Source: Escherichia phage vB_Eco_Mak
Sequence record: OX001577
Length of the DNA stretch: 40,137 bases
Reading direction: 5' to 3' (one strand)
The notes beneath the pieces are model-generated. The model did not search any database, was not told where the DNA came from, and saw only the letters and a list, made by a program, of their open reading frames with translations. Shown in pieces: positions 1 to 40,137 of the stretch. Each line of letters begins with the position of its first letter. Position 1 is the first letter of the stretch. The translations under genes were made by a program, and so were the position numbers.

Positions 1-111
1 GATAATCAAGCAACACTGCTGGTCTTGTTGTACTACGCAACTGCAAATGTAGTCGGGACGATGAAACTGCTATCCCTAAAGTTCTTTAACAATCTGGTAT
101 AAAGCGCATGT

Positions 112-166
112 GTTGAGTTAGAAAGTGATTGACTCAAGGCTGCTGAATGTAGTAGCCTTTATGACA
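112..166 (+). promoter_or_regulatory. RNase III-type processing hairpin upstream of RNAP gene
   Basis: TCTTTAACAATCTGGTA...GTTGAGTTAGAAAGTGATTGACTCAAGGCTGCTGAATGTAGTAGCCTTTATGA resembles the remembered T7 R0.3 site; stem AAGGCTGCT/AGTAGCCTT. Confidence 0.5.
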
Positions 167-206
167 AGCATTTAATTTCAGCCACTATAAGATGGAGACA
201 ACAACA

Positions 207-2891
207 ATGATTAACTTTGATAACATTCAGCGTAATGACTTCTCTGATGTGAAGAACGCCATTATGCCATTCAACGTACTGGCTGATGCTTACGGTGAAT
301 ATCTGGCAGGTGAACAACTGCGCTTAGAGCATGAGTCCTACCAGATGGGCGAGGAACGTTTCATCAAGGCGTTCGAGTCTGCCTGTAAGCGCGGTGAACT
401 CGGTGATTCTCTGGTGGCTCGCCCGTTACTGGAAACCTTGGTTCCTGCACTGAGTGAAGCAACTAAAGCATTCTTAGCTCAAGGTGGTCGTGGTCGTCCG
501 CATGTGTCTAAGCAATACCTGAGCCGTATTGACACCGACCTTGCTGCCTTTATCACCATCAAAGTTGTGCTGATGTCCTTGGGTTCTCCTGCGACAGGCA
601 AAGTAAACAACCACGGTGCTGTAACTGGTGCTAACATGCAGTCAGTCTGTATGTCTATCTCCAAGGCTATCGAGGAGGAGTGCCGCTTCGGTCGCATTCG
701 TGAAGAAGAAGCACAGCATTTCAAGAATCGCGTTAAACCATCGCTGGATAAGCGCCAAGGTCTGCTGTACAAGCGTGAGTACATGAAGGCTGTTGAAGCT
801 GGCATGATTGCTAAAGGCGAGTTGGATAGTCACTTTGAGGAGTGGCCGCGCGATGAAGCATACCATGTTGGTGTCAAGATGTTGGAGCTGCTGATTGAAT
901 CAACTGGTCTGTGCGAGATTGTACGCAAGAACGCTGGTAATCCTAAGTTAGACCGCTACGAAGTGGAACTGACCGAAGAATACGCTGACAAGCTGACCTC
1001 TCGTGTGTCTGCCTTGGCTGGTATCTCACCTGTTAAGCAACCTTGTGTAGTACCACCTAAGCCTTGGACTGGTATCATCGGCGGTGGCTATTGGGCAAAA
1101 GGTCGCAAGCCTTTGCGTCTGATTCGTACCGGAACTAAACGCGCTCTGATGCGCTACAACGATGTGGATATGCCAGATGTGTACAAAGCTATCAACATCA
1201 TTCAGAACACCGCTTGGAAGGTCAATGCGGACGTGCTGAAGGTAGCTAACGAGATTGTCTACTGGAAGCATTGCCCTGTTGAAGACATCCCACAACTGGA
1301 CAAGCTGGATAAACCTGTACGTCCTGAAGGTATTGATGAAGATGAAGCCCTGCTGAAGAAGTGGAAGAAGAACGCTGCGACCATCTACCGCAAGGAGAAA
1401 GCCCGTCAGTCTCGCCGCTTGTCTCTTGACTTCATGATGGCACAAGCTAACAAGTTCGCTCAGTACGATGCCATTTGGTTCCCGTACACAATGGACTGGC
1501 GCGGTCGTGTATATGCTGAGCCAATGTTTAACCCACAAGGTAACGACCTGACCAAAGGTCTGTTAACTTTCGCTAACGGCTGTGAGCTGGGTTCTGAAGG
1601 TGCTTACTGGCTGGCGGTGCATGGCTCCAACTGTGCGGGTGTCGATAAAGTATCACTGGACGACCGCGTTAAGTGGGTGTACGAGAACGAAGAAAACATC
1701 TTGGCATCCGCTGAGAACCCATTAGACTGCACTTGGTGGGCGGAACAAGACTCCCCATTCTGCTTCTTAGCATTCTGCTTCGAGTGGGCAGGGTACGTTA
1801 AGTCTGGCCGTAGTGAAGGCTATGTGTCTCACCTGCCACTGGCATTCGATGGTACTTGCTCCGGTCTGCAACACTTCTCTGCAATGCTGCGTGATGAAGT
1901 TGGTGGTGCTGCTGTTAACCTGCTGCCTGCTGACAAACCACAAGACATCTACGGTATTGTTGCCCAGAAAGTAAACGTCCTGTTGGAGCGTGACCTGTTG
2001 AACGGCACCGAGGACAGCACCAAGATTGTTGTCGATAAGAAGACAGGTGAACAGATTGAGAAGTTTGTTCTGGGTACACGTAACGCTGCTAAACAATGGC
2101 TGCAACACGGTGTAAACCGTAGCGTAACCAAGCGTTCTGTGATGACTCTGGCATACGGTTCCAAGAAGTACGGCTTTGCCGAGCAAATCATGGAGGATAC
2201 TTTACGTCCTGCCATTGATAAAGGCGAAGGTAATCAGTTCACTGCACCTAACCAAGCTGCAATGTATCTGGCTGGTCTTATCTGGGACTGTGTATCAACT
2301 ACCGTAATCGCTGCGGTACAAGCTATGGAATGGTTGCAGAAGTCCGCTGCTCTGATTAGTTCAGAAGTGCGAGACAAGAAGACCAAGGAGCTGTTAAAGC
2401 CTGCTCTGCCTATTCACTGGACTACTCCTAACGGGTTCCCTGTTTGGTCAGAGTACATGATTCAGGAGGAGAAGCGCATTGAAGCGACTCTGTTTGGTGA
2501 ACTGCGTATCCGCAACACTATCAAGCTGCGTGATACCGCCAAGATTGACGCTCAAGCTCAGGCTTCTGGTATTGCACCTAACTTCATCCATAGCAACGAT
2601 GCGTCTCACCTGCAAATGACCGCTGTGTACTGCCACGATGTGTACGGGATTGTTGACTTTGCATTCATCCACGACTCATTCGGTTGTCACGCTGGTAAAG
2701 CTCACCTGCTGTTCAAAGGTGTGCGTGAGACAATGGTTAAGACTTACAGTGAACACGATGTAATCGCTGAGTTCTATGAGCAATTCGCTGAGCAACTGCA
2801 CGAGTCCCAACTGGACAAGATGCCAGCTCTTCCTGAGAAGGGTAACTTAGACCTGAACGAAATCCTGAAGTCACTGTACACTTTCAGTTAA
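207..2891 (+). CDS. T7-like single-subunit DNA-directed RNA polymerase
   Basis: ORF 192..2891 aligns along its full length with remembered T7 gp1 (e.g. PCVVPPKPWTGI, AIWFPY..MDWRGRVYA, WWAEQDSPFCFLAFCFE, LAFDGTCSGLQHFSAM, RSVTKRSVMTLAYGS, HESQLDKMPALP). The T7 alignment begins at MINFDN, so the second ATG (207) with GGAG 9 nt upstream is the likely start; 192 is the alternative. Confidence 0.95.
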   Translation: MINFDNIQRNDFSDVKNAIMPFNVLADAYGEYLAGEQLRLEHESYQMGEERFIKAFESACKRGELGDSLVARPLLETLVPALSEATKAFLAQGGRGRPHVSKQYLSRIDTDLAAFITIKVVLMSLGSPATGKVNNHGAVTGANMQSVCMSISKAIEEECRFGRIREEEAQHFKNRVKPSLDKRQGLLYKREYMKAVEAGMIAKGELDSHFEEWPRDEAYHVGVKMLELLIESTGLCEIVRKNAGNPKLDRYEVELTEEYADKLTSRVSALAGISPVKQPCVVPPKPWTGIIGGGYWAKGRKPLRLIRTGTKRALMRYNDVDMPDVYKAINIIQNTAWKVNADVLKVANEIVYWKHCPVEDIPQLDKLDKPVRPEGIDEDEALLKKWKKNAATIYRKEKARQSRRLSLDFMMAQANKFAQYDAIWFPYTMDWRGRVYAEPMFNPQGNDLTKGLLTFANGCELGSEGAYWLAVHGSNCAGVDKVSLDDRVKWVYENEENILASAENPLDCTWWAEQDSPFCFLAFCFEWAGYVKSGRSEGYVSHLPLAFDGTCSGLQHFSAMLRDEVGGAAVNLLPADKPQDIYGIVAQKVNVLLERDLLNGTEDSTKIVVDKKTGEQIEKFVLGTRNAAKQWLQHGVNRSVTKRSVMTLAYGSKKYGFAEQIMEDTLRPAIDKGEGNQFTAPNQAAMYLAGLIWDCVSTTVIAAVQAMEWLQKSAALISSEVRDKKTKELLKPALPIHWTTPNGFPVWSEYMIQEEKRIEATLFGELRIRNTIKLRDTAKIDAQAQASGIAPNFIHSNDASHLQMTAVYCHDVYGIVDFAFIHDSFGCHAGKAHLLFKGVRETMVKTYSEHDVIAEFYEQFAEQLHESQLDKMPALPEKGNLDLNEILKSLYTFS

Positions 2892-2913
2892 TAACACCCA
2901 CTATGGGACAGAC
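2888..2913 (+). promoter_or_regulatory. phage RNAP promoter-like element (variant)
   Basis: TAATAACACCCACTATGGGACA immediately after the RNAP stop; differs from the consensus near the start site (ATGGGA instead of ATTGGA). Followed by hairpin 2905..2928. Confidence 0.45.
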
Positions 2914-2955
2914 AATCCGGTTTGTCCCTAATTACTTAACATTTAGGAGGATAAA

Positions 2956-3453
2956 ATGGTTGACTTTTCTGCTGTTGCTGCTGTTGGTTGTGGTGTTCTG
3001 AGCATTGTGTCTTGCGTCCTGATGTCTAAGCGAAGCATGGACAAGGAAGACATGAAGGTACTGCGCGGCCAAGTCCATGAGTTGAACCAAAAGCTGAAGG
3101 CTGAAAAAGAGTACAACGAGTACATGAAGAAAGACTACAAGTCACGCGAGATTGACTGGATGGGCAAGGTCATTGATGAACAACGGGTAGCCAAGGTGCT
3201 GCGTGACGAGTTAGGTAAAGCACGTAAGCAACTGAACGAGAAGTTACAACCTGCTACTGTGCAGTGTGACGGGGTATCTATCCGCTTGGACTCCAAGACT
3301 TCAATGAACTTCTCGGTAGGAAAAGTGATTAAAGAACTGTCACTCTCTGTGCTCGGTAACACTGTGACGGTCACTGTAGTTAAACACAATGGAATTGTTA
3401 AATCACATACATTCCAGAACGTGAGCTATAGTTACCGACAAGCGCAGCAATAA
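2956..3453 (+). CDS. hypothetical protein; N-terminal hydrophobic helix followed by a charged coiled-coil-like region
   Basis: 165-aa ORF with strong RBS (TAGGAGGATAAAATG). N-terminus AVAAVGCGVLSIVSCVLM is hydrophobic, followed by a K/E-rich segment. No family recognised. Confidence 0.65.
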   Translation: MVDFSAVAAVGCGVLSIVSCVLMSKRSMDKEDMKVLRGQVHELNQKLKAEKEYNEYMKKDYKSREIDWMGKVIDEQRVAKVLRDELGKARKQLNEKLQPATVQCDGVSIRLDSKTSMNFSVGKVIKELSLSVLGNTVTVTVVKHNGIVKSHTFQNVSYSYRQAQQ

Positions 3454-3509
3454 CAATAACTTAGGGTAGTCTGTAATGGGCTACCCTTTTGTCGTTTGTT
3501 AATGCCACT

Positions 3510-3533
3510 AATTAACACCCACTATTGGAATAT
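3510..3533 (+). promoter_or_regulatory. phage RNAP promoter (consensus copy)
   Basis: AATTAACACCCACTATTGGAAT; consensus core. Confidence 0.6.
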
Positions 3534-3543
3534 AATGACAATA

Positions 3544-3573
3544 ACACTAAGTCTATAAACATTAAGTCTATAA
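3544..3573 (+). repeat. tandem 15-bp direct repeat (ACAYTAAGTCTATAA x2), with further copies nearby
   Basis: ACACTAAGTCTATAA then ACATTAAGTCTATAA in tandem; related AACATTAAGTCTAAA at 3633..3647 and AACATTAAGTCTATA at 38870..38884. Confidence 0.6.
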
Positions 3574-3612
3574 CTTATTGTCTATACATTTTGTCTTATT
3601 GTTATATTAATT

Positions 3613-3635
3613 ATTTAACACCCACTATTGGAAAC
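3613..3635 (+). promoter_or_regulatory. phage RNAP promoter
   Basis: ATTTAACACCCACTATTGGAAAC, about 30 nt upstream of the methyltransferase ATG. Confidence 0.6.
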
Positions 3636-3664
3636 ATTAAGTCTAAACACTAAGAGGAAACATT

Positions 3665-4390
3665 ATGTTAGGTGGAGCACCATTTCAGATTGTACAACCT
3701 AAAGAGCCAGTGAAGTTCGGTGGATTAGGTCACGCTAATGTAGGCATAAAGTCATTACCTAAAGACCGTGGTGTATCATGGTCTGACTTCTATAAGGGTC
3801 GCTTAGGTCAGTCCTATGTTAGTCATGTGTACAAGAACTATAAGGTACATATTGAAGCTATTCGCAGATACATCATTCAGCTATCGCTCAGTAAGAACAG
3901 CTCAATCAAACCACTACGTGTAGTCGAAGCTGGTTGTGGTATCGGGTCTATCACACTGAACCTTGCTGATATGTCAGACCATAAGACAGTTATCTGCTCA
4001 GGCTTTGATGTGTCAGAAGGACAAGTTGTTAACTCTCGTGAGAACGCATTGCTTAACAATGTGGGTGACAGAGTGTCCTTTCATAAAGGTGACATCTTTA
4101 ATAGTGACGTATATAAAGATGCCCACATCATTCACTCTCATGGTGTCTTAGAACACTTCAGTGACGATGACATTATGAAAATCCTATTGACACAACTCAG
4201 TTCTCCTAACGTTCGGTATGTCATTCACTATGTACCACTGGAAGGATGGAAGACTCCCTCTTATGGTGATGAACGCCTGTTACCGCTGACACATTGGGTC
4301 AATGAGTTCGCTCCTACCCGTACCGTTGCGTTCAACGATGGTAAAGACGCTGTGCTAATCTGGGACGTTGAGTCTTTACTTCGCAATTAA
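3665..4390 (+). CDS. class I SAM-dependent methyltransferase (substrate unknown)
   Basis: 241-aa ORF with RBS AAGAGG 7 nt upstream. Contains a Rossmann-fold motif I (VVEAGCGIGSITLNL), an acidic residue after beta2 (GFDVSEG), and FHKGDIF / HSHGVLEHF motifs typical of small-molecule or RNA methyltransferases. Lies in an apparently AT-richer block preceded by two promoter copies. Confidence 0.75.
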   Translation: MLGGAPFQIVQPKEPVKFGGLGHANVGIKSLPKDRGVSWSDFYKGRLGQSYVSHVYKNYKVHIEAIRRYIIQLSLSKNSSIKPLRVVEAGCGIGSITLNLADMSDHKTVICSGFDVSEGQVVNSRENALLNNVGDRVSFHKGDIFNSDVYKDAHIIHSHGVLEHFSDDDIMKILLTQLSSPNVRYVIHYVPLEGWKTPSYGDERLLPLTHWVNEFAPTRTVAFNDGKDAVLIWDVESLLRN

Positions 4391-4408
4391 CACCCACTAT
4401 TGGAGAAC
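4385..4408 (+). promoter_or_regulatory. phage RNAP promoter
   Basis: AATTAACACCCACTATTGGAGAAC overlapping the methyltransferase stop, upstream of ligase. Confidence 0.7.
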
Positions 4409-4488
4409 ATCGTGTATGAACACTGCTGATATTCTCGCTATCAACTCTATGTTTCAATCCTTATACAAATCCATTGGAGGTAATTCAA

Positions 4489-5460
4489 ATGTTTACAATC
4501 AATCCGGCAAAGCCAGTAGCGTACAAAGAGTCAGCGATTCAGAAAGCTCTGGACAAGTCCGGTTCCCTAATCGCAGACCGCAAGTACGATGGAGTCCGTT
4601 GCCACATCGTGATTAAACCCACGGCTGACATCAATGGTCGTCCTGCTGCCCGTGCGTACTTCCTGAGTCGTACTAACAAGATGATTGCTGCCTTGCGTAG
4701 TGCTTGGTTGAGTAACGAGGAGCAGCTAGCCTTGGGTCAATTCCTGCAAGAGTCACGCTGGCCTGAAGGCATTGTGCTGGACGGGGAGGCGATGGTTAAA
4801 GGTATGGACTTCAATGCTTCTTCAGGTCGCCTGCGGTCAGACGCTCAGTTACCACTAAGTCAATTGACCTATGTGCTGTACGGTGTGTTGCCTGCTTCTG
4901 AGTTGGAAGCATCCGAGACTGCTGACTTGAGTCTGTCCAATGTGATGATTCAGGTTATCTCTCAAGTCACCATCCATCAGCTAAAGGAACTGCTGAAACC
5001 TATTGACTGGCAACTGGCTGAGTCATGGGACGTGTACGACATGGAGCAAATCAATGAGCTGTTTGAAGAACAGTTATCATTAGGCCGTGAAGGTCTGGTA
5101 CTTAAAGACCCTATGGCACCGTGGAAGCGCGGAAAGAAAACCGGATGGTGGAAGGTGAAGAACGAAGACACCATTGACGGTAATGTAGTTGGCGTAGTGT
5201 GGGGAACTGAAGGCAAGGCCAATGAAGGCAAAGTGATTGGCTTCGAGGTCTTACTAGAGAATGGCGTTGTGGTGAATGCCTGTGGTCTGACTCAAGACCA
5301 GATGGTTCGATTCACTAGCAACATCAAGCTGAACCCTGATTACTACAAAGATTGGGCTGTTCAGGTCAAGTTCATGGAACGTACACCTGATGGTTCACTG
5401 CGTCACCCTAGCTTTGACTGCTGGCGTGGCATGGCTGGACACGAAACGGAGAAAATGTAA
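4489..5460 (+). CDS. ATP-dependent DNA ligase (T7 gp1.3-like)
   Basis: Adenylation motif KYDGVRC, and LDGE..VKG..FN..SGRLRS, EGLVLKDP..WKRGKK.GWWKVK, EGKVIGFEVLLENG, TPDGSLRHPSF all match remembered T7 ligase. The T7 alignment starts at MFTINPAK (ATG 4489, GGAGG 8 nt upstream); the track ORF begins at TTG 4474. Confidence 0.9.
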   Translation: MFTINPAKPVAYKESAIQKALDKSGSLIADRKYDGVRCHIVIKPTADINGRPAARAYFLSRTNKMIAALRSAWLSNEEQLALGQFLQESRWPEGIVLDGEAMVKGMDFNASSGRLRSDAQLPLSQLTYVLYGVLPASELEASETADLSLSNVMIQVISQVTIHQLKELLKPIDWQLAESWDVYDMEQINELFEEQLSLGREGLVLKDPMAPWKRGKKTGWWKVKNEDTIDGNVVGVVWGTEGKANEGKVIGFEVLLENGVVVNACGLTQDQMVRFTSNIKLNPDYYKDWAVQVKFMERTPDGSLRHPSFDCWRGMAGHETEKM

Positions 5461-5526
5461 TGACTGTAGCTGTTATGTTCTGGGTTGTAGTCGGGCTGAG
5501 TATTGCAGCCTATGCGTCTTCCCATT

Positions 5527-5550
5527 AATTATCACCCACTATTGGAGAAC
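5527..5550 (+). promoter_or_regulatory. phage RNAP promoter-like element (variant)
   Basis: AATTATCACCCACTATTGGAGAAC (one mismatch). Confidence 0.5.
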
Positions 5551-5553
5551 ATC

Positions 5554-5670
5554 ATGGTTTATTTCCTATTGTTCACTGCTTGGTGCATCCTGTGGGTCTG
5601 CTCACGAGACGAACACCGTTGCAAATACTGTGGCGCTCCTTACTCTGAGTGCTTCTGTAAACATTCCTAA
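5554..5670 (+). CDS. possible 38-aa Cys-rich micro-protein
   Basis: Read by hand: ATG 5554 to TAA 5668..5670, MVYFLLFTAWCILWVCSRDEHRCKYCGAPYSECFCKHS. It sits behind the same promoter-leader arrangement (CTATTGGAGAACATC-ATG) as the kinase gene downstream. Below the track's size cutoff. Confidence 0.3.
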   Translation: MVYFLLFTAWCILWVCSRDEHRCKYCGAPYSECFCKHS

Positions 5671-5692
5671 TTAACCACCACTATTGGAGAAC
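5669..5692 (+). promoter_or_regulatory. phage RNAP promoter-like element (variant)
   Basis: AATTAACCACCACTATTGGAGAAC, 7 nt before the dNMP kinase ATG. Confidence 0.5.
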
Positions 5693-5698
5693 ATCATT

Positions 5699-6439
5699 AT
5701 GATTCATGTACATCTGCCAACAATCATTGGTATCTGCGCTCATGCACCACGTTCAGGTAAAGACACTCTGGCTGACTACATCGAGCGAGAAGCTGAGACC
5801 AAGGGTCTGCGCTATTTCCGTATTGCCTTCGGTGACTTGCTGCGTGAGGTAGTATCAACACTGTTCGGTATGAACTCTCGTGACTACGTTATGGCTGCTC
5901 TGCTGGGTTCCATGAAAGACGTAGCTCATGGTCGGTACAGTATCCGTAACCTAGAGAACGAATCCCTTAAAGAGTTCCTGATTGGAACCTTGGGATTAGA
6001 CCCAGACGAACCACGTTCCCCACGTTTCTATATGCAGCGTGTAGGCAACGACTACGTTAAGGGTCACTTAGGTCTTGAGAGCATGTGGGTTGACGCTGTG
6101 GGTACACAGATTACCACTCGCCTGTTGTACGGTAACGCTCCTGACTTGGTGATTATCACAGATGTCCGCTCACCTAATGAGTTCGACTATGTGACTGAAT
6201 GTGGGTTCTCGGTTGAAGTTAAGACTCAGGGCTTCCCTGCCTTGACTCACTCTGCTAAACCTGACACCTCTCACCCTGTAGAGAATCACCGCTTTGACTG
6301 TGACTTTGTGTTCACCAATGTGTATGGTGACATGCAGTCCCTTCAGTATCAGCTCCGTGAGTCTGGTCTGATTGATGCAGTCATTGAGCGTAACGAGATA
6401 TTGAAGCAACGTGTATTTGAACAGGAGGATTACCAGTGA
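5699..6439 (+). CDS. P-loop deoxynucleoside monophosphate kinase (T4 gp1-like)
   Basis: N-terminal P-loop APRSGKDTLADYI resembles T4 dNMP kinase (SGVKRSGKDTTADFI); ITDVRSPNEFDYV resembles T4 VPDTRQDHE. ATG 5699 follows promoter copy 5669..5692, whose GGAGAAC doubles as RBS. Track ORF starts at TTG 5684. Confidence 0.65.
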   Translation: MIHVHLPTIIGICAHAPRSGKDTLADYIEREAETKGLRYFRIAFGDLLREVVSTLFGMNSRDYVMAALLGSMKDVAHGRYSIRNLENESLKEFLIGTLGLDPDEPRSPRFYMQRVGNDYVKGHLGLESMWVDAVGTQITTRLLYGNAPDLVIITDVRSPNEFDYVTECGFSVEVKTQGFPALTHSAKPDTSHPVENHRFDCDFVFTNVYGDMQSLQYQLRESGLIDAVIERNEILKQRVFEQEDYQ

Positions 6440-6603
6440 AGCGATTCGTTATCCATCTTGAACGTGAAGGTTCCAATGAGGAAGAACGCACTGTTATCTT
6501 GGCGCGTGACCTAGACCATGCACTAGACAAAGCTCACTCTTTGTACGGTGAGGACGTGGTAACTCGTGTCCGTCCTGAATTAACACCCACTATTGGAAAC
6601 TAA
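6436..6603 (+). CDS. possible small protein (55 aa, GTG start)
   Basis: GTG 6436 overlaps the kinase stop (GTGA) and has a strong RBS (AGGAGG 6 nt upstream). Reads VKRFVIHLEREGSNEEERTVILARDLDHALDKAHSLYGEDVVTRVRPELTPTIGN. Its last codons are encoded by promoter copy 6578..6600. Not in the ORF track (under 60 aa). Confidence 0.4.
   Translation: MKRFVIHLEREGSNEEERTVILARDLDHALDKAHSLYGEDVVTRVRPELTPTIGN
6578..6600 (+). promoter_or_regulatory. phage RNAP promoter
   Basis: AATTAACACCCACTATTGGAAAC, followed by RNase III hairpin 6611..6656. Confidence 0.7.
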
Positions 6604-6610
6604 ACTCTAA

Positions 6611-6656
6611 GATAAAACTCAAGGTCATTCGCACAGAGTGGCCTTTATGATTTATC
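6611..6656 (+). promoter_or_regulatory. RNase III-type processing hairpin
   Basis: GATAAAACTCAAGGTCATTCGCACAGAGTGGCCTTTATGATTTATC, with outer stem GATAAA/TTTATC and the conserved core CAAGGTC...GTGGCCTTTATGA seen in T7 R sites. Confidence 0.6.
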
Positions 6657-6687
6657 TTTGTTCAATAAACAACCAATGAGGTAAACA

Positions 6688-6873
6688 ATGCGTAACCCTG
6701 AAGTAGTAAAGATTAAATCAAACAAGGCTCGCCGTTCAGACGAGGAGATGGAACTCATTAATGAGCGTAAGTTCAAAGGTGAGGTACGCCGCAAGGTTCG
6801 TGCTGCTAAGCGTGAACGTACTCGTTTGTGGGCTGAAGGTGAATACGAAGGAGGTGACCGCTATGCGCACTGA
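6688..6873 (+). CDS. small basic protein, hypothetical
   Basis: 61-aa ORF with RBS GAGG 7 nt upstream, immediately after an RNase III-type hairpin. Lys/Arg-rich. Confidence 0.5.
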   Translation: MRNPEVVKIKSNKARRSDEEMELINERKFKGEVRRKVRAAKRERTRLWAEGEYEGGDRYAH

Positions 6874-7176
6874 TAAAGGTTATTCAAACTTGCGTTACTT
6901 CTCACGCCGTAAGGACGCTGGGATGATGGGTGTCTTTTATAATCATGTGCTGACACAAAAGCAGCAGAAGAATATTGAGACTATCCTGTTCAAATCTGGT
7001 GACGATGGTTACAATGCCATCAAGTTACCTAACGGTGAGATTCTATTTCATCGTGAGTTCCTTGAGGCAACATTCAAGAAGGCTGTGTCTGTGTACGCAA
7101 GCACTGTCGATATGTCCATTTCATCCAGTCTAGCATTCAAGGCATTAGGCGAAGTTCTTGAACTACGAGGTGCATA

Positions 7177-7177
<1 letters not shown>
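6863..7177 (+). CDS. hypothetical protein
   Basis: Track ORF 6761..7177; the internal ATG 6863 has a strong RBS (GGAGGTG, 6 nt spacer) and overlaps the upstream stop by 11 nt, so it is the likelier start (104 aa). Confidence 0.5.
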
Positions 7178-9074
<1,897 letters not shown>

Positions 9075-9257
9075 ATGAAAGGTGCTATTATCTTCTACAT
9101 TGTGATGACTCTGCTGGCTTGTGCTGGTTGGATTACCAACATCGTCAATGTAATTACAGGCTTCCACCATGAGGTCGGTATCCTGTTTGTTGCTCAGTGC
9201 TTTGGCATCGCCGCCTTCCCTCTTGGGTCTGTGCTGGGCATCGCCTCTTGGTTCTAA
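9075..9257 (+). CDS. small hydrophobic (membrane) protein, hypothetical
   Basis: 60-aa ORF starting 1 nt after the primase stop. Two hydrophobic stretches (IIFYIVMTLLACAGWI, ILFVAQCFGIAAFPLGSVLGIASWF). Confidence 0.45.
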   Translation: MKGAIIFYIVMTLLACAGWITNIVNVITGFHHEVGILFVAQCFGIAAFPLGSVLGIASWF

Positions 9258-9258
9258 C

Positions 9259-9282
9259 TAATTAACCCTGACTATTGGAAAC
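9259..9282 (+). promoter_or_regulatory. phage RNAP promoter-like element (divergent)
   Basis: TAATTAACCCTGACTATTGGAAAC; several mismatches to the consensus. Confidence 0.35.
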
Positions 9283-9302
9283 TAACATAAGGAGAATACA
9301 CT

Positions 9303-9578
9303 ATGTCTATCGTTGCTAAAGTTCTGCCCGCTGTTCTGCGCTTTGTTATTCGTGCTTCTGTTAAAGCTCTGACCTCTGAGGTTAACGGCTCTGAAGCCAA
9401 GCGTAAGGCAATCCAAAAGAAACACGATGCGAAAGAAGCAAAGCTGCACACTAAGATTGAGGAGCTGCGCAAGCAACGTGAAGCTATCCGGTCTGCTCGT
9501 ACCGAAGAAGTGTTTGCCAATACACGTAAGACACAGCAAGCACAAGACATGCTGGACAAACTGAGCAAGCTCGCCTAA
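9303..9578 (+). CDS. hypothetical Lys-rich helical protein
   Basis: 91-aa ORF with RBS AAGGAG. Preceded by a divergent promoter-like copy and followed by an RNase III-type hairpin. Confidence 0.6.
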   Translation: MSIVAKVLPAVLRFVIRASVKALTSEVNGSEAKRKAIQKKHDAKEAKLHTKIEELRKQREAIRSARTEEVFANTRKTQQAQDMLDKLSKLA

Positions 9579-9584
9579 CAGTGT

Positions 9585-9627
9585 AAGACTAAAGGTCATT
9601 CTTCGGAGTGGCCTTTGTGAGTTACAT
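9585..9627 (+). promoter_or_regulatory. RNase III-type processing hairpin
   Basis: AAGACTAAAGGTCATTCTTCGGAGTGGCCTTTGTGAGTTAC; same conserved core, before the SSB gene. Confidence 0.5.
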
Positions 9628-9663
9628 TGTAAACAACCTGTAAATAAATAAGGAGGACTCCTA

Positions 9664-10389
9664 ATGTCAACTAAGCCACAAAAGAAAATGTACACAACTC
9701 CGGTCGGTGTCGTAGGTGCATATCCTTACCTGCAACGTCCTGACAAGGGTAACGAGAAGTTCCCTAAGCCTCGCGGTGAGTGGAGCTGTAAGCTGCTGAT
9801 TCCTAGTGCTCAAGCACAAAAGGTAGTAGACCTGATTGTGAAGGCTTCCGAGGCCAACTATCAGAACTACCTTGAGAACATTCATCCTAAGCGTCTGGCC
9901 GAAGCGAAAGCAAAAGGTAAGCGTCCGCCTAAGCAACTGGATGAAGCACAGTACCCATTCTATGAAGACGACCAAGGTAACGTAGTATTCACCTTCAAGA
10001 GTCACGCTTCATACCAAGACAAGTCTGGTGAGACTAAAGAGATTACTCTGCGTGTCTACGACTGCCAAGGTAAGCGCATTCAGGTAGTACCTAACATCTG
10101 CAATGGTTCTGAGGGTCGTGTTGAGTTCTCACTCGTGCCTTACGTCTCCGAAGTCGCTAACGTTGGTATCAAGCTGCAACTTGAGAAGTTCCAACTGTTG
10201 AAGCTGAAGGAATGGACAGGCAATGACACCTTCGGTGGTGGCGCTGTGGAAGGCTATGAAGATGGCTTCAAGGCTGATGAATTTAGTGGTGAAGGCACAG
10301 GCTTTGAAGACCACGACTACAGCGATGATGAACCTGCTGGTGGTACTGCTCAGGACTACCACGAAGACACTACCTACGGTGACTTCTAA
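9664..10389 (+). CDS. single-stranded DNA-binding protein (T7 gp2.5-like)
   Basis: Similar to remembered T7 gp2.5 (PYLQRPD.GNE, FSLVPY, KLQLE, FGGG) and has the characteristic acidic C-terminal tail ending in DF. RBS AAGGAGG. Confidence 0.9.
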   Translation: MSTKPQKKMYTTPVGVVGAYPYLQRPDKGNEKFPKPRGEWSCKLLIPSAQAQKVVDLIVKASEANYQNYLENIHPKRLAEAKAKGKRPPKQLDEAQYPFYEDDQGNVVFTFKSHASYQDKSGETKEITLRVYDCQGKRIQVVPNICNGSEGRVEFSLVPYVSEVANVGIKLQLEKFQLLKLKEWTGNDTFGGGAVEGYEDGFKADEFSGEGTGFEDHDYSDDEPAGGTAQDYHEDTTYGDF

Positions 10390-10838
10390 TGGCTAGGACT
10401 CCGGTACGAAAACACAATGTGAGTGCGTATCGGTCTGGCCTAGAGGAAAAGATTGCGGGTCAGCTTGAACAGGCTGGCCTGCCAGTACGCTTCGAGGAGG
10501 CATACATTAAGTATGTCATCCCTGAGTCAGACCATAAGTACACACCTGACTTCATCCTACCTAACGGTATCATCATTGAGTCAAAGGGTCTGTTCGATGT
10601 AGACGATAGGAAGAAACACCTGTTGCTCAAAGACCAGTATCCTGAGTTAGACATCCGGTTTGTGTTCTCTCGATCAGCCACTAAGCTGTACAAGGGAGCC
10701 AAGACCACGTATGCCGATTGGTGTGAACGTTATGGTTTTCAGTATGCTGACAAACTGATTCCGCCTAACTGGTTACGTGAATCCCATAAACCTATTCCAG
10801 AAGGAGTATTGATACCTAAAGGAGGTAAATCAAAATGA
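10389..10838 (+). CDS. endonuclease I / Holliday junction resolvase (T7 gp3-like)
   Basis: RSGLE.K, HKYTPDFILPNGIIIESKGL, DDRKKHLLL..QYPELDIRFVFS, KLYKG and LIP.NW match remembered T7 gp3. Confidence 0.9.
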   Translation: MARTPVRKHNVSAYRSGLEEKIAGQLEQAGLPVRFEEAYIKYVIPESDHKYTPDFILPNGIIIESKGLFDVDDRKKHLLLKDQYPELDIRFVFSRSATKLYKGAKTTYADWCERYGFQYADKLIPPNWLRESHKPIPEGVLIPKGGKSK

Positions 10839-11290
10839 AGACTAAATTTAAGAAACGTCCTGAGACTACCAAGATTGTAGTCCACTGTTCGGCTACCCGT
10901 GAGGACAAAGACTTTGGTGTGCGTGACATCCGCCTGTGGCATAAAGCTAAAGGTTGGCTGGATGTAGGCTACCACTACGTTATCAAGCGTGATGGTACTA
11001 TCGAAGAAGGTCGTCCTGATGATGTAATCGGTGCAGGTGCAGAGGGTCACAACACTGACTCAATCCACATCTGTCTGGTTGGTGGTCTGGACAAGGAGGG
11101 CAATACACTCGAAGGCTTCCACAATGCGTTCACTGACGCTCAGGAGGTGTCTCTGTTCCACCTGATTGCTGCAATGGAGGAGAAGTATCCTACCGTTCGC
11201 GTAGTGTGTGGACACCGCGACCTGCCTCGTGTAGCCAAAGCGTGTCCTTGCTTCGATGTCGTTAAGTGGCTGGAAGAAGTGGTAGTCTAA
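10835..11290 (+). CDS. N-acetylmuramoyl-L-alanine amidase / lysozyme (T7 gp3.5-like)
   Basis: VHCSAT, GVRDIR.WHK..GWLDVGYHY.IKRDGT, IHICLVGG, VVCGHRDLPRVAKACPCFD match remembered T7 gp3.5 zinc amidase. Confidence 0.9.
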   Translation: MKTKFKKRPETTKIVVHCSATREDKDFGVRDIRLWHKAKGWLDVGYHYVIKRDGTIEEGRPDDVIGAGAEGHNTDSIHICLVGGLDKEGNTLEGFHNAFTDAQEVSLFHLIAAMEEKYPTVRVVCGHRDLPRVAKACPCFDVVKWLEEVVV

Positions 11291-11338
11291 GTTACATACT
11301 CAAGGTCATCCGTAATGGGTGGCCTTTATGAATGTAAT
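11291..11338 (+). promoter_or_regulatory. RNase III-type processing hairpin
   Basis: GTTACATACTCAAGGTCATCCGTAATGGGTGGCCTTTATGAATGTAAT after the amidase gene. Confidence 0.55.
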
Positions 11339-11358
11339 TAACACCCACTATTGGTATT
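11336..11358 (+). promoter_or_regulatory. phage RNAP promoter
   Basis: AATTAACACCCACTATTGGTATT; start-site region differs (GGTA). Confidence 0.55.
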
Positions 11359-11378
11359 AACTCAAAGGAGAAAACAAT

Positions 11379-11879
11379 ATGTCAACATCTATGTCATTCG
11401 ACCGTGCTGTACACATTGCCTGCAAAACTCTGATGTCTGCGGGTAGCTTCACTCAAGACGAACGCGCTGCTGCGTATGACACCTTGGTAAGCGTCAATGT
11501 CCAGTTCAAACAGATGTTCGAGAACATGTTCCCACAAATTGCTAAGGCAGAGCCAAAGGTTAACGACACTCTGTCTAAGTTTGAGGAAATCCTGAACGAA
11601 CCAGAGTTGGAGATGGTTAGCAACATTGTTGAACTACGTGGTGCAACAAAGGCTATGAACGACAATGGGTTCTTTGATGGTATGAAGTTTGAGGTGGTAA
11701 CATCTCGTGGTACTCCTTACTCAAACAACAAGTACCGTGTATCCCTGTGTCGTCACCTGCGTACTGGTAAGCTGGCATGGTTAACCTCAGACAAACTTGA
11801 GTCAATCGAAATGACTAAGGAGAAGTACGACTCTCTGGTTGAGAAGCGTATGGCTAAATCTTACAAGTACGACTTTTAA
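11379..11879 (+). CDS. hypothetical protein
   Basis: 166-aa ORF with RBS AAGGAG, directly after promoter copy 11336..11358. No family recognised. Confidence 0.6.
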   Translation: MSTSMSFDRAVHIACKTLMSAGSFTQDERAAAYDTLVSVNVQFKQMFENMFPQIAKAEPKVNDTLSKFEEILNEPELEMVSNIVELRGATKAMNDNGFFDGMKFEVVTSRGTPYSNNKYRVSLCRHLRTGKLAWLTSDKLESIEMTKEKYDSLVEKRMAKSYKYDF

Positions 11880-11891
11880 TAGGAGCTACAA

Positions 11892-13967
11892 ATGATTTCC
11901 ATCAAGGTATCGGATATAGAGACAGACGGGCTATTGGATACTGTCTCTAAGTTTCACTGTGCTGTGGTCATCGACTACTTCACTGGTGAGACAATCCGCT
12001 ATGCCCCGTGGGACTTCAAGAAGTATATCGAAGACATCGAGCGGTGGTCTGCTGAAGGCCACTTGCTTGTATACCACAACGGTATCAAGTATGACGTTCC
12101 TGCCTTGAATATCCTGAAGAAGAAACACTTCGGTAAGCGGTTGAATATCAACAAGAAATCATTTCTGGATACCCTAGTGTGTACCCGTCTTGTGTACTCA
12201 AACATCAAAGACATTGATGGGGGTCTGATGCGTTCAGGCCGCCTGCCGTCTAAGATGTTCGGGTCACACTCATTGAAGGCTTGGGGTTATCGCTTGGGAA
12301 TCCTGAAGGGTGAGTACGGTGAGCAAGAGAACGCATGGGCTGAGTACACTGTGGACATGATGGACTACTGTGAGCAGGACGTTCGAGTAACAGTCTCTCT
12401 GCTTGAGAAGTTGTTCACCAATGAGTGGTACTTTACGCCTAACCAGTGGGGTGACTTCAGCGAGTCTATTCGCTTGGAGCATGACGCTGCGTGGGTTCTC
12501 GCTAAGATGGAACGCAACGGTTTTCCGTTTGACACCAAAAGCGCAGTCGCTCTGTACGCACAAGAAGCTGGGCATAAGCAAAACTTATATCAAGAGTTGG
12601 TTAAGACCTTCGGCTCATGGTACAGACCAAAAGGTGGTACTACTCCGTTCTTGCATCCGGTCACTGGTCAACCACTGGATAAGTATCCTCGCGTTAAATA
12701 CCCTAAGGCTGGCTCACTGTTCACTAAGTCCGGTAAGCTGTCTTCAACGTTGTATTACGAAGGACGACCATTCACTCCGGTTGAGCATGTAACGTTTAAC
12801 CCTGCGTCTCGTGACCACATCGTTAAGGTACTGAAAGACATCGGGTGGACTCCTGTAGACTTCACTGATGCGGGTAACCCTGTAGTAGACGATGATGCAC
12901 TGTCTATCGTTATCGAACACAAGCTAGTACCTGAGGAGTACATTTCAAAGGTAGAGCTGATTCGTGAGTACCTGACGGTTAACAAACTGCTTGGTCAGTT
13001 AGCTGAAGGTGATAACGCTTGGTTGCGACATGAACGTGATGGTTATATCCACGGTTCTGTTAACCCTAACGGCGCTGTAACTGGTCGTGCGACTCACGCA
13101 TTCCCTAACGTTGCACAGGTTCCTTCAATCCGTAAGTATCGGGGCAAAGAGTGTCGCTCATTGTTCGGCGCTTGTCACCACATCGGGAAAGACGGTAAGC
13201 CTTGGATTCAGGTTGGTGTCGATGCTAGTGGTCTTGAGCTTCGCTGCTTGGGTCACTTCATGGCTCGCTATGATGACGGTGCTTACATTGACGTAATCCT
13301 GAACGGTGACATCCATTGGCAGAACTGTATTGCCGCTGGTCTTCATCCTAACGTTCCACGGGATAAGCACAACGAAGCACACGAAGCCGCACGTAACAAC
13401 GCTAAGACGTTTATCTATGGCTTCCTGTATGGTGCAGGTGCGGCCAAGATAGGTGAGATTGTAGGTAAGTTTGGTGAGGAAGGTAAGAAGGCAGGTAAGG
13501 AACTCATTGAGTCATTCCTGAATGAAACACCTGCAATCAAGGCACTGCGTGAAGCTGTAGCTGACACCCTCATTGCCGATGCTAAGTGGGTCAACGGTGA
13601 GCAACAAATCAAGTGGAAGCGTAAGTGGATTCGTGGTATGGATGGCCGTAAGGTTCACGTCCGGTCACCACACGCTGCGTTGAACACTCTGTTGCAATCT
13701 GCTGGTGCTCTCATTTGTAAGAAATGGGTAGTCGTACTTGTGCAGATGCTTGAGGACAAAGGCTATGTACACGGCTGGGATGGAGACTTTGCGCTAATGG
13801 GCTGGATTCATGACGAGGTTCAGATTGCAGCTCGCACTGAGGAAATCGCACACGACATCATTAACGTGTGTCAAGAGGCTATGCGATTTGTTGGTGAATC
13901 GTGGAACTTCCGGTGTCCGTTAGATACCGAAGGTAAGATTGGCCGACATTGGGCTGATTGTCACTGA
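11892..13967 (+). CDS. DNA polymerase (T7 gp5-like, family A)
   Basis: Collinear with remembered T7 gp5: 3'-5' exonuclease site VSDIETDGLL, then NGFPFD, GSVNPNGAVTGRATHAFPN, NAKTFIYGFLYGAG, GRKVHVRSPHAALNTLLQSAGALICK, HDEVQI.ARTEEIA, WNFRC.LDTEGK. Confidence 0.95.
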   Translation: MISIKVSDIETDGLLDTVSKFHCAVVIDYFTGETIRYAPWDFKKYIEDIERWSAEGHLLVYHNGIKYDVPALNILKKKHFGKRLNINKKSFLDTLVCTRLVYSNIKDIDGGLMRSGRLPSKMFGSHSLKAWGYRLGILKGEYGEQENAWAEYTVDMMDYCEQDVRVTVSLLEKLFTNEWYFTPNQWGDFSESIRLEHDAAWVLAKMERNGFPFDTKSAVALYAQEAGHKQNLYQELVKTFGSWYRPKGGTTPFLHPVTGQPLDKYPRVKYPKAGSLFTKSGKLSSTLYYEGRPFTPVEHVTFNPASRDHIVKVLKDIGWTPVDFTDAGNPVVDDDALSIVIEHKLVPEEYISKVELIREYLTVNKLLGQLAEGDNAWLRHERDGYIHGSVNPNGAVTGRATHAFPNVAQVPSIRKYRGKECRSLFGACHHIGKDGKPWIQVGVDASGLELRCLGHFMARYDDGAYIDVILNGDIHWQNCIAAGLHPNVPRDKHNEAHEAARNNAKTFIYGFLYGAGAAKIGEIVGKFGEEGKKAGKELIESFLNETPAIKALREAVADTLIADAKWVNGEQQIKWKRKWIRGMDGRKVHVRSPHAALNTLLQSAGALICKKWVVVLVQMLEDKGYVHGWDGDFALMGWIHDEVQIAARTEEIAHDIINVCQEAMRFVGESWNFRCPLDTEGKIGRHWADCH

Positions 13968-13981
13968 TATAAGGAGGTCTT

Positions 13982-14317
13982 ATGGCTGCGCGTAAAACGC
14001 CTGTTGTTCGACCTCTCCGCTTCCATACTCACCCTAATGGGTGTATCACCTGCGTATCTCATAAAGCCAACCATGATGGATACTTTCGTTACAAGGTTGG
14101 TTCATCCCGTAATGGGACTGCCAAGATGTTCATGTTCCACCGATTCGTCTGGGAGCATAAGCATGGTGAGATACCAGAAGGCTACACTATTAACCACAAA
14201 TGTAAGAATCGAGGTTGCCAAAATGTAGACCATATGGAATTACTGAGTGTCACTGAACACGCTGCGGAGACTAATCGAAACAGATACAGGAAGATTAAAC
14301 ACCCACTATTGGAGTAA
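13982..14317 (+). CDS. HNH endonuclease
   Basis: 111-aa ORF with RBS AAGGAGG. HNH-type motif INHKCKNRGCQNVDHMELLSVTEHA with a Cys-rich zinc-binding element. Its 3' end encodes promoter copy 14293..14317. Confidence 0.8.
   Translation: MAARKTPVVRPLRFHTHPNGCITCVSHKANHDGYFRYKVGSSRNGTAKMFMFHRFVWEHKHGEIPEGYTINHKCKNRGCQNVDHMELLSVTEHAAETNRNRYRKIKHPLLE
14293..14317 (+). promoter_or_regulatory. phage RNAP promoter embedded in the 3' end of the HNH gene
   Basis: GATTAAACACCCACTATTGGAGTAA; encodes the last residues (..KHPLLE) and stop of the HNH ORF. Confidence 0.6.
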
Positions 14318-14368
14318 GGGAGCCAAAGTTCCCTAACTAAATGTCTATTAACATAAGGAGAATACACT

Positions 14369-14695
14369 ATGTCACACCCTAAACATATGACCCACAAGTT
14401 CAACGTATCATTCGACCTGAAGACTGTTGTTCCACTGGAAGGTGCCGAAGCTGCTCTGCAAAAGATTGTAGCCCACCACAAAGAGAACGTAGAGAACAAG
14501 GTCCCTGTGACTAAGCAGACTGTATTTGCTGGTCTTGTTGCTGAAGCATATGAGACTAAAGGCATTGAAGCTGCTGTGGTTGAACTGATGCGTTTTAACT
14601 TGCGTGAAATGCTGAAGGATGAATTGTCCTCTCTGTTCCATAACACTGAGATTAAGACAATGAGTCCTGTAACCATCAAGGTAGTTCGTGACTAA
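14369..14695 (+). CDS. T7 gp5.5-like protein (H-NS-binding family)
   Basis: KFNVSFDL at the N-terminus and VTIKVVRD at the C-terminus match remembered T7 gp5.5 (KFKVSFDV ... ATVREV); similar length. Confidence 0.65.
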   Translation: MSHPKHMTHKFNVSFDLKTVVPLEGAEAALQKIVAHHKENVENKVPVTKQTVFAGLVAEAYETKGIEAAVVELMRFNLREMLKDELSSLFHNTEIKTMSPVTIKVVRD

Positions 14696-14873
14696 GTTAC
14701 GCCTGCCCAAGACAACAGTAAACGTGGAAGTGGTCAATGAGAACACCATCCTGATTAACAGGAAGTTCAAGACCACTACCCGTTTCTTTGACTTGAACAG
14801 AGAAGAAGCTCGCATAGTGTATGAAGCCTTAAAGGAGGTATTCAGTAATGAACGATTATCTGAAAGTTCTTAG
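14688..14873 (+). CDS. hypothetical protein (GTG start)
   Basis: 61-aa track ORF beginning at GTG 14688, overlapping the upstream gene end; no internal ATG. Weak RBS. Confidence 0.35.
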   Translation: MTKLRLPKTTVNVEVVNENTILINRKFKTTTRFFDLNREEARIVYEALKEVFSNERLSESS

Positions 14874-15054
14874 TCACGTTAAGAACCGACCACAAACATT
14901 CCAGTCTGACTTTGTGCGTAACCATGCGTCACTGGTCGCTGAGGCCGCTTCTCGTGGTCACATTAGCTGCCTGAGCAATGGGCGTAACTCAGGGCGTTGG
15001 CACCTGACTCTCATTGGTCACTCCTTCCTGACTATGGCCGGAGGTGCGCTATGA
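14848..15054 (+). CDS. T7 gp5.7-like protein
   Basis: DYLKVL, TFQSDFVRNHASLVAEAASRGHISCLS is near-identical in pattern to remembered T7 gp5.7 (TFQSNYVRNNASLVAEAASRGHISCLS). RBS AAGGAGG. Confidence 0.7.
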   Translation: MNDYLKVLSHVKNRPQTFQSDFVRNHASLVAEAASRGHISCLSNGRNSGRWHLTLIGHSFLTMAGGAL

Positions 15055-15917
15055 AAGACCATGCTTTAGGTATGGATGGTGACTACCTAGTGTTTGCCGC
15101 TATGTCTGCTGCTGAGGTAGAGACTCAGTGGGAAGACGATGTGTGGACTCTGGAATGTGACCATGACAAAGCGTGGACTATCTTGTGTCAGTCCATCGAA
15201 GCTATCCGTAAGCGTAAACCTGAATGGGAGGACTCTAAAATTGTGCTCGCCTTTACAGACGAAACAAACTGGCGAAAGTCAGTATTACCAACGTACAAAG
15301 CTAATCGAAAAGCTAGCCGTAAGCCTACTGGTTATCGTCACTTTGTCGAGCGCGTTATGGCTGTTCGTGAGTGGAACTCTTTTCTGCGCCCAACTCTGGA
15401 AGGCGATGACTGTCTTGGCATCATAGCGACTGCACCTCAGATTGTAGGCTGCAAGTCTGTGACCATCTGCTCCCCAGATAAGGACTTCAAGACTATCCCT
15501 TGCGAGTTCTTCCATATGTCATCCGGTGAGATTACTACTCGCAGTGTAGAACAAGCTGACTGGTGGCACATGTACCAGACTATCATTGGTGACACTACCG
15601 ATGGTTATGGTGGTATCAAGGGTCTGGGTGAGACTGTAGCCGTAGAGTTTCTGAACAATCCGTTTATCTGGGTCGAGTACGAACACGTATTCAAATCAGG
15701 TGCTCGCAAAGGTCAATCTGAAATGCGGTGGCGTAAAGAGCCGAAGCCTGAGGATATGACTCTGTGGCAAGCTATGGTTACCCTTGCGGCCAAGGCTGGG
15801 ATGACAGAAGAAGAACTGTTGCAACAAGCACAGGTAGCCCGTATCTGCCGTGCCAGCGACTTTAACTTCAAAGACAAAGAGGTGATTCTGTGGACACCAA
15901 ACAACGACAAGATTTAA
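15051..15917 (+). CDS. 5'-3' exonuclease (T7 gp6-like)
   Basis: MDGDYLVF.AMSAAE, IVLAFTD..NWRK, YKANRKA, PTLEGDDCLGIIA, CSPDKDFKTIP, DWWHMYQTIIGDTTDGYGGI, AKAGMTEEE match remembered T7 gp6. Alignment begins at MKDHALG (ATG 15051, GGAGGTG 6 nt upstream); the track ORF starts at 14997. Confidence 0.9.
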   Translation: MKDHALGMDGDYLVFAAMSAAEVETQWEDDVWTLECDHDKAWTILCQSIEAIRKRKPEWEDSKIVLAFTDETNWRKSVLPTYKANRKASRKPTGYRHFVERVMAVREWNSFLRPTLEGDDCLGIIATAPQIVGCKSVTICSPDKDFKTIPCEFFHMSSGEITTRSVEQADWWHMYQTIIGDTTDGYGGIKGLGETVAVEFLNNPFIWVEYEHVFKSGARKGQSEMRWRKEPKPEDMTLWQAMVTLAAKAGMTEEELLQQAQVARICRASDFNFKDKEVILWTPNNDKI

Positions 15918-16162
15918 AACTCTGCGTTAACTGTAAGTATTGCCGAGTTGTTCCCTGTGGTGACATCTCTGCTGCCTACTACGAGTGTCTTGCTAAGGCA
16001 CCTGAGGTTAACGTTGTCACAGGTGACGAGAAGTATTCGTATTGTTCTGTCGTAAGGAACAAAGAGTGCAAAGGACAGTGGTATGTAAAGAAAGAACCTA
16101 TCCCTGAGCAAGTACAGGGTACGTTCAGAAAGATTATCACTTGGATTAGCAATAACTTTTAG
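15890..16162 (+). CDS. Cys-rich small protein, hypothetical (GTG start)
   Basis: 90-aa track ORF from GTG 15890 overlapping the exonuclease end. CVNCKYC...C...C pattern suggests a zinc-ribbon-like fold. Start uncertain. Confidence 0.4.
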   Translation: MDTKQRQDLKLCVNCKYCRVVPCGDISAAYYECLAKAPEVNVVTGDEKYSYCSVVRNKECKGQWYVKKEPIPEQVQGTFRKIITWISNNF

Positions 16163-16207
16163 TTATATCATCAAGGTCATTCTTAGGAGTGGCCTTCATT
16201 GGTATAA
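16163..16207 (+). promoter_or_regulatory. RNase III-type processing hairpin
   Basis: TTATATCATCAAGGTCATTCTTAGGAGTGGCCTTCATTGGTATAA. Confidence 0.55.
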
Positions 16208-16228
16208 TTAACACCCACTATTGGAGGT
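16206..16228 (+). promoter_or_regulatory. phage RNAP promoter
   Basis: AATTAACACCCACTATTGGAGGT directly after RNase III hairpin 16163..16207. Confidence 0.7.
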
Positions 16229-16232
16229 ATCA

Positions 16233-16487
16233 ATGTCTGAAACTTTAAGTGATTTACCTAAAGTACCTCACATCAGTCGTGAACTTGCAGAACACCTAAA
16301 GGAAATCTTCAGTGCTGACCGTCAAATCAATGAAGGTCTACTGCGTGACCCTAATGTTGTTCGCTCTGAGTCTTACCTGCTTGGCTTCCTTGCTGGTCTG
16401 GCTTACTGTGCCTCTCATGTTCAGTACATGATTGACGAACAGGATGGTAAGTTCAACGATGATAATTTAGGTGGATTCCATATGTAA
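16233..16487 (+). CDS. hypothetical protein
   Basis: ATG 16233 lies directly after promoter copy 16206..16228, whose GGAGG serves as RBS (84 aa). Track ORF begins at TTG 16221 inside the promoter. Confidence 0.55.
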   Translation: MSETLSDLPKVPHISRELAEHLKEIFSADRQINEGLLRDPNVVRSESYLLGFLAGLAYCASHVQYMIDEQDGKFNDDNLGGFHM

Positions 16488-16498
16488 GGAGGTCAAAG

Positions 16499-16747
16499 AT
16501 GTGTTTCTTTAAACCGCCTAAGATTGATATGCCTGAGACACCAACTCCTGCCCCACTTCCGCCTCCTGTTGAGGATGCACCTAAAGTGGAGTCCGTAGAG
16601 TTCGGAGGTAAGAAGGAATCAGTCGAGGACGTAACCGGAGTTAAAGGGTCTGGTAGTTCTGGTAAGTCTGCCCTGAAGATTCAGAAGACACCTAAACCAG
16701 TAACCAACACTACCGGAGCAAACGTGGGTCTTAACACTGTACGGTGA
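16499..16747 (+). CDS. T7 gp6.7-like virion protein
   Basis: Starts MCFFKPPKI...VESVEFGG, resembling remembered T7 gp6.7 (MCFSPKIK...VSSVEFGG). RBS AAGGAGG. Confidence 0.65.
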   Translation: MCFFKPPKIDMPETPTPAPLPPPVEDAPKVESVEFGGKKESVEDVTGVKGSGSSGKSALKIQKTPKPVTNTTGANVGLNTVR

Positions 16748-16752
16748 TACTT

Positions 16753-17160
16753 ATGGGACTGACAACTAAGTGTTTCTTTCGTGGTGCGGACGAACCGCTG
16801 TACACGTATGAAGCTCTCCATAAGTATTGCCTTCAGGAGTCACAAGACGTGGAACGTACCAAAGAGGTCTTAGAAGGTCTGCACCGTTATGAGGTGTACG
16901 TCTATGACCAAGATGGTAACGTTATTGCCTGCACTTACCTTGTACGGTATTTGTGTATGCACCACGGAGATGTGATTGCTTTGGCTGCTTTGTGGATAGA
17001 CAAGTCATATCGTGATGCTGTGTCCGTACAGAAAGCGATTACGCGGGAGGTTGTCACTGTGTGTAAGATGTTCGGTATTACCAAATATCAGCGCAGTAAA
17101 CACCTCTCAAAGACTAAACAACTGATAATCACAAAGGAGATACCAAATGGGATTCATTAA
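16753..17160 (+). CDS. hypothetical protein (T7 gene 7 position)
   Basis: Track ORF from GTG 16744; first ATG at 16753 taken as start (MGLTTKCFF...). Assignment by position only. Confidence 0.5.
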   Translation: MGLTTKCFFRGADEPLYTYEALHKYCLQESQDVERTKEVLEGLHRYEVYVYDQDGNVIACTYLVRYLCMHHGDVIALAALWIDKSYRDAVSVQKAITREVVTVCKMFGITKYQRSKHLSKTKQLIITKEIPNGIH

Positions 17161-17431
17161 GAAAACCTTTAAGAAACTGACTGGTGCGGATGACGCTGAG
17201 AAACGCGCCCGTGAGGAAGCTGAACGTGCTCGCCGTGAGCAAGAAGAAGCTATCCGTAAACAAGCTGAATTGGACGCTGCTCAACGTGCTGCTACCGAAT
17301 TGGCTGGTGAGCAAGAGGTTCAAGCGGAGTCTGTAGGTGACACCACTGAGTCAACACAAAAAAAGAAACTACGGGCAGGTCGAAAGTCCTTGACTGTGGC
17401 GCGTGCTGGCGGCTCTGGTATTAACATCTAA
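17147..17431 (+). CDS. T7 gp7.3-like tail/virion protein
   Basis: Basic N-terminus and C-terminal RAGRKSLTVARAGGSGINI, matching remembered T7 gp7.3 C-terminus (ARAGGKKSLSVARSSGGGINI). RBS AAGGAG. Confidence 0.7.
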   Translation: MGFIKKTFKKLTGADDAEKRAREEAERARREQEEAIRKQAELDAAQRAATELAGEQEVQAESVGDTTESTQKKKLRAGRKSLTVARAGGSGINI

Positions 17432-17442
17432 GGTGGTAGTCT

Positions 17443-19047
17443 ATGGCTGAAGTTAAACGTGAAGGTCTAGCTGCTGAAGGTGCAGCCAAGACATATGAGC
17501 GTTTGAAGAATGACCGTAACGACTACGTGACCCGTGCAGAGGACTGTGCCAAGTACACCATTCCTAGTCTGTTCCCTAAGGATTCAGACGATGGTGGTAC
17601 GAGTTATACGACTCCTTGGCAGTCCATTGGTGCTCGCGGTCTGAACAACATTAGCGCAAAGGTAAACCTAGCGTTGTTCCCTGTAGGTGCGCCTTTCTTC
17701 AAACTGAATATCTCTGAGCTAGAGCTGAAGCAAATCATCACCGATTCGTCTGCACTTCAAGATGTAGCACAAGGTCTGTCGATGGTTGAGCGTATTGTTC
17801 TTAGCTACATGGAGGCCAACGGTTATCGAACTTCTCTGGTTGAAGCTATTCGTCAACTCTTTGTTAGCGGTAACGTGCTGCTGTACGTGACCAATCCTGA
17901 CGAGATGATGGATGGTGAAATGGCTGGTCTGAAGGTCTACCGATTGCCGTCCTATGTAGTTGAACGAGATGGATTCGATAACGTCTTGCAGATTGTAGCA
18001 GTCGATAAGATTGCCCGCGTAGCGTTACCTGAAGACATCCAATCTGCTATCGCTGAGGAGACTACCGATGAAAACCTGACAGAAGAAGTCGAGATTTACA
18101 CTCACATCTACCGTAACTCTGAGACACAAATGTTCACAGTTTATCAGGAGATTGAGGGTGAAATCGTAGCTGGCTCTGAAGGTGAGTACCCATTGGATGC
18201 TTGCCCTTGGATTCCTGTACGTCTTATCAAGATGCCTAACGAGGACTATGGACGTTCGTTCGTAGAAGAATACCTCGGTGACTTGAAGTCATTGGAGGCT
18301 CTGTACGAGGCTATGATTAAGATGTCCATGATTGCCGCTAAGGTTCTGTTCATGGTTAACCCTAACGGACAGACTCAGGTTCGCCGTATGGCTAAGGCCA
18401 ACACAGGTGACTTTGTAGCTGGTCGTAAGGAAGACATCGGAGTATTCCAGTTAGAGAAACAACAGGACTTCAACACAGCGAAGATTGTAGCTGACACCAT
18501 TGAGGCTCGCTTGTCGTATGCCTTCATGTTGAACTCTGCGGTACAACGCGGTGGTGACCGTGTTACTGCTGAGGAGATTCGCTATGTGGCTGGTGAATTG
18601 GAGGACACTCTGGGTGGTATCTATTCGTTACTGTCCCAAGAGTTACAGATGCCTTTAGTCCGCATCCTGTTGCGTGTACTGGAAGCTACCTCGAAGATTC
18701 CTAACTTGCCTAAGGAAGCTGTTGAACCTGCTGTTGCTACTGGTCTGGAAGCTCTGGGTCGTGGTCATGACCTTGACAAGCTGAATATGTTCGTTAACGG
18801 TATTGCTACTCTGTCTGCAATCCAAGACGAAGACCTGAACATGCGTGACATTAAGATGCGCTACGCTAACTCTCTGGGTATGGACACTGCTGGTATGATT
18901 CTGACTCCTGAGGAGAAACAACAGAAGATGGCTGAAATGGCTCAACAACAGGCCATGATGCAAGGTGGTGCCGCTGCGGGTGGCGTAATGGGTCAAGCTG
19001 GTGGTCAAGCAATGGCTGAACAAGCTGCTCAGATGATGCAACAATAA
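17443..19047 (+). CDS. portal / head-tail connector protein (T7 gp8-like)
   Basis: 534 aa, the size and position of T7 gp8, with a Gln/Ala/Met-rich C-terminal tail (MAEMAQQQAMMQGG...QMMQQ). Sits immediately before the scaffold and capsid genes. Confidence 0.9.
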   Translation: MAEVKREGLAAEGAAKTYERLKNDRNDYVTRAEDCAKYTIPSLFPKDSDDGGTSYTTPWQSIGARGLNNISAKVNLALFPVGAPFFKLNISELELKQIITDSSALQDVAQGLSMVERIVLSYMEANGYRTSLVEAIRQLFVSGNVLLYVTNPDEMMDGEMAGLKVYRLPSYVVERDGFDNVLQIVAVDKIARVALPEDIQSAIAEETTDENLTEEVEIYTHIYRNSETQMFTVYQEIEGEIVAGSEGEYPLDACPWIPVRLIKMPNEDYGRSFVEEYLGDLKSLEALYEAMIKMSMIAAKVLFMVNPNGQTQVRRMAKANTGDFVAGRKEDIGVFQLEKQQDFNTAKIVADTIEARLSYAFMLNSAVQRGGDRVTAEEIRYVAGELEDTLGGIYSLLSQELQMPLVRILLRVLEATSKIPNLPKEAVEPAVATGLEALGRGHDLDKLNMFVNGIATLSAIQDEDLNMRDIKMRYANSLGMDTAGMILTPEEKQQKMAEMAQQQAMMQGGAAAGGVMGQAGGQAMAEQAAQMMQQ

Positions 19048-19070
19048 TTAACACCCACTATTGGAGAGAT
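19046..19070 (+). promoter_or_regulatory. phage RNAP late promoter (before scaffold gene)
   Basis: AATTAACACCCACTATTGGAGAGAT overlapping the portal stop; followed by transcript 5' hairpin GGAGAGA...TCTCTCC (19063..19087). Confidence 0.75.
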
Positions 19071-19114
19071 GAACAATTTGTCTCTCCTTAGTGATTAACT
19101 TAATGGAGGAAACA

Positions 19115-20014
19115 ATGCCATATTCACACCTGTCCGGTGCTATCGTAACGTCTGCACAAGAAGCTGAACACGCACAAGCTATGCTGGAAATGCCTGTAGC
19201 TGTTCGTGATGGTGATGATGCTATTGTCATTCAAGAGGAAGAACCGAAAGAGACTCCGACTGAAGACACTCCGTCTGAGCCTGAGATTCTGGATTCAGTA
19301 AACATCAATACCGATGGGGAAGACGACCCTGAGGAACTTCCTGCTGAGGAAGAACAAAAGCAAACCCAACAAGAAGAAACAGAGTTGGACTTCTCCAAGG
19401 CTGACCTGAAGTCTATTGACGATGTGTCTGCTGCAATGAAGACTGCTGAACAAGGCCGAGACGAGTTGATTAAATCTGCCGTTGAGAAAGGTCTGGACAG
19501 CTCCGTTGTAGACACCCTGACCGCTGAGTATGAGCGTGACGGTAAAATCTCTGAGGCTTCCTACAAAGCTCTGGAAGACATCGGCTATGGTCGTTCGTTC
19601 ATTGACTCCTTTATTGCTGGTCAGGAATTGATTGCCACTAAGTTTGTGCATTCAATCTATGACTACGCTGGTGGCAAGGAGAACTTTGAGAAACTGACAG
19701 CCTTTATCGGTCAGAACCATCCTAATGTTGCCGATGCGTTCAACGATGCGTTGGAACGTAATGACCCTGTGGTTATCAAGGCAATGTTGGACTCAGGTAA
19801 GGCTCTGTACACCAAACACTTTGGTAAGCAACCTGCTCGTAACTTGGCGAACCTCGCTAAGCCTACAGCAACAAGTCGCACTAAAGGTGAGGTCGTACAG
19901 CCGTACACTGAGCGTGCTGAGATGATTAAAGACATGAGTGACCCACGTTACGCTAAGGACGCTAAGTTCCGCGCTAAGGTGGAAGCTCGTGTAGCCAAAT
20001 CGTCTTTCTTCTGA
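19115..20014 (+). CDS. capsid assembly scaffolding protein (T7 gp9-like)
   Basis: Acidic protein; FIDSFIAGQELI, YAGG.E.F..L, NHPNVA, MSDPRY and the C-terminus resemble remembered T7 gp9. GGAGG 5 nt upstream of ATG 19115; track ORF starts at GTG 19091. Confidence 0.85.
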   Translation: MPYSHLSGAIVTSAQEAEHAQAMLEMPVAVRDGDDAIVIQEEEPKETPTEDTPSEPEILDSVNINTDGEDDPEELPAEEEQKQTQQEETELDFSKADLKSIDDVSAAMKTAEQGRDELIKSAVEKGLDSSVVDTLTAEYERDGKISEASYKALEDIGYGRSFIDSFIAGQELIATKFVHSIYDYAGGKENFEKLTAFIGQNHPNVADAFNDALERNDPVVIKAMLDSGKALYTKHFGKQPARNLANLAKPTATSRTKGEVVQPYTERAEMIKDMSDPRYAKDAKFRAKVEARVAKSSFF

Positions 20015-20023
20015 TTGAACTGA

Positions 20024-20047
20024 ATTAACACCCACTATTGGAGAGGA
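20024..20047 (+). promoter_or_regulatory. phage RNAP late promoter (before major capsid gene)
   Basis: AATTAACACCCACTATTGGAGAGG, about 100 nt upstream of the capsid ATG; position analogous to the T7 gene 10 promoter. Confidence 0.75.
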
Positions 20048-20148
20048 CATGCAGAGATGAATAAGTCTGACAGTAAAGAAGCTGTGAGCATCATCCTGTG
20101 TGTGTATCTCAACCTGATTTATTTTGATATTAACGGAGGTATTTATAT

Positions 20149-21327
20149 ATGGCAGATATGCAACGTGCGCAACACATTGGTAAAGACCAAGGTAAAGGTG
20201 CTGTAGACGCAACAGGTCTGGCTCTGTTCCTGAAGGTCTATGGTGGTGAGGTTCTGACTGCGTTCGCACGTCAAGCTCAAACTCTGGACAAGGTTATGGT
20301 TCGTACCATCCAGAATGGTAAGTCCGCTCAGTTCCCTGTTATGGGTCGTACCAAAGCGTATTACCTGAAGGCTGGTAAGAATCTGGATGACCTGCGCGGT
20401 GAAATCAAGCACACCGAAAAGGTTATCTCCATTGATGGTCTGCTGACTACCGATGTTCTGATTTATGACATCGAAGATGCAATGAACCATTATGATGTCC
20501 GTTCAGAGTATTCCCGTCAGATGGGTGAAGCTCTGGCTATGGCTACTGATGCGGCTAACTACGGTGAGATTGCCAAGCTGGTTAACTCCCGTGCCACTGC
20601 CGCTAAGAACGAGAACATCGCCGGTCTGGGTAGCTCCTCTCTGATTATGATTGGTAAGGACATCGTTGATGCGGCTGACCCTGCCAAGATTGGTGAGGCT
20701 CTGATTCAAGCTCTGACCTACGCTCGTGCTGAGTTCACTAAGCGTTACATCCCTTCGGGTGACCGTTACTTTGCTACCTCTCCTGACAACTACTCTGCGA
20801 TTCTGTCTGCGATGATGCCTCATGCAGCGAACTATGCAGCTCTGATTGACCCTGAGACTGGTAATATCCGTAACGTGATGGGCTTCGAGGTGTACGAAAC
20901 CCCTCATATGGTCAAGATGTCCGACTTTGTGGATAACCCTGCTGATGCTCTGGCTGGTGACGGTCACGTATTCCCTACCACTGCTGCTGATGATAACTTC
21001 GCTGTGCCTACTGGTACTGCTGTTGTTAACGCCACTAACGTGATGGGTCTGTACTGGCACCGTTCTGCGGTAGCAACTCTGAAGCTGAAAGACATGGCTC
21101 TGGAACGTGCTCGCCGTCCTGAGTTCCAAGCTGACCAACTGATTGCTAAGTATGCAATGGGTCATGGTGGTCTGCGTCCTGAAGCTGCTGGTGCAATCAT
21201 CGTAACCAAAGACGCTGCTACTGGCGTGAAGGTGGACAAGCTGGCTGGTCACGATGGTGCTGCTGCTGCGGCTCTGTCTGCTGACGAAGGTACTGCTCGT
21301 ACTCGCCGTTCTGCAAAGTCTGAGTAA
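20149..21327 (+). CDS. major capsid protein (T7 gp10-like, long 10B-like form in one frame)
   Basis: Near-collinear with remembered T7 gp10A (ALFLKVYGGEVLTAFAR, GKSAQFPV.GRT, HTEKVISIDGLLT.DVLIYDIEDAMNHYDVRSEY, NYAALIDPE.G.IRNVMGFEV, RSAV.T.KL.D.ALERARR..FQADQ.IAKYAMGHGGLRPEAAGA). Continues about 40 aa further, with an Ala-rich tail. Confidence 0.95.
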   Translation: MADMQRAQHIGKDQGKGAVDATGLALFLKVYGGEVLTAFARQAQTLDKVMVRTIQNGKSAQFPVMGRTKAYYLKAGKNLDDLRGEIKHTEKVISIDGLLTTDVLIYDIEDAMNHYDVRSEYSRQMGEALAMATDAANYGEIAKLVNSRATAAKNENIAGLGSSSLIMIGKDIVDAADPAKIGEALIQALTYARAEFTKRYIPSGDRYFATSPDNYSAILSAMMPHAANYAALIDPETGNIRNVMGFEVYETPHMVKMSDFVDNPADALAGDGHVFPTTAADDNFAVPTGTAVVNATNVMGLYWHRSAVATLKLKDMALERARRPEFQADQLIAKYAMGHGGLRPEAAGAIIVTKDAATGVKVDKLAGHDGAAAAALSADEGTARTRRSAKSE

Positions 21328-21349
21328 TTCCATTAACATCTGACATAAA

Positions 21350-21380
21350 GGGGAGGCCATTAGGTCTTCCCTTTTTTTTT
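21350..21380 (+). terminator. rho-independent terminator after the major capsid gene (T7 T-phi analogue)
   Basis: GGGGAGGCC-ATTA-GGTCTTCCC (9-bp stem with two G-U pairs) followed by nine T residues, 23 nt after the capsid stop. Confidence 0.75.
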
Positions 21381-21398
21381 CGCTAAGGAGGCTACTTT

Positions 21399-21995
21399 AT
21401 GTTCCAAGCTAACCCATATGAAACCAATTGGGCATACCAAGCGGAACTGGAAGCTGTTAACGAAATCTTGGCTGCGATTGGTGAATCACCTGTGAACACC
21501 CTTGAGGGTGACGCTAACACAGACGTAGTGAACGCCCGAAACATGCTGCAACAGGTCAATCGTACCGAGCAGGCACGAGGGTGGACATTCAACATCGAAG
21601 AAGGTTACATCTTGAACCCAGACATCTTCTCTGGTCTTATTCCGTACCTTCCGAATTACCTGAGTGTCACTACAACGGGTGGTACACCTTATGTCAACCG
21701 AGGTGGTTACATCTATGACCGCTTCAATAAGACTGACCGTTTTGATGCTCCAATTGAGGTAAACATGATTGTCTTGAAGACATTCGATGAAATGCCTGAG
21801 CCATTCAAACGTTACGTTATCACTAAGGCTGCTCAACGCTTTAACATTCGGTTCTTTGGTGACCCTAATATTGACACCTCTCTGGGGAACGAGTTGATTG
21901 ACCTTGAGCGTACAGTCAATGAGTTCGAGCTGGACTATGGTGCATTCAATATGTTCAACCAAGACCCGTTCGTATCACAAGCTATCAGCCGTTAA
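21399..21995 (+). CDS. tail tubular protein A (T7 gp11-like)
   Basis: 198-aa ORF (T7 gp11 is 196 aa) directly after the capsid terminator and before tail tubular B. RBS AAGGAGG. Confidence 0.85.
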   Translation: MFQANPYETNWAYQAELEAVNEILAAIGESPVNTLEGDANTDVVNARNMLQQVNRTEQARGWTFNIEEGYILNPDIFSGLIPYLPNYLSVTTTGGTPYVNRGGYIYDRFNKTDRFDAPIEVNMIVLKTFDEMPEPFKRYVITKAAQRFNIRFFGDPNIDTSLGNELIDLERTVNEFELDYGAFNMFNQDPFVSQAISR

Positions 21996-22009
21996 TAAGG
22001 AGGCTAACG

Positions 22010-24400
22010 ATGGGACTTGTCTCACAATCAATCAAGAACCTGAAGGGTGGTATCAGTCAACAACCTGACATCCTTCGGTTTGCAGACCAAGGGGAGAAGC
22101 AAGTCAATGCGTTCTCCTCAGAGGTTGAGGGTCTACAGAAACGACCTCCAAGCACTCACGTCAACCGATTGGCAGACCACGGTGCTCTCAGTGAGAAACC
22201 TTATTGTCACGTAATCAACCGTGATGAACAAGAGAAGTACGTTCTGTTCTTCGGGAACAACACTGTGTACGCATACAATCTATTGACAGGTTTGTATGTT
22301 CCAGTGAACTTCCCTAGTGGTGCTTCTTACATTGCCACTGCGAACCCGCGTAAAGACTTACGAATGGTTACCGTAGCGGACTTCACCTTTATCATCAACC
22401 GTAATGTGGTAGTACAGGAAGGTTCCACTCGGACACCGATGCACTACCAACAAGGTAAACATGGTCTTGTATATTGCCGTGGTGGCCAATATGCTCGTAC
22501 CTATCAGATTATTCTGAATGGTGCAGTGCAGGCTACCTATACGGCTCCACTAGGTGACCAAGTAGCCCATGCCAAAGAGATTGACACTCAGTTTATCTTG
22601 ACTAAGCTGGCAGAGAACTTCAACGCTAACCTAAGCCAACACGGATGGTCAGCGTCAGTTCAGGATGGTTACCTGTGGATTCAAGCAGGTGGAAACACTA
22701 TCACTTCCCTGAAGGTAGTGGACGGCTTCAACGGGCAACTGTTGGATTGTATAACTTATTCAGCACAGAAGACCGTAGACCTTCCGGTTACAGCTCCCGA
22801 TAAATACCAAGTGTTAATCTCAGGAGATGCAGCTCAAGGTCAGGATGACTTCTGGGTTCAGTATGATGGTCAACGCCGTGTATGGACTGAAATCCCTGCA
22901 CCTAACATCATTGCTGACCTGAACAAGAATACCATGCCTTGGGTGATGATTCGTGAGGCAGACGGTAACTTTACCCTACGTCCTACCGATTGGTCTACCC
23001 GTGGTAGTGGTGACGATGACACTAACCCGATGCCTTCCTTTGTGGGTCAGACAATCAACGATGTGTTCTTCTTCCGTAACCGTTTAGGTTTTCTGAGCGG
23101 TGAGAACGTTGTGATGTCTGAGGCAGGGTCATACTTCAACTTCTTCCCTCGGTCTGTTGCTGTGACTTCTGATAGTGACCCTATTGACGTTGCTGTATCA
23201 ACTAACCGGATTAGTATCTTGAAGTACGCTGTGCCATTCTCTGAGGAACTGCTATTATGGTCTGACCAAAGCCAGTTCGTAATGACTGCCGATGGTATTC
23301 TGACTCCTACGTCTGTCCGCTTGGATATGACCACTGAGTTCGAGGTGACCGATAGTGCTCGCCCTTACGGTATTGGCCGTGGTGTTTACTTCATTGCACC
23401 TCGCGCTAAGTTCTCCTCAGTGCGGCGTTACTATGCTGTGCAGGACGTTACTCAGGTGAAGAACGCTGAGGACGTTACAGCTCACGTACCGAGTTACATC
23501 CCTAATGGTGTACACAAAGTCACCGGTAGTTCCATTGAGAACTTGCTTACCGTGTTGACCGAGGGTGCTCCACATAAGGTGTTCCTTTACAAGTTCCTGT
23601 ACTTGGAAGAACAGATTGCCCAGCAGTCTTGGTCTGAGTGGGACTTTGGGGAAGGTTCTCGTGTACTGTGCTGTGACATGATGGGAGCTATTATGCACCT
23701 CGTGATTGATGCCCCTTCTGGTATCTACATGGAACGCATTGAGTTCACTCAGAACACTAAGGACTATCCTAACGAACCGTACCGTTTGTATATGGACAGA
23801 AAGATTCGTTACACCATCCCTAGTGGCGCATACAACGATGACAACTTTGAGACTACTATCTACTTGCAGAACGTGTATGGTGCTAAGCCTCAGTACGGTA
23901 AGTATTTCGTAGTGTTAGAATCTGGTGTCGTGTATGAGTTCGACCCGCCTGATGGTGGTTGGGCTGCGTCAGATGGTGGTCTTCGCATCAACGGAAACCT
24001 TGAAGGTTACAACGTGTTCATCGGTGAGCAGTACACCATGCTGTATCAGTTCTCCAAGTTCCTTATTAAGTCTGTTGATACTAATGGTGGTACAACTACT
24101 GAGGACATCGGTCGCTTACAATTGCGCCGCGCTTGGGTTAACTACGACAAGTCAGGCGACTTCCGTATCCAAGTTGAGAATCAAGGTCGAGTGTTCACGT
24201 ACAACATGACAGGTCGCCGCTTAGGGACTAAACAACTGGTACTTGGTGAGCAGAACCTAGATACAGGACAATTTAAGTACCCTGTGTCAGGTAACGCCAA
24301 GGTGGTTAACATTACGTTGCTATCCGATGCCCCAAGCCCTGTTGCTATCATTGGTGGTGGATGGGAAGGTAACTACATCAGACGTTCATCTGGTATTTAA
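22010..24400 (+). CDS. tail tubular protein B (T7 gp12-like)
   Basis: 796-aa ORF (T7 gp12 is 794 aa) in the conserved position. RBS AAGGAGG. Confidence 0.9.
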   Translation: MGLVSQSIKNLKGGISQQPDILRFADQGEKQVNAFSSEVEGLQKRPPSTHVNRLADHGALSEKPYCHVINRDEQEKYVLFFGNNTVYAYNLLTGLYVPVNFPSGASYIATANPRKDLRMVTVADFTFIINRNVVVQEGSTRTPMHYQQGKHGLVYCRGGQYARTYQIILNGAVQATYTAPLGDQVAHAKEIDTQFILTKLAENFNANLSQHGWSASVQDGYLWIQAGGNTITSLKVVDGFNGQLLDCITYSAQKTVDLPVTAPDKYQVLISGDAAQGQDDFWVQYDGQRRVWTEIPAPNIIADLNKNTMPWVMIREADGNFTLRPTDWSTRGSGDDDTNPMPSFVGQTINDVFFFRNRLGFLSGENVVMSEAGSYFNFFPRSVAVTSDSDPIDVAVSTNRISILKYAVPFSEELLLWSDQSQFVMTADGILTPTSVRLDMTTEFEVTDSARPYGIGRGVYFIAPRAKFSSVRRYYAVQDVTQVKNAEDVTAHVPSYIPNGVHKVTGSSIENLLTVLTEGAPHKVFLYKFLYLEEQIAQQSWSEWDFGEGSRVLCCDMMGAIMHLVIDAPSGIYMERIEFTQNTKDYPNEPYRLYMDRKIRYTIPSGAYNDDNFETTIYLQNVYGAKPQYGKYFVVLESGVVYEFDPPDGGWAASDGGLRINGNLEGYNVFIGEQYTMLYQFSKFLIKSVDTNGGTTTEDIGRLQLRRAWVNYDKSGDFRIQVENQGRVFTYNMTGRRLGTKQLVLGEQNLDTGQFKYPVSGNAKVVNITLLSDAPSPVAIIGGGWEGNYIRRSSGI

Positions 24401-24418
24401 CACCCACTATTGGAGACA
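24395..24418 (+). promoter_or_regulatory. phage RNAP promoter (before deoxynucleoside kinase)
   Basis: ATTTAACACCCACTATTGGAGACA overlapping the tail tubular B stop. Confidence 0.7.
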
Positions 24419-24433
24419 TAACACCCACAACCT

Positions 24434-24464
24434 GAGGGTCACTATATTTAGTGGCTCTCTTTTA
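24434..24464 (+). terminator. stable hairpin with U-tract between the promoter and the kinase gene (terminator or attenuator candidate)
   Basis: GAGGGTCACT-ATATTT-AGTGGCTCTC (10-bp stem with G-U pairs) followed by TTTTA. Confidence 0.35.
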
Positions 24465-24477
24465 TGGAGGAATTTTA

Positions 24478-25107
24478 ATGAGAATTGTAGTTATTGAAGC
24501 TAACATTGGTGCAGGTAAATCCACTTTGTTACAACCTCTTGTGGATGAACTTCAGCTATGGTCTGGTGAAGATTGGGACTTAGTGATTGAACCAGTAGAC
24601 CAAGACCCTGAGTTCCACCGTCTGTTGAAAGAAATGATTGCCGATATGTCTAACCCAGACAAGCGTATTCGTTTCCAGATGTACCTGACCGAGCAGCGTC
24701 AACAACTGTTAAAGAACTTACCTGATGGAAACTATGTCGTTGAACGCTCTCTGTTCAGTGACCTTGTGTTCTCCCAGATGTATTTCTTAACGACTGAGAA
24801 ACCTTCTGCCGAGTACATGAATTATTACTACAACATCAAGGAACGTCTGAAAGACTACCCTCAGATTGATTGTGTCGTGTACTTAGACCGTGACCCTGCG
24901 TCTTGCCATGAGTCCATCATCAAGCGTGGTCGTGAAGGTGAGCACTATGAGATGCACTATCTGGAAGACCTAAAGCGTTTCCACGATGCGTGTCTACCTC
25001 AGATTGCTCGTGAGTATAACACTAAGCTAATCACTGTGGACTTAGGTAAGACCTATGCTCTGCCTTCTGTGATTGCTGCTGATGTAATGGAGCACTTATA
25101 TGGCTAA
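24478..25107 (+). CDS. deoxynucleoside kinase (dCK/dGK/TK2 family)
   Basis: P-loop IEANIGAGKSTL, ERS motif (VVERSLFSD) and a DRDP...C....IIKRGREGE lid motif characteristic of deoxyribonucleoside kinases. ATG 24478 has GGAGG 7 nt upstream; track ORF begins at GTG 24451. Confidence 0.7.
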   Translation: MRIVVIEANIGAGKSTLLQPLVDELQLWSGEDWDLVIEPVDQDPEFHRLLKEMIADMSNPDKRIRFQMYLTEQRQQLLKNLPDGNYVVERSLFSDLVFSQMYFLTTEKPSAEYMNYYYNIKERLKDYPQIDCVVYLDRDPASCHESIIKRGREGEHYEMHYLEDLKRFHDACLPQIAREYNTKLITVDLGKTYALPSVIAADVMEHLYG

Positions 25108-25597
25108 TGAAATGAAACCTATGTTTACTAAAGTCAAAGCTACTCTGGAACATGCAGACCGCTTGTCTCAGAATTTGTCCATTGAGGACTGCAACGAACT
25201 GGTAGCCAGCGGGTCTTTACGTGAAGACTATGAACTGCGTGATGTTCGTAATCTGCTTCGCACTTGTGTTCAATTCGGTGGTGATGTTTATACCATCTTA
25301 GACCAATATCAAGTACCTATCATGATTGGTGGGGTAGCTGAAGATATGGGCTACTTTGGTGCTGGCACAGTGTGGATGCTGACCAGTAAGACTGCTTCAA
25401 TGCGTCCAGCCACTCAACGTGCAGAACTTCTGTTAATGTTGTCAGACCATCTGAACCTGTGCTTGCAGAAGTACGTTAAGCTGCACAATGTGATGTGGAA
25501 GAAGAACACTGGTCATTATCGCTTCTTGTATAACCTTGGTGCTAAGTTCCGAGAGATTCCAGATAAGCCTGACTTCCTGTACTTCAGCTTTGAATAA
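25100..25597 (+). CDS. hypothetical protein (either T7 gp13 position or part of the inserted kinase module)
   Basis: 165-aa ORF whose ATG overlaps the kinase stop by 8 nt (translationally coupled). No motifs recognised. Confidence 0.5.
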   Translation: MANEMKPMFTKVKATLEHADRLSQNLSIEDCNELVASGSLREDYELRDVRNLLRTCVQFGGDVYTILDQYQVPIMIGGVAEDMGYFGAGTVWMLTSKTASMRPATQRAELLLMLSDHLNLCLQKYVKLHNVMWKKNTGHYRFLYNLGAKFREIPDKPDFLYFSFE

Positions 25598-25608
25598 GGA
25601 GGTGCAAT

Positions 25609-26178
25609 ATGTGTGACCCCGCGTCAATCACAATGGCTACAATCGGGGTGGGAAGCTCTCTGATTGATGCCAAGAATCAGAACAAAGCGTATGCTGCTGG
25701 TGAGTTAGCAAGACGTAAACAACTCATGCAGATGGTACGTCAGGCCAACACTCAGGATGCGAACCTTCAGTTACAAGACAAGTCTAACTTCGAGGCTGCT
25801 ATCCAAGAGCTTGAGAAGGCAACGATGGACTCTGTGAAAGCACAGGGTACTGTCCAGACTGCTATGGCTGAAAGTAACCTTGAGGGTCGCTCTATGGAAC
25901 GTACAAAACGTGATGTAGAGAATGTCTACCTGCGTACCAAGGGCATGATTAACGAGAACTATGAGCGTGATTATGCAAACATCTATGCTCAACGTGTCTC
26001 TAACCGTGATAACCTGATTGCTGCCATCGAGGGTATGCCTCCACTTCAGCGTCCTGACCCACTGTCCCAAGGACTCAATGTGGTCACTGCTGGTGTACAA
26101 GGTGCTATTGTTGGTAGTAACATCTGGGGAACTTACAAGAAGACTCCTCAGTTCGGAAATACAGGAGTAACTAAATGA
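25609..26178 (+). CDS. internal virion protein B (T7 gp14-like)
   Basis: Starts MC..A.I, then LQLQDKS, LEGRSMERTKR, ENYERDYANIYAQ, paralleling remembered T7 gp14 (MCWAAAIPIA..., LEGSSMDRIKR, ENYRRDYQAIFAQ). RBS AAGGAGG. Confidence 0.8.
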   Translation: MCDPASITMATIGVGSSLIDAKNQNKAYAAGELARRKQLMQMVRQANTQDANLQLQDKSNFEAAIQELEKATMDSVKAQGTVQTAMAESNLEGRSMERTKRDVENVYLRTKGMINENYERDYANIYAQRVSNRDNLIAAIEGMPPLQRPDPLSQGLNVVTAGVQGAIVGSNIWGTYKKTPQFGNTGVTK

Positions 26179-28253
26179 GTAAACTTCAACAGGCTTTAGC
26201 CTCAGTTAAAGCTCCCACTGTTTCCATCAAAGGTGTACAAGGTGCAACGTTCACTGCCCAAAATGTGCAAGCACAGCAAACCAATCAGACCAACTACTCA
26301 GGTCAGTTGTTAGGCATTGCACAGCTAGGGTCACAACTCTATGCAGACTATGTAGACCGTAGAGAGAAACAAGGGAAAGAAAGAGCTGCGGAAATCCTGA
26401 TGAAGAAGATGCAGCCTGAACAGATTCGTGAACTACGACAGTCAGGCGCTCTGCTCTATCAAGATGACCCGTACGCCATGCGTGCTCTTGAACGTGAATT
26501 AGGTCGTCAGGAGGCATACAACGTTGACGCTATGGTTCGTGAACGTATTGCCAATGGCGACTACCCAACTCGTGCAGCAATGGAACAAGACCGTAGTGAT
26601 ATGATGGAGTCTGCCCGTGATGGTATGGCTCAGACTTACGGTATTGAACCAACGTCAGAGTATTTCCGTGAGGGTATGCAAGCTGATATTGTTGAGCGCA
26701 ATATGGCTATCTATGATGCTCAAGCACGTAAGCAAGACCAACGTCACCGCAACGAAGCCCGTGTAGTCATTGAGTCTAACTTAGGTTCACTGGTCAATTC
26801 GGGCAATGGTGGTCACGTTCTGTCTTACCTTCAGGACATGAAGAACAAAGGTGTTATCCGCAATGATGCTGAGTTTGAAACTTATGCTATCAAAGCGGTG
26901 AAAGACCTGTCTCAACGTCCTAACAGCATTGACCAAGTTCGTGCCATTATGGACTCGGACATTCCGCTGTACGGAGGTAAGACAACCTTACGTGCCCGTC
27001 TTGGTGAAGAAATGTTCCGTAACTTCGAGAACTCCGCTGCTGAGTCTACATTGCGTAACAATCAAGAGACGCAACGGTGGTTCACCCAGACGTTAAACTA
27101 TGTGGCTAACCCAGACCTGACACAAGATGGTGCTGAGTTACAAGCATACGATAACCTTGCGAAGTTAGAACAATTTGCTAACCAGACACAAGGTACTGAA
27201 CAAGCGACTGCTGTACGACAACAAATTGAGCAGGCTAAGATTCAGCTTGAGAATAAACTCCGAGCTAAGAACCAAGCCAAGCAGAAAGAGTTAGCTAAAC
27301 AGCAACAGCAATACGTTCGGTTAGCTGCGATTGATGAACGTGTGGAAGGTCGTCTAAGTGGTGACAATCAGTTATCCCTGAAGTTGGATAGCTTTGAGTC
27401 AAATGAAACCACTGGTGAATACACTAAGAATGACCTCAACGCTTACTATCGCATGAAGATGGACGAGATTAAGAACGACCCTCAAATGTCTCAGGAACAG
27501 AAGGCACTCAAGGTGTTGAACATCGGGGCACTACTGAAGGATGAAGACAAAGCGGGATTTAGCGCCCACTTTGGGGAGATGATTAACTCGGCCACTCAGG
27601 AACTCAACAAGTACGGTGTCGCCTTAGATGCTGGCGCTGAGTTACCTCCGACTCCTACCTTGGATTCCATGATGGAGTTGTATAAAGCTGATAAGCAGAA
27701 GTTTGTCAGTGTGTTCGGTTCAGAGTCGTCTTTGATTACTGACCTAGCGGCAGGTGCTACACTTGGTGTTCACCCTGCACGTATCGCACAAGGTCGTATC
27801 GTCTTGGATAAGATGCCTAAGGATGCTCGAATGGCTATGTCATTAGAGTTCCAGAACATGATGTCTAAGACTGATGACATCTATAACTCGCTGCCTGATA
27901 CTCAGAAGGAAAGCCTACAAGCTGCCTATGTGGGTATGTCTGGCTTGTCTAATGCAGACCGAGTGAAGGTACTGAACGAACACCTGAAAGACCAATATCA
28001 ATCACTGACTGACCGTGGATGGTTTAACACTGGTCATGTACGTGGAGTAGTCCCTAAGACTTTCCTTATGGGCGACCCTACCAATCCATCTTCTGTGGAT
28101 GTCGGTAAGGCTAAACTTCAGAAGTACATTACCACTGAGTTCGGTGATAACGGCCTGACAAGCGTCTCTGCTGTTGGTGATACCCTCCTGTTGTGGAATA
28201 CCCTGCGTAATACGCCTCGGTATCTGACCAAGGAGGAGTTGATGAAGTATTAA
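26175..28253 (+). CDS. internal virion protein C (T7 gp15-like)
   Basis: 692-aa ORF (T7 gp15 is 747 aa) between the gp14-like and gp16-like genes; start overlaps the gp14 stop (ATGA). Confidence 0.8.
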   Translation: MSKLQQALASVKAPTVSIKGVQGATFTAQNVQAQQTNQTNYSGQLLGIAQLGSQLYADYVDRREKQGKERAAEILMKKMQPEQIRELRQSGALLYQDDPYAMRALERELGRQEAYNVDAMVRERIANGDYPTRAAMEQDRSDMMESARDGMAQTYGIEPTSEYFREGMQADIVERNMAIYDAQARKQDQRHRNEARVVIESNLGSLVNSGNGGHVLSYLQDMKNKGVIRNDAEFETYAIKAVKDLSQRPNSIDQVRAIMDSDIPLYGGKTTLRARLGEEMFRNFENSAAESTLRNNQETQRWFTQTLNYVANPDLTQDGAELQAYDNLAKLEQFANQTQGTEQATAVRQQIEQAKIQLENKLRAKNQAKQKELAKQQQQYVRLAAIDERVEGRLSGDNQLSLKLDSFESNETTGEYTKNDLNAYYRMKMDEIKNDPQMSQEQKALKVLNIGALLKDEDKAGFSAHFGEMINSATQELNKYGVALDAGAELPPTPTLDSMMELYKADKQKFVSVFGSESSLITDLAAGATLGVHPARIAQGRIVLDKMPKDARMAMSLEFQNMMSKTDDIYNSLPDTQKESLQAAYVGMSGLSNADRVKVLNEHLKDQYQSLTDRGWFNTGHVRGVVPKTFLMGDPTNPSSVDVGKAKLQKYITTEFGDNGLTSVSAVGDTLLLWNTLRNTPRYLTKEELMKY

Positions 28254-28275
28254 TAACACGTAAGGAGGACTTTCA

Positions 28276-31200
28276 ATGAGTTATTCAACTGATACGTCCT
28301 CCACTTCAATGTATCAACGACTGAAGGCATTGAGTGGAGACACACACGGATTAATTACTACCGCTGGCAATGAGCTTGGATTACCTGAAGGCCAAGCTCT
28401 GAAGGTTGGTATGATTGAGTCCGGCTTAAAGGCTGATGCCAGTTCTGGTGTAGCCAAAGGTCTATTCCAATTCACCAAGACTACTTGGGATGCAATGAAG
28501 CAGAAGTATGGTGCTGAGTATGGTATCGACCCTACCGCTTCCCGTACTGACCCTGTAGCTAACACTATCCTTGGTGTGGCTTACCTGAAAGAGAACGCAA
28601 CAAACTATCAGTCAACCTTCGGTAAAGACCCTGAGTTGGTAGACCTATACATGGGTCACTTCTTGGGTCAGTCTGGTCGTAACCAATTCCTGAAAGCAAT
28701 GGAACAGAATCCTAATGCTCCGGCTTATGCTGTGGTAGGTAAACGTTCTGTAGCTAACAACAAAGATGTCTTCTTCAAGAAAGACGGTACTGCTCGCACA
28801 CTGAATGAAGTGTATCAAATGTACTCTAACAAACTGAGTGCAACCGAGCTGGAACAGGACATGAAGACCGACCGTTTGAAGATGGACATTCAGGATGAAT
28901 TGTTGTGGAAAACTCTAGGGCGTAGCCAAGACGGAAGTGCTAACGCAACATTGTCAACCGGAACTGCACCAAGTACACCAAACTTTGACGTCTCCCTTAG
29001 TGACTCCAAGCCTCAGTCTATCGCTGACGCTCTTAGCAGCTACGGTTTGCAAAAGCCTGAAGATACTGTAGAGAAGGACGAACGGTCTTTCTTTGATGGT
29101 GCTTGGGAAGCTGCCAAAGCGGAAATCCGATTGTCACCTATTGGTCGTGACCTACGTGAAAAGTACATTCAGTCAGGTGCTCCGGTAGAGTGGGACTCTG
29201 CGGCTGCTGCTCTGCGTGAGTCATTCAGTGGTCTGTCTCAAAGTGAAATGTTCACAGGTAACATCAATCCGTTAGAGCCTATGGACATTACGCCTGAGAT
29301 GTGGAACACAATCCTGAGCAACGGTGTAGACAAGAAGTGGATGGAGTACATCAAGATGTCCGCTAACCCACAAGACCTTGTTAACCGTGTTCAAATGGCT
29401 CAAGAGATGCAACGTGCAGACCAAGCACGACAAGCGGCTGCTACAGGTGGACAGTTAGTCGGTGGTATTGCTGGTGCATTCGGTGACCCATTGACGTTCG
29501 CTACTGGTGGTACATCCGCTGGTGGTAGCTTAATGACTCGCCTCTTTGTGGCTGGTACTGAAGCTGCTGCTGGTAATGCTGCCAATGAGTTCTCACTGAG
29601 TCAGGAGACACGAGGTGGTGTAGAGACTAACATTGCGGCTGCTGCCTTAGGTGGCTTTGCTGGGGGTGTAGCTCTGCGTGGCCTAGGTGAAGCATTCACT
29701 AATATGTCTGCTGCTGGTCGTATGAGAGCACGTCAAGAGTCTATTGATGCTGGTGTACCGGATGTTACTGCCCGACCTGATGTGGAAGTACCTGAAGGCA
29801 AGACTTGGGTTGAGAAACCTGATGAAGCTGGTGCTGTAGTTGATGAACTCGGTAACACTCACTCTGCCACATCCTTCGGTAATCCTAAGGTAATGGAAGC
29901 TGTGGAAGCTAACAAAGGTATCGAACTTGGTGGCCTTAACTCCATCAGCTACGACCTGCTTCGCAGTGAGTCCACTGAGACTCGTACCATTGCACAGGAC
30001 TTAGTGCGTTCACCTACAGGTATCAAAGGTGGTGGCTCAGGTGTCACTCGTATGACCGCTGAGGACTATCTGGGACGACTTGAAGGGCAAGACAACCTAA
30101 TCTATACCCAAGCGATGAAAGCTCGTGAGAAAGCCTATGAGCACTCTATGTTCGACCTTCAAGGTGGGCGTAATGCTCGTGAAGCTATGGAACGACAAGT
30201 AGTCGAGGCCATTGAGTCCGGTGACTTCAGCCGACTCACTCCTGAGATGAAAGAGTATGCAGACCTGTTGACTACCAACTTCACGGAGAAACACTATGCA
30301 GCCTCAAACATTGCAGCACTGAGTGGCAACGCTGATGCACCTAATGTACTGACCTCCACGATTGACCCTAAGCGTTACGTCCCTGCTATCTATGAAGAAG
30401 GTAAGGTGATTGACGCTAAGATGCGGTTTGACCCTGAAGGTAAGTACGAAGGTCTGTACAACGAGATTCAAGCAAATTGGACTGCTCAATGGAAGAACAA
30501 CCACAACGGTGTTCGTGAGCGTATGAAAGCCTTGTTTGATGAAGACAACTCTAAGTTCGCAGAAGACTTACGCGCTAAGTTGACCAAGGACAAGGAGCTG
30601 GATGTTGTACCTGAGGGTAAACAGAAGTCTGCCCGTATGGAGAAACAAGAGGGTATCCAAGCCAAGATTAGCAAGGCTGAGGAACTGCGTCAGAAGAACG
30701 CTGTCAAGTTACAGAAAGCACGTAAACCTGAAACTAGAGCTAAGTATGAGGGTCTTGTACAGAAGTATGACAAGCAATTGTCTGAACTGAAGACAGAACT
30801 CGAAATGACTAAGCCTATGGATGAAGACAAGCTGCTGGAAATCTATGCACAGCGTTACATCGAGCGTAAGTCCTACGGTATTGCCAAGAATGGTGAGTTC
30901 ACCCACTCGTCTTCTCTTGAGGATGTAGACCTGAGTGATTCACTGGTAGGTATCGAAAATAACAACTTCACCCAAGAGCGTAACATCTTTGATATGGCCT
31001 ATGAGTCTATCGCTAAGGATGGTGAACCGTTCTCTCTGAATGACCTCCGTCACTTCGATATGATGAACGCTATGTCAATGTACAACAAGCGCATGAACGG
31101 TGATATTGCTATCCATGCCTCAACAGGTAAGACAACGAAAGACCTCAAAGATGCTATCGTAGCGTTGCCTGAAGGCCGTGACCGTACTAACCTTGACCAA

Positions 31201-32601
31201 CTGACCCGATTGATTACTGGCCGCCGTAGAGCTGAAGACCCTGCGTCTGCCTTGGTGACTGCAATTCGTGGTCTGCAAGATTGGTCGTTCCTGTCTAACT
31301 CTGCGCAGATGTGGGTGAACAACCTAACTGAAGTATCAGGGTGGGCAACTAACCGGATGATGTTTGTGGCTCGTAATGGTGTCAAAGGTCTGAACCAACT
31401 GTTGAACCCAGAAACGAAGTTCTCTAAGGCTGACCTGAAGGACTTTGCTGATGGTCTGTTCGGCTATGACCTGAACACTTCGTTGTTACCTTCCTACCGG
31501 AACATCAAAGACCAACTGATTAAGACAGGTGCTAGCGAACGTGCTGCTTCAATCGCTGCTGGTATTCGTACAAGTGGTGCATTGGCTGCAAGTCATAAGT
31601 ACAACATCTACACTAAGCTGTTGAACAAGACTACTGAAGGTCTGGTCAATATGGCACGTAGTGGTGTACTGAGTGACATCACACACGAAGCATTCGGTGG
31701 TGTGCGTATCAATAAGGCTATCTTGAGGAATGCCTCAATCACTGAGAAACAGTATGCAGGTGTCTTGGATATGTTACGTCAGCACATCAAAGTGCAAGAC
31801 GGTAAGTATGTCCCTGATGTGCAGGCCATTAAGCGTGACGTTAGGTCTAATGACCTGTGGCGCTTAGCGGACTACATTGCGTCTGACTCTGTGATGCGAA
31901 CAAACAAGGTGGGCTTCAACTATGTGGCTAAACCTAATGCCTTTATGAACCTTGCGTTGCAGTTCAAGTCCTTCATGTTGAAGGGTCTGAATGCTCGCAC
32001 TGTTCGTATGTGGCATGAGTCATTCCAAGGTAAGTCTATTGACAACGCTATGCGAGTTATCGTTGGTGCTGGTATCACTGGTGCTATCTGGGCTGCACAG
32101 GCTCACTACCGTTCTATTGGTATTCCACCTGAGCAACGCCAAGAGTACCTTGAGCGTATGTTAGACCCTAGCATGGTAGCTTATCAGGCATTCTCACGTA
32201 GTGCTGAGATGGGTACTGTACTTGGTGGTGTAAACCTCGCGTTGACTCCATTCACAGACAGTGACCTGTTCCGTTTAGGTCGTTCTACCGTAGACCCTGT
32301 ACGGGCTATGAAAGGACGCTCACCTTTACGTGCAGACGTTCTGAATCAACAAGCTGTCGGTGAACAACTTGGTGACGCTGTGTACAACACAATGCCAGCC
32401 TTGAAGTTCATTGGTACTGCTGGTGTCCTTCCGGCTAACGCTGTGCAATGGGCACTTGCCGACCACGGCTATCAGTCTGACATGCAGGCTCGTACCTTCT
32501 TTGAGAACTTAGCGTCTGCTGCTCCTAATGCTCCTGAGATTCAGTGGTTAATCGGGATGATGGCACAAGATGCAGGTGCTTCAGGTAAGGGTATGTGGTA
32601 A
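28276..32601 (+). CDS. internal virion protein D with N-terminal lytic transglycosylase domain (T7 gp16-like)
   Basis: 1441 aa. N-terminal SLT-like motifs (GMIESGLKADASSGVAKGLFQFTKTTWDA, AYL) parallel the remembered T7 gp16 N-terminus (AWTESRF...GPLGMMQFTKAT). Internal matches include DLVRSPTG, GIENN.F...RN.FD, DLR.FDM, NGDIAIH.STGKTTK.LKD, QFKSF..K.LN, EYLERMLDP.M.A. Confidence 0.9.
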   Translation: MSYSTDTSSTSMYQRLKALSGDTHGLITTAGNELGLPEGQALKVGMIESGLKADASSGVAKGLFQFTKTTWDAMKQKYGAEYGIDPTASRTDPVANTILGVAYLKENATNYQSTFGKDPELVDLYMGHFLGQSGRNQFLKAMEQNPNAPAYAVVGKRSVANNKDVFFKKDGTARTLNEVYQMYSNKLSATELEQDMKTDRLKMDIQDELLWKTLGRSQDGSANATLSTGTAPSTPNFDVSLSDSKPQSIADALSSYGLQKPEDTVEKDERSFFDGAWEAAKAEIRLSPIGRDLREKYIQSGAPVEWDSAAAALRESFSGLSQSEMFTGNINPLEPMDITPEMWNTILSNGVDKKWMEYIKMSANPQDLVNRVQMAQEMQRADQARQAAATGGQLVGGIAGAFGDPLTFATGGTSAGGSLMTRLFVAGTEAAAGNAANEFSLSQETRGGVETNIAAAALGGFAGGVALRGLGEAFTNMSAAGRMRARQESIDAGVPDVTARPDVEVPEGKTWVEKPDEAGAVVDELGNTHSATSFGNPKVMEAVEANKGIELGGLNSISYDLLRSESTETRTIAQDLVRSPTGIKGGGSGVTRMTAEDYLGRLEGQDNLIYTQAMKAREKAYEHSMFDLQGGRNAREAMERQVVEAIESGDFSRLTPEMKEYADLLTTNFTEKHYAASNIAALSGNADAPNVLTSTIDPKRYVPAIYEEGKVIDAKMRFDPEGKYEGLYNEIQANWTAQWKNNHNGVRERMKALFDEDNSKFAEDLRAKLTKDKELDVVPEGKQKSARMEKQEGIQAKISKAEELRQKNAVKLQKARKPETRAKYEGLVQKYDKQLSELKTELEMTKPMDEDKLLEIYAQRYIERKSYGIAKNGEFTHSSSLEDVDLSDSLVGIENNNFTQERNIFDMAYESIAKDGEPFSLNDLRHFDMMNAMSMYNKRMNGDIAIHASTGKTTKDLKDAIVALPEGRDRTNLDQLTRLITGRRRAEDPASALVTAIRGLQDWSFLSNSAQMWVNNLTEVSGWATNRMMFVARNGVKGLNQLLNPETKFSKADLKDFADGLFGYDLNTSLLPSYRNIKDQLIKTGASERAASIAAGIRTSGALAASHKYNIYTKLLNKTTEGLVNMARSGVLSDITHEAFGGVRINKAILRNASITEKQYAGVLDMLRQHIKVQDGKYVPDVQAIKRDVRSNDLWRLADYIASDSVMRTNKVGFNYVAKPNAFMNLALQFKSFMLKGLNARTVRMWHESFQGKSIDNAMRVIVGAGITGAIWAAQAHYRSIGIPPEQRQEYLERMLDPSMVAYQAFSRSAEMGTVLGGVNLALTPFTDSDLFRLGRSTVDPVRAMKGRSPLRADVLNQQAVGEQLGDAVYNTMPALKFIGTAGVLPANAVQWALADHGYQSDMQARTFFENLASAAPNAPEIQWLIGMMAQDAGASGKGMW

Positions 32602-32624
32602 TTAACACCCACTATTGGAGAGGG
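32600..32624 (+). promoter_or_regulatory. phage RNAP late promoter (before tail fiber)
   Basis: AATTAACACCCACTATTGGAGAGGG overlapping the gp16 stop; followed by hairpin AGGGAGGC-TAAAT-GTCTCCCT (32621..32641). Confidence 0.75.
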
Positions 32625-32677
32625 AGGCTAAATGTCTCCCTACTTAATGTCTATAACAATTAGTGTAAGGAGGATAA

Positions 32678-34546
32678 ATGGCTAACGCTACTCCATTCTA
32701 TACACGGTCGCCTAAGACTATTGTCGTTTATCCGATTAATGGTCAGACAGAGTTCACTATTCCCTTTGAGTTTCTAGCTCGTAAGTTCGTAGTGGTAACA
32801 CTGTTGGGTGTAGACCGTTTACCGTTGGTACTCAATACCGACTATCGTTTTGTGTCTGTGAATCGTATTCAGTTACTCTCTCCGGTTCCCGCTGGGTATC
32901 CTAACATTGAGTTACGCCGATTGACTTCCGCTACTGACCGACTGGTCGATTTTCACGATGGGTCTATCCTACGTGCTTACGACTTAAACTTGGCTCAGAT
33001 TCAGACCATGCACGTTGCTGAAGAAGCTCGTGACCTGACTGCGGACAACATTGGTGTAAACGATAACGGCGACCTTGATGCTCGTAACCGTAAGATTGTC
33101 AACTTGGCTAACGGTACAGAGAACAACGATGCTGTGAACTTGGGTCAGTTACGTCAGTTCGATACATCCACTGCTAACAATGCTGACCGTGCTGAGGCTG
33201 CAAAGAATCGTGCTGTACAAGCTGAGACTAACACTGCGCGTGACTCTGCGTCTGCCGCTGTGAATGCTACCAAGGCTGTAGCGTCTGCTGGTACTGCTGT
33301 GCAGGCTGCAAGTGATGCCAATCGGTCTTACGATAAGATTGTCCCTTTGGAACAGTCCACTGTGGCTAACGCTCAGGTAGCAACTCAACAGGCTCAACGT
33401 TCTCAGAGCGAAGCAGACCGAGCTAAGAGTGAGGCTGACAAGCTGGCTAACATTAACCAGTTCGCACAGACCATTGAACGTGTAGACGGTACTGCTCCGG
33501 TATTTAAAAGCAACCTAGCGATTGGAGGTAATTCCGCATCTACTCATGCTTACATTAGTATTAACTCAAAGGCATCCGATGAAAGTGGTGTAACACGAAA
33601 AGGGTTTATTGGGGTTGCTGGTGAAAACGAGAAACACATTACCGTTGGTTCAGATGTTAGTGCTGTTCGTTTACAAACACCTAGTGGTTCTGTTCAAGTT
33701 GGTGGTAATCTAGTACATTCTGCTGCCAACAGACTATTGGTATCTGCACAGGATGATAATGACTGCTATATCGACATTGCTGCCAGAAACTCTGAGAATA
33801 AGTTTCGTCGTATTTATTCAGGTGGCGGTAGGTTAGCAGTGACAGAGAACGTGTCAACAACTGGTGAGTGGTTGCGAGATATTATCAGCACATACCAATA
33901 CCCTAGTGACCCAAGACGCGGTATCTTTGAGGTTGGTAACGCCAATATGCGCTCAAAGGCGTGGGGTTCCACTTGGGCGGATAGTTTAACAACTTGGAAC
34001 TCTGGTAACTTTGTTGATGCAAACTATGCTGCTGGGTCTGCAATTTCTGCTGTGACCCTTAGTGTCCCTTCTCGACCTAGTGTAGGGTGGCCGACTAACA
34101 TTGGATTTGGTACTTTGATGGACGGTCGTGCCGGTCTTATGAATCCTTACATCTGGGCGGCTGGTATGGATAATGCAGAGTTACGAGGTTGGGAGTTCCA
34201 ATCTGACGGTCGTATTCGCTCATTTAACCAGTTAGGTAGCTTAGGTATTGTGTCGTTTATGGGAGACTGGGCACCTCGTAATGCCCCTATTGGTGCTGCT
34301 GGGTACAGTGGAGGACTTCAGATTCGTTACGGTGTTGTCTATGCTGCACAGGCAGAGGCATGGAACTGGCACGCTTACTCTGAACCTTTCCCTACTGCTA
34401 CCCTCTCTGTTGCATTGACACAGCGTAACCCGCCACGTTTCGACAATACTTGGAACCCGAAGATTGGCTCTGTGAACAACACAGGTTTTAACTTTGCTGG
34501 TGGTGGTCAGGAACGTGACTTCTATTACATCGCTGTAGGTTACTAA
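32678..34546 (+). CDS. tail fiber protein (T7 gp17-like N-terminal domain, divergent C-terminal domain)
   Basis: N-terminal third is highly similar to remembered T7 gp17 (FEFLARKFVVVTLLGVDR, DYRF, IELRR.TS.TDRLVDF.DGSILRAYDLN.AQIQTMHVAEEARDLT.D.IGVN..G.LDAR.R.IVNLANG). After about residue 250 the similarity is lost. Confidence 0.9.
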   Translation: MANATPFYTRSPKTIVVYPINGQTEFTIPFEFLARKFVVVTLLGVDRLPLVLNTDYRFVSVNRIQLLSPVPAGYPNIELRRLTSATDRLVDFHDGSILRAYDLNLAQIQTMHVAEEARDLTADNIGVNDNGDLDARNRKIVNLANGTENNDAVNLGQLRQFDTSTANNADRAEAAKNRAVQAETNTARDSASAAVNATKAVASAGTAVQAASDANRSYDKIVPLEQSTVANAQVATQQAQRSQSEADRAKSEADKLANINQFAQTIERVDGTAPVFKSNLAIGGNSASTHAYISINSKASDESGVTRKGFIGVAGENEKHITVGSDVSAVRLQTPSGSVQVGGNLVHSAANRLLVSAQDDNDCYIDIAARNSENKFRRIYSGGGRLAVTENVSTTGEWLRDIISTYQYPSDPRRGIFEVGNANMRSKAWGSTWADSLTTWNSGNFVDANYAAGSAISAVTLSVPSRPSVGWPTNIGFGTLMDGRAGLMNPYIWAAGMDNAELRGWEFQSDGRIRSFNQLGSLGIVSFMGDWAPRNAPIGAAGYSGGLQIRYGVVYAAQAEAWNWHAYSEPFPTATLSVALTQRNPPRFDNTWNPKIGSVNNTGFNFAGGGQERDFYYIAVGY

Positions 34547-34555
34547 GGAGGAACA

Positions 34556-34900
34556 ATGTACTTAAACTATTCACAAGCTATGCAGGCTTTGTTGGATGGT
34601 TATGATGTCATTCGGGAGAGCACAGGACGTGTTCTCTCTGTTGATAAGACCAACAACAATATGTTTGCCTACTGGCCTGAACTTGGTGAAGGTCTGCGGG
34701 ATACACCAATGAGTCAAGAAGACTTAGAGGCAACCGACTGGAAAATCTATGACCATAATGGTAACGATGCTCCTGAGGACTCCTCTCAGTTCGACATCAA
34801 GGTTCCTGTGGACACCAAGCAACAACAAATTGATGAACTAACTGATAAGTTAGCAAATCTTGAACAGAAACTCATGGAGGTGCTAAATGCCAAGTCCTAA
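34556..34900 (+). CDS. small protein, possibly DUF2829-like (tentative, from recalled motif pattern)
   Basis: 114-aa ORF with RBS AAGGAGG. N-terminal ..AMQALLDGYDV.R...G and later W.....PMSQEDLEATDWKIY resemble the F.EAL.ALK.G..V.R.GW ... W.PSQ.DLLAEDW.I pattern I recall for DUF2829, plus a C-terminal coiled-coil tail. Family assignment is from memory, not a search. Confidence 0.55.
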   Translation: MYLNYSQAMQALLDGYDVIRESTGRVLSVDKTNNNMFAYWPELGEGLRDTPMSQEDLEATDWKIYDHNGNDAPEDSSQFDIKVPVDTKQQQIDELTDKLANLEQKLMEVLNAKS

Positions 34901-35972
34901 AGCTCAAGACACTGTTGAGTTCGGATGGTCTGGTACTGATGGTTATATTCGTAATGGAGGTAAGTACAACCTCCTTACGTCTAAGCCTAAGATGACCTTT
35001 GCGTATGACACAGTGATGTACTCAACTGACCCTGCCGTAGAGGATGTTCGGACAGTTGGACTGCAAGTGTTCCCACTTCAGCCTAACGAAATGTCTGAAC
35101 TGAATGCCTACGCTGTGGCTCACTCAATCAATGACCCGTGGAATCCGGCAGACCCTGCTGACCCTGTTGGTAAACCTGAGCATCCTGTCACTAACATGAT
35201 TTACTCGTTTGACACTGCGTCTGGCCGATTGGTTCCAGTCAATGTGTATGCCCAAGATGGTGACTTCTGGGTAGGTGACCAAGCGTCAACCAATGAGAAA
35301 CGACTGGCTGTGTTACGTCAGGTTGGTAGTGGGTTTACTGCTGCCTTGGTTCACATTACCGATGCTGGTCATGTTCAGGTAACTCGAACAGATAATGCAG
35401 GTAATATGGTGTCTCTGGACATTGGAGATACAGATATTGGCATCACCACGAGTGCTGGCCGTAAGCGGTTTGTTACCGAGGATGAACTGCCTCCTCCGCC
35501 TCCACCTCCTGCTGCACCTGTTGTCCAGTCTATTGACTTGGTAGATACCGTGAAACTTGCAGGTGCAAACTACGTGTCTAACACTGCTGTGCTAACTCAA
35601 ACGTTGATGCAGGAGAATGGTACTGGCGACTACGTTGTGAAGCATCGCCTTGTCAGCTACGGCACGTTCAACTTCCCAGCTACATCATCAAACACTAAGT
35701 CAACCACATTGTCTTTGTCTGGGATGTTCTCTGGCAATCAATATGTGTTCTGTGACGAGATGACAATCAGTGGTTGGACTGTATCTGGTGGTTCTAACCC
35801 AACACAGCACAGTTATCGTATTGACCAGACCAAGCGACAGACAAACCAAATTGTTGTGCAAGCAAATGGTACGACTAACGGTGCTCTGACTGTCGCTGCC
35901 ACTATTGTGATTGAGTTTAATCTGCCTAACCAAGACTACGGCTTAGGTGTCCCATTCCCTGAATTTGCGTAA
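34887..35972 (+). CDS. hypothetical two-domain protein with polyproline hinge
   Basis: 361-aa ORF with RBS GGAGG 6 nt upstream. An N-terminal domain of about 190 aa, a PPPPPPPAAP linker, and a C-terminal domain of about 160 aa rich in Thr/Ser/Gly/Asn. No family recognised. Confidence 0.65.
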   Translation: MPSPKAQDTVEFGWSGTDGYIRNGGKYNLLTSKPKMTFAYDTVMYSTDPAVEDVRTVGLQVFPLQPNEMSELNAYAVAHSINDPWNPADPADPVGKPEHPVTNMIYSFDTASGRLVPVNVYAQDGDFWVGDQASTNEKRLAVLRQVGSGFTAALVHITDAGHVQVTRTDNAGNMVSLDIGDTDIGITTSAGRKRFVTEDELPPPPPPPAAPVVQSIDLVDTVKLAGANYVSNTAVLTQTLMQENGTGDYVVKHRLVSYGTFNFPATSSNTKSTTLSLSGMFSGNQYVFCDEMTISGWTVSGGSNPTQHSYRIDQTKRQTNQIVVQANGTTNGALTVAATIVIEFNLPNQDYGLGVPFPEFA

Positions 35973-35983
35973 GGAGGTAAATC

Positions 35984-36124
35984 GTGAAGGTTAAAAAGCG
36001 TATTGTTGCCGCTGTGGTTCTGGCATCCCTGATTGTTCTGGGTGCTATCTTTGAAACCGACCTGACCAAGATGGCTGACGCTCTGGTGTCCGTCTCTTGC
36101 TCTATCGTTGAGTGTACACAATGA
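35984..36124 (+). CDS. possible 46-aa single-pass membrane protein (GTG start)
   Basis: Read by hand: GTG 35984 with AAGGAGG 6 nt upstream; VKVKKRIVAAVVLASLIVLGAIFETDLTKMADALVSVSCSIVECTQ. Its stop overlaps the holin start (ATGA). Not in the track (under 60 aa). Confidence 0.35.
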   Translation: MKVKKRIVAAVVLASLIVLGAIFETDLTKMADALVSVSCSIVECTQ

Positions 36125-36330
36125 GTCTTGAACTTAACTTTGGAGATGCTGTAATCCGCTCTGCCCCTGTTGGTGGGGCGGTTGCAACAGACTTAGTAGC
36201 AAGGTTCATGGGTCTAACACTTCACGAGTGGTTCTATGTAGCGGCCATAGGATACACTTGCATTCAAGGGTGGGCAGTAATCTATAAGACCCTCAAGAAG
36301 TACAAGGAGGATAATGTAAATGACACCTAA
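36121..36330 (+). CDS. class II holin (T7 gp17.5-like)
   Basis: MSLELNFGDAVIRSAPVGG.....LVARF.GL.L.EWFYVAAIGYT matches remembered T7 gp17.5 (MLSLDFNNELIKAAPIVGTGVADVSARLFFGLSLNEWFYVAAIAYT). ATG 36121; track ORF starts at GTG 36112. Confidence 0.7.
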   Translation: MSLELNFGDAVIRSAPVGGAVATDLVARFMGLTLHEWFYVAAIGYTCIQGWAVIYKTLKKYKEDNVNDT

Positions 36331-36565
36331 AGAGTTTGAGCTATTACTTCAGGAACTAGACTACGAAGCTGCAAAGCTGATGTTACAAGACCTGAAGAAC
36401 GACGAGAAGCGTAACCCTCAGTTGTTTAACGCTGTGGTTCGCATGTTGGAACGCCACAAGCATACAATTGCAAAGGTTGTTCCTGATGAAAGCATTCTGA
36501 CCAGTCTTGCGTCTGAACTACCAGACCTGACTGAAGATGAACAATATGGAGGTATCTTACAATGA
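36320..36565 (+). CDS. terminase small subunit (T7 gp18-like)
   Basis: KLMLQDL...E.RNPQLFNAVVRMLERHK..IAK..PD..IL resembles remembered T7 gp18 (QRMLADLSDHERRSPQLYNAINKLLDRHKFQIGKLQPDVHIL). RBS AAGGAGG. Confidence 0.8.
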   Translation: MTPKEFELLLQELDYEAAKLMLQDLKNDEKRNPQLFNAVVRMLERHKHTIAKVVPDESILTSLASELPDLTEDEQYGGILQ

Positions 36566-36705
36566 ACCGTATCGTAACTTGGGTTCTGTTGGTCTGTGTG
36601 TGGACTGCTGTTCTGCTGAGTCTCAGTGGTTGCACCATTATGATTGACAGTCCAAACTCACAACCAATGGTTGAATGTGGTGACTTGTTAGGTATCACCC
36701 TGTAA
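36562..36705 (+). CDS. small lipoprotein, candidate outer-membrane spanin component
   Basis: Read by hand: ATG 36562 (GGAGG upstream) to TAA 36703..36705, 47 aa. Signal peptide with lipobox LSGC (MNRIVTWVLLVCVWTAVLLSLSGC...). Sits in the T7 18.5/18.7 position. Confidence 0.45.
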   Translation: MNRIVTWVLLVCVWTAVLLSLSGCTIMIDSPNSQPMVECGDLLGITL

Positions 36706-36753
36706 GTTATATACTCAAGGTCATTCGCGTAGAGTGGCCTTTATGAATATAAC
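36706..36753 (+). promoter_or_regulatory. RNase III-type processing hairpin
   Basis: GTTATATACTCAAGGTCATTCGCGTAGAGTGGCCTTTATGAATATAAC with perfect outer stem GTTATAT/ATATAAC. Confidence 0.6.
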
Positions 36754-36775
36754 TAGCAACTAAGGAGGTTAAATT

Positions 36776-37021
36776 ATGACCGAAAGTGATAACGCTACGC
36801 AAAATCTGAGTAGAAGTCCTTATGGATTATGGTCAGAAATTGAAGGATTGCGTAGTCTGGCAGACACTTTGATAGGTGGAGAGATGCCTATGGAGGTGTA
36901 CAACGCTCTGACTCCTGAGCAAAAGAAGATTACCCTTAACGTAACCAAGGCGTGTTCACAATGTGCTACTGCCTTAGAGAAGTTTCAAGAGGAGGTACTA
37001 AATGTCGGCTGCCCAAAGTAA
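36776..37021 (+). CDS. hypothetical protein
   Basis: 81-aa ORF with RBS AAGGAGG, right after an RNase III-type hairpin; overlaps the terminase large subunit start. No transmembrane segment. Confidence 0.5.
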
Positions 37022-38774
37022 CAAAGACAAACTCATTCTAGCTCGCCTGAAGGCTGACTTTGTGGCGTTCCTCTTTGTCCTGTGGAAAGCGTTGAACCTT
37101 CCTAAGCCTACTCGGTGTCAAATCGACATGGCTAGAAAGCTCGCTGCTGGCTCTGAGAGACGTTTTATCCTTCAGGCATTTCGTGGTATTGGTAAGTCCT
37201 TTATCACCTGTGCGTTCGTTGTATGGAAGCTCTGGAACAATCCTCAGTTGAAGTTCATGATTGTGTCTGCTTCAAAGGAACGTGCTGACGCTAACTCCAT
37301 CTTTATCAAGCGTATCATTGACCTGTTACCGTTCTTGCATGAGCTGAAACCTAAGCCTAACCAACGTGACTCTGTAATCAGCTTTGATGTTGGTCTAGCG
37401 AAACCTGACCACTCTCCTTCAGTTAAGTCTGTTGGTATCACTGGTCAGTTGACTGGTAGCCGTGCTGACATCCTGATTGCGGACGACGTTGAGGTTCCTA
37501 ACAACAGTTCCACACAGGCTGCTCGTGACCGCCTAGGTGAGCTTGTAAAGGAGTTTGACGCTATCTTGAAGCCTGAGGGTACTATCATCTACCTTGGTAC
37601 TCCACAATGCGAAATGACGCTGTACAGAGAGCTTGAGAACCGTGGTTACACTACTACCATCTGGCCTGCTCGTTATCCTAAAGACCGCAAAGACCTTGAG
37701 TCGTACGGCACACGCTTAGCTCCTATGCTTCTGGAAGACCTTGAGGAAAACCCTGAGGCCATGTGGTGGACACCTACTGACCCTGTACGCTTCGATGATG
37801 AAGACCTGCGGGAACGTGAGTTGTCATATGGTAAGGCTGGCTTTGCGTTACAGTTCATGTTGAACCCTAACCTGAGTGATGCCGAGAAGTATCCACTCAA
37901 GTGTCGTGACTTCATTGTGGCGGCTGTAGGTGATGACTTTGCGCCTTTGACCTACCAATGGCTACCTAACCACGAGAACCTAGCTGGGAACGTCCCTGCG
38001 GTGGGTTTGAAGGGAGACACATACCACTACTACCACGTAGCAGATAAGCGCACTGCGGCCTTCTCAGGCAAGATTCTGGCTATTGACCCTAGTGGTCGTG
38101 GTAAGGATGAAACAGGGTATGCTGTCTTGTACTTCCTCAATGGCTACATCTATGTGATGGCTATGGGTGGCTTCCGAGGTGGTTACGATGATGAAACCCT
38201 TGAGAAGCTAGCTAAGGTTGCCAAGCGATGGAAAGTCAATGAGGTTCTGGTGGAAGGTAACTTTGGTGACGGTATGTACCTCAAAGTGTTCTCTCCGGTA
38301 CTGGCTCGTATTCATCCTTGTACGTTGACTGAGACTAAGAGTAAAGGTCAGAAGGAACAACGTATTGCTGATACCATCGAACCTGTCTTAGGTGCTCACC
38401 GTATGGTTATCACTGAGGATGCAATTCGTCACGACTATCAGACTGCTCGTAATATTGATGGTCAGCATGACATTAAGTATTGCTGCATGTATCAACTTAC
38501 ACGTCTGACTCGTGAACGCGGCGCATTGGCTCACGATGACCGTCTGGACGCATTGGCAATCGGGGTGGCATATTTCCTTGAGTCAATCGAGAAAGACGCT
38601 CAGAAAGGCGCTGAGGAGCTTACAGAGGAATGGTTGGAAGACCAACTCAATGCTGAACGCATCAGTGACCAACTGAGTGACTACATTGTGCATCAAGGCG
38701 ATGTGGAAATCCGAGTAGGTTACCAAAATGAGGACGCATATTGGGTCACTAACCTAGTTGGGTTTGACCGGTGA
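37002..38774 (+). CDS. terminase large subunit (T7 gp19-like)
   Basis: Long near-identical stretches to remembered T7 gp19: [151 protein letters not shown]. Confidence 0.95.
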
Positions 38775-38830
38775 TATGTTAACAAAGATGGTTAAATGTT
38801 AACGAATTGAGTAGATTTTTGACCATTTTG

Positions 38831-38853
38831 AATTAACACCCACTATTGGAGTA
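38831..38853 (+). promoter_or_regulatory. phage RNAP promoter near the right genome end
   Basis: AATTAACACCCACTATTGGAGTA, 57 nt after the terminase stop. Confidence 0.6.
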
Positions 38854-38948
38854 TACGACAATAAGAGGGAACATTAAGTCTATAGACACTAGGAGAGTCG
38901 ACCTTAGAGTAGGCACTCAGTCTGACCTTAGTGTTCCCTCTTTGTCTT

Positions 38949-38990
38949 GGGAGTATTCTTCATTATTAGAATAACTCCCTTCTCTTTGTG
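38949..38990 (+). terminator. candidate terminator hairpin downstream of terminase
   Basis: GGGAGTATTCT-TCATTATT-AGAATAACTCCC followed by a T-rich run (TTCTCTTT). Confidence 0.4.
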
Positions 38991-39119
38991 TAGAGACACT
39001 GAGGCGTATCTTGGAGGTGATTGTATGAGGAAGACTACCCTTATGGTCACCTACTATGTGGTTAAAGTTACCTTCTTGGTTTACCTGTTGGTAACCCATG
39101 CTGGCGCTTAATCTCGGTA

Positions 39120-39600
39120 TCCTTATCAGTCTACCTACGATTAAGTGTCTAGTGTCAATACCCTTATGTTAGTGACCTTATGTGTTAACCTTAGGGTAGG
39201 TTGGTCTTAGTGTCGCCTACCTTATGTTGTTAACACTATGTTAGTCCATTTTGTACAACACTAGAAAAATCTGAGTGACCATCTCACATATCAAGACCCA
39301 TTTAATCCCCCCATAGGGGTCAAACCTTATGTCCATCCCTTATGTCATTCCCTAAGTCTATCATTTTGTCTATCAATAGGTTTTAACTCTCGGTTGAGGT
39401 GGGGACAATAGGTGGAGACTATGGGTTTGTATCTCTATGTCTCCCTATCTGTATAGACCTTGTGTCTCCTCTCTATGTCTCTACCCTTATGTCTCCTCTC
39501 TATGTTCTATCAACTAGGCAGCATCCTACCTTATGTTAGACCCTAGGTCAATAACCTTATGTCATAGACCCTATAAATAGACCTTATCTATATAGACCAT
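39120..39600 (+). repeat. array of short CYTTATGT / CTCTATGT motifs flanking the genome end
   Basis: At least 12 copies of CCTTATGT-like octamers (e.g. ACCCTTATGTTAG, GACCTTATGTG, AAACCTTATGTCC, CCCTTATGTCTCC, AACCTTATGTCATAG) at irregular spacing; analogous to the ACCTAAAG repeat arrays at T7 ends. Confidence 0.6.
39283..39446 (+). repeat. predicted genome left terminus and direct terminal repeat (by analogy with T7)
   Basis: TCTCACATATCAAGACCC...CCCCCCATAGGGG parallels the remembered T7 left end (TCTCACAGTGTACGGACC...CCCCCATAGGGGG), and ...CTCTATGTCTCCCT parallels the end of the T7 160-bp terminal repeat (...CTCTGTGTCCCT). Only one copy can be present in a collapsed assembly. Confidence 0.35.
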
Positions 39601-39623
39601 AATTAACACCCACTATTGAAGAA
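39601..39623 (+). promoter_or_regulatory. phage RNAP promoter-like element near the left genome end (variant)
   Basis: AATTAACACCCACTATTGAAGAA (GAAGA instead of GGAGA at the start site), just upstream of the A1-like host promoter. Confidence 0.45.
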
Positions 39624-39653
39624 CAACAATCTTAATTATTTTAATATTGAGTA

Positions 39654-39682
39654 TTGACATTAGAACTTAGTGTCTATAGTAT
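39654..39682 (+). promoter_or_regulatory. host sigma70-type early promoter (T7 A1-like)
   Basis: TTGACA (39654..39659), 17-nt spacer, TAGTAT (39677..39682); flanks (GAGTATTGAC upstream, GGCGTCCATCGAAGGGAAACACGG downstream) resemble remembered T7 A1. Confidence 0.65.
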
Positions 39683-39782
39683 GGCGTCCATCGAAGGGAA
39701 ACACGGAAACGGTGCGACTCTGAGATTACAGCGTCAAGCGGTACAAGTAGACAGCCTGCTAAGTCATACGAACAACAGGTAC

Positions 39783-39811
39783 TTGACAACAGAAACAAGA
39801 AACACTAAGAT
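39783..39811 (+). promoter_or_regulatory. host sigma70-type early promoter (T7 A2-like)
   Basis: TTGACA (39783..39788), 17-nt spacer, TAAGAT (39806..39811); upstream GTAGACAGCCTG.TAAGTC matches the remembered T7 A2 context. Confidence 0.6.
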
Positions 39812-39859
39812 ACACCACAACGAAACAACAACAGAAACACCAACAAATAGGAGTTGACA

Positions 39860-40003
39860 ATGTTCAAGTTAAAATGTAAAGTGATGCCAATCCACAACAA
39901 ACAGGGTCACACAGTATGTACACCTGATGGATTTGCGATGAATGCTCGTGTTGAACGACTGAAGCGTGAACTCAAGATGAATCGTATGCTGAACAACATC
40001 TAA
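39860..40003 (+). CDS. T7 gp0.6-like early protein
   Basis: 47 aa; VMPIHNKQGHTVCTPDGFAMNARVERLKRELKMNR matches remembered T7 gene 0.6 product (VMPIHTSNGATVCTPDGFAMKQRIERLKRELRINR). RBS AGGAG 6 nt upstream. Downstream of two sigma70-type promoters. Confidence 0.6.
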   Translation: MFKLKCKVMPIHNKQGHTVCTPDGFAMNARVERLKRELKMNRMLNNI

Positions 40004-40010
40004 TAGCTAC

Positions 40011-40137
40011 GATAATCAAGCAACACTGCTGGTCTTGTTGTACTACGCAACTGCAAATGTAGTCGGGACGATGAAACTGCTATCCCTAAAGTTCTTTAAC
40101 AATCTGGTATAAAGCGCATGTGTTGAGTTAGAAAGTG
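40011..40137. repeat. exact duplicate of window positions 1..127 (probable assembly wrap-around of a circularly permuted sequence)
   Basis: Positions 40011..40137 are identical to 1..127 by direct comparison. The duplication lies between the gp0.6-like gene and the RNAP gene, not where T7-type terminal repeats reside. Confidence 0.8.

Follow-up and report, generated by a model that had tools for sequence, protein, structure and literature searches.

A T7-like early region that has probably lost its Ocr-kinase cassette by deletion between RNase III hairpin repeats

The early region of Escherichia phage vB_Eco_Mak raises the question of why a T7-like coliphage should carry a single 47-amino-acid gene ahead of its RNA polymerase (RNAP) gene, with neither Ocr (gp0.3) nor the gp0.7 kinase. 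The window analyzed here is the whole stretch of 40,137 nucleotides in record OX001577. An earlier note on this DNA read its layout as a minimal early region whose missing functions are encoded elsewhere or absent. We consider it probable that this is instead a class I early region that has lost an Ocr-kinase cassette of about 1.6 kb by deletion between two copies of an RNase III hairpin. The minimal appearance is most likely the product of a recent event similar to the H1 deletion of T7.

The region spans the ends of the record, which must be joined before it can be read. Two features define its surroundings:

39282..39455, + strand: what is probably the physical left end, with the direct terminal repeat in collapsed form, and with TCTCACA..., CCCCCATAGGGG and GTCTCCCTATCTGT motifs as at T7 nt 1-166
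40011..40137, no strand: assembly overlap that copies window positions 1..127 exactly and is not biological

The window is thus circularly permuted, with a unique length of 40010 bp. It matches the genome of Escherichia phage vB_Eco_Titus (OX090892.1) at 100% and that of vB_Eco_Bam (OW991346.2) at 99.9%. Titus is exactly 40010 bp long. The wrap is real: the early region of Titus is contiguous, and the 127-bp assembly overlap that was left uncollapsed in Bam falls in a different place, within the portal gene (record positions 18735-18988). The segment at 39282..39455 aligns locally with T7 nt 26-37 and 143-166. If the left end lies here, then gene 1 begins at about nt 936, compared with 3171 in T7.

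Between this end and the wrap lie four promoter-like sites and one gene:

39601..39623, + strand: leftmost phage-RNAP promoter, the phiOL analogue, with the sequence AATTAACACCCACTATTGAAGAA
39654..39682, + strand: A1-like sigma-70 promoter, TTGACA-N17-TAGTAT, with an AT-rich tract upstream
39783..39811, + strand: A2-like sigma-70 promoter, TTGACA-N17-TAAGAT
39854..39882, + strand: third sigma-70 promoter-like site, TTGACA-N17-TAAAGT
39860..40003, + strand: gp0.6 homologue of 47 aa, protein MFKLKCKVMPIHNKQGHTVCTPDGFAMNARVERLKRELKMNRMLNNI

The resemblance to T7 A1 and A2 that had been pointed out before is borne out by alignment. The first region has 45/63 identities with T7 A1, including GAGTATTGAC and CCATCGA.AGGG.ACACGG in the transcribed leader, and the second has 68/83 identities with T7 541-623, with -35 and -10 hexamers identical to those of A2. 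The two promoters are 129 nt apart here and 128 nt apart in T7. Together with the third site, they are the sole + strand sequences in the whole genome that agree with the sigma-70 consensus at 10/12 positions or more (TTGACA-N17 at 39654, 39783 and 39854); about seven such matches would be expected over both strands, scattered across 40 kb. The three sites have the near-consensus hexamers, 17-nt spacing, rightward orientation and clustering at the left end of T7-type early promoters. The sites at 39654 and 39783, which are homologous to A1 and A2, are predicted to be used by host RNAP.

The third TTGACA is also present where it had been reported, adjoining the start codon of the gp0.6-like gene. 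Its -35 hexamer forms the spacer between a GGAG ribosome-binding site and the gp0.6 ATG, and a transcript from this site would begin near 39889, within the open reading frame. The site is invariant in three relatives that are too close to be informative, and TTGACAA is all that it has in common with T7 A3. The interval 39601-40003, previously given to host promoters and gp0.6, does hold the sigma-70 promoters and the gene, but its first 23 bases (39601-39623) are a phage-RNAP promoter. This is one of 17 copies of the phage-promoter consensus AATTAACACCCACTATTGGAGA in the genome, the 12-mer core of which has 20 matches versus 3.7 expected, and it occupies the same place relative to A1 as phiOL does in T7.

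GenBank annotation of Titus and Bam is poor in this area, with spurious ORFs over the promoters in addition to the uncollapsed overlap in Bam. One such ORF (39654..39857, 67 aa) takes the TTG of a -35 hexamer as its start and spans the A1-A2 homology, and a search for a family match to it found none. Another (40035..40112) is short and also has a TTG start. Both are almost certainly not genes.

The only gene ahead of the RNAP gene is, as first described, gp0.6-like. It has 66% identity to T7 gp0.6A over 44 aa (E 2e-17), matches phrog_8393 (E 5e-20), has PF26851 (Phage_T7_0_6) among its precomputed hits, and carries the conserved core of the T7 gp0.6 family (VMPIH..G.TVCTPDGFAM..R.ERLKREL), which places it in that family. 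The local copy of Pfam gives no match and is presumably older than the PF26851 model. Homologues of gp0.6 are present in 208 phage records. T7 gp0.6, the only member for which this activity is known, is reported to target the actin-like protein MreB (PMC6965359, citing Molshanski-Mor 2014).

Neither Ocr nor gp0.7 has a homologue in this genome. In tblastn searches of the whole genome, the best match to Ocr has an E of 0.12 and falls inside the terminase gene, and the best match to gp0.7 has an E of 0.18. The 30 ORFs without clear assignment include neither family when compared with PHROGs (10/30 also with Pfam), and the same PHROG library detects both families in a relative described below. 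These scans rule out an Ocr or gp0.7 gene that was simply overlooked. The diverged early genes of the nearest other genus were considered as well (Aeromonas phage PT2 CDS 40-43, including a 'putative antirestriction protein'), and among them gp0.6 alone was found in the window.

Downstream, the transcribed unit would extend well past the small gene:

207..2891, + strand: gene 1, single-subunit phage RNA polymerase of 894 aa
2889..2911, + strand: first phage promoter past gene 1, in the phi1.1 position
2956..3453, + strand: ORFan of 165 aa, hydrophobic at its N-terminus and preceded by a strong ribosome-binding site
3463..3497, + strand: intrinsic terminator candidate, analogous to TE, with a 10-11-bp stem, a dG of -15 kcal/mol and a UUUUGUCGUUUGUU tail

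No terminator-like site was found between the promoters and gene 1. The early unit probably continues through gene 1 and the ORFan, which is probably its last gene, to the putative terminator at 3463-3497. In T7, too, the early unit is more than the genes ahead of gene 1. The ORFan has no PHROG match and no Pfam match above threshold, and searches of 5.8 billion proteins and a phage collection found no homologue outside this lineage. The same search led to the informative relatives. These are three uncultured genomes, labelled L013/L016, L017 and L019. Their Logan contigs, not listed in the order of those labels, are ERR10789834_8305, ERR10789771_39518 and ERR11525691_28692. The terminator candidate is identical in L013.

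All three relatives encode a 47-aa gp0.6 protein identical to that of the window, and outside one cassette their early regions align with the window nearly base for base, with a few short indels. This cassette, of about 1.6 kb, is located between gp0.6 and gene 1 and is bracketed by two hairpin copies. It encodes Ocr, ORFs of 43 and 41 aa, and a 246-aa kinase, and it includes a further RNase III site accompanied by a phage promoter. Their Ocr has 48% identity to that of T7 (E 1e-28; phrog_2568, E 4e-37) and their kinase has 39% identity to T7 gp0.7 residues 16-222 (E 5e-47; phrog_2828, E 8.5e-72). RNAP identity to the window is at least 96% throughout: it is 96% for L013, and 4/894 residues differ in L017 (ERR10789834). 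One relative, ERR11525691, has another promoter specificity than the window and lacks its methyltransferase.

At the place where the cassette would be, the window has a single hairpin:

53..175, + strand: stretch with homology to R0.3, an RNase III processing site in T7/T3-like phages, 74% identity over 123 nt to Teetrevirus
123..173, + strand: chimeric RNase III hairpin of two stems with an asymmetric internal loop
131..170, + strand: single copy of a ~39-bp direct repeat, the deletion joint, repeat TTGACTCAAGGCTGCTGAATGTAGTAGCCTTTATGACAA
171..206, + strand: gene 1 leader, with an R1-type 3' flank, a degenerate phage-promoter-like CAGCCACTATAAG and a GGAG ribosome-binding site

The Teetrevirus counterpart of the longer segment ends 26 nt ahead of gene 0.3, and the window sequence at about 53..175 also aligns with T7 R0.3. 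The lower stem of the hairpin pairs 123-127 with 169-173 and 129-131 with 165-167, and it is interrupted by an A.G mismatch at 128/168. Beyond the internal loop, a 10-bp upper stem (136-145/150-159) closes a loop at 146-149. In a consensus structure, 6/29 pairs show compensatory changes, although these come from only about three independent lineages. The conserved ACUCAAGG ... CCUUUAUGA flanks are those of a T7-type R0.3/R1 structure, and the motif of ACTCAAGG, hairpin and GGCCTTTATGA is seen again at 6643, 11324 and 36739. No Rfam family matches anywhere in the window, this site included. Global minimum free energy folding of 100-140-nt stretches around the site was uninformative (z of about 0 to -1), and the structure became clear only once homologues and tighter boundaries were used. 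RNase III would presumably cut near 162/163, by analogy with the cut position in T7 R0.3.

Comparison with the relatives shows that this hairpin is a composite. In L017, the ~39-bp repeats lie at about 697-738 (copy 1) and 2295-2335 (copy 2). The window equals copy 1, in the R0.3 position, through position 170 (...GTAGTAGCCTTTATGACAA), and from 171 to 206 (from GCATTTAATTTCAGCC...) it equals the sequence 3' of copy 2, in the R1 position, in L017 and L019; this stretch is identical to L017 2336-2371. In the full-length relatives, copy 1 instead continues toward ocr, with ...TTTATGACAA joined to TTACTTAATTAC... (…CCTTTATGACAATTACTTAATTAC… across the junction). The single copy in the window thus has its upstream flank and loop from copy 1 and its downstream flank from copy 2, and relative to an L017-type parent the crossover falls within about 150-170. 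The long form has direct repeats at both ends and the short form has one copy, as in a repeat-mediated deletion of the T7 H1 type. In L017 the lower stem is 9 bp long and perfectly paired in each parental copy, and the two stems co-vary (A-U in copy 1, U-G in copy 2). The A.G mismatch in the window is what a chimera would have and fits a derived state. Predicted folding energies are -16.7 for the window hairpin and -21.5 and -19.6 for the parental copies. If RNase III cleaves the chimeric hairpin, as its structure predicts, then this weaker element might be processed less well. The early transcript would, as proposed earlier, cross the wrap into the RNAP gene, but the RNase III site on its way is an R0.3/R1 chimera rather than a plain R0.3.

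The most likely history behind these sequences is that recombination or replication slippage between the ~39-bp hairpin copies in the R0.3 and R1 positions deleted the cassette and left a chimeric hairpin directly upstream of gene 1. After entry of the leading genome end, host sigma-70 RNAP would start at the two A1/A2-homologous promoters, and possibly at the third, transcribe the gp0.6 homologue, pass the RNase III hairpin, and then transcribe gene 1. It would probably halt at 3463-3497 after one ORFan gene, and the phage polymerase would then take over from the 17 phage promoters.

The opposite direction of change is unlikely. The short form could be ancestral if the cassette had been inserted into the relatives at the RNase III site, with duplication of the hairpin. 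Early regions of the Studiervirinae are known to be plastic (PMC10974468), gp0.6 homologues in unrelated phages show that small early genes move, and a T7-type promoter-like relic ahead of ocr in the relatives (TTAATTACT..CACTATAGGAGA), unlike their own promoter consensus, may mean that this piece came from elsewhere. However, both lineages of promoter specificity have the cassette, and in each of them the promoter inside it fits the specificity of its own genome, which suggests that the cassette is a long-term resident. By RNAP and promoter type the window is nested with L017 and L019, which carry the cassette, as does the more distant L013. The window hairpin is mismatched where both copies in the relatives pair, and possession of Ocr and gp0.7 at this location is the common state in T7/T3 relatives. 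Loss is thus favored over gain by the co-variation of the promoters, by the mismatch in the chimera, and by parsimony across no more than four or five genomes, all of them close relatives. The short form has been seen in cultured isolates only (Titus and Bam), and the loss may have arisen in the wild or while these phages were being isolated and propagated. Neither junction form had hits in two scans of IMG/VR and one of JGI metagenomes.

A naturally minimal region, with the missing functions supplied by a methyltransferase, kinases or small ORFs as the earlier note suggested among its options, is similarly improbable. In its favor, one methyltransferase, two kinases and several ORFans are indeed encoded here, gp2-like and gp5.5-like host-takeover genes are retained, and Pseudomonas phage gh-1, with no gene ahead of gene 1, shows that such an architecture is viable (PMC3080317). 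Relatives with the identical gp0.6 nevertheless have Ocr and the kinase between gp0.6 and gene 1, and the deletion joint already explains their absence here directly. The proposed substitutes also fail individually. The methyltransferase (3665..4390) matches domains common to class I SAM-methyltransferases in general, and its nearest relatives of solved structure methylate proteins or small molecules. None of the standard DNA-methyltransferase Pfam families matches it, and the one hit that carries a DNA-methyltransferase label, in PHROGs, is weak and partial (E 1.4e-3). The gene is moreover present alongside Ocr in L017, and a role as a DNA-modification substitute is not supported. Both kinases are nucleotide kinases of the dNMP and thymidylate types (phrog_139 and phrog_761), which rules them out as replacements for gp0.7. 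No strongly acidic, DNA-mimic-like protein was found among the early and middle ORFs; the most acidic small protein (34556..34900, pI 4.2) is the product of a late gene adjoining the tail fibre. Host shut-off is predicted to be kept through one further gene:

6436..6603, + strand: gp2-like inhibitor of host RNA polymerase (PF16857, E 1.7e-8; phrog_1307, E 2.4e-9)

Avoidance of type II sites is extreme, and this passive protection is kept: GATC occurs once (130 expected), CCWGG not at all (67 expected) and GGNCC once (91 expected), and 36/64 hexamer palindromes are absent from the genome. In contrast, EcoKI (7) and EcoBI (9) sites occur at expectation with no avoidance, which also counts against a naturally minimal region and is the reason to predict sensitivity to type I restriction. 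With the cassette, the phage should have given up its active defence against BREX and type I systems. Ocr is a liability where it is sensed by abortive-infection systems such as PARIS. Systems of the EcoKI and EcoBI types, and BREX as well, are expected to restrict the phage, which might evade Ocr-sensing defences.

A more elaborate version of the deletion model is unlikely. In it, the hairpin pair would be a built-in recombination module from which the cassette is shed reversibly, to be regained by recombination with relatives of full length. Ocr is needed in hosts with type I restriction-modification or BREX and harmful in PARIS-type hosts, and the phage population would in this way be hedged against both. 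Titus and Bam would represent one selected state of a polymorphism rather than laboratory accidents.

An assembly artefact or mixed stock, in which the assembler skipped the cassette at the repeated hairpin, is very improbable: the joint does lie within a repeat and the circularization overlap (1..127) does end just upstream, but the ~39-bp repeat is far below the 127-bp overlap, which suggests k = 127, the same joint occurs in two separately deposited assemblies, the ends of the Bam contig lie in the portal gene, which puts the early region in its interior, and the length of Titus is exactly the unique length of the window.

If a deletion produced this early region, then the absence of Ocr and gp0.7 becomes a dated and mechanistically explained event with testable consequences. 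The full-length relatives and the deletion isolate would form a natural matched pair in which to weigh what the T7 anti-defence cassette costs and what it brings, and the example suggests that a hairpin for RNA processing can also serve as a substrate for recombination and in this way remodel an early region. Without Ocr, the effective host range of a therapy or typing phage would be narrower.

Besides the uncultured sister genomes, three known systems bear comparison. Phage gh-1 (Ghunavirus) also belongs to the Studiervirinae; its record is annotated with A1-A3 host promoters followed by an R1 RNase III site and gene 1 at nt 1058, and it has no Ocr or gp0.7 (PMC3080317). It differs from the window in having no ORF at all before gene 1, in its host and distant sequence, and in that no sister genomes with a repeat-flanked cassette are known for it.

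The early region of T7 itself shares with the window the order of phiOL, A1, A2 and a third TTGACA promoter, homologous A1, A2 and R0.3 elements, a gp0.6 homologue, gene 1 as the main early product, and a phage promoter right after gene 1. The window lacks 0.3, 0.4, 0.5 and 0.7, its gp0.6 is upstream of the R0.3-type site where that of T7 is downstream, and its third promoter overlaps the gp0.6 start. Its gene 1 begins some 936 nt in from the left end as placed here (3171 in T7), and its terminator candidate follows the first gene past gene 1, whereas that of T7 follows the ligase gene.

Events of the proposed kind have long been familiar from laboratory T7, and a precedent is its H1 deletion (nt 1256-2735). 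Short direct repeats of 12 bp give rise to it spontaneously, early genes are lost by it, and it goes together with higher fitness and with sensitivity to BREX (PMC7261183). In H1-type deletions, as proposed for the window, direct repeats flank a lost segment of about 1.5-1.6 kb with early genes that are not essential, Ocr and the gp0.7 kinase are removed or disabled, and the phage is viable. The repeats in the present case are longer (~39 bp) and are the RNase III hairpins themselves, which would leave a chimeric processing site. The window also keeps gp0.6 and would have lost Ocr and the kinase whole rather than fused, and its form is found in environmental isolates, whereas H1 arose in a laboratory T7 stock.

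The gp0.6-like gene and the sigma-70 promoter-like sequences around it are as follows.

39654-39682, + strand, A1-like sigma-70 promoter (TTGACA-N17, -10 hexamer TAGTAT)
39783-39811, + strand, A2-like sigma-70 promoter (TTGACA-N17, -10 hexamer TAAGAT)
39854-39882, + strand, third sigma-70 promoter-like site (TTGACA-N17, -10 hexamer TAAAGT)
39860..40003, + strand, gp0.6 homologue of 47 aa (T7 gp0.6A, phrog_8393, PF26851)

The likeness to T7 promoters claimed in the earlier note is clear for A2 (68 of 83 identities between the second promoter and T7 541-623) and recognisable for A1 (45/63), and the two are 129 nt apart, against 128 nt in T7. On the + strand of the whole genome, these three sites are the only ones matching at least 10 of 12 sigma-70 consensus positions, where about seven matches would be expected by chance on both strands together over 40 kb. 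The third TTGACA does abut the gp0.6 start: this -35 hexamer is all that separates the start codon (ATG, 39860) from a GGAG ribosome-binding site. Transcription from this site would start near 39889 within the gp0.6 ORF, and its product could encode gene 1, not gp0.6. The region opens with a phage-polymerase promoter that the earlier note did not mention (39601-39623), one of 17 copies of AATTAACACCCACTATTGGAGA; it occupies the place that phiOL has in T7. Two GenBank ORFs are implausible as genes. ORF 39654..39857 starts at the TTG of a -35 hexamer, matches no family and overlaps the homologue of non-coding A1-A2 sequence in T7; ORF 40035..40112 is short and TTG-started.

The gp0.6 assignment is genuine: the 47-aa protein is 66% identical to T7 gp0.6A (E 2e-17), matches phrog_8393 (E 5e-20) and carries PF26851 in precomputed hits. 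This family is widespread, occurring in 208 phage records, large myoviruses among them. We also find neither Ocr nor gp0.7, as had been claimed. Genome-wide tblastn with the T7 proteins gives best E values of only 0.12-0.18, and neither family is matched by any of 30 ORFs without a clear assignment (PHROGs; 10 also Pfam). The same PHROG library detects the Ocr and kinase families where they are present (E 4e-37 and 8.5e-72). No strongly acidic protein occurs among the early or middle proteins of the window.

The early region across the wrap of the window is real. Self-comparison shows that 1..127 exactly duplicates 40011..40137, so the underlying genome has 40,010 bp and the window is its circularised assembly. 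The cultured isolate vB_Eco_Titus (OX090892.1, 40,010 bp) matches at 100% over the queried stretches, with gp0.6, hairpin and gene 1 contiguous, and vB_Eco_Bam (OW991346.2) matches at 99.9%; both are unclassified Studiervirinae. The Bam record has its assembly overlap, an uncollapsed 127-bp tandem duplication, in the portal gene (18735-18988), and its early region is therefore internal to the contig. This duplication creates a spurious CDS, BAMTRB_030, and further ORFs annotated over the Bam terminal-repeat/promoter region are likely spurious too. T7-like end motifs at 39282-39452 (TCTCACA…, CCCCCATAGGGG and GTCTCCCTATCTGT) suggest a physical left end near 39282, from which gene 1 would start at about nt 936, compared with 3171 in T7.

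The R0.3-like site of the earlier note is likewise borne out, since window positions ~53..175 align with T7 R0.3 and, at 74% identity over 123 nt, with an element whose end in T3-like phages lies 26 nt upstream of gene 0.3. In consensus, the site folds into the classical T7 processing signal of lower stem, asymmetric internal loop and upper stem, with compensatory changes in 6 of 29 consensus pairs that come from only about three independent lineages. The ACTCAAGG-hairpin-GGCCTTTATGA motif recurs at 6643, 11324 and 36739. The hairpins there, also RNase III hairpins of T7 type, have ACTCAAGGTCAT…GTGGCCTTTATGA in common and lie after the gp2-like gene (6621-6650), before the phage promoter at 11340 (11300-11332) and in the lysis/packaging region just upstream of ORF 36776..37021 (36715-36747). 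Such repeats could mediate more rearrangements.

Relatives were retrieved through homologues of the ORFan after gene 1 and as contigs encoding an identical gp0.6 protein. Three of them are informative here.

ERR11525691_28692, uncultured relative (L013/L016)
ERR10789834_8305, uncultured relative (L017, from a 36.6-kb contig)
ERR10789771_39518, uncultured relative (L019)

In their early regions nearly every base aligns with the window, with a few short indels. Between gp0.6 and gene 1, each carries a cassette encoding an Ocr of 114-117 aa (48% identity to T7 Ocr, E 1e-28), a 246-aa kinase (39% identity to T7 gp0.7 residues 16-222, E 5e-47) and ORFs of 43 and 41 aa, with an internal RNase III site and phage promoter. 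The stretch corresponding to the C-terminal part of T7 gp0.7 is missing from this kinase. Two direct hairpin copies bracket the cassette. Copy 1 reads TTGACTCAAGGCTGCTGAATGTAGTAGCCTTTATGACAA and runs into the ocr leader; copy 2 is the same save for a 1-3-nt loop difference and runs into GCATTTAATTTCAGCCACTATAAGATGGAGACAACAACA and the gene 1 ATG. Only one copy is present in the window (131-170). Up to 170 the window corresponds to copy 1 with its upstream flank, and from 171 on it matches exactly what follows copy 2 in L017 and L019. The segment absent from the window is 1,597 bp (L017 coordinates 739-2335).

Three points favour loss of the cassette over its gain. Compared with L017, the window polymerase shows 4 differences in 894 residues, and compared with L013 it shows 96% identity; by polymerase and promoter type the window thus groups with L017, and both L017 and the more distant L013 carry the cassette. 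Second, the cassette-internal phage promoter fits the specificity of its own genome (CACCCACTAAT in L017, CCCTGACTAAT in L013), which suggests that the cassette was resident before these lineages diverged. Third, the parental hairpins have perfect, co-varying 9-bp lower stems (A-U in copy 1, U-G in copy 2), whereas the window hairpin combines the copy 1 5' arm with the copy 2 3' arm and has an A.G mismatch where both parental stems are paired (-16.7 kcal/mol, versus -21.5 and -19.6 in the parental copies). A weaker point comes from a fifth contig, L014, which starts exactly 30 nt before the repeat end. Logan contigs are built with k = 31, and this start is expected from such a graph if the sample holds both continuations. 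The short form is seen in cultured isolates only, and neither junction form turned up when IMG/VR and JGI metagenomes were scanned. Ocr is reportedly sensed by PARIS; that the hairpin repeats allow ready loss of the cassette where having Ocr is a disadvantage is speculative and quite improbable.

Other promoter-like sequences occur nearby. A degenerate phage-promoter-like TTTAATTTCAGCCACTATAAGATGGAGA lies directly upstream of gene 1 (171-200) and is present in L017 and L019, not in L013 or L014. The relatives have another, T7-type relic, TTAATTACT..CACTATAGGAGA, before ocr. Phage-promoter specificity itself differs between near-identical relatives, being AATTAACACCCACTATTGGAGA in the window (for example 2889-2911 and 39601-39623) and L017 and AATTAACCCTGACTATTGGA in L013 (1-8607 compared). 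Differences between the window (gene 1, 207..2891) and L013 polymerases are concentrated at residues ~103-130 and within the specificity loop (752-771, MIQEEKRIEATLFGELRIRNTIKL versus MVQEEKVIDTVLFGNLRLQNKIKL). Judged by these sequences, window/L017 versus L013 is a natural polymerase and promoter co-switch.

Host RNA polymerase would initiate at the A1- and A2-like promoters to give gp0.6 mRNA. RNase III may then cleave the chimeric hairpin near 162/163, by analogy with the T7 R0.3 cut position, and gene 1 could be translated from its GGAG site. No terminator-like element lies between the promoters and gene 1. The first convincing intrinsic terminator candidate (3463-3497, stem -15 kcal/mol, U-rich tail) is identical in L013 and falls after a 165-aa ORFan and before two phage promoters. 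If it is a TE analogue, then the methyltransferase and ligase are transcribed by the phage polymerase, not the host enzyme. The ORFan (2956..3453, between gene 1 and this candidate) is hydrophobic at its N-terminus and otherwise charged and probably helical, and its homologues are confined to this phage lineage among 5.8 billion proteins searched.

Probably nothing replaces the lost functions. The methyltransferase proposed as a substitute (3665..4390) has generic class I SAM-methyltransferase domains, and among solved structures its nearest relatives are methyltransferases that act on proteins and small molecules. None of the standard DNA-methyltransferase Pfam families matches it, its sole match so labelled (PHROG, E 1.4e-3) is weak and partial, and L017 has both it and Ocr. 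This gene is a second presence/absence polymorphism of the clade, found in the window, L014 and L017 and replaced in L013 (5860-5930) by a short ORF between the same flanking phage promoters; most of its phage homologues belong to unrelated Aeromonas phages. The kinases, also proposed, are in fact a dNMP kinase and a thymidylate-type kinase. A thymidylate or deoxynucleoside kinase gene, inserted at 24451..25107, separates tail gene 12 from internal virion protein gene 13; in T7-like genomes this is an unusual site for a gene of nucleotide metabolism. Host shut-off would still be covered by a gp2-like host RNA polymerase inhibitor (6436..6603) and a gp5.5-like protein.

Type II sites are extremely depleted across the window (GATC 1 versus 130 expected, CCWGG 0 versus 67, GGNCC 1 versus 91); of the 64 hexamer palindromes, 36 are missing. 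Type I sites occur at chance frequency (EcoKI 7, all in the same orientation; EcoBI 9). The type III site EcoP15I (CAGCAG) occurs twice on the + strand versus 75 times on the - strand. T7 has a one-orientation arrangement that blocks type III cleavage; with the two opposite sites of the window, cutting is still possible in principle. We predict that the phage is sensitive to restriction by type I systems and also to BREX, which T7 reportedly needs Ocr to overcome (PMC7261183).

In the T7-like phage gh-1, promoters A1-A3 and an RNase III site precede gene 1, and early ORFs are absent altogether (PMC3080317), and the region before gene 1 is plastic in this clade, Titus included (PMC10974468). 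We found no literature description of this deletion; the only paper in the library searched that names Titus and Bam mentions early-region plasticity without describing a deletion (PMC10974468). Spontaneous early-gene deletions between short direct repeats are classical in T7 (PMC7261183). One of them, H1 (nt 1256-2735), occurs between 12-bp repeats in laboratory growth, is linked to higher fitness and makes T7 BREX-sensitive (PMC7261183). What is new is the specific putative event, with predicted endpoints within two RNase III hairpins, together with a chimeric processing site as its apparent scar and matched full-length relatives.
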